64,000 nucleotides of DNA from Nitrosopumilus sp. (GTDB lineage: Archaea; Thermoproteota; Nitrososphaeria; Nitrososphaerales; Nitrosopumilaceae): contig OZ242186.1 of NCBI GenBank assembly GCA_965205675.1, positions 736,001 to 800,000 of the forward strand, written 5' to 3'. This document shows positions 1-64,000 of this stretch, piece by piece; positions within the stretch are counted from its first letter, which is position 1, and each line of letters opens with the position of its first letter. The notes under the pieces are model-generated. The model was not told the DNA's origin. It saw only the letters and a list, made by a program, of their open reading frames with translations, and made no database searches. The position numbers and the translations under genes were made by a program.

Positions 1-56
1 ATCTTCATCACATTCTGAGTATTTTTTCTCTAGTAAGAATCCCTTGAAAAGAGTTT

Positions 57-209
57 ATGTTGATCTATGCTCTTTTTGACAAGACTCTTTATTATGTTTC
101 TAATGCTAAATTTCACGTGAATTGCAAAGAGGGATTTGTTCATGATTTTGTGTGGTTTGAGATACTATCCTCAAAAAGATGCCTGCATTGTGGAAAAGAA
201 GAAAACTAA
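57..209 (+). CDS. small Cys/His-containing protein (50 aa), possible zinc binder
   Basis: Hand translation MLIYALFDKTLYYVSNAKFHVNCKEGFVHDFVWFEILSSKRCLHCGKEEN; C-x5-H and CxxC motifs; below the ORF-track cutoff. Confidence 0.45.
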   Translation: MLIYALFDKTLYYVSNAKFHVNCKEGFVHDFVWFEILSSKRCLHCGKEEN

Positions 210-320
210 ATCTCTGGGGTTTATTTTTTCCAGTTAGTTACTATCTGCCTGTATCGCACATACTCTATTGATTCTGCATTGAATAAAACCAATAAATAAA
301 ATTAGAATATTCTGTTATTT

Positions 321-725
321 ATGGGATGTATTTTCTGTGATATTTTAGACGGTAAAAGAAATAGTCATATGTTATATGAAGATGAATCTTATGTTGCATT
401 CTTAGATAAATATCCTATTGATGTTGGTCACAGCCTAGTCATTCCTAGGAAACATTATGAACGAATTACAGATATGAATTCAGAAGATGTTGGAAATGTC
501 TTTTCTTTGGTTCCAAAAATTGCCAAAGCGATATTGTCTGCTACAGGAGCTGATGCATTTAGTCTCGGACAAAATAATGGCAAAGCTGCAAGGCAAATAA
601 TTCCACATGTCCATATACACATCATTCCTCGTTACAACAGTAAAGGAACCGTATGGACTGAACGTATAATTCCAACTGATGATGAACTCTCAAAACTATC
701 TAAAAAAATTCGTAATTTTATTTAG
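321..725 (+). CDS. HIT family nucleotide hydrolase
   Basis: N-terminal CIFC and histidine triad HVHIHII. Confidence 0.93.
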   Translation: MGCIFCDILDGKRNSHMLYEDESYVAFLDKYPIDVGHSLVIPRKHYERITDMNSEDVGNVFSLVPKIAKAILSATGADAFSLGQNNGKAARQIIPHVHIHIIPRYNSKGTVWTERIIPTDDELSKLSKKIRNFI

Positions 726-1998
726 CGTGGCCTGGATTATATCTTAAAATCGCCCCAATCTTTCCTAAACTTGCAAGATTGTTTCCGTGTTCTGCACTTC
801 CTGATATAACTTCTAACTGAGCTCCTGTCTTTGATGCAAGTATTTCCAGATAATCTACAATGTCTTGCTCGTTGACCTCAACTTCCATGGCGTTACATTC
901 TGGGCATGGTTTTGATGAATATTCTGTCTTTTTTGGAATGACTAGTGGCCTTTCGATAATTTCTTCTTGAATATGTTTACAACGCTTGCATTCTCCTTCA
1001 ACTCTATGCAAATTTGTGTTATCTGTAATTAGCAAAGTTTGAACTACATTGTTTTTCAAATATTCTATAACTTCTTGCAATCCATAGGATCCTTTCCCTG
1101 TGTTTGTGTTTATCTCTCTAAATAAATCCTCGATCATTTTTTTCTCTTCGACCATTCTAAAACTACTTAAAATATCTGCAGATCTTGTAAATGCTTCTCG
1201 TATGCCTTCTGCTCCTGAATATGACGCATCAATTGTATTGATGATATTGTTCTGTAATCTATATTCTAAATAATTTCCATTAATGAAATCTTCTTTTGTG
1301 GGTCCTGGTCCTGAAATAATCAGCCCTTTTACTGGATAAATATCGATAAAATATTCTCTAGTTGTTTGCGCTACTCTGTTGTAAAAATAACTCAACTCCA
1401 TCTCTCTTAGTTTTTGAAATCTTTTTGCAGACTGTCCTCCCTGTCTATGTTTTCCTGCTACCCCTGAACCTGTCTGAGACAACACTTCAATTTTATCACC
1501 ATGTAACAATCCCCAACCTGCATCTTTTGCATCAATTGCTAAAAATCCAATCAAGTTGTCATCCTTGAGCATGTCTTTTAGAATGTCTACATGAAAATGA
1601 TCATCACATCTGTACAAATATTGATTCAAGTCTTTTGGAGGATCTATCTCCCATACTTTGACTACTTCACTTCCTAATGGTCCTCCTTCTTCTGGTGGCA
1701 ATGCCCCGCAAAACATTACCAGTCCTCGTTCTGGAGTTTTTTTGTACAGCTTTAATCTCTGAACAACTTTGCCCAAAGAATCTACTACATGTGATCTTGT
1801 CAAATCTGATTTTATGTTATCTGCTGTTCCTTGTTCTTGTTGTAATGAATTGATAATTTCATGTAGTTGCTTTCCTTTTGGAATATACACTGTGATTAAT
1901 TCTGTGCCTCTACCTGATTTTTTAGATAATTCTTCTAGTGTTTTTCTAATTTTGTAGATTTTTACAGAATCTTGTTTTTCAATCTCAATCTTGGGCAT
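718..1998 (-). CDS. prf1: peptide chain release factor aRF1
   Basis: NIKS motif, YRCD motif, GGQS catalytic motif, C-terminal GAILRY. Confidence 0.97.
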   Translation of the reverse strand: MPKIEIEKQDSVKIYKIRKTLEELSKKSGRGTELITVYIPKGKQLHEIINSLQQEQGTADNIKSDLTRSHVVDSLGKVVQRLKLYKKTPERGLVMFCGALPPEEGGPLGSEVVKVWEIDPPKDLNQYLYRCDDHFHVDILKDMLKDDNLIGFLAIDAKDAGWGLLHGDKIEVLSQTGSGVAGKHRQGGQSAKRFQKLREMELSYFYNRVAQTTREYFIDIYPVKGLIISGPGPTKEDFINGNYLEYRLQNNIINTIDASYSGAEGIREAFTRSADILSSFRMVEEKKMIEDLFREINTNTGKGSYGLQEVIEYLKNNVVQTLLITDNTNLHRVEGECKRCKHIQEEIIERPLVIPKKTEYSSKPCPECNAMEVEVNEQDIVDYLEILASKTGAQLEVISGSAEHGNNLASLGKIGAILRYNPGHAK

Positions 1999-2045
1999 TG
2001 TGATTTGTCTTTAATTTACGAATATATCTTTTTGATTATTTTTAA

Positions 2046-2690
2046 TCACAACTCATCAATTGTTTTCAGAAATACTTCTAATGGTTGATTTCCTCTGATC
2101 TTGATTACTTTTTCATCATTGAATATCAGAAATGATGGAGTTGCATCTACTCCTATCTCTTTCCCAAATTCGTAAATTAAACTCACTTTGTTTTTGTATT
2201 TGTGTTCATCCAAACATTCATTGAATTTATCCAAATCCAAATCTACTGTACTTGCAAAATTATTTAGAGATTCACTAGTAATCCATCCTGTTCTTTCCCC
2301 CTGCCAATTTTTGTATAATTCATCATGATATTGCCAATATTTTTCTTGATCATTTGCACAATAGGATGCTTCTGCTGCAAGAAATGAATCTGGACCATTT
2401 AATGGAAAATCTTTGAAAACTAATTTTACTTTTCCAGTTTCAACAAAATCTTGTTGTATTGTATTTAAAGTATCTTGATGAAATTTGTAACAAAATGTAC
2501 ACTGATAGTCTCCCCATTCCAATATGGTGATTTTTGCATTTGCATTACCCATAATGGGGGATCCTCCTTCAATCAACTTTGATGTGGTTAGTAATTGTGA
2601 TTCTGTTTCAGACTCTGGATAAAATGCCAAAAACATTCCGGTAACAATTCCAATTACTACTGGAATTATTAATAAATAAATTTGTAACAT
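2046..2690 (-). CDS. DsbA/BdbD-family membrane-anchored thioredoxin-fold protein
   Basis: N-terminal TM helix, DYQCTFC, ATP cis-Pro loop. Confidence 0.9.
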   Translation of the reverse strand: MLQIYLLIIPVVIGIVTGMFLAFYPESETESQLLTTSKLIEGGSPIMGNANAKITILEWGDYQCTFCYKFHQDTLNTIQQDFVETGKVKLVFKDFPLNGPDSFLAAEASYCANDQEKYWQYHDELYKNWQGERTGWITSESLNNFASTVDLDLDKFNECLDEHKYKNKVSLIYEFGKEIGVDATPSFLIFNDEKVIKIRGNQPLEVFLKTIDEL

Positions 2691-2779
2691 GTATGTGTGA
2701 ATATTATTTCAAGTAAATACTTTGTTTAATTTTAAATCTAATTTCGCATCATTGTCATTATTTCTGATATTTTCTTACT

Positions 2780-3085
2780 GATTTCTTTTTCTTTCTGATA
2801 GATATTTTGTTTAATTTTTTAAGAACTTTTGTATTATTTATCATGTGTTTTAAGACCTCTAATGAACATGCTCTTTTAATTACTACAATAGCATCGGTAA
2901 TGCATCAAATAATGTTTTTTCTAAACCCTCTGATACAAATATTATTTTTTGGTAAGAATTGATATTTGGAATTTTCACTATTGGTTTTAATCCTGGCGTA
3001 TCTGACATTTTTTGATCTAATGCTGTTACCATGATTTCTATCCTGGCTTTTGCTTTAATTATAATTCATGCATAAATCATCATTT
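2780..3085 (-). pseudogene. decayed response-regulator receiver-like gene
   Basis: Minus-strand fragment ALDQKMSDTPGL...QKIIFVS resembles receiver D-x-x-M-P and IIF-x-S motifs; interrupted by stops; boundaries approximate. Confidence 0.3.
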
Positions 3086-3156
3086 TTGACGTGTAATACA
3101 TTTGATTTTTTTAAATATTAATTATCTAAGCATTCACTGCATTACAATGAAACAAT

Positions 3157-3474
3157 CTACTGTGTTTTAATTTTAATTTCTATGTTACAACTAGGAGCAT
3201 TACCTGTTTCATTTTTGAAATCTTCAATTAATTGCAGTTGTATTTCCTTTGGATTTGCTACAAATATTCTTTGATATGATGAGGTTTTTTGTTTGCATTC
3301 ATTTCCTTCAAATTCAGTATCTGCATATCTTGCAAATCTTTTTTCTAGATTATCTGTCTCTCCAATGTATATTGGAACTTTATTTCTGTTGTACAAAACA
3401 TACACTCCTGGACTTGATTTCACATATTGGGCACTATTTGTCCATACTCTCATTTTATCATCCAATAATTCCAT
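3157..3474 (-). CDS. small GIY-YIG-like domain protein
   Basis: PGVYVLY...IYIGET...RF motif pattern. Confidence 0.7.
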   Translation of the reverse strand: MELLDDKMRVWTNSAQYVKSSPGVYVLYNRNKVPIYIGETDNLEKRFARYADTEFEGNECKQKTSSYQRIFVANPKEIQLQLIEDFKNETGNAPSCNIEIKIKTQ

Positions 3475-3573
3475 AATCTATTGTGATTACACTAGATATT
3501 AAACTAGATTACAGCATCTGTAATGTTATAACAATTCTTATCCTTTTAATATTGAATTAAAAAAGATGTAATC

Positions 3574-5253
3574 CTGTCTTTATTAGAAAAATTCCCTCCC
3601 AACTTCACTCCTAGAGAAATTCAAAAAGAGATCATTGGTCAAATTGAAGAAAAACTGCAATCTGGATTCAAAAAAATCATTTTATGTGCACCTACAGGAG
3701 TTGGAAAATCTCTTGTGGGTGCAACAATTTCACAGTATTTTGATAGCTCATTTACTGTTACAGCATCAAAACATCTTCAGGATCAGTACATCAAAGATAT
3801 TCCATTTTTAAAACCTGTTAAAGGAAAGCAAAACTTTCCATGTCTCAAACTAATGGAATCTGAAAAAGTTGATAATGAAAGAAAAGCTATGAGGTGGGGT
3901 ATTACATGTGATAAAGGTGCATGCCAAGAAAGAGTCTCTAAAAATGGAAAAGAAGTTTTTGAAGTTTGTAAATTCAAACCTAGTATAACTCAGGTTGAAG
4001 AAAATACTACTGATGCAAAATCTTGTCATTATTACATGCAAAAATATAATGCTCTAGTCTCAAAACACTCTCTCTGGAATTACCATGCATTTTTTACAAT
4101 TATGAAATTCAATAGAAAACTCTTTGAGGATTATCTTGATAGGAAGGTAACTGTTTTTGATGAGGCTCACAAAATTGAAGATCAAATTATACAGTTTGTC
4201 GGTTTTGATATTTTTGCAGGACAAGTTGATGAATGCAATTTAAATTCTGAAAAATATGATCTTACTGATTTAGATTCTATGATAAAATTAACTGATGACA
4301 TGGCATATTCTTATGCTAAAAAAATCAAAGATATCAAAGAAAGCCCTGCATTTCAAAATAATCCTGATTATGAACTAATCACTAGTCTAGAACGTCGTCA
4401 TGATAGGTCTGCACAAGCAAAAATAGACATCATGTCTGATAAGGATAATTTTATTGTGAATAATCCAGTTAAAGATTTGAATGATAATTTTAGAAAAATT
4501 TCTGTCAAGCCAATTGATGTTTCTAAATTTGTCAATTCTTTTTTTGAAACTGAATATCAATTATTCATGTCTGCCACTATTGACAAATCAAGCTTTTGCG
4601 AAAACATGGGATTGAGACCTGATGATGTTGCATTTGTTGATACAATAAAATCTCCTTTTCCAATTGAACATAGAACTATTGATCTTCTTAACATTAAACG
4701 CCTTAATTATGGTTCTACTGAAGAAGATGAGATTGAAGTAATCAAAACAATTGATAGGATTATGGATGAGCACTCAAATGAACGCGGATTGATTCTCACC
4801 TCTTCAATACCTAGATGCCAAAAAATTATTCGATATCTCTCCCCAAAAAACACTCAAAGAATTCGTCTTTGTCATAGTAAGAACAAAGATGGAAAATCCC
4901 AAGATGAGGTGATTTCTGAACATGCCTCTGATCCTACAGGGGTCTTGCTTTCATCTTCTCTGTGGGAGGGAGTTGATTTGAAAGATGATTTATCTAGGTT
5001 TCAAATAATTGCAAAGGTTCCATACCCGAATTATACTGAAAAAAGAACAAAGGCCAAAATGAATAAATTCCCCTTATGGTATACGTCTCAAACTCTAACT
5101 AAAATTTTACAAGGTTTTGGACGTTCAATTCGAAGTGATGATGACTGGGCAAAAACATATGTCTTGGATACTGCTGTGAATAATGTTTTTTTCAAAGGTC
5201 AACAGATGATTCCAAAAGCCTACTATGATGTTTTAGGTATGGATGAAATTTAA
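3574..5253 (+). CDS. DinG/XPD-family (SF2) ATP-dependent helicase
   Basis: Q motif PREIQ and Walker A APTGVGKS lie upstream of the tracked start at 3715; DEAH, SAT and QGFGRSIRS motifs; probable CTG start at 3574. Confidence 0.9.
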   Translation: MSLLEKFPPNFTPREIQKEIIGQIEEKLQSGFKKIILCAPTGVGKSLVGATISQYFDSSFTVTASKHLQDQYIKDIPFLKPVKGKQNFPCLKLMESEKVDNERKAMRWGITCDKGACQERVSKNGKEVFEVCKFKPSITQVEENTTDAKSCHYYMQKYNALVSKHSLWNYHAFFTIMKFNRKLFEDYLDRKVTVFDEAHKIEDQIIQFVGFDIFAGQVDECNLNSEKYDLTDLDSMIKLTDDMAYSYAKKIKDIKESPAFQNNPDYELITSLERRHDRSAQAKIDIMSDKDNFIVNNPVKDLNDNFRKISVKPIDVSKFVNSFFETEYQLFMSATIDKSSFCENMGLRPDDVAFVDTIKSPFPIEHRTIDLLNIKRLNYGSTEEDEIEVIKTIDRIMDEHSNERGLILTSSIPRCQKIIRYLSPKNTQRIRLCHSKNKDGKSQDEVISEHASDPTGVLLSSSLWEGVDLKDDLSRFQIIAKVPYPNYTEKRTKAKMNKFPLWYTSQTLTKILQGFGRSIRSDDDWAKTYVLDTAVNNVFFKGQQMIPKAYYDVLGMDEI

Positions 5254-5262
5254 TTTTAATGA

Positions 5263-5460
5263 TCATCTTCTTTCAGCACAACTGCACTTTACATATATCA
5301 TCTTGAATTCTCCATTTGTTTTTACATTGTGTGACATTGGTTTTCGACATTGTTGACATTCTGTAAATCCAAAATATTCATCAACTTTGATCATTTTATA
5401 ATCCCATGATTTCTTTTCTTCATTCCAAAATACAGAATTTATTTCAGACGGGCCTTCCAT
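5263..5460 (-). CDS. small Zn-ribbon-like hypothetical protein
   Basis: 65 aa ORF with CQQC and CSC. Confidence 0.7.
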   Translation of the reverse strand: MEGPSEINSVFWNEEKKSWDYKMIKVDEYFGFTECQQCRKPMSHNVKTNGEFKMIYVKCSCAERR

Positions 5461-5494
5461 GTATGATCTTTAATCTATTTCATTAATTAATTTT

Positions 5495-5707
5495 CTATGG
5501 TCTTAGGTTTTTGAAATCAAGACATTTTGTATCGAATTCGTTTAGATATTTTTTTGCATTAATGTTTGCATCCATTATGTATAATTCACATGTTTCTGAA
5601 TCAATTAATTGTTGGTGGTCATTACTATTTGTAGCTACTTGCAATGCTAAAATACTGACTAACGCGATTATGATAATTATTGCAAATTTGCTTGAATAGA
5701 TATCCAT
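5495..5707 (-). CDS. small membrane-anchored hypothetical protein
   Basis: N-terminal hydrophobic helix, two Cys. Confidence 0.65.
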   Translation of the reverse strand: MDIYSSKFAIIIIIALVSILALQVATNSNDHQQLIDSETCELYIMDANINAKKYLNEFDTKCLDFKNLRP

Positions 5708-6440
5708 AAGTTTACATTACAAATTTTAAACCTAGGTTTAATCATTTGCTATACTGTAAAATAATCCTAGATTTTATCATATGTGATAATTTTTACCAAA
5801 TCTCTATTTCTTGATCTTAAATCCCGTTAATATTCAGATTTCTATCGTGAATATCTATCCTTTAGAAAAATTAATTCAGATGGCTTCATATTTGTCATTT
5901 ACAGTATTGATCTATTGGGCCTTCATCATCAAATATGAGTTTTGATATTAATTTATATCTCATTTATCTATTCTGCGATATGTCTCTGTTAATTTTGTGT
6001 ACTCCTGTAGATTCTTCCTTAGTGTATGTATCAAGCTTCACACATAAATCAATACCATTACACAAAAAATCAAAGATCAGCTAAATCATTCTACAATACA
6101 TGTCAGAGTGTGGTCATGAGAAAATCATCTTACAATTACAAGAAAAAGTAAAACAACTCATGCAAAAATTATCATACTATGAAAATCCACACTCACCACC
6201 ATCAAAAAATTCACTTGAATGGAGAAAACAGAAACAAGATGCAAAGAAAAACAGAGATTCTGATTCTGGCAAATCAAAACGTGGTGGCATACCGGGTCAC
6301 AAGGGCACAACACAGAAATTCACCCCAACTAGTACCATACATCACAAATGTTTAGAATGTCCCAAATGTGGAAGTGAAGATATCCTTCAAATCAAGACTG
6401 CCAAAAGAATAATGGTTGAAATCCCTCCACCAACTCAATA

Positions 6441-7594
6441 TAGTTTAGGCATATAAATTTTGAACGAATTATCAACTATTTTAACCCAAAAGATCTAGAT
6501 CATAGTTTATACTTACAGAATCATGTCAAAACAAACTAAAGCATTAATGGTATCTTCAGGAAGCCATTTCATGAAAGGAACAAGCATTAATTTTTTAAGA
6601 AAAACATGCAAGAATGAAAAAAATGCAAAAGCGAAGATAAGATTAAAGGCTGCAATACTAAGAAAACAAGATATTCCATATTCTGTGATATGTGCCAGTT
6701 TGGATGTCATACCATCAACTCTGTCCTACTGGCTAAATCGAATGGATAAAGAGGGAATAACTGCATCACACCGTAAGGAATATTCTGGCTCTAGATGTTT
6801 CTTAAATAAAAAACAACTAGTGTCATTAAGAGATGATCTAATTTCAGGTCCAGAAAAGTTTGGATTCAATCAATTCATGTGGAGTACAAGAATGGTAATT
6901 ACACATGTGAATAAAAAATACAACACGCTATACTCTGCAAGAGGAATGCGTGAATTGCTGCACAGAATCGGATTCTCATCTAAAAAACCAAGACAGACTC
7001 ATCACAAATCAGCCTCAAAAGAGGAACAAACCCGTTTTAAAAAAACGCAAAAAGGAGTATCAAAAAATATTCCAAATTGGGATACACCACACTATGTCTG
7101 GACGAGTCAACAAATAAAGTAGCACCCAACATAAAGCGCGGATGGTATCTTGCAGGCAATAACATTACCACACCAATTAATTACACTCGAGAAAAATTTC
7201 AATCATTTGGTGCATTGGGCAATAACGGTGTATTTTTTTGCAGGTTCTATGATAAATCAAACACAGACTCATTTCTTGATTTTTTAGAATCACTGCAAAA
7301 ACAATTTGGTAAGAAATTGTTACTGTTTGCTTTTTTGTAGATAATGCATCATACCACAAAAGTGTCCGAGTAAAAGAATTTCTCAAAGCACCAAAAAATA
7401 AAGTAATAATTAGATATTTTCCTGCATACACTCCAGAACTCAATCCAATTGAGATACAGTGGAGAGAAGAGAAAAATGGTAATGCCAATACATTCTTTGC
7501 AAATGGAACTGAAATGAGAAAACACATGCAGAAGAGACTAGATAATGGAGCGGTTCGAGTTGTTAAAGTGTTCAAATATTTAATGCCTTAACTA
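6441..7594 (+). mobile_element. IS630-family element nested in IS66
   Basis: TA duplication (6439-6440 and 7595-7596); imperfect TIR TAGTT(T/A)AGGCAT; HTH ORF 6523-7122 plus DDE frame (LDES, DNASYH, YTPELNPIE); slippery TTTTAAAAAAAC at 7035-7046; extra frame disruption near 7325-7340. Confidence 0.92.
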
Positions 7595-7596
7595 TA

Positions 7597-7682
7597 CATT
7601 GCAACTGACACCTGCAACTTTTCCAGATAACAGGTCAATTTCCGGTTGAAATCCCTCCACCAACTCAATACATTGCAACTGA
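7597..7682 (+). repeat. 39-bp direct duplication flanking a 35-bp unique insert (CRISPR-like repeat-spacer-repeat scar)
   Basis: GGTTGAAATCCCTCCACCAACTCAATACATTGCAACTGA is intact at 7644-7682 and split by IS630 at 6414-6440 plus 7597-7608; unique segment 7609-7643. Confidence 0.85.
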
Positions 7683-7955
7683 GCATGTCTTGTATCAATA
7701 CAATTGTAAGAACTGCTCTGATAGTTTCAAGACAGATGGAAATCTTCCACCATGTGGATGCTTTGATGCTTCTGCAATACGTGAGGGGGTCTCATTATTC
7801 TCAAAGAGAATGCCATACGATACCATTAGAGTAACTCTTCAAGAAAGATATGGATTGAAAATTAGTTGCACTACAGTACAATCTATTCTTCGCACTGGCA
7901 GTATTATGTTAGAACCATTGTACCATGACACTATACTTCCTAACATAAGTTCGTC

Positions 7956-9031
7956 AACCATCCTCTCGTTGCATATACTTGAGAATGTCTAAATTGAATC
8001 GTCTGGTTCTGTAATATTTGGAGATGTTATTTTTCAGATTACTTAGAGATGGTTGATACTGTGACACCAACAAATTGTATTTTCCTTGCTTCCATACTTC
8101 CTCAACTGCATTGAACTGTGGTGAGCCTTTTGGAAACCAATTCAATAGAACATCATCTGCATTCTCATCAAGATATTTTTGTACTAGTTTTGATCTGTGT
8201 TGTGGTGCTCGGTCTACATAGACTAGAATCTTGCCAAACTTTCTGTGCAATTCCTTTAGATAATCCAAAAAACAGTACTGATCAAATTTTTCATATTGTC
8301 TGAATAATTGCCTGCCGTCATGAGTCAGTGCACCAAAAATGATTGTTTTTTGATGTGACCCGTTTACTAGAATAATTGGACGGGTTCCTTTCTTTACCCA
8401 CATCTTTTTTCTAAATATCGCATCAGCAGTAAAGATGGACTCATCTTGTGCAAGAACTGTAAAGCCTTTTGCTATTTTTGAGGCTATTTGTTCTTTGGAG
8501 TTTTTTTAAACCAGAGTTTTTCCTCAACACTAGCTGAATTTACAAATCTCTTTGCTGCAACCTTTGGAACAAATCCCCATTTGTGTAATAATCTGTACAC
8601 ATGAACCTCATGATATTTTACACCTGATTTTTGATAAATCAGATTCATCACTTGCTTTGCACTCCAGCCGGATTGTTTTTCTGCAATTTGTAGTTGAATG
8701 CTGACTAGTTTCTTTTTTGGTATACTAGTTGGTCTGCCAGTTCTAGGCAAGTCTTGCAGTCCTGCAATTCCATATTCTGCAAATCTATCTAACCATTTGT
8801 ATGCCCATGAACGTACACGTCCAAGATTCTTTGCAACATGTGATGCAATTTGGTTCTCAAGTAATACTCGCTTTATCAAAAATAGCCTTTCTTTTACCTT
8901 GACGTTCTTTTCATCTTTGTATGCTTGAATTAATTTTTGATTATTCATGGTTTGATGTGTAATGTTTTGATCAATATGGCATTTGGTAAAATAAATCAGA
9001 TCAACAGATCATAAAATTTTGTTAGAGAGTA
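7956..9031 (-). mobile_element. second IS630-family element nested in IS66, 3' TIR truncated
   Basis: ORFs 8484-8948 (HTH) and 7954-8403 (QDES upstream, DRAPQH, SPQFNAVE) joined by a TTTAAAAAAAC slippery site near 8500-8510; 5' end TACTCTCTAAC next to TA at 9032-9033. Confidence 0.88.
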
Positions 9032-9812
9032 TAGTAGTGAAATTGTGACTGAAAAGATCCTAGGATTAGATGAGACGACATTCCCAATTGACGGAAAGAT
9101 GGGATGGATGTTAGGTTGCAAGAAGCAAAACTGAAGCTCATTACACTTTAGAGTACAGTAGAGGTGCTAAAATATTAAAAAAGTATTGGAAAAAATTTAC
9201 AGGAATTCTAGTATCTGATGGATACGCTCCATACAGAACGGTATTTTGTGATAATGTAAAACAGAGATGCACTGCACATCTGCAGCGTGATGCAAAATAT
9301 CTTGCAAGAAAATCAAATGATAAACAGGCTAAAACCATTTATGGAAAACTCTCAAAACTATTGCATCGTGCAAGACGGTATAGCATACAAGAACATTCAG
9401 AGAAACAACGTAAAAGATATGCGTTGAATTTACTAAAACAAACAGATTCTATAATATGTCAATACATGTCAGGTGATAAAGAAATGATTCAGTTTGGTAA
9501 GAAACTAAAAACTGCAAGAAATAGTCTGTTTACATTTGTGAAATATCCCTGTATTCCATCAACTAACAATGACACTGAAAATTCTATTCAAAAGTGTATC
9601 ATGCAGAGAAATGTTCGCGGACAGATGAAAAGCAATCAGGGAATGAGGATGCTTTCTATATTTTTAACATGCTTTGAAACATGGAGGATAAGGGAGTTGA
9701 ATATGTTTTCTGAGATGGCAAAATACATCTAAAGTGCTTGATACATACTCCTTAGTTGTTATGTGTGCTGAATGACTTTCAACAGGATCTTTATAAGCAC
9801 TAATTACACAAA

Positions 9813-10016
9813 ATGTTTGTGAAAAAACCTTTGAAGAATAATGTGCCAAAGATCTACTGTGAAAAATGTGATCTTGTTTTTGACTCTAGAGAAAAATTTG
9901 ACAATCATTTTGACAGACATTTTTCTGGTGCTGTATGTGAGATTTGCCCAATTGACACTGCTATTACAAAATTTGTAAATCTCTTTAAACGAAAATCCTC
10001 TCAGAATTTGGAATAA
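9813..10016 (+). CDS. small zinc-finger protein
   Basis: CEKC-x12-H-x3-H plus CEIC. Confidence 0.75.
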   Translation: MFVKKPLKNNVPKIYCEKCDLVFDSREKFDNHFDRHFSGAVCEICPIDTAITKFVNLFKRKSSQNLE

Positions 10017-10041
10017 GTTTTTTTAACCAAGTCTCTTTGTT

Positions 10042-10710
10042 TTGAATATGAACAAAAAAGGCGTAATTTTAGGCGTCATTGTTATTGGAATTATTGCAGG
10101 TATTGCTTCCTCCTTATTTGCATCTCCTGCTGAAACTGTTAATTTGGATATGGGCAGAACTCATGGAACTATCTCAACTGCTATGGGTTCCCCAATCCTA
10201 GGTGATCCTTCTGCACCAATTACTATTGTCGAATTTGGTGATTATCAATGCCATCAGTGTTTTAATTGGTTTCACAATACAAAACCTGCAATCTTTAGAG
10301 ATTATATTGAAACTGGAAAGGCAAATCTAGTTTTTGTTGATTTAGCATTCTTGGGACGTGATTCTCCAAAAGCAGCTCAAGCATCATATTGTGCTGAAGA
10401 CCAACAAATGTATTGGGAATACCATGACATCCTTTACAATTCACAAGAACCTAAAATTGATGGTGGTTGGGCAAACAATGAACGATTAAAGGCATTTGCA
10501 TTTAACTTGGGACTTGACATGGAATTATTTGAAAGCTGTCTTGATTCTGGAAAATATTCAAAACGTATTCAGTATAATATCCAGCAAGCTCGAGATCATG
10601 GTGTGACTGGAACTCCGGGTTTCTTCATTATAGGCCCTGATGGACAAGAACCAATTGGGGGTGCACAACCATACTCTGTGTTCAAACAAATATTGGATAC
10701 AATGGTCTAG
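10042..10710 (+). CDS. DsbA-family oxidoreductase
   Basis: TM anchor, FGDYQCHQC, TGTP, GAQP. Confidence 0.92.
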   Translation: MNMNKKGVILGVIVIGIIAGIASSLFASPAETVNLDMGRTHGTISTAMGSPILGDPSAPITIVEFGDYQCHQCFNWFHNTKPAIFRDYIETGKANLVFVDLAFLGRDSPKAAQASYCAEDQQMYWEYHDILYNSQEPKIDGGWANNERLKAFAFNLGLDMELFESCLDSGKYSKRIQYNIQQARDHGVTGTPGFFIIGPDGQEPIGGAQPYSVFKQILDTMV

Positions 10711-11196
10711 ATGATATCTGCAATTTCATTAGTATTCTCAAATCCAAAATATCTTTTCTTCTCTGTTGCTATTTTTTCAGCAATGTTTGTTGGATTGTTG
10801 ATTTTATCTGAATATATTTTTCTAGAGCCTTATGTTGTTGGTCATATTCCTTCTGGCACTGAATTTGGGTTTTCTCTAATTCTTACCATCTCTGCACTAT
10901 CTGCTTTGGTTTTGCCGATGAATGTCTTTCGAATCAATATTCTCAAAAAATCAAAACAGAAAATGGGTGGTGGGATATTTGGCTCTGTTATTGGTGCAGT
11001 AGCTGGTGCATGTAGTTGCGGCCCTATAGGATTTGCTGTGATCTCCACTTTTGGTTCAGTTGGTGCAACTGCTACTGCGTTTCTCACTAATTATGAAATC
11101 CAAATTCGAATAATTGCTATTGGAATTTTAACAATTACTTACTTTACCACTGTAAAATCCCTCAAAAATGAATGTAAATTTGATCCCAATTCTTAA
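10711..11196 (+). CDS. conserved membrane protein with CSC motif
   Basis: Four hydrophobic segments, GACSCG; starts immediately after the dsbA stop. Confidence 0.8.
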   Translation: MISAISLVFSNPKYLFFSVAIFSAMFVGLLILSEYIFLEPYVVGHIPSGTEFGFSLILTISALSALVLPMNVFRINILKKSKQKMGGGIFGSVIGAVAGACSCGPIGFAVISTFGSVGATATAFLTNYEIQIRIIAIGILTITYFTTVKSLKNECKFDPNS

Positions 11197-11430
11197 TGCA
11201 TTAGAAATTACCAATTAGGCAAATTTTTGCAACCTTGGAATCTATCTTCTAGTTGGTTCAAGTATTATTGTGACATTTATCTATATTCCGATTAGGCCTA
11301 GCAGGAGAGATCCTGAGGCTGATGAAATTGAAGATGCAGAAGATTGACCTCATTCTAATTTTCTATAATCTCTAATGGATTTTAGAAATTTACAAAGTTG
11401 AGATATTTATTTGCCTTTTTATGATTCCAC

Positions 11431-12351
11431 ATGATGCAGAACTGGAATTTGATTTTTGGAATTTCTATAATTTCTAGTCCTATTCTCTTTGCAATGATTG
11501 CATTTCCTGATTCTATCTCTTGGAGTTGGAATCAGGGTAGAGGTGGTTACTTTTTTGCATTGATCTTCATTGTAGCTGAATTAATTGGATTAAAAATTGT
11601 AATTTCAAAGAAAAAATTACTTGTTGTAATTCCTATAGCTCTTGCAACTATGGCCTATCTTGTTTCATTAGAGTATGGTCTACGAGAATACATAGTTGAT
11701 TTTGAAATCCTCTTTAATGTACAATTAGTTGATTCTTGGACTTGGATGTGGGATTTTATTGTGATGGCAATCTTTGTAATTGTAGCTTTGAGTATCTTCT
11801 TTGGAAAGCGTTGGATTAGAATTGGTCCTGCTGCTCCGATATTTCTTACTGGTACTGCAATAATACTCTCACTTGATGCATTTTTCCCATATGACACACT
11901 TGGTCCATTACAATATATTGTTCCATATTTTGTTCAAGCAAATGTTTGGGTGATTACTGCCCTTGATCTTGGAACTGCTATTGCTAGAGATAATGTAATG
12001 TTCTTACGTGGTGATCATGGTTCCATGGCCCTTCAGGTGTTTTGGCCATCAGCTGGCGTTCATAGTATTATTATTTTTTCATTAGTGATTGGGGCCTTTA
12101 TGCTAAAACTAAACATTCCTAGAACTCGAAAATCAATTTATTTTATTTTAGGCATTATTGGAACCATCATTGTTAATTTAATTCGAATTTTTTCACTATC
12201 TTGGTATGCTCTTAAAGTAACTACTGACCCTGTGGCATGGGAGGAATATCACAAAATAGCCGGTGAAATAATGTTTCTACCGTGGCTATTTGCGTTTATT
12301 TTAGTCGTGGTTCTCATTGAATCAAGACGTTTGAAAAACTCTAAAAGATAA
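11431..12351 (+). CDS. thaumarchaeosortase (exosortase family)
   Basis: SWNQGRGG, VFWPSAGVHS (Ser in place of the catalytic Cys), NLIRI, EEYH. Confidence 0.9.
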   Translation: MMQNWNLIFGISIISSPILFAMIAFPDSISWSWNQGRGGYFFALIFIVAELIGLKIVISKKKLLVVIPIALATMAYLVSLEYGLREYIVDFEILFNVQLVDSWTWMWDFIVMAIFVIVALSIFFGKRWIRIGPAAPIFLTGTAIILSLDAFFPYDTLGPLQYIVPYFVQANVWVITALDLGTAIARDNVMFLRGDHGSMALQVFWPSAGVHSIIIFSLVIGAFMLKLNIPRTRKSIYFILGIIGTIIVNLIRIFSLSWYALKVTTDPVAWEEYHKIAGEIMFLPWLFAFILVVVLIESRRLKNSKR

Positions 12352-12357
12352 TTTGTT

Positions 12358-13452
12358 CTAAAAATAAGATGTAATGTTACTTTGTCCTTGAATGTCTGAA
12401 AGTTCAGATATTCTTACTCCTAGCCTCCTTATTGTACTAGTTTGATTCTCTAGTGCTTCTTTTAGTAACTGGTCTGCCGTTTTTTGTAATTCTTCAATGC
12501 TGATAGTTGGATTCCTTAACATTTTTGATTTTGATTTGTTTGATAAATCTGACTGTACAAAATGTATGCCTACTGATCTGAACATCTGATTGTTTTTTTT
12601 AACCACGTCATGCACTTCTTTACAAAGTGCGAGGATATTTTCAAATAAAAATTCATAATCTTTTGAATCCTTTTTCAATGTTGTAATTTTACTATATTGT
12701 ATTCTTGCTTCTTTCTCTTTTACTGGTTCATTATCTATACCTCTTGCTGCATTGTAAATCCATGTCCCTGTTTTTCTACCAAACTCTTTGTTTAATGTAA
12801 AAATGTCTATTTTTTTTAAATCTTGAATTGTCTCTAGATTCATCTCTAAAAATCTGGTTTCTGTTTTTTTACCAATTCCTGGAATTGCTCTGATTTTCAA
12901 TTGCTCTAAAAATACCTCAATTTTTTCTGGAAATACTATAGTTAATCCATCTGGTTTTTGAAAATCTGATGCAATCTTCGAAATTAGTTTATTTGGAGAA
13001 ATTCCTATTGAACAACTAAGCTTTGTTTTGTTTCTTATGGTGTTTTTGATTCTTTGAGCTATGTGATTTGCTTTTTCAAAATCTCCCTCTATTTTTTTTG
13101 TTATATCTAAATACGCTTCATCTCTGCCGACATATTCAAAAACATCTGCATTCTCCTTCATAATCTTCATCGCTTTCTCTGAGACTTTTGTATAGAAATC
13201 AAAATCAACTGGTAAAAATACTGCATCTTTTCTCTCTTCTAGTCTTTTTTTTGCAAAAACAATTGGCATTCCTGATTTGACCCCGTATTCCCTTGCTGTA
13301 TAATTTGCAGTTGCAATCGCACCACTATCTCCGCCCCTATCTGAAAATACACAAACACATACTGGTTTTGATTTTAATTCTGGTGATCTTGTTTCTTCAC
13401 ATTGAGCATAGAAATAATCAAAATCTATGTGGAAAACTATTCTTGTTTCCAA
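12358..13452 (-). CDS. dinB: Y-family DNA polymerase IV (Dpo4/DinB)
   Basis: HIDFDYFYAQ, ANYTAREYGV, DEAYLD, KPDG. Confidence 0.96.
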   Translation of the reverse strand: METRIVFHIDFDYFYAQCEETRSPELKSKPVCVCVFSDRGGDSGAIATANYTAREYGVKSGMPIVFAKKRLEERKDAVFLPVDFDFYTKVSEKAMKIMKENADVFEYVGRDEAYLDITKKIEGDFEKANHIAQRIKNTIRNKTKLSCSIGISPNKLISKIASDFQKPDGLTIVFPEKIEVFLEQLKIRAIPGIGKKTETRFLEMNLETIQDLKKIDIFTLNKEFGRKTGTWIYNAARGIDNEPVKEKEARIQYSKITTLKKDSKDYEFLFENILALCKEVHDVVKKNNQMFRSVGIHFVQSDLSNKSKSKMLRNPTISIEELQKTADQLLKEALENQTSTIRRLGVRISELSDIQGQSNITSYF

Positions 13453-13524
13453 TATCTTTCTAATCTATTATGATTATTACAATATTGTGTATTCATCTAA
13501 ATATTGATAAAAGAATCATATTTT

Positions 13525-13764
13525 ATGGAATATCCTGTATCTGTTGATGAAAATGGTGTAAATTTGAAACCTGAAAAAATGGAGAAAGAAAAACTCTATC
13601 ACTGTATTTTCAAGAATAAGGCGATGCTACTTTTCAAAGATTCTCAGGATGTTTTGAACTGTTATGAAATCGAAGAAGCAGATTTGGTCGAACAAATTAA
13701 GAAATGTGATAATGATGACGATCTTGAAAAATTATTTGAGGACTATCTGAAAGGAAATACCTGA
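13525..13764 (+). CDS. hypothetical acidic protein
   Basis: Clean ORF, ATG at 13525 preferred. Confidence 0.7.
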
Positions 13765-13813
13765 AAAATTAAATAAAAGCGAGAGGGAAATTTGTTATAG
13801 CAGGAATTTAAAA

Positions 13814-14794
13814 TTGAGCAACAATAAATCTAATGATGCAGAAGATATTTTATCAGAATTTGATTCTAGAAATAAACCAGAACCAACACCAGAACCAACA
13901 CCAGAACCAACACCAGAACCAACACCAGAACCAACACCAGAACCAACACCAGAACCAACACCAGAACCAACACCAGAACCAACACCAGAACCAACACCAG
14001 AACCAACACCAGAACCAACACCAGAACCAACACCAGAACCAACACCAGAACCAACACCAGAACCAACACCAGAACCAACACCAGAACCAACACCAGAACC
14101 AACACCAGAACCAACACCAGAACCAACACCAGAACCAACACCAGAACCAACACCAGAACCAACACCAGAACCAACACCAGAACCAACACCAGAACCAACA
14201 CCAGAACCAACACCAGAACCAACACCAGAACCAACACCAGAACCAACACCAGAACCAACACCAGAACCAACACCAGAACCAACACCAGAACCAACACCAG
14301 AACCAACACCAGAACCAACACCAGAACCAACACCAGAACCAACACCAGAACCAACACCAGAACCAACACCAGAACCAACACCAGAACCAACACCAGAACC
14401 AACACCAGAACCAACACCAGAACCAACACCAGAACCAACACCAGAACCAACACCAGAACCAACACCAGAACCAACACCAGAACCAAGTTCCCCGGAAACT
14501 TCTAAATCTCCAAAAGCACCAGAAGAACGTGATGTAATCTTTGTTGGAACTAAACCCATAATGACTTATGTTTCTGCAACCTTAACTCAACTTTCAACTA
14601 GAACTATTGTTACTATCAAAGCAAGAGGTAAACGAATTACTCAAGCTGTTGATGTCTCTCAAATGATTGTAAAACGAATGGATTTTGTAGGATATGTAAT
14701 TAGTGATGTAAGAATTACATCTAATTCTTTAACCTCTCAAGATGGAAAAAAACGTAATGTTTCTACTATAGAAATTGATATTTCAAAAAATTAA
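13814..14794 (+). CDS. albA: Alba-family nucleic-acid-binding protein with a long N-terminal PEPT repeat
   Basis: C-terminal [12 protein letters not shown]...[14 protein letters not shown]...VSTIEI is the Alba signature. Confidence 0.9.
13877..14486 (+). repeat. perfect 12-bp tandem repeat CCAGAACCAACA x50 plus a partial copy
   Basis: Directly visible; no variant copies seen. Confidence 0.98.
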
Positions 14795-15011
14795 TCTAAC
14801 ATTCTTAATCATACTTTTAATTGGGATTTTGTTTGTTGTTGTAATTGGATTTACTTATGATCCTTGTGGACTTTCACATGTATTGATTTTAAATGAAATC
14901 TCTTCATACGAACAATCCTTAGATCCTGAATTTTGTGAAAATGTTGTTGAAAGAATTGATTTACACAATGATCAATGTAATTCATACATAGAAACTTTAG
15001 ATTGTGGTTAA
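14775..15011 (+). CDS. small membrane-anchored Cys-containing protein
   Basis: N-terminal TM helix, four Cys. Confidence 0.65.
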
Positions 15012-15628
15012 GGTATGATATCTGTTATGAATGTAATTCCAAAATACACTAACAACAAACTTAATCCAACCATCATGATTTTATAATTTCTATTTGAGAT
15101 TACCTTTGAACTTTTTGATGCTAGAAATGATATTCCTCCTAACCAAACAAAATCCATCCAAATATGTAAGAAGAACATTATCACTATGCCTGAAAATGCC
15201 CAAATTAGCATGGCGTCTGAAATCAATTTGAATCCTATTGTTAGCCACCATATGATGAAAAATGGATTTAACGCACTAAGTAATATTCCTGTAATTAATG
15301 GTCCTTGCTTTGATTTTGTTGTGATCTTTTTGTTATTTTGTAATGTTGTTTTGATTTGAATTAATGCAAACACAAAAAGTGTAATTGCACCCACAACAGA
15401 AATTATTATTCTAAACTCTGGGAATGTTTTTAAAGAAAATGCCCCTATGCCTAACAAAACAATTAATGGAAATTCGACAATCGTATGGCCTATTGCCATC
15501 TTGATGCCTGATTTGGTTCCTTCTCGTAATCCATAGGATATATTTGCTGCAAAAAGTGGTCCTGGTGTCATCACTCCTGATGCAGAAATAACAATTACCA
15601 TTATAGCAAATTCAAAAATTTGAGTCAT
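15008..15628 (-). CDS. LysE-family translocator
   Basis: SGVMTPGP, GHTIVE, LNPFFIIWW. Confidence 0.92.
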   Translation of the reverse strand: MTQIFEFAIMVIVISASGVMTPGPLFAANISYGLREGTKSGIKMAIGHTIVEFPLIVLLGIGAFSLKTFPEFRIIISVVGAITLFVFALIQIKTTLQNNKKITTKSKQGPLITGILLSALNPFFIIWWLTIGFKLISDAMLIWAFSGIVIMFFLHIWMDFVWLGGISFLASKSSKVISNRNYKIMMVGLSLLLVYFGITFITDIIP

Positions 15629-15673
15629 TGTTTTACTATTATCTGATTATGCAATAAATCCAGTTGAATTATT

Positions 15674-16387
15674 TTATCTATACATTGAATCTTTAAGATG
15701 TCTTGATTCTTCTTGCGTCTCTTTGATTGTGATTTCTGCTCTTTCAGCTTCTCTTTGTAATGATGGAATATCACAAGATGCTCCTGGAATTAATTTTGAC
15801 ATTGCCATACATAACTTTGCACTTGATTTAAAATCTGGACCTTCCCCATTGGTATGAAAAATTATCACTATGACATCTTGATTTATCATGTTTCCTTCAT
15901 TTAGTAATATTCCTGGAATTCCTGGTACAGTTCCGTGATCTAATATTTTGAGATCTGCTTTTTTTATTTTATTTCTTGCAGATTCGGTACTCCCAATCCC
16001 CATCATTTCTTCATTACCGTCTGGTGATTTTATTGCGACACTGCTTACAATTAATTTTATTTTTTGTTTTTTTGCCCATGACAACATTGTTTTTGCTATA
16101 ACTCTGTGTAGTGATTGATCTAATGTTAAATATGACAAAAATATGCCGACTTTCAATCCCTCATTTACAAAAATCCTTGTAGGAAATTCTGGCTTTCCTT
16201 TTTTTATTACGCTGATTGGGGGGAAACTATCTGAATCTATAACTCCCCCTAATTCAAATTGTGATGTATGAATCATTGATTCTGTTGCAATGGCGCTGCT
16301 GAATCCTATTGAGGGAAATCCATCTATGAGATATCCTTCTTCTAGATTCACTTTTTTAATTTCCCTAATTCGAATTCTGAGGCTCAA
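15674..16387 (-). CDS. PAC2-family proteasome assembly chaperone
   Basis: DGFPSIGF, FPPIS, GPDF motifs. Confidence 0.85.
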   Translation of the reverse strand: MSLRIRIREIKKVNLEEGYLIDGFPSIGFSSAIATESMIHTSQFELGGVIDSDSFPPISVIKKGKPEFPTRIFVNEGLKVGIFLSYLTLDQSLHRVIAKTMLSWAKKQKIKLIVSSVAIKSPDGNEEMMGIGSTESARNKIKKADLKILDHGTVPGIPGILLNEGNMINQDVIVIIFHTNGEGPDFKSSAKLCMAMSKLIPGASCDIPSLQREAERAEITIKETQEESRHLKDSMYR

Positions 16388-16436
16388 TGATTACTTTGTA
16401 TATTGATCAAATAATAGTTTTTATCTGATTCTATTT

Positions 16437-17180
16437 TTATAATTTTGAAATTAATACCGCATAAATGAATGGCAATATTATTGCCCCTTCTGCATAAAGT
16501 GTTGATTGTTTTGCAATCTGCGCTACTTTCCCTCCCCGAAATGCCTCTCTTACTAATGCACCCCTAAGACTCCCATCAAATTTTTGTGCAGTAGTTATGT
16601 AAAACGCATAATCTGACCCTTCTCTATGTTGATTCCACCAATTGCCCAATAAAGAAAAGAATCTTCTTCCAAATGCATTCCAATCATCTTACAAATTTCT
16701 GTGGCACTCATCTCTTTGGCTTCTTTTTGATATTCTTCTTCCAAAAATCCCTGTATTTTTTCTTCAATTAACGGTTCGTAACTATCCACTGGGACGAGGA
16801 CGTTTCCTAATCTATGTCTTGATTTGTTAATTTCATATCGTCCATTGTAAATGACCCTTCTTTATAATGTGAAAAATGCCGTGCAATGTCGTGATCTAAT
16901 GCACCACATGTTGTAATTGCAACATCAAACCATTTGTTTTTGCTAATGTCTTTGATAATGCCTCTTAGGATTGTTGATACACAACTGCTTCTACAAATGA
17001 AATGAATCTTAAACATTTTTTATCTGAAATCATCTCTGTTAAAATTTCTAATCTGTTTGATGGGTTTACTGATTCAAATCCTTTTGATTTTGATAATTCT
17101 TCAATTTTTTTTAATGTGATGTTTGAATGAATTTCTATATCTTTAACTGGACGACCTATAGGTCTATCGTGAATTTGTGT
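16437..17180 (-). pseudogene. deoxyhypusine synthase pseudogene
   Basis: Fragments RPVKD, LRGII...ITTCGALDHD, GNVLVP, SFLYWA, YITTA...DGSLRGA...EA...GKV in different frames; central part missing; 5' boundary approximate. Confidence 0.88.
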
Positions 17181-17274
17181 GTTGGTGTCAAGTATAAAAT
17201 CCTGCCTTCGTCAAAATGATTTTTCTCTATTCTCTAAGAAAACTTTAAACCCATCTAATAACACCAAATTTAGA

Positions 17275-18369
17275 ATGACGGGAAGAATTAAAGTTGGTTT
17301 GGTGGGTATTGGTAATTGTTTTTCTGGTCTTATTCAGGGAATTGAATATTATAGAAAAAACCCTACTCAAGAAGTTACTGGAATTATTCATGATAAATTA
17401 GCTGGTTATGGTATTCATGATATTGATTTTGTTTGTGGTTTTGATGTTGGTGAAAATAAAGTTGGAAAACTTCTTCATGAAGGAATCTATGCATTTCCCA
17501 ATATGGTTGATTGGATTCCTCAAGATGAATTACCAAAAAACGATGCCAAAATTTACGAAAGTCCAATTCTAGATGGTGTTGGGCTGTGGGTTGAAAATCG
17601 AATAAAACCTATTGAAAATCCAAAATCTGTAGAACAAATAACTGAAGAAGTTAAAAAAGTAATCAAAGATTCTGGTGTTGAAATAATTGTATCTTATTTG
17701 CCTGTTGGTTCTGATAAAGTAACTGAATATTGGGCACAGATTTGCCTTGATACTAATACTGCATTTGTAAATTGCATTCCTTCGTTTATAGCGTCTGATG
17801 AAACATGGGCAAAAAAATTTGCAGACAGAAATATTCCTTGTATCGGCGATGATATCAAAGGACAAGTTGGTGCCACTATTGTTCATAGAACTTTAGCTAA
17901 ATTATGTAATGATAGAGGAACTAAAATTGAAAAAACATATCAAATCAATGTTGGTGGCAACACTGATTTCTTAAACATGAAAGAACAAGATAGACTCGTT
18001 TCAAAGAAGATTTCTAAAACTGAAAGTGTTCAAAGTCAGCTTGATGAAAGATTAGATGATGATCAAATTTATGTCGGCCCTTCTGACTTTATTCCTTTTT
18101 TAGGTAACACAAAACTCATGTTTATGCGAATTGAAGGTCGTCAATGGGCAAATATCCCTTACAATATGGAAGTACGTTTAGAAGTTGATGACAAAGCTAA
18201 TTCTGCAGGCATTGTAATTGATGCAATCCGATTAGCACGAATTGCACTTGATAGAGGCGTGGGCGGACCAATCAAGCCTGCTAGTGCATATTTAATGAAA
18301 CATCCTATTGAACAAACTTCTGATGTTAAAGCAAAAGCTGCTTGTGAAGAATTTGTTGCAGGTGACTAG
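17275..18369 (+). CDS. ino1: myo-inositol-1-phosphate synthase
   Basis: GIGNC, YLPVGS, GDDIKGQVGAT, NVGGNTDFLN, DKANSAG, AYLMKHP. Confidence 0.96.
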   Translation: MTGRIKVGLVGIGNCFSGLIQGIEYYRKNPTQEVTGIIHDKLAGYGIHDIDFVCGFDVGENKVGKLLHEGIYAFPNMVDWIPQDELPKNDAKIYESPILDGVGLWVENRIKPIENPKSVEQITEEVKKVIKDSGVEIIVSYLPVGSDKVTEYWAQICLDTNTAFVNCIPSFIASDETWAKKFADRNIPCIGDDIKGQVGATIVHRTLAKLCNDRGTKIEKTYQINVGGNTDFLNMKEQDRLVSKKISKTESVQSQLDERLDDDQIYVGPSDFIPFLGNTKLMFMRIEGRQWANIPYNMEVRLEVDDKANSAGIVIDAIRLARIALDRGVGGPIKPASAYLMKHPIEQTSDVKAKAACEEFVAGD

Positions 18370-18399
18370 TCACTGAAATTATTCATGTGAATTGTTTTG

Positions 18400-18583
18400 A
18401 TACATTTCATCTCTTTCTAAACATTAGGGCATGGCTTTCGTTAGAGAATGGTTTCAATCAAAAGATGGCAGACATGTATCCATACGAGACTATTCTCTCA
18501 ATGCTATCTTCATCCTAGTTAGGATTGTTCGCAGTTATTAGACGAGGCCTTGTCCCTCATAAATTTCAACGCGACTTGCAGTC
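18400..18583 (-). ncRNA. candidate bridge RNA / seekRNA of the IS110 element
   Basis: Stems ATGAGG/CCTCGT, TCCTA/TAGGA and AGAGAAT/ATTCTCT; loop segments match the reconstructed target and donor (see findings); ends approximate. Confidence 0.65.
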
Positions 18584-19577
18584 CTAACTATAATTTTGTA
18601 CAAATTCTCTCCTCTCCTTTAACATCCAATAAATAACACGCAATAACTTTGATGCACCAGCTACTGCAGCTTTGGATGATCCTCTTTTCTTTTTAATGCG
18701 ATTATAAAATTTTGTAATGTCGCTATCTGGTGCGTATCTAACATGTGCATGAATTGCCTCCACTAGCAACCATCTTAGCATGGTGCTTCCTCTCTTTGTA
18801 ATTCTTCCGTGATGTATTGTATCTGCAGAATTTCTCACCGATGGAACAATCCCTGCATATGCACATAACTTGTGAGAATTTGAAAATCTACTAATCTCTG
18901 CAATTTCTGAGAATATGCTCAATGCTGTGTATGGTCCAACTCCAGGTGTTGATATCAAAATACACACATCAGGATTATCATTTACCATGCGACGTATCAT
19001 GGAATCTATTTTTGCAACCTCCTTTTTGTGAAATTTTATGCTTTGTAGGTACGAATCTATTCTATAACTCTCCAATTTTCCAAGTGCACGTATGTGTTCT
19101 GAGGAAAATGGTGTTGCTTTGATATGGATTCCCTCCTGTAGTGTAATACCATGTATGGAATTCTTCATCTTTACAATAACGCGTATAATCTTGTGTCGAT
19201 GTCTTACAAGCTGTCTGTATTGCACAATTGTGTGATCTGGCACAAATGATTCTGCAATGTATCCCTCCTCGTAGCAAATTTGCAAGATGGTACGCATCAA
19301 TTTTATCAGTCTTTTTGAGTGATGATGCTATTATCTTTGTGTTGTATGGATTAGATAGTATAACATCAAGATGTAATTTGTCTGTCATGTGTCTATAAAG
19401 GCCATACCAGACAGATGATGACTCTAAAACATATTTTGCGTTCTTTGGAATTTTGGATGTAATTTTGCTAATAGCAGAAAAATCACTGGAAATCTTTTTG
19501 TTAAATAATAATTTGCCAATCTCATCTACTGCTGCCACCTGTACAGAGTTCTTGTGAACATCCAATCCTACAAACAT
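18584..19577 (-). pseudogene. IS110 DEDD recombinase/transposase with a 1-nt frameshift
   Basis: An extra G near 19264 (GGAGGGATAC) splits NLLRGG/YIAES between ORFs 19062-19676 and 18584-19300. Confidence 0.88.
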
Positions 19578-19694
19578 CAAATATTTTTTTTCAGGAAGGG
19601 TAGTGTGTTTGTTTGCATTTCTTACTTTCTTGATACGAATGCAAGTACCATCTAATTTCCTAGCTGATTTTGGCACATATGGTTATAGTTATTA

Positions 19695-19832
19695 GACCTC
19701 TTGCGTAATTATAGAGATTTTTTCTCAAATTTTGTATTTTAACAGAATTCATACCTGAAAATTCAAATTTCTCAACCAATTTGAAAAATCCTGCAGCAAA
19801 ATTCACGCCTAGAAATAATCACGCAAGACGTC
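19695..19832. mobile_element. 138-bp MITE, copy 1
   Basis: TIR GAC(C/G)TCTTGCGT(A/G)ATTAT; TATTA duplicated at 19690-19694 and 19833-19837; near-identical inverted copy at 32544-32681. Confidence 0.92.
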
Positions 19833-20560
19833 TATTATTAGAATCTGAAAATCTAACTCTTCTACTCTCTTCATATTTGTCCAAATCAAATTCTTCACTT
19901 GATCCACATTTCCCATTTAGTCTCATAACTTTTGTTGTCATTACTTTGTTATTTTTGATTAAATCTATGGTGAGACTACCGCCAAATCTCTGATTCTCTA
20001 CATTTGCTGCTAAAATTGGGACTCTTCTCCAATGCTCTAACTTGAACATACATCTGTCATGGTTTAATCCCCCGTTGGACTATTCGACTTGGTGAAAACA
20101 ATGCTTTGGCTCCTTTTTTTACAAATGTGTTGGCTACTTTGCAAATACCCTGTCGTAACAAATCACCACTCCAAATTTGCAGGCTATATCAAAAATTTTA
20201 GCCTCTTTTCTAGGCTTGACATTATCTCGTTTAGTCAAAAGGATGGATTTTTTCTTATCTGCCTATGACATCGTCTTTGGGTCAACCCCCTATTATTGGA
20301 GAAATTATTGATGACTTAGCCTTGATGATTCCATAAAATGCTCCTAGAATTGTGGTCGTGGAAAATTCTTTTGTTATTTTCTTAAACTCTGAAAATTCTA
20401 CATCAGAATCATCTATCTCGTTATTTCTTAGCCATTGCTCTGGCAGGCATACAATGTTCGTGTCTGTCCTTCCTAATTTTTTTAAAATTTTTGAAACTTG
20501 TTCAATTCCTTTTTGATTTGTACTTTGTGATGTAATTTGAATTAATCCAAGCTTTGCCAC
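19833..20560 (-). pseudogene. carbon-nitrogen hydrolase (nitrilase family) pseudogene
   Basis: N-terminal KLGLIQ...VCLPEQW, C-terminal VPILAANV; multiple frameshifts; last codons displaced to 18366-18383 by the MITE and IS110. Confidence 0.8.
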
Positions 20561-20741
20561 GAATTTACAATTCTTTATTGGTAATTATAGTGGGTGTAAA
20601 CACGCGATCAATTTACAAATTTATCTTTAATATGATTTGACCACTACGAAAAATATCATAACACAACAAGAAAAATTATGCAATTATGTCAATTAAACTT
20701 GTTAACTACCGATTATCCTTCGTATTAAGAAATTATTATCA

Positions 20742-23700
20742 TTGGTTCATGTAAAAAAAGTTGAGATCTTTGGTTTCAAGTCATTTGGATTTAAGAATAC
20801 TACAGTTCAGTTTGAACCTGGACTTGTTTCAATTTCTGGACCAAACGGTTCTGGTAAAAGTAACATCTTGGATGCCATTATTTTTGCAATGGGTGAAAAT
20901 AAGCCAAAAGTTATGAGAGTTGATAAACTCCGATCACTTATTCACGATATTGAAGGAAATAGACGTGGACCAAAAATGGCCCGATCAAGTGTCCACTTTG
21001 ATAATTTGGATAGAAAAATCCCTGTAGATGCTGACATTGTTGAAATTACTAGAGAGATGGATGGAAATGGTGAAAATACATACTATCTAAACAAAAAGAA
21101 AACAAACCGAAGCCATATTCTTGATTTACTTGATATGGCAAATGCTGGTTTAGGGCAATTAAATGCTATACAACAAGGAACCGTTACTCGAATTTCTGAA
21201 TTCACATCTGAGGAAAAACGAAAAACTATTGAGGATTTAATTGGTCTTTCATATTTTGATGATAAAAAAATAGAATCTATAAAACAACTAGATGAAGCAG
21301 ATAGAAGACTGGAAATTGCTCTTGCCAAAATGGGTGAAATCAAAAAAAGAATTGATGAACTTGAAGAAGAAAGAAACCAAAAGCTACGTCATGATATCCT
21401 TGAAAGAGAACTAAATCGGTACAAAGCTATTGATGCGGCCAATAAAATGAAGGATATTTCTGGCAAAAAAGCTATCAAAGAGACTACTTTACACACTTTG
21501 ACTACCAAAGTCACAAAATTTGAAGAAGAGCGGATTTTTCTACGAACAGAAATTGAAACGCTTGAAACTAAAAAATCGAAATTGATGGGGGAAGCTGATG
21601 CTTACAATCAAACAAAATCTGCCTTAGATTCTGAAATTGCTACAGCAATGGAACAATATGAAACTGACAATAGTTTAATCTCTGTATCTCAAAAAAGAAT
21701 TAAAGTAATTTCCACAAGAGTTCCTGAACTTAAGATAGAATTAGACTCTATTAGTAATGCACGAACTGATATTGATACTCAAATTCAAAAAATAAAAGAA
21801 TCTATACAAGAAATAAATGAAAAGAAAAACAACATTGATAGAGAATTAGAGATTGTAGATTCTCAAAGACAAAAAGTATTATCCAAACAATCCGAAGCTG
21901 CCGCTAAAAAGTCTATGATTGATGAAAAAATTAAAACACTTAATGTACAACTAAACGATGCAAAATTAAAATTTTCCAAAGATCAATATGAAAAAAAACA
22001 ATCTTCACAAATTATTGAAACAAATTCTTCAAAATTATCTGATATAGAATCTGCAATTGAAGACCTAAGTAAAGCACAAACTCAACTGGAATCCTTAATG
22101 CAAAATAATAAAGCTACAATCACTGAATTAAAATCTAGAATAAAAAAATACTCTGTGAAAAAATCTCGCATTCTTACTGATTTAGACGAATGGGGACAAA
22201 TTATTGAAAAATCAGATCAACAAGCAACACGTTATGAATCTAAAATTAAAACTGTTAAAGGATTCATGCATGAAGACTATACTGTTGCAAAATTAAAAGA
22301 AGATGCACAAAGACTTGGTATTGAAGGACTAGTATACGAAATGATTTCTTGGGATAAAAAATATGAACGTTCAGTTTTAGCAGCTAGCTCTGATTGGATT
22401 AAAGCAATTGTTGTCAAAGACTTTGCAACACTATTGGGAATAGCCGAAGTTGCAAGGGATAAAAAACTTCCAAAATTAAAAATTATTCCACTTGATGCTA
22501 TTCCAAAGTTCAAATTAACTCTTCCAAAAGAACCTGGAGTTATAGGGGTCTTATCTGATAATGTGAGATGTAATCCTGCATATTCTGCACTCAAAACTTT
22601 TCTGTTTGGTAATATTGTTCTAACTGAGACTAGGGAATCTGCCTATAATCTATCTCAATCTGGCTATAAAGCAGTAACTCTTGGTGGCGAATTCTTTGAA
22701 GTTAAAGGCAGTACTGTCACAATTGATAACAATTCTAAAATTTCAAAACTTACGAAATTAATTTCTCTAAGTAGCGACATTGAAGGTTTGTTCCAATCTA
22801 TTAGTTTAGTCAAAAAAATAATGCTAAATAAAAAACAAGAAATCAAAAAACTAGATAATGCCATTAAATTAAACAACGACAGACTTTCATTATCTGAAAA
22901 ATCTTTGTCCTCTGCCACAGAAAATCACTCTAATTTAAAATCTAGACTTTCATCTGTATTTGTTATAAAAGAACAATTAACAAAAAGGATTTTGGATTTA
23001 ACTGCCAAAAATAATCTCCTTGAATCTCAAATTAGCGCTGATGAATCTCACATTGATTCTATAGATGATCAAATCTCAATTGTTGGACAAACTTATGCAA
23101 GTGGTGAACAAACTAGAATTGCAAGTGAATTACAAAGCATCAATCTTAAAAAAACAGAGATTGAAAAATTACATACTACTATTATGACTGAATATCGTGA
23201 TCAGTCATATCAACTTACAACTATGGAGACACAGGATAATCTGGAAAAATCTCAATCTAGCCGTCTTCATGATGAAGAAAATTCCCTCAAATCTGAACAA
23301 GAAGAATTAGAAATAAAAATTAAAGAGCTAGAATCTCAAAAAGAATCAAAAAATAAAATTCTTGTAGAACTTAGAGAAAAAGAACAAGAACTTATCTCTT
23401 CATCTGGTTCTTCTATTGGTCAATTAAAAGAATATGATGATAAATTAAAAATTGTATCTGAAAAGGATAAAGAACTTACAAAACAGATCAATGCTATTGA
23501 ACGACAATCTGATTCTTTGAGTCGTGACTTGTCTGATTTAATAGAAAAAGAAACTAAATTACGGCAACTATTGTCTGCACTTGGGTTTGATAAAGATGTG
23601 GAGACATTTGATGTTGAGTCTATTGTACATGGTTTAACAACTGAGTTGTTATCTCTTAATGCATTAAATGCCAAAGCTCCTGAAACATACATTGAAGTAT

Positions 23701-24266
23701 CTTATGGCTACCGTTCAATGTCTACTAGAAAGAACTCTCTTGAATCTGAACGAAACTCTATTGTAAAATTCATTGAAGATATTGAAAAAGACAAACGTCA
23801 AACTTTCTTGGATGCCTTTGATAAAGTCGATAAAGAGATTCGCTTAATTTTCAATAAAATGACTGATGGTAATGCTTGGCTAGAATTACAAAATGAAGAT
23901 GATATTTTTAATTCTGGAATCTCTTATTTGATTCAATTCCCAAATAAACCAAAAAGAGAATCTACTTCGATTAGTGGTGGTGAGAAAACATTAGCTGCAA
24001 TTGTATTTGTTTTGGCTTTACAAAAACTAAAACCATCCCCGTTTTACTTGTTTGATGAAGTTGATGCACATCTTGATGCGCCAAACTCTAAAAGACTGGC
24101 AAAAATTTTAGAGGAAAGATCTAAAGAAAGCCAATTCATAATGGTGTCTCTTAAAGATTCTGTTATACAAAAAGCAAAACTGATCTATGGTGTATTTCCA
24201 AAAAACGGCGTATCTAATGTTGTCACTTACAAAGATAAGCGATTGCCTTCTGTGAAAACTTCCTAA
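20742..24266 (+). CDS. smc: chromosome segregation protein Smc
   Basis: GFKSF, GPNGSGKSN, hinge region, ISGGEKT, LFDEVDAHLD. Confidence 0.97.
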   Translation: MVHVKKVEIFGFKSFGFKNTTVQFEPGLVSISGPNGSGKSNILDAIIFAMGENKPKVMRVDKLRSLIHDIEGNRRGPKMARSSVHFDNLDRKIPVDADIVEITREMDGNGENTYYLNKKKTNRSHILDLLDMANAGLGQLNAIQQGTVTRISEFTSEEKRKTIEDLIGLSYFDDKKIESIKQLDEADRRLEIALAKMGEIKKRIDELEEERNQKLRHDILERELNRYKAIDAANKMKDISGKKAIKETTLHTLTTKVTKFEEERIFLRTEIETLETKKSKLMGEADAYNQTKSALDSEIATAMEQYETDNSLISVSQKRIKVISTRVPELKIELDSISNARTDIDTQIQKIKESIQEINEKKNNIDRELEIVDSQRQKVLSKQSEAAAKKSMIDEKIKTLNVQLNDAKLKFSKDQYEKKQSSQIIETNSSKLSDIESAIEDLSKAQTQLESLMQNNKATITELKSRIKKYSVKKSRILTDLDEWGQIIEKSDQQATRYESKIKTVKGFMHEDYTVAKLKEDAQRLGIEGLVYEMISWDKKYERSVLAASSDWIKAIVVKDFATLLGIAEVARDKKLPKLKIIPLDAIPKFKLTLPKEPGVIGVLSDNVRCNPAYSALKTFLFGNIVLTETRESAYNLSQSGYKAVTLGGEFFEVKGSTVTIDNNSKISKLTKLISLSSDIEGLFQSISLVKKIMLNKKQEIKKLDNAIKLNNDRLSLSEKSLSSATENHSNLKSRLSSVFVIKEQLTKRILDLTAKNNLLESQISADESHIDSIDDQISIVGQTYASGEQTRIASELQSINLKKTEIEKLHTTIMTEYRDQSYQLTTMETQDNLEKSQSSRLHDEENSLKSEQEELEIKIKELESQKESKNKILVELREKEQELISSSGSSIGQLKEYDDKLKIVSEKDKELTKQINAIERQSDSLSRDLSDLIEKETKLRQLLSALGFDKDVETFDVESIVHGLTTELLSLNALNAKAPETYIEVSYGYRSMSTRKNSLESERNSIVKFIEDIEKDKRQTFLDAFDKVDKEIRLIFNKMTDGNAWLELQNEDDIFNSGISYLIQFPNKPKRESTSISGGEKTLAAIVFVLALQKLKPSPFYLFDEVDAHLDAPNSKRLAKILEERSKESQFIMVSLKDSVIQKAKLIYGVFPKNGVSNVVTYKDKRLPSVKTS

Positions 24267-25225
24267 TCTAATTCCACATAACATGCAGAATAATGTTCAT
24301 CAATTTGTTCTAATTTTGGCTCTTTCACACATTTGTCAATAACATATGGACATCTTGTTCTAAATCTACATCCTTGGTAAATATCCTCACCTGTTGATTC
24401 TTTTATTCTGATTTTCTTCTCCCTGTGCAAATTATCTGGATCTGGCTCTGAGATTGCATCAATTAACGCCTGAGTATATGGGTGTCTTGGTTTATTTAGC
24501 ACTTGGTTAATTGGGCCCATCTCCACAATCTTCCCCCTATACAAAATTCCTATTCTCTGACCAAAATATTTGGCAGTAGCTAAATCATGTGTAATATAGA
24601 TAAATGAAATATCGTATTTTTTTTGTAGTTTATGCATTAACTCAAGTATTTCTGCTCTAATTGATACATCTAACATTGATACAGGTTCATCTGCAAGAAT
24701 TATTTTTGGTTTTAATGCAAGTGTTCTTGCTAAGACTACTCTTTGTCTCTGTCCTCCTGATAACACATGTGGATATTTATTCATAATTTCTCTAGTTGGT
24801 TCTAGTTTGACTTCTTGTAAAACTTCCATCACTCTTTTGTCTCTGTCTTCTTTATTTCCTATTTTGTGTATTTCTAATGGTTCTGATACAATGTCTTTAA
24901 TTTTCATTCTTGGGTTAATCGAGTCATAAGGATCCTGATGGATCATTTGGCAGTTCATTCTAATTTTTGCTATGTTGTCTTTTTTATTGTCTATCTCTTG
25001 TTCTTCAAAAAATATTTTTCCAGAATCTAATTCAATTGATTTTAAAATCAACTTGGCAATTGTAGATTTTCCAGAACCTGATTCTCCTGCTAAAACAAAC
25101 ACTTCCCCTTTTTTTAATGAAAAAGATACATCATCTGTAGCTCTGACAGTGTTTGATTTTGTTCCAAATATCCCTTTTTTTGTAAAATATTTTTTTAAAT
25201 GTTCTACTTTTAATATCTCATTCAT
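24263..25225 (-). CDS. oligopeptide/dipeptide ABC transporter ATP-binding protein
   Basis: GESGSGKS, LSGGQRQR, DEPVSMLD, HPYTQAL, GCRFRTRCP. Confidence 0.95.
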   Translation of the reverse strand: MNEILKVEHLKKYFTKKGIFGTKSNTVRATDDVSFSLKKGEVFVLAGESGSGKSTIAKLILKSIELDSGKIFFEEQEIDNKKDNIAKIRMNCQMIHQDPYDSINPRMKIKDIVSEPLEIHKIGNKEDRDKRVMEVLQEVKLEPTREIMNKYPHVLSGGQRQRVVLARTLALKPKIILADEPVSMLDVSIRAEILELMHKLQKKYDISFIYITHDLATAKYFGQRIGILYRGKIVEMGPINQVLNKPRHPYTQALIDAISEPDPDNLHREKKIRIKESTGEDIYQGCRFRTRCPYVIDKCVKEPKLEQIDEHYSACYVELD

Positions 25226-25320
25226 TACTTGTTGTTATATCTCAAAGTATATCAAGAAATATCTTTTATGCATAAAATTTGGGATAACGCATTTATGCTA
25301 AATAAAGATCGATCTAATAC

Positions 25321-26343
25321 TTGAACAAAACAATTCAGGGAAATCTAGATTACAAAAAATATGTTGTAGATTCTAAGCTTCAATACTTTAAGACTCATGC
25401 CAGTAAAGTTGAGAAAACATTTGCTGAAGAGATCTTTTCTAGTCTTAATGGGGATTCCAAATCTATTAGTCCTAAATTTTTCTATGATAAAAAAGGCTCT
25501 GATTTGTTTGAAAAGATTTGTGCTCTGCCTGAGTATTATCCTACAAGAACTGAAATTAGTGTTTTAAAAAAATTACAAACTGAACTATCTTCATTTATTG
25601 ACGAATCTTTCCGATTAGTGGAATTAGGTAGTGGTGCATCAGTTAAGACTAGGCTTATTCTTGATATTTTTACAAAATTACAAACTCAAACTGAATATTT
25701 CCCAATAGATATCTCTGAAATTTTGACTGAGAGTTCTGAATTGCTTCTTCAGGATTACGACACTCTTCACATTACTGGTATAATTGATACCTATGAAGGT
25801 GGATTGGAATTTTTAAAAAACTATGATGACAAAAATAATTTTATTATTTTTCTAGGTTCTAGTTTTGGTAATTTTTCTCCTGATGACGGACAAGTATTTC
25901 TAAAAAAAATAAACTCTACAATGAAATCTGGTGATTTATTCCTCATTGGTTTGGATTTGGTAAAAGATTCAAAAATTTTAGAATCTGCATATGATGATGC
26001 TCAAGGTATTACTGCACAATTCAATCTTAATGTTCTTGCTAGAATAAATGATGAACTTGATGCTAATTTTGACTTGAATAATTTTTCACACTATTCATTT
26101 TACAATAAGAAAGATCAAAGAATTGAAATGTATCTAAAATCTTTGGTTAACCAATCTGTAACTATCTCAAAATCTAATTTTTCTTTAGATTTAAAAAAGA
26201 ATGAATTAATTCATACTGAATATTCTCACAAGTACACTCTGAATCAAATCCACACTCTTTTGGGAAAAACAGGCTTTAAAATTAATCATATTTGGTTAGA
26301 TGAGAAAACTCATTTTTCTTTAACACTAGTTTCAAAAAACTAG
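25321..26343 (+). CDS. egtD: L-histidine N-alpha-methyltransferase
   Basis: PKFFYD, LPEYYPTRTE, ELGSG, YDDAQG, HTEYSHKY. Confidence 0.94.
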   Translation: MNKTIQGNLDYKKYVVDSKLQYFKTHASKVEKTFAEEIFSSLNGDSKSISPKFFYDKKGSDLFEKICALPEYYPTRTEISVLKKLQTELSSFIDESFRLVELGSGASVKTRLILDIFTKLQTQTEYFPIDISEILTESSELLLQDYDTLHITGIIDTYEGGLEFLKNYDDKNNFIIFLGSSFGNFSPDDGQVFLKKINSTMKSGDLFLIGLDLVKDSKILESAYDDAQGITAQFNLNVLARINDELDANFDLNNFSHYSFYNKKDQRIEMYLKSLVNQSVTISKSNFSLDLKKNELIHTEYSHKYTLNQIHTLLGKTGFKINHIWLDEKTHFSLTLVSKN

Positions 26344-27650
26344 TTGTTCTCTGCACATCTAAACCCTGCAAATAACCAACGTTCATCTAATCTAAAGAAA
26401 TTTCTATAACTTCCCCTGATTGACATTTTTGGAGTTCCAAAAGAACCCCCTCTCAAAACTTTTTGGTTTGTAAACCATTTGTCATTATATTCATCAAATC
26501 CTGATTTGAAACCTGGATATCCTGTGAATTCTGATGCAGTCCACTCCCATACATCCCCAATCATTTGTTGACATCCTAGATGACTAATTCCATTTGGATA
26601 TGATCCTATCTCTGAGCATCCCCAATGATATGACTCAAGTAAATTACATCTGTCTTGAGTGGGATTTTCGTTTCCCCATGGAAATGTTGTTTTTTCTTGT
26701 CTATCTTCATTCCAACAAGCAGCTTTTTCCCATTCTGCTTCTGTTGGGAGTCTTTTACCTGCCCATTTACAGTATGCATCTGCTTCATAATAACTAACAT
26801 GACACACTGGTTCATTTGGGTTTATTTCTCTAATTCCTAAAAAGTCTCTTACGTGCCATTTATCATCTATTTTTTCCCAATACATTGGAGAATTCCATTT
26901 GTTATTTTTTACTCTCTCCCATCCGTCTGACAGCCAATACTTGTATGTTTCATAACCTCCATCTTCCATGAATTTCATATACTGTTGATTTGTTATGGGA
27001 AATACATCTAATTTGTAATCCTGAAGGTATACTTTATGTTCTGGTGATTCTATGTCGTAACAAAAATCTTTTTTGTTATTTCCTAATGTGTAGAATCCTC
27101 CTTTGATATCTATTGATTTTTTCTCAACATTATTTGGTTTCATAATTTCATTTTTCTTTATTGGTAGGTACTGCTCTGCAAGTAAATGTTGTAAATCATA
27201 CACTAGTAACTCTTGATGCTGGCATTCATGATGAAATCCCATAACTATTAGTTTTTTGATCTCTTCATTCAAAACTTGAGTTTCAATAAACTTTACCACT
27301 CTTTGATTAATCACGTCAAAATATTGCAAGATTTGGTCTGTTGTTGGCCTTGATACAACTCCTCGTAATCTTTTATCTTGTGGCACTCCAAATTGTTGAT
27401 AATACGAGTTAAGATACTCTGAAAATTCTTTAGAATAAAATTCATAATTTTTATCTATTTTGCTCATGATTGCTTCATAAATCCAACTTACATGACCTAT
27501 GTGCCATTTTGGAGGACTCGTAAAAAATGCAGTTTGAACTACAAGATCATCTTTTTCCAAAGTCTTTACCAATTCTAATGTTCTACTCCGTGTTTCCTTA
27601 AATTGCTCTAATAATGAAACCTCTGTTTGTAACTCTGGATTTGATGTCAT
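26340..27650 (-). CDS. egtB: ergothioneine biosynthesis sulfoxide synthase
   Basis: SPPKWHIGH, HHECQHQE, RLPTEAEWE, GDVWEW, GFRC; ATG at 27650 preferred. Confidence 0.93.
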   Translation of the reverse strand: MTSNPELQTEVSLLEQFKETRSRTLELVKTLEKDDLVVQTAFFTSPPKWHIGHVSWIYEAIMSKIDKNYEFYSKEFSEYLNSYYQQFGVPQDKRLRGVVSRPTTDQILQYFDVINQRVVKFIETQVLNEEIKKLIVMGFHHECQHQELLVYDLQHLLAEQYLPIKKNEIMKPNNVEKKSIDIKGGFYTLGNNKKDFCYDIESPEHKVYLQDYKLDVFPITNQQYMKFMEDGGYETYKYWLSDGWERVKNNKWNSPMYWEKIDDKWHVRDFLGIREINPNEPVCHVSYYEADAYCKWAGKRLPTEAEWEKAACWNEDRQEKTTFPWGNENPTQDRCNLLESYHWGCSEIGSYPNGISHLGCQQMIGDVWEWTASEFTGYPGFKSGFDEYNDKWFTNQKVLRGGSFGTPKMSIRGSYRNFFRLDERWLFAGFRCAENN

Positions 27651-27697
27651 AATTGAAAAATTATTTATTTCTATTATTATGTTTGTGGGTATTCTCT

Positions 27698-29140
27698 CTA
27701 GTACCCTCTTGCAAAAATTGGTATGGCTGTACTTTGTTCTTGACAATAGATGCATTTTTGGTTTGTATTCTCACTTTCAAATGGTATGGCTCTAATTTCT
27801 GCACCTGTTTCTTCTTTGATCTTATTTTCACATTCTAGTTTTCCACACCATGGTGATCTGAAGAAACCTCCTTTCTCTATTTTTGATTTAAATTCATTAT
27901 AATCTGAAATTTCTAATGTGTTGTTTTCTGCTTCTCTTTTGGCTTTTTTTAACATCTCTGTTTGAATTTTATCTAGCATGATTGATATTTTATTTATTTC
28001 AGAAAAATTTAAATTAATTTTTTCTTGATTGTATCTTTTTGCAACAATGACACTCTGTTTTTCTATATCTTTTGGACCTATATCTATTCGTAAAGGAACC
28101 CCTTTGAGTTCCCAATCGTTGAATTTGTATCCCAGTGATAATCCTTCCCTGTCATCTACATGTGTTCTAATGTCTTTTGACTCTAACTCTGCCTTTATCT
28201 CCTCTGCTTTGGGCAATATGCTATTTTTTCCTTCATTGTTTTTATAAATTGGAACAATTACTACTTGCATTGGTGCCACTTTAGGTGGTAGCACTAATCC
28301 TTTATCATCGCCATGAGCCATGATCATTGCCCCAATCAATCTCCAGGAAATTCCCCACGAAGTTTGCCATGCAAAATGTTCTACGTTATCTTTATCTGCA
28401 AATTTTACTTCAAACGGTTTAGAAAAATTTTGTCCTAAAAAGTGAGATGTGCCCATTTGTAATGCTTTCCCGTCTGGCATTATTGATTCCATAGTTGTTG
28501 TATATACTGCACCTACGAATTTTTCTTTTTCACTTTTTCTACCTATTGTTACAGGAATTGCTAACTCTTCTTCCACTGTTTTTTTGTAAATATCTAAAAT
28601 CTTCATTACTTCTTCTTCAGCTTCTTCTTTTGTTGCGTGTACTGTGTGTCCTTCTTGCCACAAAAATTCTGATGTTCTAAGAAATGGTTTTGTGGCTTTG
28701 ATTTCTGCTCTTAATGCTGTATTCCAAAAATTAATTTTTAATGGCAAATCTCTCCAGCTTTGAATCCATTTTGAATACAATGTATATGCTAATGTTTCAG
28801 AAGTTGGTCTTAACGCAAGTCTGTCTCCTACTTTATTGGTACCTGAATGTGTTACCCAAAACACTTCTGGATTGAATCCTGCAAAATGTTTTTGTTCTTT
28901 TCCTAATAGTGACTCTGGAATTAATATTGGCAAAAATCCATTCCTGATCCCATTTTTTGAAAACTTTTTGTCAAATGTATTTTTTAATGATTCCCATATG
29001 GAATATCCGTCAGGCCTAAGAACAATCAATCCTTTAACTGGTGCATAGTCTGCAAGCTTTGCTTTTAGCACAACTTGTGTATACCACTCACTAAAATCCT
29101 TATTTTTTGAAACTGTAATTCCCACATCTTCTTTTCCCAA
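27698..29140 (-). CDS. proS: proline--tRNA ligase
   Basis: RPTSET, FLRTSEFLWQEGHT, GTSHFLGQNF, GDDKGL, C-terminal ARGY. Confidence 0.98.
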   Translation of the reverse strand: MGKEDVGITVSKNKDFSEWYTQVVLKAKLADYAPVKGLIVLRPDGYSIWESLKNTFDKKFSKNGIRNGFLPILIPESLLGKEQKHFAGFNPEVFWVTHSGTNKVGDRLALRPTSETLAYTLYSKWIQSWRDLPLKINFWNTALRAEIKATKPFLRTSEFLWQEGHTVHATKEEAEEEVMKILDIYKKTVEEELAIPVTIGRKSEKEKFVGAVYTTTMESIMPDGKALQMGTSHFLGQNFSKPFEVKFADKDNVEHFAWQTSWGISWRLIGAMIMAHGDDKGLVLPPKVAPMQVVIVPIYKNNEGKNSILPKAEEIKAELESKDIRTHVDDREGLSLGYKFNDWELKGVPLRIDIGPKDIEKQSVIVAKRYNQEKINLNFSEINKISIMLDKIQTEMLKKAKREAENNTLEISDYNEFKSKIEKGGFFRSPWCGKLECENKIKEETGAEIRAIPFESENTNQKCIYCQEQSTAIPIFARGY

Positions 29141-29354
29141 ACTAGAATTTATTGAATTAATTTAATTAATGAGCCTTTCGTGAGCAGTTATCATCATATT
29201 TATTTATCAAAAATCCCAAAATTTGTGCTACTACATTTAATTTTAATTGTATTTTCTAACAAAATTTCATGATCCATGGTTCTAATTTGTTTTATCAAAC
29301 ATCATGTAGATCAAAACATTGTACATCAAACCATGAATAATCAGAAATTAATTC

Positions 29355-29470
29355 GTAGTGTGGTGCTGTCTGGTTACCTGAAGCGAAGGTGAATCAAACC
29401 CTGAAATCATTATTTGAATATAACTCCAACTGAGAAGACTCGTTATGTGATGAACCTTTTCATCCGAATT
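29355..29470 (+). ncRNA. possible box C/D guide sRNA(s)
   Basis: Locally GC-richer intergenic stretch with CTGA boxes near 29378, 29401 and 29430, GTGATGA near 29447 and a terminal CCGA. Confidence 0.3.
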
Positions 29471-29474
29471 TGAA

Positions 29475-29765
29475 TTATTTTAGCTTGTCGCCTTTGCAGA
29501 GCACTTTGCCCATTACCCTGCTTTGGAAATTTGTACACACAAAACATTGTATGAAATGAACATCTTCTTTTAAGACTGGACATTCTACAAATTCCTGTTT
29601 CATTCTTTTGAGCATTTTTGGACTGACTCCTTTTAGTTTGAGTTTTCCTTTTTCATCCATCATTCCTGATGCTTTTAGTTCTGTCTTGATATCGTCTGGG
29701 AGTTTTTGTCTGCCTTCTCTTTCTTTGATTTCTACTTCGAATTTATGTTCTAATTCATCAGCCAT
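29475..29765 (-). CDS. conserved hypothetical protein, Cys-rich C-terminus
   Basis: 96 aa ORF with CP, CFVC and C. Confidence 0.8.
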   Translation of the reverse strand: MADELEHKFEVEIKEREGRQKLPDDIKTELKASGMMDEKGKLKLKGVSPKMLKRMKQEFVECPVLKEDVHFIQCFVCTNFQSRVMGKVLCKGDKLK

Positions 29766-29866
29766 ATCTATTAGAGCATATTCGGTGATTTATTACTAGC
29801 GTTTTTTTTGATCTAAAAAAATTTAAACTTTAATACTATTGATGATTCCGATATTAAATACCATAA

Positions 29867-30085
29867 TTAATTGAGACTTGGGCATAACTAATTCTAATTT
29901 TTGAGTCAATTCTCAAATTATTCAAATAGAAAAAGCTAAGGATCTTATCATGTTTTGTTCATTGGAATGTCAAAACAAATGAAAATTCCTAACAAGATTC
30001 TGTCGGAATCATTTCTTATTGGTGTGTTATATTTGGTGGGAGTGTTGTCTTTGTATGAGGAAGTATTCAGATCTGGTAGACCATA
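29867..30085 (+). mobile_element. 5' fragment of an IS5/IS982-like element (second copy begins at 57207)
   Basis: Shares TTAATTGA.AC.TGGGCATAACTAATTCTAATTTTTGAGTC... and the ORF start KIPN...ESFLIGVL with 57207-57420; truncated at an IS630 end. Confidence 0.75.
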
Positions 30086-32499
30086 TGCCCCAGATCATAA
30101 GTCTTTTAATTTATTGTTCTTGCAAAATACTGATACATATTCAAATTAAATTTGTGGGTTCTAAAATACTCCATAACTGTATGCCTCATTTCATGAATAG
30201 ATTCATAAAATTCTGATTCAACATCAGTAGATGGGAAAGTAACTCAATTTAGATCAAAAACTATCAATAATTCAATCAATCTATTCAGATAGAAAAAGCT
30301 TGATGGAAGTATGTCACTCCATCAAATATGCATTGTACTTCATTTGATACCATGACACACCAAGGCGTGATACTATCTAAAGCATTTGAGATTATCACTA
30401 AAATAATGTACAATATCTTATTGTTTCCATGCTCTAGTAAAAATAACTCACGGTTCCACAATGCAGATGCACATAATTCTATCATGTCATTGTGTTTGGG
30501 AAATTCGTATGCCGAATCTGGATTAAAGAGACTGGCAATGGAATCAGATAATGCTTCTCCAACTGGTTTCATGGTTGAGAAAAATCATATCAAAAATATC
30601 ACAAAAAACAATGCAAATTCAATTACATCAGTCACTAGATAGTACAGTATCAAAATTACGAGAACTGGGAGTATTGGAACAACCAGTTACTGTAGCAATT
30701 GACAAACATCTAATCCCAAGATATGACAAATTGCCAAACCATTCTTTAATAAAATCAAAATCAAAAAACAGTACTACTCATTTTGAGAGTTACTGCACCA
30801 TGCAGTGCGTTGAAAAAAGAATCAGGGCTCAATTAGGTTGTTATCCTTTGTATGACAACAAATCAAATGCCGATTTTGTGCGTAAATTACTCTCTGATGG
30901 CATCAATAATGGAATCAAGATTAAACTATTGCTAGTGGATAGGGAGTTTTTCACAGCTGGAACAATTTCAGAAATAAAACAAAAGAATCTGAAATTTCTA
31001 ATGCCTGCAAAAAAGAATTCTCGAATCAAAGATGCAATTGTACAATACGTTAATGGAGATAGAAAGTCAATCTCGCCATACACAATAAAATCATCATCAG
31101 GACATGTAGAATCATTTACTCTAGTTATTCTACCAAACAAAAATGCAAGAAAAAAATCAGATATTATTGATCAGTATGTTGTGTTTGCAACAAATATTTC
31201 ACCAAAAGAAATATCATATAACATACAAAACATTCCAACTGATTACAAGAAACGTTGGGGGATTGAAACAGGCTATGCATGTGTGGGAAGGTTCAGACCA
31301 AAAACCACCAGTTCAAACCAATCCATAAGATTGTTGTATTTTTACTATTCATTGATTTTGTACAATGCATGGATAATTGCTAATTTGATTATCTCAGAAG
31401 AAACTAATGTACAAAATCACAAACCAATAATATCAATTGAAATTCTCAAATATTTCTTTGTAAAGATAATTATTCATTATTTTAGAAATAACAAAAATAA
31501 TTATTTCCTAGAATGTGTAACTTGAGTTACTTTCCCATCTACTGAACATTAACATGTTTGCACTGTCTCCAAATCTCTTCAATCATACTCAAATGCGGGG
31601 AGCCTCTTGGAAGATATGCCAGTTTGACATCTTCGTTTTTACGCAGATATTCTTTTACATCATTAGCTTTGTGTTGTGGTGCTCTATCGACGATAACAAA
31701 TATTTTTCCGAATTTTTTACGAGCTGCTTGCAAATAATCTATAAATTCAACTGAGTTAAATTTTTCATACGATCTAAAAAAACTTTGATTGCCATCATTT
31801 CCATAAACCAAAAATCTTTGATGTGATCCTCTCCAACGTACAATCATTCGTTGGTGTACATCTGTCCAGTATTTTTTACCAAGACGTACATCGTCGACAA
31901 ATACTGATTCGTCTTGGATAAATACTGTAAAACCTTTCTTTTTTGCCTTTTCTATGCGTGAAATGATGCGGTTTTTCCACTTGCGGCACACATCCTTGGA
32001 TGCGGCACGTACATGTAGTTTTTGTGGAACCTTTGGTTTTAGATTCCATTTGTGCATCAAACGACGCACATGAGTGATATGATATGTAATGCGTGTTCTG
32101 TAAAATATGAATTGTATCAGTTTTTTTGGAGTCATTCCATCTGAAATTTTCTTAAATGTACGCTCTATTTTTTGTAATTTTTTGTGTGAAATTAATGGCG
32201 GACGACCAGAACGAGGTAGGTCCTCCAGGCCCTCTAGTCCGTATTTTTCAAATGAATCAAGCCAATTCCTTACAGAATTGTAGGTACAAAACATTTGGTT
32301 GGCAGTTTCAGCAATTGTGGATTCGTTGATCTTAATTATACACATTGCATGCAGTCTTTCCTTTTTCTTACCGTACTTTTCTTTTTTGTAGGCCTGGAGT
32401 AACTCGTCATTTGTGATGTCCATGAAATTATTTCTAACTACTGATCAAAAAGTATTGCTATTTGTTTTGAAAAATTGCAAAGAATTATGCTCCGAGGTA
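30086..32499 (-). mobile_element. third IS630-family element, interrupted by ISH3
   Basis: TA flanks (30084-30085 and 32500-32501); imperfect TIRs TGCCCCAGATCATAAGTCTT and TACCTCGGAGCATAATTCTT; single-frame transposase 32423-31545 (QDES, DRAPQH, SPHLSMIE) whose C-terminus ESEFYES...ARTIN resumes below 30220. Confidence 0.9.
30225..31544 (+). mobile_element. ISH3-family (IS4 superfamily) element
   Basis: Perfect 23-bp TIR CAGTAGATGGGAAAGTAACTCAA; 5-bp TSD AACAT; transposase VAIDKH, VDREFF, YKKRWGIETGY; frameshift near 30565 between ORFs 30328-30642 and 30551-31525. Confidence 0.93.
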
Positions 32500-32543
32500 T
32501 ATCTGATATTATTTAGAAACGAAGTTCTTAAACTCATTCTCTA

Positions 32544-32681
32544 GACGTCTTGCGTAATTATTTCTAGGCGTGAATTTTGCTGCAGGATTTTTCAAATTGG
32601 TTGAGAAATTTGAATTTTCAGGTATGAATTCTGTTAAAATACAAAATTTGAGAAAAAATCTCTATAATTACGCAAGAGGTC
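32544..32681. mobile_element. 138-bp MITE, copy 2 (inverted relative to copy 1)
   Basis: Near-exact reverse complement of 19695-19832; no clean TSD. Confidence 0.92.
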
Positions 32682-32736
32682 TTCTGTATTCACCTCGTTA
32701 CTTATCTACATCTAATCCAAATCAATATCACAGAGT

Positions 32737-33855
32737 ATGAAGATAGTACATTTTTCAGACACTCACTTAGGATATTCAGATTATGGCAGATTTGACTCCG
32801 AATCTGGAATCAACAAACGAGAGAATGATGTCTATGGAGTCTTCAAGGAAATAATAGACTACATCATCGAGACAAAACCAGATCTTGTCATTCATGCAGG
32901 TGATTTGTTTGACAGTATACGTCCGTCAAACAGAGCAATTTCTGTTGCACTGGAACAAATATCCAGATTATCAAAAGAACATGTTCCTACCGTTATAATA
33001 GCAGGAAACCATTCTACACCAAGACAAAAATCAACCGATACGATATTCAAAATACTACAATATTTTCCAGATGTCTATCCTGTTTTTGGAGGCAAGTATG
33101 AAAAACTAAAGATTGGAGAATGTGCTATTCATACAATTCCTCATTCTTATTCTGATGAAGACTTGCAAGAGAGTATCAAAAAACTAAAAGTAGACAAATC
33201 TTTCAAGTACAATATAATGGTCGCACATACGGCCATACGCGATGTGGATGAAGCATCATGGGGAGAGTTCAAAGAACAAACAATTCCTGCATCTTCTCTT
33301 AAAAGTGATTTTGATTACATTGCACTAGGACACTATCATAAATTTTTGAAAATTAAAGACAATGCGTATTATTGTAGTTCCCCTGAAAGGCTTAGTTTCA
33401 ACGAAGTCAAAGACAAGAAAGGTTTCGTGGAAGTAACTCTTAGTGATTTTTCAGTTAAACACATTCCTACAAATGCACGTGATATGATAGTATTTGATCC
33501 AATTGACTGTGAAAAACTTAGTGCGTCCGAAGTTCTAGATGAACTGGAAGAGATGGTTTCTGGAAAAGTAGATGGAAAAATTATCAAAGTGATCCTTGAT
33601 AAAATTCCACGTCATGTCCATTCGTCTTTAGACTTGCAAAAAATCAGGCAGATAATGTCTAACGCGTTGCATTACGAGCCGATATACAATTGGAAATTTG
33701 ATGAAAATAGTAATGTTTCATCTTCTCAAATTGGTTCCATCAATGAAGAATTTGAAAATTATTTGCAAAAGATTGAACTTGAATCTGAAGAACTAGAAGA
33801 AATCAAGACATTGGGAAATGAGTATCTTAGTAGAGTGATAGAGGAGGAAGTATAA
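32737..33855 (+). CDS. SbcD/Mre11-family metallophosphoesterase nuclease
   Basis: SDTHLG, AGDLFD, AGNH, AH, ALGHYH, SPER. Confidence 0.93.
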   Translation: MKIVHFSDTHLGYSDYGRFDSESGINKRENDVYGVFKEIIDYIIETKPDLVIHAGDLFDSIRPSNRAISVALEQISRLSKEHVPTVIIAGNHSTPRQKSTDTIFKILQYFPDVYPVFGGKYEKLKIGECAIHTIPHSYSDEDLQESIKKLKVDKSFKYNIMVAHTAIRDVDEASWGEFKEQTIPASSLKSDFDYIALGHYHKFLKIKDNAYYCSSPERLSFNEVKDKKGFVEVTLSDFSVKHIPTNARDMIVFDPIDCEKLSASEVLDELEEMVSGKVDGKIIKVILDKIPRHVHSSLDLQKIRQIMSNALHYEPIYNWKFDENSNVSSSQIGSINEEFENYLQKIELESEELEEIKTLGNEYLSRVIEEEV

Positions 33856-36281
33856 TGTTTCTGAAAAATATTCAACTCAAAAATTACAGGAGGTATCAAG
33901 ATGCAAATATTGAATTTCCAACAGGCCTGATAGGCATAGTAGGCAGGAATGGTTCTGGAAAATCCTCTCTAATCGAGGCGGTTGGATGGTGTCTATATGG
34001 GAACAATGCGTCTAGAACAAAAAAAGACCAAATAAAGACAACTGGAATTCCAGATACTGAAAATTGCAGTGTCACACTTGAGATGATGCTTGGGTCTGAC
34101 ACTGTAAAAATCATCCGAGAGTTAAAAGGCAAAAATAATTCTGGACATGCTAGTGTCTTTGTCAATGGAAATACAAATGCAGAAGTCAGAGGAATGAATG
34201 AGGTTTCTGAGTTCATAGCAAAAAGAACCGGGATGGATCATGTTGCATTTTTTACTTCTGTTTTTGCAAAACAAAAAGAACTTGACTCTCTGTCAAATCT
34301 ACAATCCGGTGAAAGAAAGAAAACCATAATGAAACTTCTGAGAATTAACAAAATAGATGATGCGATAAGTGCAATACGAAATGATGTAAGAATTAGCAAA
34401 GACAAAATTTCATCTTTGTCAAGTAACTTAAAAGATATAGATGCTCTTGAAAAAGAATCAAGTAAAATATCTGAAGAGAAAGAAGACATATCAAAACAGA
34501 TCAAAGAACATGACAGTAAAATTAAATCATTGTTGGCAGAAGTAACGAAAAGAAAAATCGAATTTACAGTGCATGAAAAAAAATATCGGAACTATAACAA
34601 AGTAAGCAAAGAACTTGCAAAAATTATAGGGGAGAAAAAATCCAAGGTATCTGAGAAAGAAACGATAGGATCAGATCTAGAATGTGCAAACCTTTCTAAA
34701 AAAAGAATGAACCAGATTGCTCCAAAAATAAAAAAATATGAAACAGTGAAAAAAGAAAAGAATGAACTTGATTCATTATTTGGGAAATTCAAAGAAAAGG
34801 AAGGATTAGAACAACAACATGCCGCAATTTCTTCTAAGATTAGAAAGCAAGATAGTGTCAATAAAAAAATTGAAAAAAACCTTGTTAAATTAAAAGGACT
34901 TGATCAAGACCTCAAAAAACAGGATAAAGAGTTAGAAAAACAGGAAACAAGAAAAGAAAATGTCAACAAGTCGATAAGTGCAATCTCTGCTAAGATGAAG
35001 AGTAATCGGGCACGAAAATCAGAACTAGAAGAGGAATTTTCCGTGATAAATGAACTAGGGAAGGATGGAGAATGTCCTACGTGTAAACGACCTCTAAAAG
35101 ATCATCTTCCTCCCGTTTCTAAGTATTTTGACCAAGAAATATCTAAGATTTCAGATACAATCAGTATTGATTCTGGAGAAAAGAAAAAACTTGATTCAGA
35201 ACTTAAATCCGTTAAAAAGAAAATTGAAGAACTTGATGAGAATATTGGAAAACTTGAAGGCATGAAAACTGAGAGGACCTCTATGCAAACTCAGTTAAAA
35301 GAAGGCAAAAAAACAATTGCCACATTGAATCGAAATAAAACAAATTTGGCAAAGAAACTAAAGAAATTCTCTGGTTTGAAATACAATCGTAAGCATCATT
35401 TAACAATGAACAAACAATATGATGAACTATCGAAAATCAAAGACGAGTCAATGAAATTATCTGCTGATGTAAAAAGAATCCCTACATTGTCAAATAGGCA
35501 AAAACAATCTATGTCTTCCATTTCAAAACTAGAGAAAAAAGAAAGAGTAGAAGAAAAAAAATTTGATTCTATCGGATACAATGAATCAAAATATGAAAAG
35601 TCTGAAGAAAGTTTGGATCAAGCAAAAGAAGACCATGCTGAAACTAGAGAAAAATGGATTAAGCTAAAGGGTGAACTTACAAATCTGAACTTACAAATAC
35701 AACAAATCGTAAAAGACATTGAGGAAGAAAAAGAAAAACAAATCATAATTGATAAAGAAAATGAGAAAATAGATTCAAGAAGCAAACTAGAAAAAATAAT
35801 GAATAACTTTAGACTTGATCTTATTTCCAGAATAAGACCAATACTCTCACAGAGATCTTCTGAATTATTTAGAAAAATCACGAAGGGGAAATACCCTTCT
35901 ATGGAACTAAACGAAGATTACAATATACTAATTGAAGATGAAGGGAATAGTTTCACAACTGAAAGATTTTCAGGAGGTGAAGGAGACCTGGCAAATCTTT
36001 GTTTGCGTATTGCAATTTCACAAGAATTGGCAGAACGAGCAGGCGGAATGCAGGCTAATTTCATAGCACTGGATGAGATATTTGGAAGTCAAGATGAAGG
36101 AAGGAAAAACAACATACTGGAGGCACTTTCTGAGCTTTCAAACCAGTTCAAACAGATCCTAATCATTACTCATGTGGAAGACGTGAAGGAGATATTGCCA
36201 TATGTACTAACAGTAAAAGAGAATTCTGACAACACAGTAAAGATAGAAACAGAAGGAATAGCATCTGTTGCAATTACGTAG
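33855..36281 (+). CDS. SbcC/Rad50-family SMC-like ATPase
   Basis: GRNGSGKSS, zinc hook CPTC, FSGGE, LDEIFGSQD, IITH; start overlaps the sbcD stop. Confidence 0.94.
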   Translation: MFLKNIQLKNYRRYQDANIEFPTGLIGIVGRNGSGKSSLIEAVGWCLYGNNASRTKKDQIKTTGIPDTENCSVTLEMMLGSDTVKIIRELKGKNNSGHASVFVNGNTNAEVRGMNEVSEFIAKRTGMDHVAFFTSVFAKQKELDSLSNLQSGERKKTIMKLLRINKIDDAISAIRNDVRISKDKISSLSSNLKDIDALEKESSKISEEKEDISKQIKEHDSKIKSLLAEVTKRKIEFTVHEKKYRNYNKVSKELAKIIGEKKSKVSEKETIGSDLECANLSKKRMNQIAPKIKKYETVKKEKNELDSLFGKFKEKEGLEQQHAAISSKIRKQDSVNKKIEKNLVKLKGLDQDLKKQDKELEKQETRKENVNKSISAISAKMKSNRARKSELEEEFSVINELGKDGECPTCKRPLKDHLPPVSKYFDQEISKISDTISIDSGEKKKLDSELKSVKKKIEELDENIGKLEGMKTERTSMQTQLKEGKKTIATLNRNKTNLAKKLKKFSGLKYNRKHHLTMNKQYDELSKIKDESMKLSADVKRIPTLSNRQKQSMSSISKLEKKERVEEKKFDSIGYNESKYEKSEESLDQAKEDHAETREKWIKLKGELTNLNLQIQQIVKDIEEEKEKQIIIDKENEKIDSRSKLEKIMNNFRLDLISRIRPILSQRSSELFRKITKGKYPSMELNEDYNILIEDEGNSFTTERFSGGEGDLANLCLRIAISQELAERAGGMQANFIALDEIFGSQDEGRKNNILEALSELSNQFKQILIITHVEDVKEILPYVLTVKENSDNTVKIETEGIASVAIT

Positions 36282-36365
36282 AATTTTCTAAAATATGGAA
36301 GAACATATGTTTTGAAATTTGTTTTCATTACAAATGTCTTTTTTTCTTATCTACAATGTCGTAAC

Positions 36366-37175
36366 CTATTTTTTTCCAATAGTGTCCAACACATTTCTTA
36401 GGTCGCTTCCTTTTTTGTAGTTTCCAGAATATGGTCCAACCGTGGTTCTTTTTCCTCGAGCAAGTTGATATCCTTTGTTGACTGGATGTTTTTCTACTAT
36501 TCCAATACAATTTCCGCCATATCCTTTTACAGCAGAAAAGCAGGGAATGTTCCCTGGACTGTCTCCCAAGTAAACCATGTATTCAAAAGGAATACGTCTA
36601 TCTTCATTTTTCATTGAATCATTAACACTAAATGGACACCGTCTAAGTTCTTTTCCGGTAATTCCTTTGTTGATTGCATAAAGGAATTTTGTTTTCTCTG
36701 TGAATGTAACTGTTGATTTTATTCCATTGATTTTTTTAGTTTTTAGATCTTCGTTAAATCTTCCTGCAAAAATATCTGTGAAATGTTTTGATAATACACT
36801 TCTTTTAATCAAATCTTCAAAGCCTGAAGAGATTATGTAAAACTCTATGTTGACACCTGCCTCAACAAAATCTTTGTTTCTATTTATAAGTGAATTTAAT
36901 TGTGGAATGAAATCTGGCACATCATCGTATGGGGCTACTTTCTTCCCTAGTTGAAGATACTAACAAAAAACTTGTTGCTGTATTTGTCCAGATTGCATCA
37001 TTTTGTATATTTCAGTCATCCATGCAATAGGAGGATCCTATCCTTGAGACACCATTTTAGTAATATTTTTCCAAAATTGTTTTACTTTGACACCATTCTG
37101 TTCTAGTAAGAAATTTGTTGTATCTGGCGCAAGTGTCTCATCACAGTCACATATTATCGCAATCGTATTCTGCAT
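36366..37175 (-). pseudogene. HAD-like hydrolase pseudogene
   Basis: MQNTIAIICDCDETLAPD start, IISSG, EKT, YLGDS; internal stop near 37040 and a stop/frameshift near 36960. Confidence 0.8.
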
Positions 37176-37269
37176 TATGTAAACTCAAGAACGGGACATC
37201 ATATTAAAGGAATTTTGATGTTTTACTTTGTGTTGATATTATTATAAGATTGGATTACAAATAATCAAT

Positions 37270-38007
37270 ATGGCTTCTTTCAAGATTGCTGCAATCAAAG
37301 TCTTAAGAAAATCGAAGGAATCACTACACTATAACGAAATCACAAAACAAGCAATAGACCAAAATCTTATCGTGACATCTGGCGCAACTCCTGATGCTAC
37401 TATGAATGCACAAATTACATTAGACATCAAACACAAAAAAGACAAATCTGCTTTTATCCGAATAAAACCCGGCATATTTCAATTAAATCCAAAATATTCT
37501 CAAGAAGAGCAAAAGCAAGAAGAGAAACAAGAAATCATAGAAATTGAAGAAAAAGAAATTGAAACCAAACGTTCTCAATTCATTGGAAAAGCAGGTGAAC
37601 ATCTTGTGGTGAGCAAACTACTCTTCCAAGAGTTCAATGCAAATATTATGAGTGTTGACGATGGAATAGACATCGTTGCCACAAGGAAAGACAGACTATA
37701 CAACATTCAAGTTAAAACTGCAAACGAAAAATATGGAAAGTATGTAGCTGATATCAACATAAACTCATATCAAAAATACAACTCTTCAAACACATTTTAC
37801 ATCTTTGTTCTCAGAGGCAAGGAAGAAAATTTTTTGATTTTGCCTTATGTAGAAGTACAGAAAAGCATTGATCAAAAAAATATTCTAGTTGTTGATCATG
37901 GAAAAAGATACCGAGTCAACTTTACACTGAGGGATGGTAAGATATATCTTGGAAATCTCAAAAACGATGCAACATATTTCAAAAATAATTGGGATTTAAT
38001 TATTTGA
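37270..38007 (+). CDS. HARE-HTH (winged helix) fused to a PD-(D/E)XK nuclease
   Basis: AAIKVL...LHYNEI...GATPDATMNAQI...GIFQL fits HARE-HTH; GKAGEHLV...GIDIVA...IQVKT fits a restriction-like nuclease. Confidence 0.85.
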   Translation: MASFKIAAIKVLRKSKESLHYNEITKQAIDQNLIVTSGATPDATMNAQITLDIKHKKDKSAFIRIKPGIFQLNPKYSQEEQKQEEKQEIIEIEEKEIETKRSQFIGKAGEHLVVSKLLFQEFNANIMSVDDGIDIVATRKDRLYNIQVKTANEKYGKYVADININSYQKYNSSNTFYIFVLRGKEENFLILPYVEVQKSIDQKNILVVDHGKRYRVNFTLRDGKIYLGNLKNDATYFKNNWDLII

Positions 38008-38386
38008 TTTTTACTGCCGATTCTCATTCCTATATTAGTTAAAGATCCTCATTACAATCCATGCAATATAATTGACCATCACAGTTGTCGTGCATTTTCT
38101 TTGGATGTTTGCATTTTGACAGAGGAGGGAGTTGTTTCTTTATTGCTTTTATCCATTCTATATCGTTATCAAGATCTTCAACAACCATTGAAACAATATT
38201 TTTCAAAAATTCATCCCCTGTATTCCAAGGTCATTTTTGTCTAATAGAATCCTTCCTCTTCTCTTTTTTATTTTTAAGTATGAGATTATCAAGTTTGTAT
38301 GTTTTTGATATAGTCAACAATCATAGTTGAAAGTTATGATAAACAAATTGTTGGTAATGTGATAATAAATTCAAATTTACACAACA

Positions 38387-38790
38387 TCAAAGTTTTGGAT
38401 ACTCGTAAATACTAAAATCAATTCCTTCTTCTGATTCAAATCCTACGAGCCTCTTTTCACAATTAATTTCAAAAATCAAATCATCCCTATCATCCTCAAT
38501 TAATCCTAAACCTTTCACTGTTTTGGCACGGTCTATAAAATCTGGAAAAACATCACAGAATATTTTTAACATATTATCAGGTTCTTTGGTTTTTCTGCCT
38601 TCAACATCGGTATCTGAATGGAGATTGAAACAAACATCAAATGAAAGTCGTTTTCCCCCATACATCTTTTTTGAATCTCAGAGACATCGTCTATTTTTAA
38701 CAAAAATATCTTTGATCTTAGATCGCATAATCTTTTCTTCTTCAAAATTTTTTTCAAAACTTTTTTCTAACATATTTGTCTAACTGCCTT
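38387..38790 (-). pseudogene. RusA-like endodeoxyribonuclease remnant
   Basis: KEPDNMLKIFCD...GLIEDD...EK resembles RusA D-x-D-N-x-x-K...D...DD; N-terminus frameshifted. Confidence 0.5.
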
Positions 38791-38870
38791 ATATTGATTG
38801 GAGTTTAATCACGAAAAGTTTACCCTCAACTTTAATATAATTAGCGATTTTTTTTGAAATCAGAAATCTA

Positions 38871-39521
38871 TTGTTAGTAATTTTTGATGTTGAAGGAGTT
38901 TTGTATGATGAAGAATATCTTCCAATTCTTGCCGAAAAACTCAACAAAGAAGATGAAATTTGGGAAATTACAAAACAAGGTATTCAAGGCAAAATAAATT
39001 GGGAAGAAGGCCTTCGAACTAGGGTTGCAGCATTAAAAGGTCTTGATGAAAAAACATGTCAGGAAGTATCTGATGGACTGCCTATAATGACTGGTGCTAA
39101 AGAAGCATGTAAAGCATTAAAAGCTGCTGGTTGGAAACTCATGGCCATTTCTGGTGGTTTTACCTTGATGATGCATAGGTTACAAAAAGAATTAGATCTT
39201 GATTATGTATATTCAAATGAATTGATATTCAAAGACGGCAAACTTGATGGTGTTACAATCAATGTTGACTCTGATAAATCAAAATCTGCAAAAATAAAGA
39301 TTGCAGAGTGGGGTGAGAAGGAAAAAAACATTGTTTGTGTTGTAGATGGTGCCAATGATGTGAAGCTGTTTGATGTTTGCGGATTAGGTATTGCTTATCG
39401 TGCTCAAGACATTGTCAAGGATTTGGCTACTACTACCTTAGAAGAAAAAGATCTTTCAAAAATCCTAGATATTATTAATAAACACTACAAATTAAAATTA
39501 CAACCTGTTCCTTTGGTGTAA
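38871..39521 (+). CDS. serB: phosphoserine phosphatase
   Basis: HAD FDVEG, ISGGF, DGAND. Confidence 0.88.
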   Translation: MLVIFDVEGVLYDEEYLPILAEKLNKEDEIWEITKQGIQGKINWEEGLRTRVAALKGLDEKTCQEVSDGLPIMTGAKEACKALKAAGWKLMAISGGFTLMMHRLQKELDLDYVYSNELIFKDGKLDGVTINVDSDKSKSAKIKIAEWGEKEKNIVCVVDGANDVKLFDVCGLGIAYRAQDIVKDLATTTLEEKDLSKILDIINKHYKLKLQPVPLV

Positions 39522-39555
39522 ACAATTTTTTAGTCCTCTCTTTGAGATACTATGT

Positions 39556-40281
39556 TTGCAAATTATTCCAATCTTTGTTCAAAAAGAGATCGAACCATCT
39601 GACGATCTTTCTGACATTATTTTAAAGTCTGAACAATTGCGTGATGGTGACATAGTAGTAATTGCTCAAAAAATTATCTCTAAACAAGAAGGACGTTTAA
39701 TTGATTTATCTACGGTCGTTCCTTCTTTGTTAGCTGAAGGTATTGGCTCTCAATATCAAAAAGACCCACGTATCATTGAATTGATTTTATCTGAATCAAA
39801 ACGTATTGTTAGAATGACTCGTGGAATTTTAATCGTCGAAACACACCATGGATTTATTTGTGCAAATGCTGGTATAGATGAAAGTAATATTGAAGATGGT
39901 TTTGCAACTTTGTTGCCTGTTGATTCTGACGTTTCTGCCCAACGAATCCGAAATAAAATTTTAGAACAATCTAAAAAAAATATTGCAATTATTATCTCTG
40001 ATACATTTGGACGTCCTTTTAGAATGGGTCAAACTAATCATGCTATTGGAGTCTCTGGACTGAATCCTATCTTAGATTATGAGGGAACTCTTGATTCTTT
40101 TAATAAAATTTTACGCGTTACTGCTATTGCCATCGCTGATGAGATTTCATCTGCATCTGAATTAGTCATGGGAAAATCCCTGAAATGCCCAATTGCAATA
40201 ATTCGTGATTATTCTTTCAAATCCGAAGATCATACTATCTCAGAATTGATTCGTTCTCCTGATGAAGATCTTTTTAGATAA
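39556..40281 (+). CDS. cofE: coenzyme F420:L-glutamate ligase
   Basis: KIISKQEG, CANAGIDESN, SDTFGRPFR, AIADE. Confidence 0.95.
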   Translation: MQIIPIFVQKEIEPSDDLSDIILKSEQLRDGDIVVIAQKIISKQEGRLIDLSTVVPSLLAEGIGSQYQKDPRIIELILSESKRIVRMTRGILIVETHHGFICANAGIDESNIEDGFATLLPVDSDVSAQRIRNKILEQSKKNIAIIISDTFGRPFRMGQTNHAIGVSGLNPILDYEGTLDSFNKILRVTAIAIADEISSASELVMGKSLKCPIAIIRDYSFKSEDHTISELIRSPDEDLFR

Positions 40282-40373
40282 TCTTTTTAAATTCTTTTTT
40301 TATTCCAATAAGACAAGATATAACTCTGTATAGATTTTAATATAACAAATCAATCTTTAGGAGTTGATTACCA

Positions 40374-40610
40374 ATGTCTGAATCTTCTGAAAAGAAATTA
40401 GATGCCACTGGATTGTTTTGTCCAGAGCCTGTATTTCGGACAAAAATTGAAATTGAAAGAATGCAAGTCGGTGACATCATCATAGTATCTGCTGATGATC
40501 CTGCTGCTGAAGACGATATTTCTAGATGGGTTACAAGAAATGGTCATGAATTACTTGATTTATCCAAAGACGGTGACACCATCACATTCAAAATTAAAAA
40601 GGTGAAATAA
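40374..40610 (+). CDS. tusA: TusA/SirA-family sulfur carrier
   Basis: LDATGLFCPEP, DDP. Confidence 0.92.
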   Translation: MSESSEKKLDATGLFCPEPVFRTKIEIERMQVGDIIIVSADDPAAEDDISRWVTRNGHELLDLSKDGDTITFKIKKVK

Positions 40611-40617
40611 CTAAACT

Positions 40618-41610
40618 GTGACTGTTGTTACTGATACAGATGTATTGAATCGTGTAGGTGATACTCCTCTCGTACATTTGGATTCTTTATCTGGTGAACA
40701 TGCTAATTATTTTGCAAAATTGGAAGGTCATAATCCGTTTGGCTCTGTTAAAGATAGGGCAGCATATTGGATGATTAAAGATGGTGAAGAAAAAGGAATT
40801 CTTACAAAAGGAAAAAGTATCATAATTGAACCTACTTCTGGTAACACAGGAATTGCACTGACTGGAATTGCAAATGTTTTAGGTTACAAAGTAGAGATTG
40901 TTATTCCTGAAAAAGCCAGTAATGAAACTAAAGAAATCATTAGAAATCTTGGTGCCAAAGTATTTGAAACTAGTGATGATTTGTGTCCTAAAGTTGGTGC
41001 AGGCACTGATCAAAGTATTGCACTTGCAACATCTATTGCATCTTCTAGACCTGACACATACTATTCTCCTAATCAATATGCAAACGAGGCTAATTTCAAA
41101 GGTCATTATGTTGGAACTGGTCCTGAGATATGGAAACAAACTGAAGGTAAGATTACCCATTTCTTTACTGGTGTTGGTACTGGCGGCACCATTACTGGCA
41201 TAGGTGCTTTTCTTAAAGAAAAAAACCCTCAAGTTAAAATTATCGGATGTCAACCCCAACAAAACCATTTGATTCAAGGTTGGAGAAATTTTGAAGAATC
41301 TGCAAAACCTGATTTATTTTTAAAACGTGAAAATGTGGTGGATGATTGGATTTTTGTTGATAATGATGAAGCCTTCTCTGTTGTAAAAAAAGTGTATGCA
41401 AAAGATAAACTTCTCATCAGCCCTTCGTCTGCTGCTGTTTATGCATGTATGAAAAAACATTCTATTGATGGAGATGCATGTGTAGTTGGAATCTTTGCTG
41501 ATGATGGAAGAAAATTCAAAAGTGTATATGCCACTCAAAACATAATGACTGAAGAAGAATTTGATAATTCTCTTAAAGATGCCAAGCACATGTCTCAATT
41601 AGCTTACTAG
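40618..41610 (+). CDS. cysM: PLP-dependent cysteine synthase family protein
   Basis: KLEGHNPFGSVKDR, TSGNTG, GVGTGGT. Confidence 0.9.
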   Translation: MTVVTDTDVLNRVGDTPLVHLDSLSGEHANYFAKLEGHNPFGSVKDRAAYWMIKDGEEKGILTKGKSIIIEPTSGNTGIALTGIANVLGYKVEIVIPEKASNETKEIIRNLGAKVFETSDDLCPKVGAGTDQSIALATSIASSRPDTYYSPNQYANEANFKGHYVGTGPEIWKQTEGKITHFFTGVGTGGTITGIGAFLKEKNPQVKIIGCQPQQNHLIQGWRNFEESAKPDLFLKRENVVDDWIFVDNDEAFSVVKKVYAKDKLLISPSSAAVYACMKKHSIDGDACVVGIFADDGRKFKSVYATQNIMTEEEFDNSLKDAKHMSQLAY

Positions 41611-42084
41611 TCATTCTAAAATTTTCTTCAAATGTTTATCATAAAATTCTCTAAATAAAGAATTCATATCCATTTCATGTTTTAAACATGAATTACTTTG
41701 TTCTGTAATTTCATTTTTGATTTTTTTACTCCACAGACTGTGTTGTTTGTCTTTAGAATCTATAATTGATGGATTTTCTTTGATTTTCTCTATTGACTCT
41801 AGTAATGATGTACTTAATTGTTGAAATCTACTAATTTGTAATAGAAATCTATTTGACTCCTCTTTGTTTACTGTTCTAATTATTGCATAAACTTGTTTGT
41901 AATATTCTAAACCTTTGTTGTTGTATTTTTTAAAATCTTCCATTCTTTTTTGCCAGTATTCTTTTGTTACTTTTCCTTCAATTTTATAACTGAATTGAAT
42001 TTCTCTTAGATCTATGCCTAATTTTGCTAATTTGTTGCTGTGTTCCTTAACTGATTCTCTCAAATCTTCAAATTCATTATTCAT
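41611..42084 (-). CDS. hypothetical helical protein
   Basis: Clean 157 aa ORF. Confidence 0.75.
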   Translation of the reverse strand: MNNEFEDLRESVKEHSNKLAKLGIDLREIQFSYKIEGKVTKEYWQKRMEDFKKYNNKGLEYYKQVYAIIRTVNKEESNRFLLQISRFQQLSTSLLESIEKIKENPSIIDSKDKQHSLWSKKIKNEITEQSNSCLKHEMDMNSLFREFYDKHLKKILE

Positions 42085-42104
42085 TGCTATTAGTTAGTTT
42101 TATG

Positions 42105-42329
42105 CTATCCCATAAAGAGCTTGGATTTGTTCCATTCCTCCTCTAATTTTTTTGAATATGCTAACACACATTTTTCACAAAATGAATCCCATTCTGTAAT
42201 CCCTAGTTTTTTAAAAAATCTTACTGACCATGTATAACGTGGTTCTTTTCTATACTGAAATTGCTGAATTGTGTAGATCTCTTTTTCATGAAATTTATTC
42301 AAGCATTTTTTACACTGTGCATTTTTCAT
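42105..42329 (-). CDS. small Zn-binding hypothetical protein
   Basis: CKKC and CEKC. Confidence 0.75.
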   Translation of the reverse strand: MKNAQCKKCLNKFHEKEIYTIQQFQYRKEPRYTWSVRFFKKLGITEWDSFCEKCVLAYSKKLEEEWNKSKLFMG

Positions 42330-42331
42330 TG

Positions 42332-43330
42332 TTACTTATCTGCACTTTCTGTGAGATATTTATCAACATCAATTGCAGCCATACATCCAAATCCAGCTGC
42401 TGTGACTGCTTGCCTGTAACTTCTATCATGTACGTCCCCTGCTGCAAAAATCCCTTTCATGTTGGTGTATGTTCTATTTTTTAACACTATGTATCCTTCT
42501 TCATCTAAATCAATTTGATCTTTGAATAGTTGTGTATTTGGTTCGTGTCCGATAGCTACAAACAAACCTCCTGCATCTAGTGTTGTTTCTTCATTTGTTT
42601 TTAGATTTTTTAATACAGCTTGTTGCATTTTTTGATCTCCTTTGATTTCAGTTACTGCCGAATCCCAATGAAATTTTATTTTTTCATTCTTTAATGCTCT
42701 TTCTTGCATGATTTTACTTGCACGTAGTTTATCTCGTCTATGAATTAGATGAACATTTGTAGCAAATTTAGTAAGAAACGTTGCCTCTTCGATTGCTGAA
42801 TCTCCTCCCCCTACTACGATAATTTCTTGGTTTCTAAAAAATGGCCCATCACATGTAGCACAATATGATACTCCTTTACCTCCAAACGTCTCTTCTCCTT
42901 CTAATCCTAATTTTCTAGGATTTGCACCTGTTGCGATGATCACTGCCCGCCCTTCGTATTCTTCTGATGCAGTTAGCACCTTGAATGGTTTACGTCTAAA
43001 GTCTACATCTACTACAACATCATCGACAATCGCTGTTCCCATTCTTTGAGACTGTTTTCTCATATCTATCATCAAATCTGGACCCATGATCCCATTTTCA
43101 AATCCTGGATAATTTTCAACCTCTGTGGTGTTGACTAGTTGCCCTCCTGGCAAAAGTCCTGATAAAATCAAAGTATCATAACCTGCCCTTGAACAGTAAA
43201 TCCCTGCTGTGTATCCTGAAGGTCCAGCACCAATTATGACCACGTCAAATTTTGTCTTCTTTTTATCTGGAATTTTTGGTCCTTCATCTTTCGTTTCAAG
43301 AACTGCTGCACCTGCATCTCCTGCCATCAT
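42332..43330 (-). CDS. trxB: thioredoxin-disulfide reductase
   Basis: GAGPSG, CATCDG, GGGDSAIEE, AAGDV. Confidence 0.97.
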   Translation of the reverse strand: MMAGDAGAAVLETKDEGPKIPDKKKTKFDVVIIGAGPSGYTAGIYCSRAGYDTLILSGLLPGGQLVNTTEVENYPGFENGIMGPDLMIDMRKQSQRMGTAIVDDVVVDVDFRRKPFKVLTASEEYEGRAVIIATGANPRKLGLEGEETFGGKGVSYCATCDGPFFRNQEIIVVGGGDSAIEEATFLTKFATNVHLIHRRDKLRASKIMQERALKNEKIKFHWDSAVTEIKGDQKMQQAVLKNLKTNEETTLDAGGLFVAIGHEPNTQLFKDQIDLDEEGYIVLKNRTYTNMKGIFAAGDVHDRSYRQAVTAAGFGCMAAIDVDKYLTESADK

Positions 43331-43400
43331 GATGTTTATGGTCTTAATTTCATTAATTTAAGTGAATATCCTTTTTTGTATTTTCAAATTAAAAACAGAT

Positions 43401-44162
43401 CTATTCATTTTTAATTTGATTTATGATTTTCATGTGTTTTTGGCATATTGTTTTGTTCTCAATTTGTGAATGAAGCAAATCTTTTTGCCAATGTGCATTA
43501 AACAACCTGCAATTCCTGTCCTTGCAAAATATTTCTCCTGTCTTGTAATATACTATTGATTGTAATAGATACCCTTCGATAATTTCATTTAGACGTAGAT
43601 CGTGGTATTCTAAAAACTCTCCTTGATATTTTTCTCTTATTTCTTTGATTTTATCTTTAGAAAAACTTGTCATTAGTTCCAAATAGTATTTCTTTGGTTT
43701 TGCTGGAGCCTCTATTATTCCGGTTGTCGAAATAATTGTTGGATTTGAACTAATCAATGCTCTAGCATGATATCTAAAATCACTCTCATCAAATGTTGCA
43801 GTTATCTTATTTGTGAGAATAATATGTAATACTTTTCCGGTAATTGGTATATTTTTTATAATTATATTTTGTAGTTCAAATCCATCATATATTGTCATTA
43901 TTTCCTCTTTAGACATGTCTTTGTTTTCTTTTTCAACTTGAATCTCTTCTGTTGATGGCATGTGTTTTTTGTAACGATTTTTTAAATCAAATATCCGTGT
44001 GGATGCTATTTTTTTACACGTTTCATTATTTATTTTCTCAAAAAAATTCCCTCTCTTTTCCACTTTTATGTTAAACGTATCTATGATGAATTTTTTTATT
44101 TTTTCAATCTGTATTTCTGGTACTGTAGGCTCATCATATAGAATAATTTTTGAAATTTTCAC
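43401..44162 (-). CDS. putative archaeal metallopeptidase-like protein (DUF6775-like)
   Basis: RYHAR, EAPAKP, C-x4-CRLFNAHWQ. Confidence 0.75.
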   Translation of the reverse strand: MKISKIILYDEPTVPEIQIEKIKKFIIDTFNIKVEKRGNFFEKINNETCKKIASTRIFDLKNRYKKHMPSTEEIQVEKENKDMSKEEIMTIYDGFELQNIIIKNIPITGKVLHIILTNKITATFDESDFRYHARALISSNPTIISTTGIIEAPAKPKKYYLELMTSFSKDKIKEIREKYQGEFLEYHDLRLNEIIEGYLLQSIVYYKTGEIFCKDRNCRLFNAHWQKDLLHSQIENKTICQKHMKIINQIKNE

Positions 44163-44185
44163 TAAAAATCTAATGATTTGATTGT

Positions 44186-45004
44186 TTATCTTTCTAACTC
44201 TTTGATTTTTTCAGCTGCAATTTCAGCAGCTCGTTTTCCTGAGAATAACATTGAACCAAATGTCGGTCCCATTCTTGCCAATCCGTGGGTTTCAGTAACT
44301 GACATACCTGCTGCAATTAATCCTGGATACACTTCGCCTGTTTTATGAACTACGTGTTCTTCTCCATCATTGACATACATTGGTTCCATTCCTTTCCACT
44401 TAGCTAATCCTCTATCTACTAGTCTTTTCACTGCAACAGAATCATGGCCTGATGCATCAATAATTAATTTAGCTTCAAAAGCAACTGGATCTACACATGT
44501 AATGTTACGTGGTAATGCTGAAACTGGCATCCAATTAACTACAATCCCTGCAACTCTTTCATTCTTTAGTACCAAGTCATCAAATTTTGTTAATTGAAGA
44601 AACTTTACTCCTGCATCACATGCGCCTGCAATTAATTTTGAAACTGCATGTGGTCCTGGTGTTAAGTATAATCCGTCTTGTACTTTTTTGTATGGTACGC
44701 CCAATTCATCCCATATTTTTTGAGCCGGCTCTCTAACTGTTACAGGATTCATCATGTAACCTCCTAACCAATAACCTCCTCCTAGGTAGTTGTTTTGTTC
44801 AATGACTAAAACTTTGTAACCCATGTTTGATAATTCTCTACTTGCTGTTAATCCTGCAGGACCTGCACCAATAATGATTACATCTGATTCTGCCCTGTCA
44901 ATTAAAACATCATGAAACTCATTTGCAATTGCACGTGTAATTTCAACTTCACGTACATCTGTAAAAATTTTGTCTGATTTTTCTGCAACTGTTGCTTCTT
45001 GCAT
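44186..45004 (-). CDS. thi4: Thi4 thiazole synthase
   Basis: GAGPAG, GGGYWLGG, CVDP, DASGHD, RMGPTFGSM; ATG at 45004 preferred. Confidence 0.94.
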   Translation of the reverse strand: MQEATVAEKSDKIFTDVREVEITRAIANEFHDVLIDRAESDVIIIGAGPAGLTASRELSNMGYKVLVIEQNNYLGGGYWLGGYMMNPVTVREPAQKIWDELGVPYKKVQDGLYLTPGPHAVSKLIAGACDAGVKFLQLTKFDDLVLKNERVAGIVVNWMPVSALPRNITCVDPVAFEAKLIIDASGHDSVAVKRLVDRGLAKWKGMEPMYVNDGEEHVVHKTGEVYPGLIAAGMSVTETHGLARMGPTFGSMLFSGKRAAEIAAEKIKELER

Positions 45005-45191
45005 ATCTTGATGAACTCTGTGATTAATTAATACCTTCCCACATCTGTTTTCAATAAATTGGGTAACTAACGGTTCTGGCCATTTCACCTCTGCACGAAA
45101 GTAGGAAAATATTGCACTTTGATGAAAATATTTCTCCCAAAAACTGCAAATGTCAAAAATTTATATCCAAACTAAAAGAAATTTCATTGTA

Positions 45192-46997
45192 TTGACTACT
45201 CTTAAACAATCTGTTCCTGATTCTGTAAAACCAAAAATTAACTGGGCTAGAATTGAAGAATCTGATAATTTTGCCAAGACTGTGAAGTTATTCCGTCAAG
45301 GGAAATATGATGCAGATAGTTTTAGACGATTTAGACTTCAACATGGTGCATATGGTACTAGGATGACTGGTGATTATGCCATGGTTCGAGTCAAATTACC
45401 TGCTGGAGAGATTTATCCTGATCAAATTGAAAAAATATCTCAATTAAGTGAACAATATTCTATTGGAAGTGCTCATTTTTCCACTCGCGAAAACATTCAA
45501 CTCCATTGGGTAATTCTTGAAGATGTCTCTGAAATTTTTAAAGGTCTTGCAGAAGTTGGACTAACCTCTAGAGAAGCTTGTGGAAACTCTGTTAGAAATG
45601 TAATGTGTAGTCCATTATCTGGTGTTTGTCCTGATGAAAAATTTGATGCAACTCCATATGCTCTTGCAACTGCTAGATTTTTCTTACGAAATCCAATGGC
45701 TCAAAACTTACCTCGTAAATTTAAATTCAATTTCACATGCTGTGAAAAACATGGTATGGTGAGAATTGTCGATGTTGGATTAATTCCTCAAATCAGACAA
45801 CTTGATGGAAAACCTCAAAGAGGATTCAAAATTTTCCTTGGTGGTGGTTTGGGAAACAAATCATATGTTGGACATCAACTAGAAGAATTTACTCCTGAAG
45901 AAGATTTGCTTTACACATCAATTGCTGTAATGCGAATATTTGATAGACTTGGTGATAGAAAGAATCTTGCAAGAAACAGAATGCGTTATCTTGTTAATGA
46001 CATGGGCTGGGAAAAATTCCAAAACCTTGTTTTCAAAGAAAGAGCAATCGTTCGAGCTACTCAATCTGTCATCACGCAATTAGATGTTGATCCCACTCCT
46101 GATGAAATTAAACGCACTATTCGAATCTCTGATGAAAATGGTGGTGAGACTATTGCTGATGGATATACTAGATGGCTTAAAACAAATACTGTTAAACAGA
46201 CTCAGGATGATTATCGTTCTGTATTTCTCACTCTTGAGGCAGGTGATATTACTGCAAGTCAACTTCACACACTAGCTGATATTATTCGTAATTTCTCATC
46301 AGAGCAAAAAGCAAGAGCTGGATTTAACCAAAATATTGCCTTACGCTATGTCCACGAAGATGATCTCACCCGTTTGTATTCTAAACTTCTTGAGGCTGGA
46401 TTGGCAAAGTCTGGCGCTTTGACTATGGCTGCCCCTATTGGTTGTTCTGGAACTACTTCTTGTAATCTCGCCTTGACTAATTCTCATAGATTGGCAAAAG
46501 AGATTCAAAGAAAATTCCTTGAGTTACATCTAGATGAGGATGATGATCTCAGTGATTCTTCAATTAAAATCAGTGGTTGTCCTAATTCGTGTGGACAACA
46601 TGGTGTTGCAACTCTTGGATTCTTTGGCGGTGGTGGACGTGTTGGAAAAAACATGTATCCTAATTATCAAATGTCTCTGGGTGGACGCTCTGATGGTGAT
46701 ACTATGCTCGGACAAACACTTCTCAGAGTTCCTGCAAAACGTGTAATCCCTGTCATTCTAAAAGTAATTGAAATTTTCAAAGAAAATAAAAAGTCGGATG
46801 ATACTTTGAAATCTTGGATTCATAGAGTTGTTAATGACAATGAAGATTCTCAAATCAAATCAATCACTGATATTAAGAAAATACTTGAACCTTTAACCAT
46901 TCCTCCAACAATAGAAGAAGATTCTAACTTCTATTTGGATTATGGTAGCGATACTAGCTATCACACAAAAACTGGAAAAGGTGAATGTGCTGCTTGA
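45192..46997 (+). CDS. sir: ferredoxin-dependent sulfite/nitrite reductase (siroheme)
   Basis: TRENIQ, CGNSVRN, LPRKFK, CSGTTSC, SGCPNSCGQH. Confidence 0.93.
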   Translation: MTTLKQSVPDSVKPKINWARIEESDNFAKTVKLFRQGKYDADSFRRFRLQHGAYGTRMTGDYAMVRVKLPAGEIYPDQIEKISQLSEQYSIGSAHFSTRENIQLHWVILEDVSEIFKGLAEVGLTSREACGNSVRNVMCSPLSGVCPDEKFDATPYALATARFFLRNPMAQNLPRKFKFNFTCCEKHGMVRIVDVGLIPQIRQLDGKPQRGFKIFLGGGLGNKSYVGHQLEEFTPEEDLLYTSIAVMRIFDRLGDRKNLARNRMRYLVNDMGWEKFQNLVFKERAIVRATQSVITQLDVDPTPDEIKRTIRISDENGGETIADGYTRWLKTNTVKQTQDDYRSVFLTLEAGDITASQLHTLADIIRNFSSEQKARAGFNQNIALRYVHEDDLTRLYSKLLEAGLAKSGALTMAAPIGCSGTTSCNLALTNSHRLAKEIQRKFLELHLDEDDDLSDSSIKISGCPNSCGQHGVATLGFFGGGGRVGKNMYPNYQMSLGGRSDGDTMLGQTLLRVPAKRVIPVILKVIEIFKENKKSDDTLKSWIHRVVNDNEDSQIKSITDIKKILEPLTIPPTIEEDSNFYLDYGSDTSYHTKTGKGECAA

Positions 46998-47788
46998 TTG
47001 ATTCTGTTAAAATAACCACGGATGTAGATTCTTTGCGTTCTGAAATACGAGATAAAAGTGTTAGAGTAATTGATGTTAGAAGAGAGGATGATTATAAACA
47101 AGATCATATTCCTTCTGCTGTAAACTTGCCTCTGGCCCATCTCTTATCTGATGATAGTCCCGAACGTGTTTTGAAACTTGTTAACTCTATGGGAATTGAT
47201 GATGAAACTTCTGTGGTAGTTTACGATGACACATTTGGTGCTTTAGCATCTAGAGTTGCTTGGACTTTGGAGTACTTGGGACATTCTCATATTACTCTAC
47301 TAGACACTACGTATAGTCATTGGAAATCTCTTGGTTTGGAAAGTGATTCTCTTACTCCTGATCTTCAAACTAAAGATCATTCTATGAAATTACAACCTGA
47401 TATTTTAGCTACTTCTGACTATCTAGAAACTGCTAAAACCCGAGATGATGTAATTTTAATCGATAATAGAGAACGTTTGAATTTTCTTGAACAACACATT
47501 CCTGGAGCAATCAATCTCCCATATCGTACTTTGGCCTCTAACGATAAAATTTTGCGCTCAAAAGAGGATATAACACGACTATTGGATAATCGTGGAGTGA
47601 CTGACAGTTCTGAAATTATTACTTATTGTGGCAGTGTGGGAACTCTTTCTGGTTTGGCATATTATGCACTAAAATCTGCTGGACTAAACGCAAAACTATA
47701 CGTTCGTTCTTTTAAAGAATGGAAAAATCTCCAAAAACCTACTGAAAAACAAGAAGATGCTAGTTATTGGGATTTATCTGCTGAATAA
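46994..47788 (+). CDS. tandem-domain rhodanese/sulfurtransferase
   Basis: IDVR...HIPSA, HIPGA, YCGS; TTG start overlapping the sir stop. Confidence 0.9.
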   Translation: MIDSVKITTDVDSLRSEIRDKSVRVIDVRREDDYKQDHIPSAVNLPLAHLLSDDSPERVLKLVNSMGIDDETSVVVYDDTFGALASRVAWTLEYLGHSHITLLDTTYSHWKSLGLESDSLTPDLQTKDHSMKLQPDILATSDYLETAKTRDDVILIDNRERLNFLEQHIPGAINLPYRTLASNDKILRSKEDITRLLDNRGVTDSSEIITYCGSVGTLSGLAYYALKSAGLNAKLYVRSFKEWKNLQKPTEKQEDASYWDLSAE

Positions 47789-48910
47789 TTATGCGATTTC
47801 ATCTCTGAGCTTTTTTGTAACTGTTCCTTCAATGTTGTCAAATAATACCATCATCTTCTCTTTGTTGTCTATTAGATAATCTACTCCTCTATCTTGCAAT
47901 CTTATTTTCCATAATCTAATTTCTCTATGTTCATCAAAGAAATTTTCTATCATCTGTTCCCCTGATTTTGTTGGATCGATAAATTCTTCAAAAACTTCAA
48001 TGGTTTTATCTACATCTTCTCCTTCTATTGATTCTTTAACTGATTGAATTGCTTGACTGAGTCGTTTTAAATTTTTAACTGGCTTAGGCAATGTCTTTTT
48101 TGTAATTCCAAACAACCCTTTCTTTTCTTTACCTAATTTCTCTGCAACATTATCTGCAAGATCATAAATTGGTATTCTGCTTAACCCATCACGTTTTTCA
48201 TTTTGTACAATTAATCCTTTTTCTAATAATTTCCGTAAAGCTGTTTCTGCATCAATTTTATCTAAAAATGTAGTCCATACAATTGCACCTATTGTGTGGT
48301 ATCCTTGTCTAATTGATTCTAAAACTACTACCTCTTGAATTCTTTTGAATCCTTCTTCTATTCTAACATTCATGAAATCTTTATCTCTGATTGATTTTCT
48401 TGCATTCTTGACATCAATTTCTATGGAATGTTTTAGAGCCTCTAATGCTTCTGGAATTTGATTAAGTAATGACAAATAGCATGCTTGATTATACCATGCC
48501 ATCCCATATGTTGAATCTGATTCTATTGCTTTTTGAGCTGCATCTAATGCTTTGGCATAGTTTTTTTGTTCATAATGTACTAATCCTTTAAGATTCCAAG
48601 CTTCTGGATTTATAACATCAATGTCCAAAATTCTATCATATACTTTTAGAGCTTCTCCATACTCTTCTAAATGAAATCGTGCATATCCCATTTTCATTAA
48701 AGTTTCAACATTGTCTGGGTCAATTCGTAATGCTTGTTCAAAAATTTCTATGGCATCTTCTAGTTTTTCATCTGCCATTAAATTAATTCCTTTTTTAAAT
48801 AATTTTTTACGGTTGTAATCTATATCTACTAAACTTTTTTCCTGTGGTATTGTTTTTTCAATTTTTACTTCTTTTACTTTTTTTGATCTTTTCCCAAACA
48901 ATTTCTTCAC
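47789..48910 (-). CDS. TPR-repeat protein
   Basis: Repeated AW-x-x-KG and ALKVYDRIL TPR patterns. Confidence 0.88.
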   Translation of the reverse strand: MKKLFGKRSKKVKEVKIEKTIPQEKSLVDIDYNRKKLFKKGINLMADEKLEDAIEIFEQALRIDPDNVETLMKMGYARFHLEEYGEALKVYDRILDIDVINPEAWNLKGLVHYEQKNYAKALDAAQKAIESDSTYGMAWYNQACYLSLLNQIPEALEALKHSIEIDVKNARKSIRDKDFMNVRIEEGFKRIQEVVVLESIRQGYHTIGAIVWTTFLDKIDAETALRKLLEKGLIVQNEKRDGLSRIPIYDLADNVAEKLGKEKKGLFGITKKTLPKPVKNLKRLSQAIQSVKESIEGEDVDKTIEVFEEFIDPTKSGEQMIENFFDEHREIRLWKIRLQDRGVDYLIDNKEKMMVLFDNIEGTVTKKLRDEIA

Positions 48911-49034
48911 AGCTCAAATAGCCGTTTTCTCTAGATAAATACCAACCTTAATTGAGCCTATTATCTGCTACATTGAAATCTGAGATAGATTTAGCGATCT
49001 AAATATAGAAATACTTGAAATATTAACAAACGAT

Positions 49035-50645
49035 GTGTCATCTCAGCCACGATTAGAGATTAAAGGACAGGCACCTTTCAAACAATCTGGTGTCTATGAA
49101 GCTCAAATTGCCATTACTGATAGTAAACCTTCTGACGCTGATATTCATACAAAACAATTTCCATCTTTATGGCATGGAAACTTTCATCTTAGAGTAAAAG
49201 ATGGATTGTTCTCTGAGACACTTGGCTCTCCTGCAAATCCTCTTCCATCATCTATTACCAATCTTGATAAAATTTGGATTGTTGTTACGGATCTATTTTC
49301 TTCATCACACACTGTTTTTGATATTCCTTTATCCAAACATGCATCACAAACTGAAATAAAATCTGAAACAAAACCTGTTACTGATACCCCAAAACCCAAA
49401 CATTCTGCAAGAACAAATGTTATAGGTGCATCTGGGCTTTCTGGTGAGAAAGGTGCAACTGGTCCAATCGGTCCACAAGGTGACAAAGGTCCAATCGGCC
49501 CACCTGGTCTGCAAGGTGTACCTGGTGTTAAGGGCCCTGATGGTCATAAGGGACCTTCTGGTGAGAAAGGTGCAACTGGTGACAAAGGTTCACAAGGTGA
49601 CAAAGGAATTTCTGGAGATAGGGGATTAACTGGTGATAAAGGAATTGCTGGTGATAAAGGTGATAAAGGTGACAAAGGAACTACTGGCCCCGTCGGTGAC
49701 AAAGGAGAAAAAGGTGCTACTGGCCCCGTCGGTGACAAAGGTGCTACTGGACTAAAAGGCCCTCTTGGTGACAAAGGAGAAAAAGGTCCAACTGGTCCTG
49801 TGGGGGAAAAAGGATCTGTTGGATTGCGAGGAGTCCCTGGAGAAAAAGGCGACAAAGGCCCACAAGGTATTGTTGGAGATAAAGGATTAACTGGTACTAC
49901 TGGTCCCCCTGGAGAAAAAGGTCCTACTGGATTATCTGGTGTACAAGGAGAAAAAGGAATTCAAGGTGGTCCTGGCCCTATTGGAGAAAAAGGTCCCATT
50001 GGTCCACAAGGTGACAAAGGTCCAATCGGTCCACCTGGCCCTCATGGAGATAAAGGATTAACTGGCCCCGTCGGTTCACAAGGTGACAAAGGTCCACTTG
50101 GTGGTCCTGGCCCTATTGGAGAAAAAGGTAATAAAGGTCCTGAGGGTCCTATTGGAGAAAAAGGCCCACAAGGCCCACAAGGTCCAGCTGGTTCTAAAGG
50201 ATTAACTGGAGTTCCTGGCCCTCAAGGAGAAAAAGGTAACAAAGGTGTAACAGGCCCTATTGGGGAAAAAGGTCAAACTGGTCCAATCGGCGTCCCTGGA
50301 GAAAAAGGCCCACAAGGCCCACAAGGCTCGCAAGGTGAACGTGGTACTACTGGTCCTCCTGGAGAAAAAGGCCCACAAGGTCCACAAGGAATTCAAGGTC
50401 CACAGGGTGAACGTGGCCAAACTGGTCCAATTGGTACTATTGGTGAACAAGGTCCCGTCGGAGGACAAGGCCCTGTCGGTCCTGCTGGTCCGAGAGGTCC
50501 ACCTGGTTCACCTGGAGAAAAAGGTCCCTCTGGAGGAATGTCTTCTGAACAAAAAGCTTTGTTCAAAGATTTGTTAGAACTACTAACTAACAAAAATGTA
50601 ATCTCCACTGAAGAACAAATTAAATTAATGAGTTATCTTTACTGA
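49035..50645 (+). CDS. collagen-like (Gly-X-Y) protein
   Basis: About 370 aa of continuous GXY repeats between globular termini. Confidence 0.93.
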
Positions 50646-50751
50646 GCAATTATAATTTTTAATCTATTGTTTATTTTAAAAATTTGTATTTGAAATTTAT
50701 CCTTTGCTTGTTATGCTAATTTTATTTTTCTAAATATTGTATCTCAAATTT

Positions 50752-51762
50752 TGCTGTGTTTCCCAACATGACTAGTTGATCCAATTAATTTCATCACCCA
50801 AGCTTTAGATCAGAATATTCTGTATTATTCCATGAACAGAAACTGGAAAAATTACAACAAAACACTAGTTAGACGTGGAGAAATCATGTTGTCCTTTGAC
50901 GCAATGGAATCATGGAGTATGGAACTAAAAGAGATGAATCACAAAAAGGAAGGTCATCGATTTGTCTATCCTGAATCCTTCATGGAGGCACTAGGATACT
51001 GTCATCTCTATTTGCATCTTCCATTCAGACAAACAGAAGGTCTGATAAAATCACACCTCCAATCCAAAACAAAGACTCCCACATATTCTGCCATTTGGAA
51101 ACGTGTCAACAAACTTGACATCAAGATGAATCCAAAACTAGGAAAAGACATTGTCATTGCAATAGACTCAACTGGAATCAAGGTTGCAGACAGAGGTGAG
51201 TGGATGAGACAGAAATGGCAGAAGAGAAGAGGATTTCTTAAAATTCATGTGGCAGTAGATGTGAAATCTAAACAGATCACAGGGATTGATATTACAGATG
51301 ACAAGTCACATGATTCAAAACATTTCATATCGCTAGTTGAGCAATCAAAACAGTTTGGCAATGTCACTAAAACTTTGGCTGATGGTGCATATGATACAAA
51401 GGATAATTTTTCATATCTGTATTATGATAATGATATTCTACCTGCAATTAAAACAAGAAAAAACTCATCAGTTGTAACTGATTGTTATCCTCGGAGAAAG
51501 TCTGTTTTGGCACAATTGTATAACTTGGATCTATGGAAGCTCAGCGTAAGCTATGGGGATAGATGGATTGTAGAGGGAGTATTCTCTGTATTCAAAAGAA
51601 TATTTGGAGAGCATGTGACATCGCACAAGAGAGAAAACATGATTCATGAATTGAAAATGAAAGTTTGTCTGTACAATAAAATGATTGCAATGCAATAGAA
51701 TCAGAAATGATTTCAAAGCATCAAAGAGTGTTGATGGTTATTTGGGGTTGGGAAACAAAGCA
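50752..51762 (+). mobile_element. intact IS5-family element (IS903-like)
   Basis: TIR TGCT(G/T)TGTTTCCCAAC; 8-bp TSD TCAAATTT (50744-50751 and 51763-51770). Confidence 0.93.
50832..51698 (+). CDS. IS5-family DDE transposase
   Basis: NWKNYN...RGE, IDSTG...GEW, ADGAYD, YGDRWIVE. Confidence 0.94.
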   Translation: MNRNWKNYNKTLVRRGEIMLSFDAMESWSMELKEMNHKKEGHRFVYPESFMEALGYCHLYLHLPFRQTEGLIKSHLQSKTKTPTYSAIWKRVNKLDIKMNPKLGKDIVIAIDSTGIKVADRGEWMRQKWQKRRGFLKIHVAVDVKSKQITGIDITDDKSHDSKHFISLVEQSKQFGNVTKTLADGAYDTKDNFSYLYYDNDILPAIKTRKNSSVVTDCYPRRKSVLAQLYNLDLWKLSVSYGDRWIVEGVFSVFKRIFGEHVTSHKRENMIHELKMKVCLYNKMIAMQ

Positions 51763-51896
51763 TCAAATTTTTATATTTATTGTACACTGATATTTTGTTT
51801 ATGTTTTATAATTGATTTTATAGTTAACACTGATATAATTTAGAAAAATGAAAACAATTCGTCGTCTTTATGACGATTGTTAGTTTGTTGACGGGG

Positions 51897-52217
51897 TTAT
51901 CGTCTTTTTGCTGCTTTTCTCTTTGGAGCGGCTTTTCTTTTAGTTGCTGCCTTTCTCTTTGGAGCTGCCTTTCTCTTTGGAGCGGCTTTTCTTTTAGTTG
52001 CTGCCTTTCTCTTTGGAGCTGCCTTTCTCTTTGGAGCGGCTTTTCTTTTAGTTGCTGCCTTTCTCTTTGGAGCTGCTTTTTTAGCTGCAGTTTTTCTTTT
52101 AGTTGCTGCCTTTCTCTTTGGAGCTGCCTTTCTCTTTGGAGCGGCTTTTCTTTTAGTTGCCGCCTTTCTCTTTGGAGCTGCTTTTCTCTTTGGAGCTGCT
52201 TTTCGTTTAGCTGCCAT
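51897..52217 (-). CDS. histone H1-like basic repeat protein (KRKAAP/KRKAAT)
   Basis: 106 aa almost entirely K/R/A/P/T, encoded by imperfect 18-bp repeats. Confidence 0.88.
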   Translation of the reverse strand: MAAKRKAAPKRKAAPKRKAATKRKAAPKRKAAPKRKAATKRKTAAKKAAPKRKAATKRKAAPKRKAAPKRKAATKRKAAPKRKAAPKRKAATKRKAAPKRKAAKRR

Positions 52218-52512
52218 TAATGAATCGGTAATTTCATTGTTTTTCAGTGGTTAAACTAAAGAAATTTACACAATTTGATTACAATTTGTCAAGTAGTTTT
52301 TTTCAAATTGTTTTTTATTTTGATCGTAATTTTTTCTACAATTGTTTATTTGATTTTTTTTGCATTCTTGAGATCAGTTATTTTTCTATGGATTGAACAT
52401 TTATCCTATTTCCATACCTGTTATTGCCATTTTTTTTCAAATTGTTTTTTATTTTCATCTCTGAATTTTAAATAAAACTTTTTTGCAAAAGAATTTGCAG
52501 ATCGATTTTGTA

Positions 52513-53622
52513 TCACATGCCACGTCTTTTGATGATTGTTAATACATCTTCATCAATCATAACGTGACTCAGTCCCACTCTCTGTCCTCCAAATTTAACA
52601 CTTTTCCCCCAAACTAAACCGTATCTGAATTCTCTTCTTAATCGTCTATGTAATTTGTTACAAATATCTTCTACTGTATCCCCTTCTCTTGCAATCAACG
52701 GTTCTTTGAAATCTGTTTCTCCGCCTTTTGGTCTCATGTAAATTCTAATGAATTTCAATTTTTCATAAATTTTATCTTTCAACACATCTATATTCAAATC
52801 AGAATTTGCAGATACTTCTATGACATTTGATTTTATTTTTGTCTTCAAATCTTTTAGAAATGCATCGTCTACTAAATCAATTTTATTTAAAATTGTTAGT
52901 GCTTTTGAATAGCTAATGTTTCCTGCAATGTGATCAGATAATTGCTCTGATGTTAGGTCTTCTCTAATTACTACTCGTGCACTTACTATTCCATATAGAT
53001 GTAAAATATCTTTAAGATGTTTCTCTGTAATTTTTGTTAGCTTTATTTGTTGTGCTATTGCAATTCCTCCCATACCTGCTTTTTCAATTGTAATGTTTGG
53101 TGGTAATTGATTTAATCTAATTCCTATGTTTCCTAATTCGTTTGTTAATACATCTTCATGGTATGGCTGAAACACATCTAGCACCAATAACACAAGATCA
53201 GCTGTTCTAGCTACTGATAGAATCCTTTTTCCTAAACCTTTACCTGTAGATGCTCCTTTGATAATTCCTGGAAGATCTAAGACTTGAATTTTTGCACCTC
53301 TGTACTCCATCATCCCTGGCACAACTGTTAATGTGGTAAACTGAAATGCCCCTATAGTTGATTTTGCACCTGTCATTTTATTGAGTAATGTGGATTTTCC
53401 TACACTTGGCAATCCTATGAATACTACTGTTGCATCTCCACTTCTTCTTACGTCAAAGCCGTCTTGTTTCATCCCTGATTTTTTTACAACATCAGCTTCT
53501 TGTTCTCTTTTGAGCTTTGCAATTTTAGCTTTTAGTAATCCTATGTGGTGCTCTGTTGCTTTGTTGATCTGAGTTCTTGCCATTTCGTCTTGAATGGCTT
53601 TGATTTTTTCAGGAATTCCCAA
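52513..53622 (-). CDS. DRG/OBG-family GTP-binding protein with TGS domain
   Basis: NKATEHH, GLPSVGKS, FTT, DLPG, NKID. Confidence 0.95.
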   Translation of the reverse strand: MGIPEKIKAIQDEMARTQINKATEHHIGLLKAKIAKLKREQEADVVKKSGMKQDGFDVRRSGDATVVFIGLPSVGKSTLLNKMTGAKSTIGAFQFTTLTVVPGMMEYRGAKIQVLDLPGIIKGASTGKGLGKRILSVARTADLVLLVLDVFQPYHEDVLTNELGNIGIRLNQLPPNITIEKAGMGGIAIAQQIKLTKITEKHLKDILHLYGIVSARVVIREDLTSEQLSDHIAGNISYSKALTILNKIDLVDDAFLKDLKTKIKSNVIEVSANSDLNIDVLKDKIYEKLKFIRIYMRPKGGETDFKEPLIAREGDTVEDICNKLHRRLRREFRYGLVWGKSVKFGGQRVGLSHVMIDEDVLTIIKRRGM

Positions 53623-53713
53623 GACTGATCAATCTCTTTCATATTCTTTTCAAATAAAACCGTATAACTTTACAATTAGTAGCAAATATTATTTGGTTCA
53701 TAAAACAATTCTT

Positions 53714-54409
53714 ATGAAAAAGAAAACGTTTGCAGTTGATATTGATGGTACTATCACTGAAAATGGCGTAGGCCGGATCCACCTTGACGCCCTTGAATCA
53801 TTACGTCATTTAACTAACATGGGTCACGATGTAATTTTTGTAACTGGACGTTCTTCTGTTGAAGGGTTTTTACTATCTGTTTTTGGCGGTACTACAAAAA
53901 TTGCCGTAGGTGAAAATGGTGGTTGTATCACAATGGATACTAATGATCATGTTTTGTTAGGTGATCTCAAAGAATGCAAAAATGCCTTTGAAATAATTAA
54001 AAACAATATAGACAATGTTAAAGAAAAACATGTTTTTCCTCGAATGACTGAGGTTGTTTTGGAGAGAACTTTTGATTTGAATCATGCAAGAGAATTATTG
54101 TCTGAAAAAAATATCCATGTTCAATTATCTGATAGTCAGTATGCATACCATATCAATTCTCCTGGAATAGACAAGGGTGCTGGATTTACTAAAATTATGA
54201 ATGAATTGTCTATCTCTCGTGATGATGTTATTGCCATTGGAGACAGTGCAACTGATATTCCATTATTCAAAGTTGCAAAAACAAGTGTGGCATTAGGTAA
54301 TGCTTCAGATTCTGTAAAATCTGCAGCCACTATGGTAGTTTCAGCAAAATCTGGAGATGGGGTTCTTGAGGCATTAGATAAATTAGCACCCAAGTTATCT
54401 GAGATATAG
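53714..54409 (+). CDS. phosphoglycolate phosphatase-like HAD (Cof subfamily)
   Basis: DIDGT, TGR, ENG, DKG, GDSATD. Confidence 0.9.
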   Translation: MKKKTFAVDIDGTITENGVGRIHLDALESLRHLTNMGHDVIFVTGRSSVEGFLLSVFGGTTKIAVGENGGCITMDTNDHVLLGDLKECKNAFEIIKNNIDNVKEKHVFPRMTEVVLERTFDLNHARELLSEKNIHVQLSDSQYAYHINSPGIDKGAGFTKIMNELSISRDDVIAIGDSATDIPLFKVAKTSVALGNASDSVKSAATMVVSAKSGDGVLEALDKLAPKLSEI

Positions 54410-54411
54410 TA

Positions 54412-56298
54412 ATGACTTTCAAATCCATTCTTGATGAAATTGAAAATAATCTCAACAAAATAATATCTGATCTATCTGTCTCTAATGTGAAATTCTCTGT
54501 TGAACCTGCAAAACCTGGATTTGGTGATGTAAGCTCTAATATTCCATTTTTACTTGCAAAACAACTCAAAAAATCCCCGTTTGAAATTGCTAAAATGTTA
54601 TCTAAAAAATATGTTAATTCTACAAACACACTTGTTTTAAAATCTGAGGCACATCCTTCTGGGTATCTTAACTTTTTTGCAGATTGGGAGAAATTAAATC
54701 AATTAATTCTATCTGAATCTTATCTTGATACCTGTGGTGATGTTGATATTGGAAATGGTTCTACAATTGTAGTTGAACATACTAGTGTTAATCCAAACAA
54801 AGCGCTTCACATAGGACATATTAGAAATATTATCATTGGTGATACGATATCTAGAATTTTAAAAAAATCCAATTACAAAGTCAATGTCTTAAACTACATC
54901 GATGATTCTGGACTCCAGGTTGCCGATATAATAGTTGGATTCAAACATTTTGGATATGATCAAGAACCTCCTGATGGAAAAAAATTTGATCACTATTGTG
55001 GTGATGATGTTTATGTTAAGACAACTGAAAAATATGAAGCAGATTCTAGCCTTGAAGAGATTCGAAAAAATGTTCTCAAAGATCTTGAAGATGGGGATAC
55101 TGAGATTGCAAAGTTTGCTGATAAAATTACTCGACGTGTTTTGGCCGGACAGCTTGAAACTTGTTGGAATCTCGATGTAACTTATGATTGTCTAAACTTT
55201 GAATCTCAAATCATTCGTTCAGGTCTTTGGGCTAAAATCTTTGAAAAACTCAAAGATATGAAACTCATTGAATTTGAAAATGAAGGTAAGAATGCTGGTT
55301 GTTGGATAATTTCTGGTGATAATAATGAAGAAGATAAGGTCATAGTTAGAAGTAATGGGACTGCAACATATATTGCTAAAGATATTCCATATGCTGCTTG
55401 GAAACTAGGTTTACTTGAAGATCCTTTCAACTATGAAAAATATGATAAAAACCAACCTGGTTCTCGAGTTTTATGGCAAACTACTTTGAATGGATCTGAC
55501 AAAATCTCTAAAAATTTTATTGGTGAAAAAGTTATCACTATAATTGATTCAAGGCAAACTCGATTACAGAAGATAATTACTTTATTGATGGGCAAATTCA
55601 AATCAGTCCCCGATGCATATCGTCATCTTGGATACGAATCTGTCACTTTGAGTTCTGAAACTGCTAAAACTCTTGGTTTAGACACTGATGGTAAACAAGC
55701 TCAAATGTCTGGCCGAAAAGGATTGTATGTGAGTGCTGATTCTGTATATGCTTTTCTCAAAGAAAAAACACGTGAAGAAACTAAAAAAAGACATTCTGAA
55801 ATGAATGATTCTGAAATTGAAACAATTGCTCATTTGGTTTCAGTTGGAACATTGAGATATGAGATGATAAAACAAGATTTAGACAAAATCATTACTTTTG
55901 ATTTAATAAAATCCCTTAGTCTGGAAGGAGATACATCTTCATATATACAATACACTCATGCCAGAGCATCTAGAATTTTAGAAAAATCTAATCGTACTCC
56001 TACTATCGATGTTGATTTCTCATTATTGAAAGAAAAATCTGAATTGGATTTGATCAAAAATATTGGTCTTTTCAATTTACACGTTAGAGATGCTGCAAAT
56101 AATTTATCTCCCAAAGTAATTGCAAGATATTGTCATACTCTAGCTGTAACATTTAATTCGTTTTATGAAAAATCTAAGGTTTTGGATTTGGGTGATGTTG
56201 ACCTTGAAAACACTCGTCTTTGCTTGGTGAACTCTTTTAAAATTGTCTTAGAAAAAGCATTATCTCTTTTAGGAATCAAAGCTCCTGATAGAATGTAA
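54412..56298 (+). CDS. argS: arginine--tRNA ligase
   Basis: EHTSVNPNKALHIGHIRN, MSGRKG, YIQYTHAR, C-terminal DRM. Confidence 0.98.
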   Translation: MTFKSILDEIENNLNKIISDLSVSNVKFSVEPAKPGFGDVSSNIPFLLAKQLKKSPFEIAKMLSKKYVNSTNTLVLKSEAHPSGYLNFFADWEKLNQLILSESYLDTCGDVDIGNGSTIVVEHTSVNPNKALHIGHIRNIIIGDTISRILKKSNYKVNVLNYIDDSGLQVADIIVGFKHFGYDQEPPDGKKFDHYCGDDVYVKTTEKYEADSSLEEIRKNVLKDLEDGDTEIAKFADKITRRVLAGQLETCWNLDVTYDCLNFESQIIRSGLWAKIFEKLKDMKLIEFENEGKNAGCWIISGDNNEEDKVIVRSNGTATYIAKDIPYAAWKLGLLEDPFNYEKYDKNQPGSRVLWQTTLNGSDKISKNFIGEKVITIIDSRQTRLQKIITLLMGKFKSVPDAYRHLGYESVTLSSETAKTLGLDTDGKQAQMSGRKGLYVSADSVYAFLKEKTREETKKRHSEMNDSEIETIAHLVSVGTLRYEMIKQDLDKIITFDLIKSLSLEGDTSSYIQYTHARASRILEKSNRTPTIDVDFSLLKEKSELDLIKNIGLFNLHVRDAANNLSPKVIARYCHTLAVTFNSFYEKSKVLDLGDVDLENTRLCLVNSFKIVLEKALSLLGIKAPDRM

Positions 56299-56314
56299 TG
56301 TTTTAGGCAAAAAA

Positions 56315-56352
56315 TAAAAATGATTCATTAAAAATGATTCATTAAAAATGAT
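56315..56352 (+). repeat. 14-bp tandem repeat TAAAAATGATTCAT x2.7
   Basis: Directly visible downstream of argS. Confidence 0.8.
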
Positions 56353-56458
56353 GACTAAATTCCTTGCCTCATTAGAATCTAAAAAAGAATTTGCATCAAG
56401 TGGTCGCATCTTTGATCTTATGATAAAAATCCATATCTCTATTATGGTGTTTTTTTTC

Positions 56459-56673
56459 GTATGTACCAATCATTTTAGATGTATCCTGCCACATCCCAAA
56501 AACATGTTCAATCCCTATTTTCCATGTCTCAAAGCATGTAAGAAATACTGCAGATATTCTCATGGCCTGTTCATTCCTCATCTGTTCACAAGCATCTCTC
56601 TGCATCATGTATTTTTAAATCAAGTTTAGCATATCTTGAAAATTCTACTCCAAAACTCTAGCTAGTTACACTT
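56459..56673 (-). mobile_element. internally deleted IS66 relic (MITE-like)
   Basis: End GTATGTACCAA resembles the IS66 TIR; translation MMQRD...FLTCFETWK resembles the C-terminus of ORF 9361-9732; other end degenerate. Confidence 0.65.
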
Positions 56674-56752
56674 GTTTTGAAAATAATAATTTTGATATAT
56701 GTGTGATTATTATTTTAGTAGATCTAAAAAATAATTTGGATGATAAAAGAAA

Positions 56753-57067
56753 TTATTGAGGATTAATTTCCATTTTACCAAATTTGCCTTTGGTTAGGGA
56801 TACTTCACCTTTGAACTCATTGGTATATCCATTTGTAATGACAACGGTATCTCCTACATTAACTTCTTTGATATCGTCTCCCCACAAAGTGAGTTTCATT
56901 TGGTCCTCTTCAGCCTCGCCGCTAAAAATTACTGCATCACAGACATCTACTGTACCGCCATTTTTGAGATTGACAGTTCTAGAGTCTCCCTTGCTTTTAA
57001 CATCGGCCTTAACATTAACTCCGCTTCGCATTTTTTTTGCTTCAGAAATTGGTATGAATTCTGACAT
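56753..57067 (-). CDS. ssb: single OB-fold ssDNA-binding protein
   Basis: LTLWGDD, VGD-x-V-x-I-x-NGY, EFKG. Confidence 0.85.
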   Translation of the reverse strand: MSEFIPISEAKKMRSGVNVKADVKSKGDSRTVNLKNGGTVDVCDAVIFSGEAEEDQMKLTLWGDDIKEVNVGDTVVITNGYTNEFKGEVSLTKGKFGKMEINPQ

Positions 57068-57110
57068 GTTTTTGAAATTATTCTGCATGATTATAAGCTT
57101 TGTTAAAAAA

Positions 57111-58097
57111 GGTTCTATCGGGTTATCGTGACCTGATCATCTATTCCAAGAATCACGAATATGATCTGGTAGTGAATCATAATCTGAGTCAAACACTTCA
57201 TCCCAGTTAATTGAAACATGGGCATAACTAATTCTAATTTTTGAGTCAATTCTCAAATTATTCAAATCAAAAAAGCTAAGGATCTTTACAATATCATTTC
57301 ATTGCAACATGAATGTAAAAATCCCCAACAACATAAGGTATGAATCATTTCTTATTGGTGTGTTACATTTGGTGGGAATGTTGTCTTTGTATGAGAAAGT
57401 ATTCAGATCGGGCAGGGACCGTATGTCTATTCAACTATTCTAACGGTGCAACTATTTATCATAAAATCTTGGATGAAAATTCCAAGCAACAATACATTTC
57501 ATTATTTTCTTTTGACTAAAGGTGCTGATGATAAATTGTTCAAGGTTTGCAGACTAACTCAAATTCCAAACAGAAGAACCATTGACAGACGATTCCAAGT
57601 TCTGCCAATTGGTGATATAATCAGTAATATGAGAAATCAGTTTATCTTCAATAAACTAGTTGATGACGTATCTGCATCAGTTGATAGTTCAATGCTAAAA
57701 GCAGCAGAGTCCGACATGGCACAAATCAGACATGAAGAATAATCGTTTACCACTTTCAGGAATTGATACTGATGCAAAATGAGGTTTTTTAAAATCAAAG
57801 GGTCAGATATTTGGGTACAAACTATACATGAGTTGTAGTACTGGCAAACTGGTTACTCCTTTATCTGCTGATGTCTCAACTGCAAATGTTCATGACGGCA
57901 AGATAGATACGCCTAATCATTGATGGAATCAAAGCATATTACAATTTCACAAAGAAACAATGGTGCATTGAAAGGTAAGACTCCAAGTGAGGAAGCCTTG
58001 ATCAAAGTTGATGGTAAGAATAGATGGAAAACCACTATTGAAAATGCCTCACTTTACAAAGAAAATTCAATCTAGGTCACGATAACCTGACAGAATC
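57111..58097 (+). mobile_element. IS6-like element, internally deleted, with nested IS5/IS982-like fragment
   Basis: 24-bp imperfect TIR G(G/A)TTCT(A/G)TC(G/A)GGTTATCGTGACCT; 8-bp TSD TTAAAAAA; C-terminal transposase remnant YYNF...LKGKTPSE...W. Confidence 0.85.
57207..57902 (+). pseudogene. IS5/IS982-like DDE transposase fragment
   Basis: PNRRTIDRRF, VDSS, DTDAK, FGYKL, TANVHD; frameshifts and stops; truncated. Confidence 0.75.
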
Positions 58098-58183
58098 TTA
58101 AAAAATCAGCACAAAATTATAGATCATATTTTTAATCTGCCAAAATAGTAATCGAGAAATATTGGTTTATGCATAATCTTGTT

Positions 58184-58284
58184 GCAGAGGTATCGAAGCC
58201 CGGTCAACCGAGAGGGACTCAAGATCTTCAAAATAGGAAATCCCTTCTCTTAGGAGTTCGTGGGTTCGAATCCCACCCTCTGCA
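58184..58284 (+). tRNA. tRNA-Leu(CAA) with a 16-nt intron at 37/38
   Basis: Acceptor GCAGAGG/CCTCTGC, anticodon stem AGGGA/TCCCT with CTCAAG, intron 58224-58239, long variable arm, GTTCGAATCC. Confidence 0.93.
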
Positions 58285-58330
58285 CTAAATTTCTATTAAA
58301 ATGATTAGTTTTTGGTAAAAATTTTTGAAA

Positions 58331-58453
58331 TTATGCAACAAGTGTCTTTACTTTTCTCATAGAATGGTCTGAAATTTGTTTATGCATTTCAGCTAGTTGC
58401 TCATCTTTGAAAGATAGATTGCATCGAAAACACTTCCAAACCATTTCAGTCAT
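58331..58453 (-). CDS. C2H2-type zinc-finger microprotein (40 aa)
   Basis: Hand translation MTEMVWKCFRCNLSFKDEQLAEMHKQISDHSMRKVKTLVA. Confidence 0.7.
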   Translation of the reverse strand: MTEMVWKCFRCNLSFKDEQLAEMHKQISDHSMRKVKTLVA

Positions 58454-58636
58454 GTCTAGTCTAGGTATAAATTGCTTATAAGGATATTGCATGATTGATC
58501 CAATTTTTTACAATACATGATCAATGTTTTAAAAAACTTGTAATTTTTATAATTTTTTTGCTCATAATGAAATTTTTCATGCCTGAATGTAAATCCAAGG
58601 GTTTAGAAAACAAAAAAGTACTATGATTTTTGAAAG

Positions 58637-59257
58637 ATGTTTGATATTTTTGAAATTTTTGGAGAATTTTCATATCTTGGAATTTTTCTTGTACTAATTG
58701 GAATAAATTCTGCTCCGATCCTAATGCCTCCCAGTTGGATTATTCTTACATCTTTCTATCTTCTAGATCCTACACTAAACGTAGTTCTCCTTGCTATGGT
58801 GGGTGCTACTGGCGCAACTATTGGTAGGTTCCTTTTAAAAAAAATTAGTGGGTTGTTTAGAAAATTTGTATCTGAAGAACCAAAATCAAATCTTGATACT
58901 ATTGGAAATTATCTTAATGGAAAAAAATACGGTTATATGGTTGCCTCTTTTTTGTTTGGTGCAACTCCTTTACCCAGTAACATGTTGTTTATTGCATATG
59001 GATTAATGCGTGCAAAGAGTCTTGGCATCTATGTTGGATTCTGGTTTGGTAGAACTATTTCATATATCATTATGATCTATTTTGGAAATGCGGTATTGAC
59101 ACCATTTTTAGAAGTCTTTGAGGATCGTTTTACCGGTATCTTATTAATTGATGGTGTTGGTATCGCTTTGATTGTTTTGTTTGCTTCTATTAATTGGACT
59201 GTGTTGATCACTCAAAGAAAAATAAAATTCGTCAAACCAAAAATTTGGAGATTTTAA
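58637..59257 (+). CDS. DedA/VTT-like membrane protein
   Basis: MPPSW, GATGATIG, ATPLPS, GR. Confidence 0.8.
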   Translation: MFDIFEIFGEFSYLGIFLVLIGINSAPILMPPSWIILTSFYLLDPTLNVVLLAMVGATGATIGRFLLKKISGLFRKFVSEEPKSNLDTIGNYLNGKKYGYMVASFLFGATPLPSNMLFIAYGLMRAKSLGIYVGFWFGRTISYIIMIYFGNAVLTPFLEVFEDRFTGILLIDGVGIALIVLFASINWTVLITQRKIKFVKPKIWRF

Positions 59258-59878
59258 ATGAAAGTTCTTGATTCTATTAAAATAGATATTCAAAAATTAA
59301 TAGATAATGATCCTGCCCATGATTTTGAACATATTATGCGTGTGTATCGTAATGCTCAAAAAATGTGTAAAAACGAGAATGCAAATCCAAAACTCACTCT
59401 GAGTGCTGCATTATTGCATGATATTGTATCTTATCCTAAATCTGATAAACGTTCAAAAATGTCTTCTCTAGAAAGTGCAAAAAAATCAAAATCTATATTA
59501 AAAAAATATAATTTTTCTAATGAAGAGATTGTAATTGTTCATGATGCTATTCGCGATCATAGCTTTTCTCAAAATAAAACCCCTACAACCCTAACAGGTA
59601 AAATTCTTCAAGATGCTGATAGACTGGATGCGATTGGTGCGATAGGGATTGCAAGAGTTTTTGCAACTGGCGGTTCTTTAAAGCGCCCTTTTTACAATAT
59701 TGATGATCCTTTTTGTAAAACAAGAAAACCTGATGACAAAACTTGGACTGTTGATCATTTTTATCAAAAACTATTAAAATTAGAATCTTTGATGAACACA
59801 AAATCTGGTAAACTAGAAGCGCAAAAGAGAACTAGAGTCTTAAAAAATTATTTAAAACAACTAAAACAAGAACTTTAG
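59258..59878 (+). CDS. HD-domain phosphohydrolase
   Basis: AHDFEH, LLHD, HS, QDADRLDAIGAIG. Confidence 0.92.
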   Translation: MKVLDSIKIDIQKLIDNDPAHDFEHIMRVYRNAQKMCKNENANPKLTLSAALLHDIVSYPKSDKRSKMSSLESAKKSKSILKKYNFSNEEIVIVHDAIRDHSFSQNKTPTTLTGKILQDADRLDAIGAIGIARVFATGGSLKRPFYNIDDPFCKTRKPDDKTWTVDHFYQKLLKLESLMNTKSGKLEAQKRTRVLKNYLKQLKQEL

Positions 59879-60186
59879 CCATAATCCACATATCTATCAT
59901 AACGTGTTTCAATCTCTTTATTCTCGCCTGATTTTATTTTCTCATATTCTTCTTTTTTTCTAAATTCAATGTATTTCATAATTTCTGTAAATTCCTTATC
60001 TTTTGGATATGATTGAAAAACAGGTTCAATTAATTGCAAATATTCCAAAGTCTTTTCACGAAATTCTTCCCTAGTTGGTTTTTTGATACCTTTCATTCTA
60101 AACCATACTGCTGTCCAACTTGCACCTATTACATGTGGCAGTAAATCAAATGCACGTTGAATTTCAAAACGTTCGTCGTTTCTCAT
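59875..60186 (-). CDS. conserved hypothetical protein
   Basis: Clean ORF overlapping the hemB stop. Confidence 0.8.
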   Translation of the reverse strand: MRNDERFEIQRAFDLLPHVIGASWTAVWFRMKGIKKPTREEFREKTLEYLQLIEPVFQSYPKDKEFTEIMKYIEFRKKEEYEKIKSGENKEIETRYDRYVDYG

Positions 60187-61163
60187 GATTCTTGAAGGAA
60201 TTTTGAAGCTGATTTTGCAAAATATGTTACGATCATATCTGCTCCTGCTCTTTTAATTGAATGTAAAATCTCTAATGTGATATCTCTCTCATTTACATAA
60301 CCTAGCTGTGCAGCAGCTTTTACCAATGCATATTCGCCTGAAACACTGTATGCTGAAACTGGTATGTTGAATTTTTTCCTAGCTTCTGCAATTAAATCCA
60401 AATATGATAATGCTGGTTTTATCATAACAATGTCTACCCCTTCTTCAATATCTGTTTCAACTTCCATCATTGCTTCTCTTGCATTGGTATATGGAACTTG
60501 GTACGTTTTTCTATCTCCAAACTTTGGAGCACATTCAGCTGCATCTCTAAATGGTGAGTAAAAGTTTGAACGATGTTTTGCAGAGTGCGACATTATTGAA
60601 ACATCTGTAAATCCTGAATCATCTAATGCTTTTCGTATTGCAGCTACTTGACCATCCATCATTGCTGATGGTGATACTGTATCTACACCTGCTTTGGCTA
60701 AACTCACAGCTATTTTTGAAAGTGTGTTTAAACTAATGTCGTTATCTATTTTATCTCCTTGAATAATTCCACAATGTCCTGTAGATGTGAATTGACATAG
60801 ACAAACATCTGCCATAATTACAATTTTATCTCCAAATTTCTTTTTAATTTGTGATGCTGCTTTTTGAACAATTCCATTATCATCAAAGGCTGAACTCCCA
60901 GCTTCATCTTTTTGAGTTGGAATCCCAAAAATCATAATTGCAGGAATTCCTAATTGAATTATTTCCTCTACTTCGTCATTTACATCATTTAATGGCAATC
61001 TCTTAATTTCTGACATTGATTCTACTTTGACTCGTTGATTCAAATCTTCTTGAACAAACACAGGACAAATGAAATCCTTGGGAGATAGCGTTGTTTCTTG
61101 AACCAACTCTCTCATCTTCTCAGATATTCTCAGTCGACGAAGGCGTTTTGTTGGAAATGACAT
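60183..61163 (-). CDS. hemB: porphobilinogen synthase
   Basis: RLRRLR, DVCLCQFTSTGHCG, SAMMDG, FYSPFRDA, MIKPA, VSGEY. Confidence 0.97.
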   Translation of the reverse strand: MSFPTKRLRRLRISEKMRELVQETTLSPKDFICPVFVQEDLNQRVKVESMSEIKRLPLNDVNDEVEEIIQLGIPAIMIFGIPTQKDEAGSSAFDDNGIVQKAASQIKKKFGDKIVIMADVCLCQFTSTGHCGIIQGDKIDNDISLNTLSKIAVSLAKAGVDTVSPSAMMDGQVAAIRKALDDSGFTDVSIMSHSAKHRSNFYSPFRDAAECAPKFGDRKTYQVPYTNAREAMMEVETDIEEGVDIVMIKPALSYLDLIAEARKKFNIPVSAYSVSGEYALVKAAAQLGYVNERDITLEILHSIKRAGADMIVTYFAKSASKFLQES

Positions 61164-61193
61164 GATGAAATTCTCTTTAAGTAAAATATAATC

Positions 61194-62465
61194 CTAGTCT
61201 GATTGATTCTGTTTATTATAGTCAAATAATCTGCTTGCCAATTCTACCACATCTGGTTTTCCCTGCTCAGATGCTTTTCTGATATTGTTCATTGGAGTTG
61301 ATACTATGATTTCTACTACGGCTTTTGTCAGTTCTTCAATAATCTTAATTTTTTTCTCATCTTTTTCATCAAGCATTTGAAGTGCTTTTTGTAATTCTCT
61401 TTCTCTGAGATTCTCTATGTTCTTAAATACATCTTTTACAAGTGGCTCTGCATCTAGTCTTTTCATAGAGGCTTCTAATACAGATACTTCTTCATTAATT
61501 ATATTTTCAATGGTTTTTACCTTGTTTAACCGTGCATTCATGTTTTTTTCAACCATTTCTGCAATCTGGTCTAGATTCATTAGTTTAACACCTCCTATGG
61601 TTGCAACTTTCTCATCAACTGTTCTAGGATTTGACAAATCCAAAATCATCATTCCTTTATTTTTATTTTTCATAGCTTCTGTTATTCTCTCATTAGTGAC
61701 AAGAAAATATGGTGCAGTAGTTGCTACAAAAATAACATCATAGTTATCAAATCCTAAAAGTACTTTTTCAAATCTGATTGCATTTCCTCCCATTGTTTCA
61801 CAAAATGTTTTTGATCTTCCAATGGTTCTACTTGTAACATCAAATGCATAGCCTCGTCTTTGTAATGATTTTGCAACTAGAGTGGATACCTCTCCTGTTC
61901 CAATAAGTAATACTTTTTTTGTTTTTAATTCATCAATGTTTTCCTCTGCTAACTTTACTGCCATGGATCCCACTGAAATTCCTCCAGCTCCTATGCCACT
62001 TGAATTTCTAATTCTTGTTCCAATTCTAATGGCCTTGTCAAATAATGTGTTGAGATGTTGACCTGATGCTTTTACTTCTCTAGCTGAAGTAATGGAATTT
62101 TTTATTTGTCCTAGAATTTGCTCTTCTCCTAATACCATGGAATCTAATCCTGAAGTTAATTTCAACAAATGATGTAATGCTTCTTGATTTTCTGCAAATT
62201 CGATATTTTCATTAAATGCCTCCTCTTCAAGCCCTGTGATTTCTGCCCATGTTTTTTTAATTTTGTTTGAATCATATGTCTTAGATTTACCAAATAGTTC
62301 AATTCTGTTACAGGTCTGAATAATTACACACTCATCTAGTCCTGAATGGTTTTTGAATTGCTCATATGCATCATTCATATCCTTAATTGTAAATTGTTCC
62401 AGAATGTGAATTGGTGAATTACGAAAAGTAACACGTGCATTAATGATATTTTGATTCATTTCCAA
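61194..62465 (-). CDS. hemA: glutamyl-tRNA reductase
   Basis: TCNRIE, GLDSMVLGEEQILGQ, DLSNPR. Confidence 0.97.
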   Translation of the reverse strand: MEMNQNIINARVTFRNSPIHILEQFTIKDMNDAYEQFKNHSGLDECVIIQTCNRIELFGKSKTYDSNKIKKTWAEITGLEEEAFNENIEFAENQEALHHLLKLTSGLDSMVLGEEQILGQIKNSITSAREVKASGQHLNTLFDKAIRIGTRIRNSSGIGAGGISVGSMAVKLAEENIDELKTKKVLLIGTGEVSTLVAKSLQRRGYAFDVTSRTIGRSKTFCETMGGNAIRFEKVLLGFDNYDVIFVATTAPYFLVTNERITEAMKNKNKGMMILDLSNPRTVDEKVATIGGVKLMNLDQIAEMVEKNMNARLNKVKTIENIINEEVSVLEASMKRLDAEPLVKDVFKNIENLRERELQKALQMLDEKDEKKIKIIEELTKAVVEIIVSTPMNNIRKASEQGKPDVVELASRLFDYNKQNQSD

Positions 62466-63109
62466 TTCCTCAATATTGTACTAGCTCGTCTTTCAGCTTT
62501 TTTCATCTGCCCGTCTTTTATTAACTGATCAATTTTATCATCATTCATGATATTGCATAGACATTCTCTTCTTTGATCTTGTGTGGGTATAGTTTCTTTA
62601 GCTATCTTTCTTGCCATTTTTTGAATTCTAATTTGAGAAATGTCTTCTTTTGTGATTATTTTTTTGAAGAGCTTCTCAGATTTACTTTTAATTTTCTTTG
62701 ACATTGCAGGACTTTTCCCTCCAGTGAAAATTGCAATTTGAATGATATTCTCAAAATCAATTATTGCTGGATTTGAAAAATCGCTATCTTCAGGATTATC
62801 TGAACTATATACGATAATCTTTTTCTTTTTAGCAGCATTGATGATTTTTTGATTTATTTTTTCATCATTTGTTGTTGTAATGATCAAATCAGGTTTTAGT
62901 GTTGAAATAAATTTTATATTTGTAATTTTTTGTTTTTTTAATTTAATTTTTTTTGTTTTCACTAGCTTGTTAATTTGAACATTTACTGAATCACTAATTA
63001 TTATAATTTCACAATCTTGTTTTAATATTGAATTGATTCTTTTTTGTGCCTCTTTGCCTCCCCCAATGATGATTACCTTTTTACCTTTAAGATTAAGATC
63101 AACTATCAT
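62456..63109 (-). CDS. precorrin-2 dehydrogenase (SirC/Met8 family)
   Basis: IIGGG, D-x-P-x-x-SDF, TGGKSP. Confidence 0.92.
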   Translation of the reverse strand: MIVDLNLKGKKVIIIGGGKEAQKRINSILKQDCEIIIISDSVNVQINKLVKTKKIKLKKQKITNIKFISTLKPDLIITTTNDEKINQKIINAAKKKKIIVYSSDNPEDSDFSNPAIIDFENIIQIAIFTGGKSPAMSKKIKSKSEKLFKKIITKEDISQIRIQKMARKIAKETIPTQDQRRECLCNIMNDDKIDQLIKDGQMKKAERRASTILRNWK

Positions 63110-63203
63110 CGATCAAAGGGATCCCAGTTTCTATTTATGTATTAAAAACCAGAGCGTAAAATACCAGCTACATTTTTAATTGAATAGGCAAGGTATTGAT
63201 TTA

Positions 63204-64000
63204 TTGTCTTCTATTGATGAATCTGATAAAGAACTTTTAAATGAAATTCAATGGACTTTTCCATTAGTTACAAGACCATTTGATGCTATTGCTAAAAGAT
63301 TTGATACTACTCCTGAAAATATCAAAAAACAACTAAATCAACTAAAAGAGATTGGGATTTTACGACAACTAAGTGCAATTTTTGATACCCGAAAACTTGG
63401 TTACACAAGCTCACTTGTAGCTATGGAAATTGATTCTGATAAACTGGACCATGTTGCAAGCCAAATTAACCGTCATCCTGGTGTTAGTCATAATTATGAA
63501 CGAGATCATCAATTCAACCTTTGGTTTACATTAGCTGTTCCTCCTGGTGCTGATTTGAAATTTGAACTTGAAAAATTCAATGTTCTAAAAGGAATTAAAA
63601 AAGTAAGAATGCTTCCAACTTTACAATTATTCAAAATTGGTGTTAAACTTGACATGGTAGATGACAAGAAACATGAGATTGCACCAAGTGAAGAGAAAAA
63701 AGAAATTAAAAATATTGAGTTTATCCCAACTGAAGAAGATAAAGACTTTATTCGTGAATTGCAAAAAGATATGGAAATTATTGACGAACCTTTTGTTAAG
63801 GCTGCAAAAAATCTTGGAATGACTGAAACTGAATTATTTGAAAAAATGAAACATTATGAGGATATTGGCGTCATGCGAAGATTTGCTGCAATTTTGAGAC
63901 ATAGACAAGTTGGATTTACTGCAAATGGTATGATTGTCTGGAAAGTTCCTGAAGATCGAATTAAACAAGTTGGGGAAACATTAGGCTCATTTCCACAGGT
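63204..64000 (+). CDS. siroheme decarboxylase AhbAB/NirDL-like (Lrp/AsnC fold), runs off the window end
   Basis: FPLVTRPF, GVSHNYER, FNLWFT, LRHRQVGF-x-ANGM; divergent from the sirC-hemA-hemB cluster. Confidence 0.88.
   Translation, partial: MSSIDESDKELLNEIQWTFPLVTRPFDAIAKRFDTTPENIKKQLNQLKEIGILRQLSAIFDTRKLGYTSSLVAMEIDSDKLDHVASQINRHPGVSHNYERDHQFNLWFTLAVPPGADLKFELEKFNVLKGIKKVRMLPTLQLFKIGVKLDMVDDKKHEIAPSEEKKEIKNIEFIPTEEDKDFIRELQKDMEIIDEPFVKAAKNLGMTETELFEKMKHYEDIGVMRRFAAILRHRQVGFTANGMIVWKVPEDRIKQVGETLGSFPQ

What the first reader, a model, noticed from the sequence alone, without database searches (positions are those of the whole stretch)
6414..7682. Repeat-spacer-repeat scar in the IS66 transposase: probable off-target CRISPR spacer integration
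Seen: once the IS630 and one TA are removed, the sequence reads 39-bp repeat, then 35-bp unique insert (CACCTGCAACTTTTCCAGATAACAGGTCAATTTCC), then the identical repeat; the period is 74 bp. The duplicated stretch is native IS66 coding sequence (VEIPPPTQYIAT). It contains GTTGAAAT...ATTGCAAC, which resembles archaeal CRISPR repeat ends. The insert is open on the minus strand (EIDLLSGKVAG), as if captured from another gene. Established: Cas1-Cas2 duplicates a repeat-length target around a spacer of similar size and can integrate at repeat-like off-target sites. Inference: an ectopic acquisition (for example 37+37 bp) frameshifted the transposase, and IS630 later hit the first repeat. It would be a snapshot of de novo array birth inside a mobile element. 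No cas genes lie in this window.
Basis: partly seen in the sequence, partly recalled or inferred. Interest (0 to 1): 0.8.

Follow-up and report, generated by a model that had tools for sequence, protein, structure and literature searches.

The report
Stray CRISPR spacer insertions across genome
The 74-base scar in this jumping-gene copy is most likely a CRISPR "memory" fragment pasted in the wrong place, and it is one of about fifteen such misplaced insertions in this ammonia-oxidising archaeon, so the immune system's integrase also acts as a mutagen of its own genome.

Summary
A 39-bp stretch of an IS66-like transposase gene occurs twice around a unique 35-bp insert, and an IS630 later split the first copy. 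Three sister IS66 copies carry the 39-mer once, with no insert.

The genome has one intact type I-B cas4-cas1-cas2 module about 36 kb upstream of the window. Its array has 30-bp repeats and 34-37-bp spacers.

A genome-wide scan found about 14 more repeat-insert-repeat scars:
- Four have exactly 30-bp duplications that resemble the real repeat (z=5.8).
- Ten, including this one, have 36-39-bp duplications.
- Inserts are 32-40 bp, and two are copies of the genome's own DNA.

One sister scar is an empty site in 5 of 5 relatives aligned. A second Cas1-bearing species has 4 such scars in 0.77 Mb. Two Cas1-less relatives have 0 and at most 1 in 0.8 Mb each.

Ectopic Cas1-Cas2 spacer integration is therefore well supported (about 0.8). 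Why this class duplicates about 37 bp and not 30 is open. Either the I-B integrase has a looser second mode, or a lost module with 36-nt repeats, common in the genus, made them.

The scan has noted similar scars on other DNA before, some without CRISPR.

The parts
6024..6440 (+). Left part of the IS66-like element copy. The transposase ORF starts at 6100. It runs up to the IS630 insertion point.
   Evidence: BLAST of a sister copy: element positions 81-499 match window 6024-6440 at 98.6%. Alignment of 4 copies. A paralogous IS66 gene gave Pfam DDE_Tnp_IS66 and zf-IS66; this copy itself was not scanned.
6414..6440 (.). First copy of the duplicated 39-bp target, first 27 nt.
   Evidence: 100% identical to 7644-7670.
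6441..7596 (+). IS630-family element (1154 bp) plus its duplicated TA. It inserted into the first repeat copy after the duplication arose.
   Evidence: Full-length matches at 98-99% to 10 other copies in the genome, among 24 other matches. TA at 6439-6440 and 7595-7596.
7597..7608 (.). First copy of the duplicated target, last 12 nt.
   Evidence: Joined to 6414-6440 it equals 7644-7682 exactly.
7609..7643 (.). 35-bp spacer-like insert of unknown source. It is 36 bp if the following G belongs to it.
   Evidence: Unique in the genome. 0 exact hits in viral, genome and metagenome contig collections. 0 of 400 family genomes at up to 3 mismatches. Its length lies inside the resident spacer range of 34-37.
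7644..7682 (.). Second copy of the 39-bp target, continuous with the rest of the IS66 gene.
   Evidence: Half-sites resembling the repeat terminus (GATTSAAAY) lie near both ends. On the bottom strand GATTTCAAC lies 1 nt inside the end. On the top strand CATTGCAAC lies 3 nt inside. Each matches 7 of 9. P=0.002 for a random 39-mer.
7683..7933 (+). IS66-like element, middle part.
   Evidence: Element positions 473-762 match window 7644-7933 at 97.6%.
7934..9031 (-). Second inserted element that interrupts the IS66 copy. It looks IS630-like from its ORF translations; it was not scanned against a family library.
   Evidence: Gap between the IS66 matches ending at 7933 and resuming at 9032. Minus-strand ORFs at 7954-8403 and 8484-8948.
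9032..9748 (+). IS66-like element, right part.
   Evidence: Element positions 761-1478 match window 9032-9748 at 96.4%.

Best explanation
The 74 extra bases are the footprint of an ectopic (off-target) spacer integration by a CRISPR Cas1-Cas2 integrase.

Inferred steps:
1. A spacer-sized fragment of 35-36 bp from DNA not present in any collection searched was held by the integrase.
2. Its two 3' ends attacked opposite strands of the IS66 transposase gene 38-39 bp apart. The site is a pseudo-repeat whose two ends carry inverted copies of the half-site that terminates both strands of the real repeat.
3. Gap repair then copied the 39 bp on both sides of the insert.

Shown by the sequence:
- The addition shifts the transposase frame (74 is not a multiple of 3).
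- An IS630 later landed in the first repeat copy.

The event is one of about 15 in this genome. The enzyme is most likely the genome's own type I-B module, the only cas1 present, which demonstrably makes off-target integrations with its canonical 30-bp duplication at repeat-like sites.

I infer that at sites lacking the internal repeat anchor, the second cut falls about 36-39 bp from the first. Within the 0.8 given here, I put about 55-60% on the resident I-B enzyme and about 40% on a lost second module (rival 1).
For: Insertion polarity: 3 of 3 sister IS66 copies that reach the site lack the 74 bp.

Machinery:
- One cas1 (type I-B Cas1b model, E=3.7e-131), one cas2 and one cas4, all with open frames, plus cas3, cas5 and cas7.
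- An array of 12 repeats of 30 bp with 11 spacers of 34-37 bp.

Insert length: 35 bp, inside that spacer range.

Recurrence:
- After filtering, 13 clean two-copy A-B-A structures remain in the genome. Twelve of them have a period of 64-73 and inserts of 32-40.
- The window scar, e1480044 and e30670 are extra to these.
- Four scars have exactly 30-bp duplications that match the resident repeat in register. The summed match is 69 against a null of 50.9 +- 3.1, z=5.8.

Inserts are captured DNA:
- e1774762 is a 100% copy (32 nt, 34 with the next two bases) of a sequence present 5 times elsewhere in the genome.
- e1480044 matches another locus at 33 of 35.

Empty site: for e1505435 in 5 of 5 relatives aligned. 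The split BLAST pattern expected of an empty site appears in 33 of 36 matching genus genomes.

Target preference: the repeat-terminal half-site is enriched at both ends of the 36-39-bp class. The sum is 149 against 134.2 +- 5.3, P=0.0055.

Comparison between genomes:
- Cas1-positive G269: 4 of 4 clean structures are in the class, in 767 kb.
- Cas1-less G038: 0 in 800 kb (Poisson P=0.008 at this genome's rate).
- Cas1-less G254: at most 1 of 6 clean structures, in 800 kb.

Precedent: in the related Haloarcula hispanica I-B system, the leader-distal cut is sequence-independent and set by a movable internal anchor, giving 29-33-bp duplications when the anchor is shifted (PMC4872114, abstract and section 14).
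Against: - The duplication is 39 bp (38 if one base is a chance match), not the resident 30 bp. Published off-target integrations keep the repeat length: Pyrococcus furiosus in vitro gives 30-31 bp (PMC6698737, passages).
- In H. hispanica, inserting 4 or more nt between the repeat motifs abolished adaptation.
- The 36-39-bp class shows no whole-length likeness to the resident repeat or to five other repeat types of the family (z from -0.2 to 0.9).
- No source and no PAM could be found for this insert.
- The two self-derived inserts show no common flanking motif.
- The contrast between genomes with and without Cas1 rests on only 2 plus 2 genomes, partly sampled. One control (G254) differs in base composition (52% GC).
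- Earlier notes of this scan report units of about 37+35 bp in lineages where no CRISPR machinery was found.
Confidence: 0.8

Rival explanations
1. Same chemistry, different enzyme. The 36-39-bp class, this scar included, was made by a second CRISPR adaptation module with 36-37-nt repeats. The lineage carried it, perhaps on a mobile element, and has since lost it. This probability lies inside the 0.8 of the best explanation; it concerns only which integrase acted.
For: - Same-genus genomes carry arrays with 36-nt repeats that end in GATTGAAAC and have a period mode of 71 (G013, G239, G283). Others have ATTTCCG...CATTGAAGC repeats with a period of 72-75 (G287, G299).
- The scars of this class have periods of 70-75, mean 72.4.
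- G269, which also has such scars, holds a truncated second cas1 (205 aa, 49% identical to the Cas1 beside 37-nt repeats) and a 29-nt piece of a 36-nt repeat at the end of its array.
- G013 has a 35+34 scar about 620 bp beyond the last repeat of its 36-nt array.
- Published off-target events keep the repeat length.
Against: - This genome has one cas1, one cas2, one true cas4 and no relic of any 36/37-nt repeat. Four repeat types gave 0 hits at up to 10 mismatches. The AT-rich type gave 3 hits at exactly 10 mismatches, which I judge to be chance.
- 8 of the 10 scars of this class have perfectly identical copies, so the enzyme was active very recently.
- A fixed 36-bp duplication plus chance extension is rejected: 1 of 10 is at 36, P=0.008.
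- The sites do not resemble any 36/37-nt repeat over their length, whereas the 30-bp class does resemble the 30-bp repeat.
- Old and young scars exist in both classes, so both processes ran in parallel for a long time.
Confidence: 0.3
2. A process unrelated to CRISPR adds about 72 nt: a short piece of DNA plus a compensating target duplication of about 37 bp. Its enzyme is unknown. An earlier agent of this scan proposed this for another lineage.
For: - Earlier scan notes: e1-5079327 (units of about 72 nt 'that do not behave like CRISPR integration'), e1-3206587 (35-nt insert with 37-bp duplication) and e1-5038770 (34+38, no CRISPR machinery found). None of these was checked here.
- The period of the class is tighter (70-75) than either component.
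- There is no whole-length likeness to a repeat.
Against: - The inserts here are all different from one another.
- They are not hairpins. The mean folding z is -0.17 and none is below -1.6, the same as real spacers.
- The same genome holds scars with exactly the resident 30-bp repeat length and repeat-like sequence.
- The terminal half-site of the CRISPR repeat is enriched at the ends of the 36-39 class.
- There are no such scars in 800 kb of a Cas1-less relative of the same base composition.
Confidence: 0.1
3. Break repair produced a duplication with filler DNA, by template switching or end joining. No integrase was involved.
For: Two inserts are copies of DNA from elsewhere in the same genome, as templated filler can be.
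Against: - Repair products vary widely in size. Here 12 of 13 clean structures fall in a 10-bp band of period, and insert lengths match spacer lengths.
- Thirteen of 15 inserts, including this one, have no template in the genome.
- Duplications of 30 bp in register with the CRISPR repeat are not expected from repair.
Confidence: 0.04
4. Assembly artefact.
For: The region is dense in repeats (IS66, IS630).
Against: - The insert is unique sequence.
- A contig of public run X2 spans the IS630 end, insert, repeat and IS66 with no gaps.
- Fourteen similar structures lie in unique DNA.
Confidence: 0.01

Closest known systems
Non-canonical (off-target) spacer integration giving 'neo-CRISPR' loci in E. 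coli over-expressing Cas1-Cas2 (Nivala, Shipman and Church 2018, Nat Microbiol). The paper is not held. I know it only through passages in citing papers and from recall.
   Same: A spacer-sized insert flanked by a duplication of non-CRISPR target DNA. It depends on the adaptation module and is scattered over the chromosome.
   Different: - This is a wild archaeal genome, with no over-expression.
- About 15 fixed events are visible, two with self-derived inserts.
- Most duplications are 6-9 bp longer than the resident repeat.
- According to a citing preprint (10.1101/148544), natural evidence so far was 'circumstantial' in two other species.
In vitro off-target integration by Pyrococcus furiosus Cas1-Cas2 (PMC6698737; passages read).
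   Same: An archaeal system with a 30-bp repeat. Non-CRISPR sites that share repeat features are used, and a preferred G lies at the border.
   Different: There the paired cuts stay 30-31 bp apart. Here only 4 of about 15 scars do.
Motif-anchored ruler of the Haloarcula hispanica type I-B system (PMC4872114; abstract and section 14 read).
   Same: The same Cas1 subtype model (TIGR03641). The repeat is 30 bp with the same layout (GTTT...GAAC...GG.TTGAA). The leader-distal cut is sequence-independent, and its distance can change.
   Different: Reported aberrant sizes were 29-33 bp, and larger shifts abolished adaptation. Sizes of 36-39 bp have not been reported there.
Casposon integration by Cas1-like casposases of Nitrosopumilus (PMC8464041; search listing only).
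   Same: An integrase of the Cas1 family in the same group of archaea, which leaves target duplications.
   Different: This genome has a single cas1, and it sits in a cas4-cas1-cas2 operon beside an array. The inserts are 35 bp of unrelated sequences, not a transposon with fixed ends.

Membership tests
Ectopic Cas1-Cas2 spacer integration (neo-CRISPR unit) | A single insert flanked by a direct duplication of the target, absent from the unoccupied site. | tested here: met
   3 of 3 sister IS66 copies have one 39-mer and no insert. The same holds for sister scar e1505435 in 5 of 5 relatives.
Ectopic Cas1-Cas2 spacer integration (neo-CRISPR unit) | Insert length within the spacer length range of the resident system. 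| tested here: met
   The insert is 35 bp; the 11 resident spacers are 34-37 bp.
Ectopic Cas1-Cas2 spacer integration (neo-CRISPR unit) | Duplication length equal to the resident repeat length. | tested here: not met
   39 bp (38 at least) against 30 bp. The feature is met by 4 other scars of the same genome. 36-nt repeats exist in other species of the genus.
Ectopic Cas1-Cas2 spacer integration (neo-CRISPR unit) | An intact adaptation module (cas1, cas2) in the genome. | tested here: met
   The cas4-cas1-cas2 operon lies at C1:699158-700895, with open frames, about 36 kb before the window start.
Ectopic Cas1-Cas2 spacer integration (neo-CRISPR unit) | The target shares sequence features with the repeat. 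| tested here: inconclusive
   Terminal half-sites match 7 of 9 at both ends (P=0.002). Over the whole length the match is 14 of 30 to the resident repeat, within the null range.
Ectopic Cas1-Cas2 spacer integration (neo-CRISPR unit) | The insert is traceable to a protospacer with the system's PAM. | tested here: inconclusive
   No source was found for this insert. Sources were found in the genome for 2 sister inserts. The PAM is unknown: a search of 6.3 kb of the G269 array against phage records gave no match.
Ectopic Cas1-Cas2 spacer integration (neo-CRISPR unit) | Formation depends on Cas1-Cas2. | not testable with these tools
   Comparative proxy only. Scars occur in 2 of 2 Cas1-positive genomes scanned, with 0 and at most 1 in 2 Cas1-less genomes, each partly sampled.
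Bona fide CRISPR array | Three or more repeats with a leader, and the repeat shared with other arrays. | tested here: not met
   There are two copies only. The repeat is IS66 coding sequence, also present singly in 3 other copies.
Transposable element or MITE with target-site duplication | An insert with defined ends (terminal inverted repeats or a hairpin) that recurs in the genome. | tested here: not met
   The insert is unique in the genome and in 400 family genomes. Folding is not significant (z=-1.57). The 18 inserts share no sequence.

The most novel reading that the evidence does not exclude
A type I-B CRISPR integrase with 30-bp repeats has a second, anchor-free integration mode. That mode cuts about 37 bp apart at sites marked only by the repeat's terminal half-sites.

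In ammonia-oxidising archaea this mode would be a steady source of roughly 72-nt insertions. These break genes and mobile elements, add about 24 residues in frame to proteins, split a tRNA gene in an intron-like way, and seed single-unit proto-arrays.
Probability: 0.4. Interest if true: 0.8.

Novelty: new variant of a known kind. Interest (0 to 1): 0.65.

Why it matters
Off-target spacer integration is known mainly from engineered E. coli and from test-tube reactions. Its weight in natural genome evolution is an open question.

This one complete genome of an abundant marine nitrifier shows about fifteen fixed events of different ages:
- some use the cell's own DNA as the insert;
- some disrupt mobile elements and a tRNA gene;
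- two are kept in frame inside open reading frames;
- a second species shows the same scars.

This gives three things:
- a natural estimate of the autoimmune and mutational cost of keeping an adaptation module;
- material for how new arrays could start;
- a concrete, testable puzzle about how the integrase measures its target (30 versus about 37 bp).

It also warns annotators that 65-75-nt insertions flanked by long direct repeats in genomes bearing cas1 need no unknown mobile element to explain them.

Tried and rejected
**Source of the insert**
- Exact 35-mer: 0 hits in viral contigs, genome contigs and metagenome contigs.
- Up to 3 mismatches: 0 of 400 family genomes.
- Within the genome only 14-nt chance matches.

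**PAM**
- No spacer of the arrays in hand matched anything outside arrays. I used 225 spacers from the G000 and G269 arrays and from six other loci. The targets were the genome, the sampled relatives and the fetched loci.
- 6.3 kb of the G269 array against 50,697 phage records gave no match.
- The PAM therefore stays unknown. The flanks of the two self-derived protospacers (ATA and TTT upstream) could not be judged.

**Expression**
- No RNA holder was listed for the stretch.

**Sequence likeness and orientation cues**
- Whole-length likeness of the 36-39-bp sites to six repeat types of the family: none.
- Orientation cues conflict. A G just 3' of the duplication occurs in 10 of 14 sites (orientation-free P=0.002). 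When orientation is set by the best 3' half-site, the matching C at -1 is seen in only 2 of 14.
- A mid-repeat anchor (TAGG/TTGG) at a fixed distance from the distal cut was looked for by eye only. None was consistent.

**Rival readings of the insert**
- Hairpin or mobile-element reading: no folding signal.
- The insert as a diverged copy of the IS66 segment upstream (in-frame reading HLQLFQITGQFP): by eye, 12 of 35 nt are identical, which is chance level.
- Rfam scan of four scar loci: only tRNAs.

**Material I could not get**
- A 400-kb sample of G013, which has only a 36-nt-repeat system, would bear on rival 1.
- Nivala et al. 2018 is not held.
- Supplementary files of PMC4872114, which list duplicated sequences, were not seen.
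Full report
**1. The observation**

The window lies at C1:736001-800000 of a complete 2,011,361-bp genome with 33.7% G+C. Earlier notes of this scan call it a marine ammonia-oxidising archaeon.

At window 6414-6440 plus 7597-7608, and again at 7644-7682, stands the same 39-mer. Between the copies lie 35 unique bases (7609-7643). An IS630-family element with a duplicated TA (6441-7596) splits the first copy. The repeat cannot be extended on either side.

The host is a roughly 1.4-kb IS66-like element at window 6024-9748. A second inserted element also interrupts it at 7934-9031.

Three other copies of the element reach the site (C1:987689, 1618110, 1857851). Each has the 39-mer once, with no insert. 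So the 74 bp are an addition to this copy, made before the IS630 arrived.

A contig of public run X2 spans the IS630 end, the insert and both junctions. X2 may be the source sample. A contig in X1 that skips 6413 to 7644 is what the sister copies predict, and it says nothing on polymorphism.

**2. The resident CRISPR system**

The genome holds one cas1. It lies in a cas4-cas1-cas2 operon at C1:699158-700895. An IS630 follows, then cas3, cas5 and cas7 on the other strand. The best models are type I-B (Cas1b E=3.7e-131). There is one cas2 and one true cas4.

Beside the operon lies an array of 12 repeats of 30 bp, which reads GTTTGAATCG...GGATTGAAAT away from the leader. Its 11 spacers are 34-37 bp and its period is 64-67. 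A worn two-repeat mini-array stands at C1:9808.

The leader end (...GGCGG|GTTTG) is the same in relative G269, which settles the orientation.

So the 35-bp insert fits the spacers, but the 39-bp duplication does not fit the repeat.

**3. The scar is not alone**

I scanned the whole genome for exact direct repeats 40-130 bp apart and applied a clean filter. The filter kept exact repeats of 25 bp or more, with no third copy nearby and an insert unrelated to its surroundings.

Thirteen structures remain. Twelve have a period of 64-73 and inserts of 32-40. The thirteenth is a plain tandem duplication.

Adding the window scar (hidden from the scan by the IS630) and two older or shorter ones gives about 15.

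| Class | Scars (genome coordinate, duplication + insert) |
|---|---|
| I, exactly 30 bp | 199961 (30+37), 439378 (30+35), 1478538 (30+35), 98273 (30+34, copies slightly diverged) |
| II, 36-39 bp | 541166 (37+35), 732792 (37+35, 1 mismatch), window (39+35), 1474824 (38+35), 1479353 (37+36), 1480044 (38+37, 3 mismatches), 1505435 (36+35), 1599699 (38+34), 1704607 (39+33), 1774762 (38+32) |
| Unclassed | 30670 (23+39, or 27+35 with 2 mismatches) |

**4. Evidence that these are captured fragments put in by an integrase**

- *Self-derived inserts.* Two inserts are copies of the genome's own DNA.
  - The insert of e1774762 is identical to a sequence present five times in a tandem gene repeat at C1:1337331 onward.
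  - That match runs two bases into the 'repeat', which suggests a true split of 36+34.
  - The insert of e1480044 matches C1:1021736 at 33 of 35.
  - The other inserts, the window's among them, match nothing in the genome and not each other.
- *Empty site.* For e1505435, at the 3' end of a UbiA-family gene, five of five relatives aligned have a single copy of the 36-mer and no insert. 33 of 36 matching genomes of the genus gave the split match expected of an empty site.
- *Class I sites resemble the repeat.* Class I sites match the resident repeat in register. The summed match is 69 of 120 against a null of 50.9 +- 3.1, z=5.8. All four begin with G and end in TTGNAAT or AAAATT.
- *Half-sites in class II.* The real repeat ends on both strands in GATTSAAAY. 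This half-site is enriched near both ends of the class II sites of G000 and G269.
  - The sum is 149 against 134.2 +- 5.3, P=0.0055.
  - The window site has 7 of 9 at each end, 1 and 3 nt inside the cuts.
- For a random 39-mer that has P=0.002.
- *Not hairpins.* The inserts do not fold. The mean z is -0.17 over 18 inserts, against 0.23 for the 11 real spacers.
- *Where they survive.* Surviving scars sit where selection allows:
  - two IS66 transposase genes;
  - an accessory tRNA-Phe gene (a second, intact one exists);
  - the last codons or the 3' flank of genes (UbiA family, hemA);
  - upstream of PCNA;
  - a ParB/Fic/IS-rich island;
  - in frame (72 or 75 nt) inside two open ORFs.

**5. Other genomes**

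Cas1 is found in 103 of 301 family genomes searched. Relatives with the same Cas1 type share the 30-nt repeat almost letter for letter. One of the eight loci there, L008, is from a genome flagged unpublished; the statement holds without it.

| Genome | Cas1 | Sampled | Clean structures |
|---|---|---|---|
| G269 (same genus; array of 160 repeats of 30 nt, spacers mostly 35-38) | yes | 767,386 bp | 4, all in the class: 34+39, 37+46, 37+38, 36+36 |
| G038 (34% G+C) | no | 800,000 bp | 0. 4.8 expected at this genome's rate, P=0.008 |
| G254 (52% G+C) | no | 800,000 bp | 6, with scattered periods of 42-99; only one (30+42) is near the class |

This is a small comparison of partly sampled genomes, and related genomes are not independent.

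**6. The 30 versus about 37 problem**

Published work leads one to expect the repeat length. P. furiosus Cas1-Cas2 pairs its off-target cuts 30-31 bp apart (PMC6698737, passages).

In H. hispanica, which has the same Cas1 subtype, duplication starts at the leader-repeat junction. It ends at a fixed distance from a mid-repeat motif that can be recognised loosely. Moving the motif gave 29-33 bp, and larger insertions stopped adaptation (PMC4872114, abstract and section 14).

There are two readings:

- *H1.* The resident I-B integrase, at sites that lack the internal anchor, places the second cut about 36-39 bp away.
- *H2.* A second module made class II.

For H2:
- The genus holds arrays with 36-nt repeats that also end in GATTGAAAC (G013, G239, G283; period mode 71). 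It also holds arrays with 36-nt ATTTCCG...CATTGAAGC repeats (G287, G299; period 72-75). One of the loci, L032, is from an unpublished genome and is not needed for this.
- G269 keeps a truncated second cas1 and a 29-nt piece of a 36-nt repeat.

Against H2:
- This genome has no second cas1, cas2 or cas4, and no relic of such repeats.
- Eight of the ten class II scars have identical copies, so they are recent.
- A fixed 36-bp duplication is rejected (P=0.008).
- Class II sites resemble none of the six repeat types over their length.

I put H1 somewhat ahead of H2. A survey of complete genomes would decide between them.

**7. Other rivals**

An earlier agent of this scan described units of about 72 nt in another lineage as not CRISPR-like. 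Other notes report 37+35 or 38+34 units, one where no CRISPR machinery was found. I did not check those.

Here, class I, the half-site signal, the unfolded and unrelated inserts, and the Cas1-less control all speak against a separate process. It is not excluded (about 0.1). Repair with filler DNA and an assembly error are unlikely, for the reasons given under the rivals.

**8. Unexplained**

- A G stands just 3' of the duplication (or a C just 5', read on the other strand) in 10 of 14 class II sites. This cue conflicts with the orientation given by the best half-site.
- Four scars lie within 5.4 kb, at C1:1474824-1480156, where 0.04 are expected.

**9. Literature**

Searches of the held library found no report of a natural archaeal genome carrying many ectopic spacer integrations. 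The library lacks most subscription journals, and the key paper itself was not readable.

**10. Verdict**

- The mechanism is a known one. Its scale in a wild genome, and the duplication length that does not fit the resident repeat, appear not to have been described.

Noticed in passing
outside the window: genome C1:541136-541279 (locus L039 2636-2779), minus strand: An accessory, AT-richer tRNA-Phe(GAA) gene is split by a 37+35 scar. With introns allowed, ARAGORN reads it as a tRNA with a 72-nt 'intron' at position 34. A GC-rich tRNA-Phe at C1:1563605-1563679 is intact. Whether such an insertion could be spliced was not tested.
   Followed up: partly
outside the window: genome C1:1474824-1480156 (locus L004): Four scars (three of class II, one of class I) lie within 5.4 kb. 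The island holds ParB, Fic/DOC, IS66, IS630-like genes and ORFans. About 0.04 events are expected by chance. It could be a hot spot, or simply a place where scars are tolerated.
   Followed up: partly
outside the window: genome C1:1599699-1599808 and C1:1480044-1480156: Two scars of 72 and 75 nt leave their host ORFs open. They add 24 and 25 residues to proteins with no Pfam match.
   Followed up: partly
window 6024-9748, and genome C1:1616-1618.6 kb and 1855-1858.4 kb: The IS66-like element is only about 1.4 kb; two copies are 99.1% identical over 1403 bp. The longest frame in the copy examined is 223 aa, and that copy and the window copy carry frame breaks. It may be a non-autonomous derivative.
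   Followed up: partly
locus L069 (G269:C1:2066156), the far end of that genome's array: The penultimate 'spacer' of a 160-repeat I-B array is 29 nt of the 36-nt repeat of another CRISPR type found in other genera of the family. The same array contains duplicated blocks of spacers.
   Followed up: partly
window about 49,400-52,200 (genome 785.4-788.2 kb): Dense coding tandem repeats. Some read as GGT/CCA-rich collagen-like triplets with periods of 63, 72 and 117. Others have a Lys/Ala-rich look. Not examined further.
   Followed up: no
outside the window: genome C1:701265-702263 (locus L002 13265-14263), minus strand: An IS630-family transposase gene sits between cas2 and cas3 of the type I-B locus.
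   Followed up: no
locus L175 17657 (G013, which has only a 36-nt-repeat system): A 35+34 repeat-insert-repeat unit of non-repeat sequence lies about 620 bp beyond the last repeat of that genome's array. It may be an ectopic unit made by the other CRISPR type.
   Followed up: no

Follow-up and report, generated by a model that had tools for sequence, protein, structure and literature searches.

The insertion element considered here ends in a long non-coding segment downstream of its recombinase gene, which raises the question of whether that segment encodes an RNA carrying guides to both the site that the element occupies and the element's own end. The locus lies in a 64,000-nucleotide stretch of a Nitrosopumilus genome (the window, to which all coordinates refer); the host is an ammonia-oxidizing archaeon. 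Recombinases that work with a bridge RNA or seekRNA are under development as programmable genome-writing tools, and to our knowledge, studies so far have been on bacterial elements. Taken as a whole, the evidence is, with high probability, best explained by an IS110-family element of the IS1111 type in a thaumarchaeon, the 3' non-coding end of which is a candidate bridge/seekRNA with target and donor guides. Because its loops spell the occupied DNA site and the element's own end, as in bacterial bridge-RNA/seekRNA elements, the element is of a known kind; its archaeal members are new.

Borders and recombinase gene of the element

The element, termed the W copy, occupies positions 18383 to 19692 on the minus strand when the shared core (TA, in W up to ATAA) is included once. 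Other genomic copies cease matching at 18383 and 19692. The W junction was fixed by an orthologous occupied site and by a contig resembling an empty site; the junction of type-B copies was fixed by a paralogous empty site, in which ATAATTACA belongs to the target and not to the element. TTATT, which a first-pass annotation of the window had read as a duplication, is present at both ends (18379 to 18383 and 19689 to 19693). The right target half with the core, in its present state, is TGAAATTAT on the plus strand (18374 to 18382), directly after the stop codon of myo-inositol-1-phosphate synthase.

The same annotation had assigned the element to IS110/IS1111, and this assignment held. The minus-strand ORF carries both Pfam domains of the IS110 family, with PF01548 in its first piece (E = 5.6e-14) and PF02371 in its second (E = 1.3e-21). 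In the PDB, the type-B protein matched chains of ISCro4 (9t56, E = 4.6e-12) and IS621 (8wt6, E = 2.8e-9), and the classification of the recombinase rests on these Pfam and PDB comparisons. As in IS1111 elements, the longer non-coding region is downstream of the recombinase gene (200 nt, from the stop codon at 18584 to 18586 to position 18384), and the ORF starts 10 nt inside the left end. Subterminal inverted repeats, which in IS1111 elements span 7 to 17 bp, are formed by ATGTGAAT and ATTCACAT with a 7-nt left extension. In type B, ATGTGAAT is set 8 nt in from the left end, and ATTCACAT lies ahead of the terminal GG(A); in the chimeric W copy and in type A, the two repeats share ATGTG only. 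An A/T box (18395 to 18402, minus strand) is found 13 to 6 nt ahead of the terminal CACATG and reads TATAAAAA in type B and in relatives and TATCAAAA in W. This box, at a fixed distance inside the right end, is probably an outward-facing archaeal TATA box or promoter.

The recombinase gene (18584 to 19676, minus strand), which encodes a DEDD/RuvC-like domain and Transposase_20, is split by one extra G, such that W reads 204 and 238 amino acids (aa) in two frames versus 363 aa for the intact form in relatives. Comparison with paralogues and relatives places the extra base in a run of three C's at 19263 to 19265 (GGG on the sense strand). W reads GGAGGGATAC at this position; GGAGGATAC is found in the type-B and type-D paralogues and at seven loci of a related assembly (L086, L087, L091, L096, L098, L114, and L118), and contigs of sequencing runs X1, X2, and X4 have one letter fewer at 19263. 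The frame-breaking G described in the first-pass annotation is thus real relative to these paralogues and loci, and intact alleles exist in relatives.

A recoding site, at which a +1 ribosomal shift at GGAGGGA makes the A-type recombinase and the W copy is active, would be consistent with the presence of the same extra G in all nine full-length copies scored (W and the 8 other A-type copies in the genome) and with its high depth beside the intact allele in run X2, where 9125 of 13538.8 depth units are without the letter. Nevertheless, the G-less, intact allele was found at 7/7 loci checked in the related assembly, and 8 of the 10 type-B copies in the genome share a different frameshift, which points to defective copies having spread, perhaps with help in trans. 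Furthermore, W has an altered last right-end base and an altered A/T box. We therefore regard recoding as very unlikely. Given the frameshift and these two further alterations, the W copy is probably a defective element that is immobile on its own, although its target guides still fit its site.

Predicted fold of the non-coding end

The roughly 190 nt of structured non-coding sequence previously described after the transposase stop codon measure 200 nt and comprise two domains, each with a hairpin between two single-stranded segments. Domain 1, the putative target-binding loop (18516 to 18590, minus strand), has an outer 9-bp stem overlapping with the stop codon, then an inner stem and, within an internal loop, a GAGG/CCTC hairpin. 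Domain 2, the putative donor-binding loop (18450 to 18515, minus strand), has a covarying GAGA/TCTC hairpin (18499 to 18486) and the segments DL (AGATAGCATT, 18509 to 18500) and DR (GTATGGATACATGTCTGCC, 18485 to 18467) on the same strand.

As the first-pass annotation had proposed, a covariance model was built from homologous elements, and it describes a conserved two-domain fold with covarying stems. This model (R1; 143 positions, 28 pairs) was built on alignment A3, from which type A was omitted because MAFFT had misaligned it in alignments A1 and A2; type A was later recovered by R1. Behind a recombinase gene, R1 matched 30 places in the source genome. In related Nitrosopumilaceae it gave 89 matches, of which 16 came from 30 family-genome loci and 73 from 77 loci in named assemblies. 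Most matches start just past the recombinase gene. In alignment A4, 83.9% of the cells were paired versus 40 to 47% with slid partners, and 20 of the 28 pairs had changed on both sides; in A5, the corresponding values were 91.6%, 37 to 54%, and 16 of 28. None of 500 shuffles equaled either alignment, although both were fitted to R1, which favors the R1 structure. G-U pairs account for 122 of 1598 cells in A5 and would be A-C on the other strand. Column entropy was 1.03 bits in the 5' segment of loop 1 (TL) and 0.83 in its 3' segment (TR), compared with 0.04 to 0.59 in the stems.

Folding of the single 200-nt sequence was not distinctive on the sense strand (z = -1.40, with 16 of 200 shuffles folding as well); the antisense strand gave z = -2.87. 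A search of Rfam 15 over positions 17800 to 20300 returned three matches only (snoU36a, U6, and snR75), all far below gathering scores. The AGAGAAT/ATTCTCT stem that had been proposed to close the second domain is present in W but is confined to types W and B. When 36 distinct hairpin-2 variants were compared, it did not covary in homologues (cognate 4.08 versus non-cognate 3.97; 4564 of 20000 permutations as high) and was rejected as a conserved stem. The conserved feature of domain 2 is its local hairpin.

Candidate guide segments and the sites that the copies occupy

TL, on the 5' side of loop 1 (GTTGAAATTTAT, 18559 to 18570, minus strand), is the reverse complement of the right flank. TR, on the 3' side (GTCTAATAACT, 18533 to 18543, minus strand), reads in the same sense as the left flank, then the core, and then the first element bases. 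The two segments singled out in the first-pass annotation, TGAAATT (sense 18568 to 18562) and GTCTAATAA (18543 to 18535), do flank the GAGG...CCTC hairpin. TL matches 7 nt at the W locus and 10 nt in a contig of run X1 that resembles the empty site of this locus. Within the genome, TL and the right flank pair as TGAAATT/AATTTCA in W, TTCACAT/ATGTGAA in type A, TGTAATTAT/ATAATTACA in type B, and AAACATAT/ATATGTTT in type D.

Such matches could also arise if the non-coding end were a 3' untranslated region with structure, or a set of right-end sites bound by protein, with the protein picking the site and the flank matches reflecting chance or AT-rich composition. In 5000 dinucleotide shuffles of the 200-nt end, a direct match of at least 9 nt to the left half arose in 33, a reverse-complement match of at least 7 nt to the right half in 1314, and both together in 7. 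The 7-nt right-half match of W is therefore unremarkable alone, and this, together with the indistinct folding energy, is what a protein-chosen site would predict. The same applies to elements without a match: 7 of 42 variants had a median TL match of at most 4 nt (3 in L026/L094 and in L029/L106), and the TR run was 0 or 1 in 19 of 56 pairs. Type-B left flanks in the genome fit their guide poorly (runs of 1 to 5), the type-A left-flank run is 5 by eye, and L086, the orthologous insertion in the related assembly, has a different TL with just 4 nt in a row shared with the same flank.

What argues against a protein-chosen site is the excess of cognate over non-cognate matches. A run of at least 7 nt shared by TL and the reverse complement of the right flank was found in 38 of 73 cognate versus 108 of 5066 non-cognate pairs (42 TL variants), and a TR run of at least 3 nt anchored at the core in 33 of 56 versus 60 of 2922, with the type-A row left out of the TR comparison. 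Neither result was reached in 20000 permutations (0/20000 each), although many of the 73 pairs are kin, including 15 from one 16-copy family, so that the counts overstate independence. Wrong-strand controls were at or near the non-cognate level (TL direct, 3.95 versus 3.32, 55/20000; TR reverse complement, 2.54 versus 2.54). Moreover, the guide columns are the most variable within an otherwise conserved scaffold, and close relatives that differ in these columns sit in correspondingly different sites. The covariation of loops with flanks that the first-pass annotation had offered as a check is thus borne out: the loop 1 segments are hypervariable and track the flanks of each copy across about 40 natural guide variants. 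We accordingly give very little credence to selection of the site by the protein with matches by chance.

Equally improbable, in our judgment, is an IS200/IS605-like mode in which the guide segments work as single-stranded DNA from the element end and not as RNA. Same-strand RNA and DNA guides look alike by sequence comparison, but the protein belongs to the IS110 family, the solved and tested members of which use RNA according to PMC11208160 and PMC11187229. The structure is also strand specific, with its many G-U pairs, and the segment follows the ORF immediately, on the sense strand of that ORF.

For the donor loop, CGTATGGATA lies where the first-pass annotation had placed it (18486 to 18477), but the proposed 8/10 match to the far end and the TGAA/TTCA pair are not conserved. 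The conserved, covarying match is instead ATGGATA within DR (18477 to 18483, minus strand), a same-sense copy of the family 3' end and core (CACATGGA-TA). The W copy's own 3' end, CACATGAATA, has one mismatch to this guide. In 37 of 38 distinct pairs across elements, whether DR reads ATGG or ATAG agrees with whether the 3' end reads CATGG or CATAG. The 5' side of loop 2 has, by eye, a 4- to 6-nt reverse complement of the first left-end bases, which is confounded with a same-sense motif copy 33 nt inside the left end. When the reverse complement of this side was compared with the whole left end, the longest shared run gave no signal (4.50 versus 4.55).

Judged by its sequence, the W copy is a chimera in which a B-like left-end stub, RNA, and right end are joined to an A-like recombinase gene and inner left end; overall, the left end and ORF are A-type and the non-coding end and right end are B-like. 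The 6-bp ambiguity previously ascribed to a near-repeat at the far boundary exists, but it arises because the B-type stub (ATAACTA, 19686 to 19692, minus strand) precedes the A-type left end nested in it (TAACCATATGTG, 19685 to 19674). An inner left-end motif of A-type, AGATGGTACT (19644 to 19653, minus strand), equals the 5' side of loop 2 in cognate elements and not in W, because loop 2 of W is B-type (AGATAGCATT). All 16 A-type left ends lie inside the left end of a sibling, which indicates fixed-point insertion in the terminal repeat of another mobile element. The A-type guide (TTCACAT/AACTATA) matches that left end, and the prey belongs to the same IS family. Adjoining the left end of W, and not part of it, is a 142-bp MITE (19693 to 19834) with inverted ends AGACCTCTTGCGTAATT/AGACGTCTTGCGTGATT and about 29 copies in the genome. 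In the run X1 contig and at L086, position 19692 is joined directly to 19835 without the MITE. The AGAC included in the originally proposed target is consequently the tip of a later MITE, absent from the orthologous insertion in the related assembly; the original left target half was probably TTCTA.

Proposed mechanism and relation to known systems

We infer the mechanism of the family from comparison of sequences. The 200 nt past the recombinase gene would be transcribed together with the gene and fold into the two domains. The 3' side of domain 1 would pair with the bottom strand, because its sequence equals the left target half plus the TA core, and pairing by domain 1 would determine where and in which orientation the element inserts. 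In domain 2, the 3' side, which equals the element's 3' end plus the core by covariation, and the 5' side, which weakly fits the first left-end bases (4 to 6 nt), may recognize the donor. A circular form and the target would then exchange strands at the TA core through the DEDD recombinase, in the manner shown for IS621 and ISEc11. In the circle, the probable promoter at the right-end A/T box would read into the recombinase gene.

This archaeal family, a natural collection of about 40 guide variants sharing a scaffold, with many independent insertion sites and intact recombinases of 363 to 371 aa (371 aa in type B, 363 aa in L118), could serve as data for learning the guide pairing rules of IS1111-type elements. 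The family also helps explain the heavy repeat load in some Nitrosopumilus genomes, and it shows that elements within a family prey on one another's ends. A wider reading, which we put forward tentatively and consider somewhat doubtful, is that the RNA-guided IS1111-type elements of Nitrosopumilaceae form a rapidly diversifying radiation that has features undescribed in bacterial ones. These features may include natural guide variants by the dozen on a common scaffold, a sub-lineage that parasitizes its own family through a guide directed at sibling left ends, chimeras joining the recombinase of one lineage to the RNA and ends of another, and a complete outward-firing archaeal promoter in the right end. 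Likewise, the resemblance of the donor loop's 5' side to a left-end motif located 33 nt inward may reflect a donor-recognition geometry unlike that of IS621. A literature search did not find these elements described in Nitrosopumilus; archaeal entries may be listed in material outside its scope (Durrant et al., Supplementary Table 5; Siddiquee et al., Supplementary Fig. 2).

The comparisons that follow draw on Siddiquee et al. (2024, PMC11187229) and Durrant et al. (2024, PMC11208160). Like the IS1111 seekRNA elements ISEc11, ISPa11, ISKpn4, and ISPst6 (PMC11187229), the Nitrosopumilus elements combine a DEDD recombinase whose C-terminal domain is PF02371 with subterminal inverted repeats, a left extension of about 7 nt, and a long downstream non-coding end. 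Both lack target duplication past the shared bases, and in both, close relatives are redirected naturally by segment changes. In IS1111 types, the match to the top strand lies 5' of that to the bottom strand, with overlap between them in the target; guide order and target overlap in Nitrosopumilus are as reported there. In contrast to those bacterial elements, the host is a Nitrosopumilaceae archaeon, and the family is known here from sequence. The ORF encodes 363 to 371 aa with a lysine/arginine-rich 40-aa N-terminal extension, against a quoted family range of 330 to 350 aa; the conserved serine motif is SA instead of SG/TG; and the right end has a single A/T box instead of the split -35/-10 junction promoter of ISEc11 (PMC11187229).

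With IS621 and ISCro4 (PMC11208160; PDB entries 8wt6 and 9t56), the Nitrosopumilus elements share homologous proteins and a pair of internal loops in which a hairpin sits between two guide segments, putative ones in Nitrosopumilus. One loop serves the target and the other, in Nitrosopumilus by prediction, the donor, and the core dinucleotide lies within the pairings. They differ in that the predicted RNA is after the gene and not before it, the strand-specific guide order is reversed in each loop, the core is TA and not CT, the inverted repeats are longer, and the 3'-side guides extend into the integrated junction. The position of the RNA is that of the IS1111 group, in which bridge RNAs were predicted in the right end of 93.0% of entries (PMC11208160).

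The window element and its relatives

The IS110-family insertion element in the window (W) occupies window positions 18383-19692 on the minus strand; the window is part of a 2.01-Mb genome assembled as a single contig. Every string that the first-pass annotation quoted from it is present at its position. The open reading frame (ORF) matches PF01548 (E=5.6e-14) and PF02371 (E=1.3e-21) of Pfam, carries an extra G, and is broken into two frames of 204 and 238 aa. Its stop codon (18584-18586, minus) is followed by 200 nt of non-coding sequence, down to 18384. The closest relatives of the recombinase are from Nitrosopumilus sp.; the description of the system as thaumarchaeal was correct, the host being Nitrosopumilus.

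Four main kinds of related element were recognized in the genome by BLAST and a covariance model, along with several fragments. Type A (9 full or nearly full copies) is 97-98% identical to window positions 18596-19692 and has a different non-coding end. Type B (10 copies; e.g., G000:C1 1773274-1774612 and 815076-816412, outside the window) is 86-87% identical to 18373-18910 overall and ~95% identical in the non-coding end, while type D (4 copies) shows ~68% identity. W has the left end and ORF of type A, which give way at the last codons to a non-coding end resembling that of type B; its RNA, its right end, and the stub at its extreme left are likewise B-like. At least six copies of the same chimeric kind occur in a related assembly, with an intact 363-aa ORF and differing target-loop sequences.

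The ORF is split as in W in 8/8 other full-length A-type copies scored. Eight of the 10 type-B copies have one common frameshift after residue 55, unlike that of type A, and the frame is open in 2/10 (371 aa) and in three type-D copies (369 aa). Because the type-B frameshift and the type-A extra G are each common, the data suggest that defective copies spread or persist, perhaps with help in trans. Contigs lacking the extra letter are present in sequencing runs X1 and X4, and run X2 contains both alleles together (9125 of 13538.8 depth units without it). In W, the final base of the right end and an A/T box within that end are also altered, and the inner left end does not fit the element's own loop 2 (putative donor loop). 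W is probably inert by itself.

All A-type left ends in the genome (16/16) are nested in the left end of a sibling (e.g., G000:C1 1664863-1667534, 1501175-1503842, and 927335-930004, outside the window). Insertion is at one fixed point, ATAACTA^TATGTG, within a type-B or type-D left end, which the A-type guide matches. A related assembly shows this nesting as well (L084, L088, L098, and L116). The 6-bp ambiguity previously reported at the far boundary of W stems from such nesting: the A-type end TAACCATATGTG is preceded by a B-type stub (ATAACTA).

Fold of the non-coding end

Taken alone, the non-coding end of W has an unremarkable folding energy (z = -1.40), and an Rfam search with it found no family; the case thus rests on comparison with other copies. 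Dinucleotide shuffling of this region (5000 replicates) yielded a direct match to the left target half as long as the observed 9 nt in 33 cases, a reverse-complement match to the right half as long as the observed 7 nt in 1314, and both jointly in 7. Eight in-genome variants were aligned (A3), and a structure written by hand from this alignment was made into a covariance model, R1. Domain 1 comprises an outer stem, an inner stem, and hairpin 1; domain 2 comprises a closing stem and hairpin 2. R1 matches 30 places in total across this genome, 16 places in 30 loci of the family genomes (plus type A), and 73 places in 77 loci of named Nitrosopumilus, Cenarchaeum, and Nitrosopumilaceae assemblies. 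Most matches begin no more than a few bases from where the recombinase gene stops.

Alignments A4 and A5 were fitted to R1 and their pairing figures are biased toward its structure, with 83.9% and 91.6% of cells paired, respectively, versus 40-47% and 37-54% with slid partners. Changes on both sides were found in 20/28 pairs of A4 and 16/28 of A5, values matched by 0/500 shuffles in each case. The two weaker helices on A4 are the inner two-pair helix (48% of cells paired; 76% in A5) and the domain-2 closing helix (77%; 94% in A5), next to an outer stem at 81% (85% in A5). G-U pairs account for 122/1598 cells in A5, which assigns the fold to the sense strand. Entropy per column is 0.04-0.59 bits in the stems, 1.03 on the 5' side (TL) of loop 1, the target loop, and 0.83 on its 3' side (TR): a conserved scaffold carries variable loop sides. 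A covariance model, as proposed in the first-pass annotation, finds a conserved fold with covarying stems among homologues, but the long-range AGAGAAT/ATTCTCT stem drawn there shows no covariation among 36 variants. Downstream of domain 2, W (~18425-18445, CTAACGAAAGCCATG) and its relatives share a conserved TAGCGAAAGCTA-like motif, which may form a short hairpin with a GNRA-type loop and thus a possible third domain of a long RNA form.

Target guides and insertion sites

Among the types in this genome, TL tracks the right flank: TGAAATT with AATTTCA in W, TGTAATTAT with ATAATTACA in type B, TTCACAT with ATGTGAA in type A, and AAACATAT with ATATGTTT in type D. TR corresponds to the left flank plus TAAC (GTCTAA in W; AACTA, the end of its prey, in type A). 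A first test used one representative per element from several genomes, excluding L025 from both sides and G000_B from TR, as their guides duplicate another row. Between the TL reverse complement and the 14 nt that open the right flank, the longest common run had a mean of 5.95 over 19 cognate pairs versus 3.47 for non-cognate pairs (0/20000 permutations as high). The core-anchored TR run averaged 3.15 over 13 cognate pairs versus 0.29 (0/20000 permutations), with the type-A left flank picked at the wrong position in this test.

A larger set left out the type-A left flank, three duplicate records, and all rows in which no end motif could be recognized. With 42 TL variants, ≥7 nt were common to TL and flank in 38/73 distinct cognate pairs versus 108/5066 non-cognate pairs, although the 73 are not independent because 15 come from one 16-copy family. 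Per-variant medians were ≥7 nt in 18/42, ≥6 nt in 25/42, and ≤4 nt in 7/42. For TR (27 variants), runs of ≥3 nt occurred in 33/56 cognate versus 60/2922 non-cognate pairs. The guides of L064 match 11 nt on the right and 5 nt on the left, those of L053 and L116 match 10 and 9 nt, and in the 16-copy family 13-14 of 15 sites carry ATGATTCATA at the right and TTGC-TAA at the left. Cognate loops and flanks thus agree far more often than non-cognate ones, as the bridge/seekRNA reading predicted, but with misses. L026/L094 and L029/L106 match only 3 nt in TL, the type-B left flanks in this genome fit the guide poorly, and L086, the orthologous copy of W, has a different TL (GTTAAAATGCTT) with only a 4-nt fit to the common flank. 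Both type-B target guides match an unoccupied site at G000:C1:1787396, outside the window (GTCTAATAATTACAA, 14-15 nt).

Type-B termini read TAACTATATGTGAAT... at the left and ...ATTCACATGG(A) at the right, with 8-bp subterminal inverted repeats and a 7-nt left extension. The element-free paralogue of one B copy's flanks reads ...TTTTTTCCAATAATTACATAAAATTAG; therefore, ATAATTACA, which directly follows all 10 B copies, is target and not element. The empty site has a single ATAA, and the occupied site has one at each junction. Comparison of relatives narrows this common core to TA, in junctions of the form left flank-TA-ACCATATGTG and CACAT(G/A)GA-TA-right flank. Two loci have unusual ends: L033 has the same 32 nt (ATATTATTCGTTTTGAAATTTCAGGTATAATG) immediately before its left end and after its right end, much longer than the usual core, and L037 has a tandem duplication at its right end (GACCACATGGATAAT GACCACATGGATAC).

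At the site of W, one X1 contig departs from the window at 18370 and continues for 30 letters that resemble the left flank joined to sequence past 19835, lacking both the element and an adjacent MITE. This MITE (19693-19834; 142 bp; 17-nt inverted ends AGACCTCTTGCGTAATT / AGACGTCTTGCGTGATT) has ~29 copies in the genome. Another X1 contig and L086, from a related assembly, contain the element at this site, but 19692 joins 19835. Given this absence, the MITE arrived at the left junction after the element did. The AGAC assigned to the target in the first-pass annotation is the tip of the later MITE; the original left target half was probably ...GATTCTA, which still agrees with the guide over 8 nt (TCTAATAA).

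Putative donor loop, right-end A/T box, and known systems

Hairpin 2 is paired in 97-99% of cells (A4 and A5) and covaries, with GAGA/TCTC in W and B, GGGG/CCCC in A, and GAGG/CCTC in D. The 3' side of loop 2 starts G(A/T)AT(G/A)GATA, the element's own 3' end plus core. Its G/A position agrees with CATGG or CATAG at the element end in 37/38 distinct pairs, and rarer variants are also concordant (GGGTA in L046, AGG in L036). The match often extends into the right flank (type A, ATGGATATGTG; L046, 11 nt; L029, L037, and L053, 9 nt each). The 3' end of W, CACATGAATA, has one mismatch to its guide; the 8/10 pairing with the far end proposed earlier is not the conserved relation. The 5' side of loop 2 repeats, in the same sense, a motif that lies ~33 nt inward from the left end in the cognate type, with 9 nt in common in B (AGATAGCAT) and 10 nt in A (AGATGGTACT); the cognate mean is 6.79 versus 5.52 (11/20000 permutations as high). 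This CAGATGGTAC-like motif (window 19644-19653; +32 to +44 in relatives' left ends) covaries with the loop side, which is also a 4- to 6-nt reverse complement of the first bases past the core (ACCAT or ACTAT); either may be its working partner.

As judged from sequence comparison, the sense-strand fold is conserved, and its variable loop sides mirror both target halves and the element 3' end. By analogy with tested relatives, the RNA would bind the DEDD recombinase and align the circular donor with the target, strand exchange would occur at the TA core, and the same RNA would recognize both junctions for excision (PMC13626964).

An A/T-rich octamer lies 13 to 6 nt before CACAT(G/A)G in all 31 distinct right ends inspected (L054-L130); a regular expression for this box flagged 50/70 rows. 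The octamer is TATCAAAA in W (18395-18402) and TATAAAAA in type B, with TTTAAAAA, TTTATAAA, and CTTAAAAA as other forms and GAAATG just before it. Its sequence resembles that of an archaeal TATA box facing outward, and its spacing would put the transcription start at the end of the element or slightly beyond. In the circle, such transcription would read into the open frame starting at the GTG of ATATGTG. In the window, the right end of W with this box is directed into the 3' end of a myo-inositol-1-phosphate synthase gene (17179-18369; PF01658, E=1e-32), which ends 5 nt before the right target half.

In the main texts covered by our literature search, neither this family nor its guides are described for Nitrosopumilus. 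Of interest to specialists are the breadth of natural reprogramming, the sibling-targeting subfamily, the chimeras, the right-end A/T box, and the left-end motif. IS110-family elements have been catalogued in archaea, and the top insertion sequence content in that survey, 14.95%, is that of a Nitrosopumilus genome (PMC13343696). For 93.0% of IS1111 entries, a bridge RNA has been predicted in the right end (PMC11208160). The guide strand order found here is that reported for IS1111-type seekRNAs (PMC11187229) and the reverse of that of IS621 (PMC11208160).
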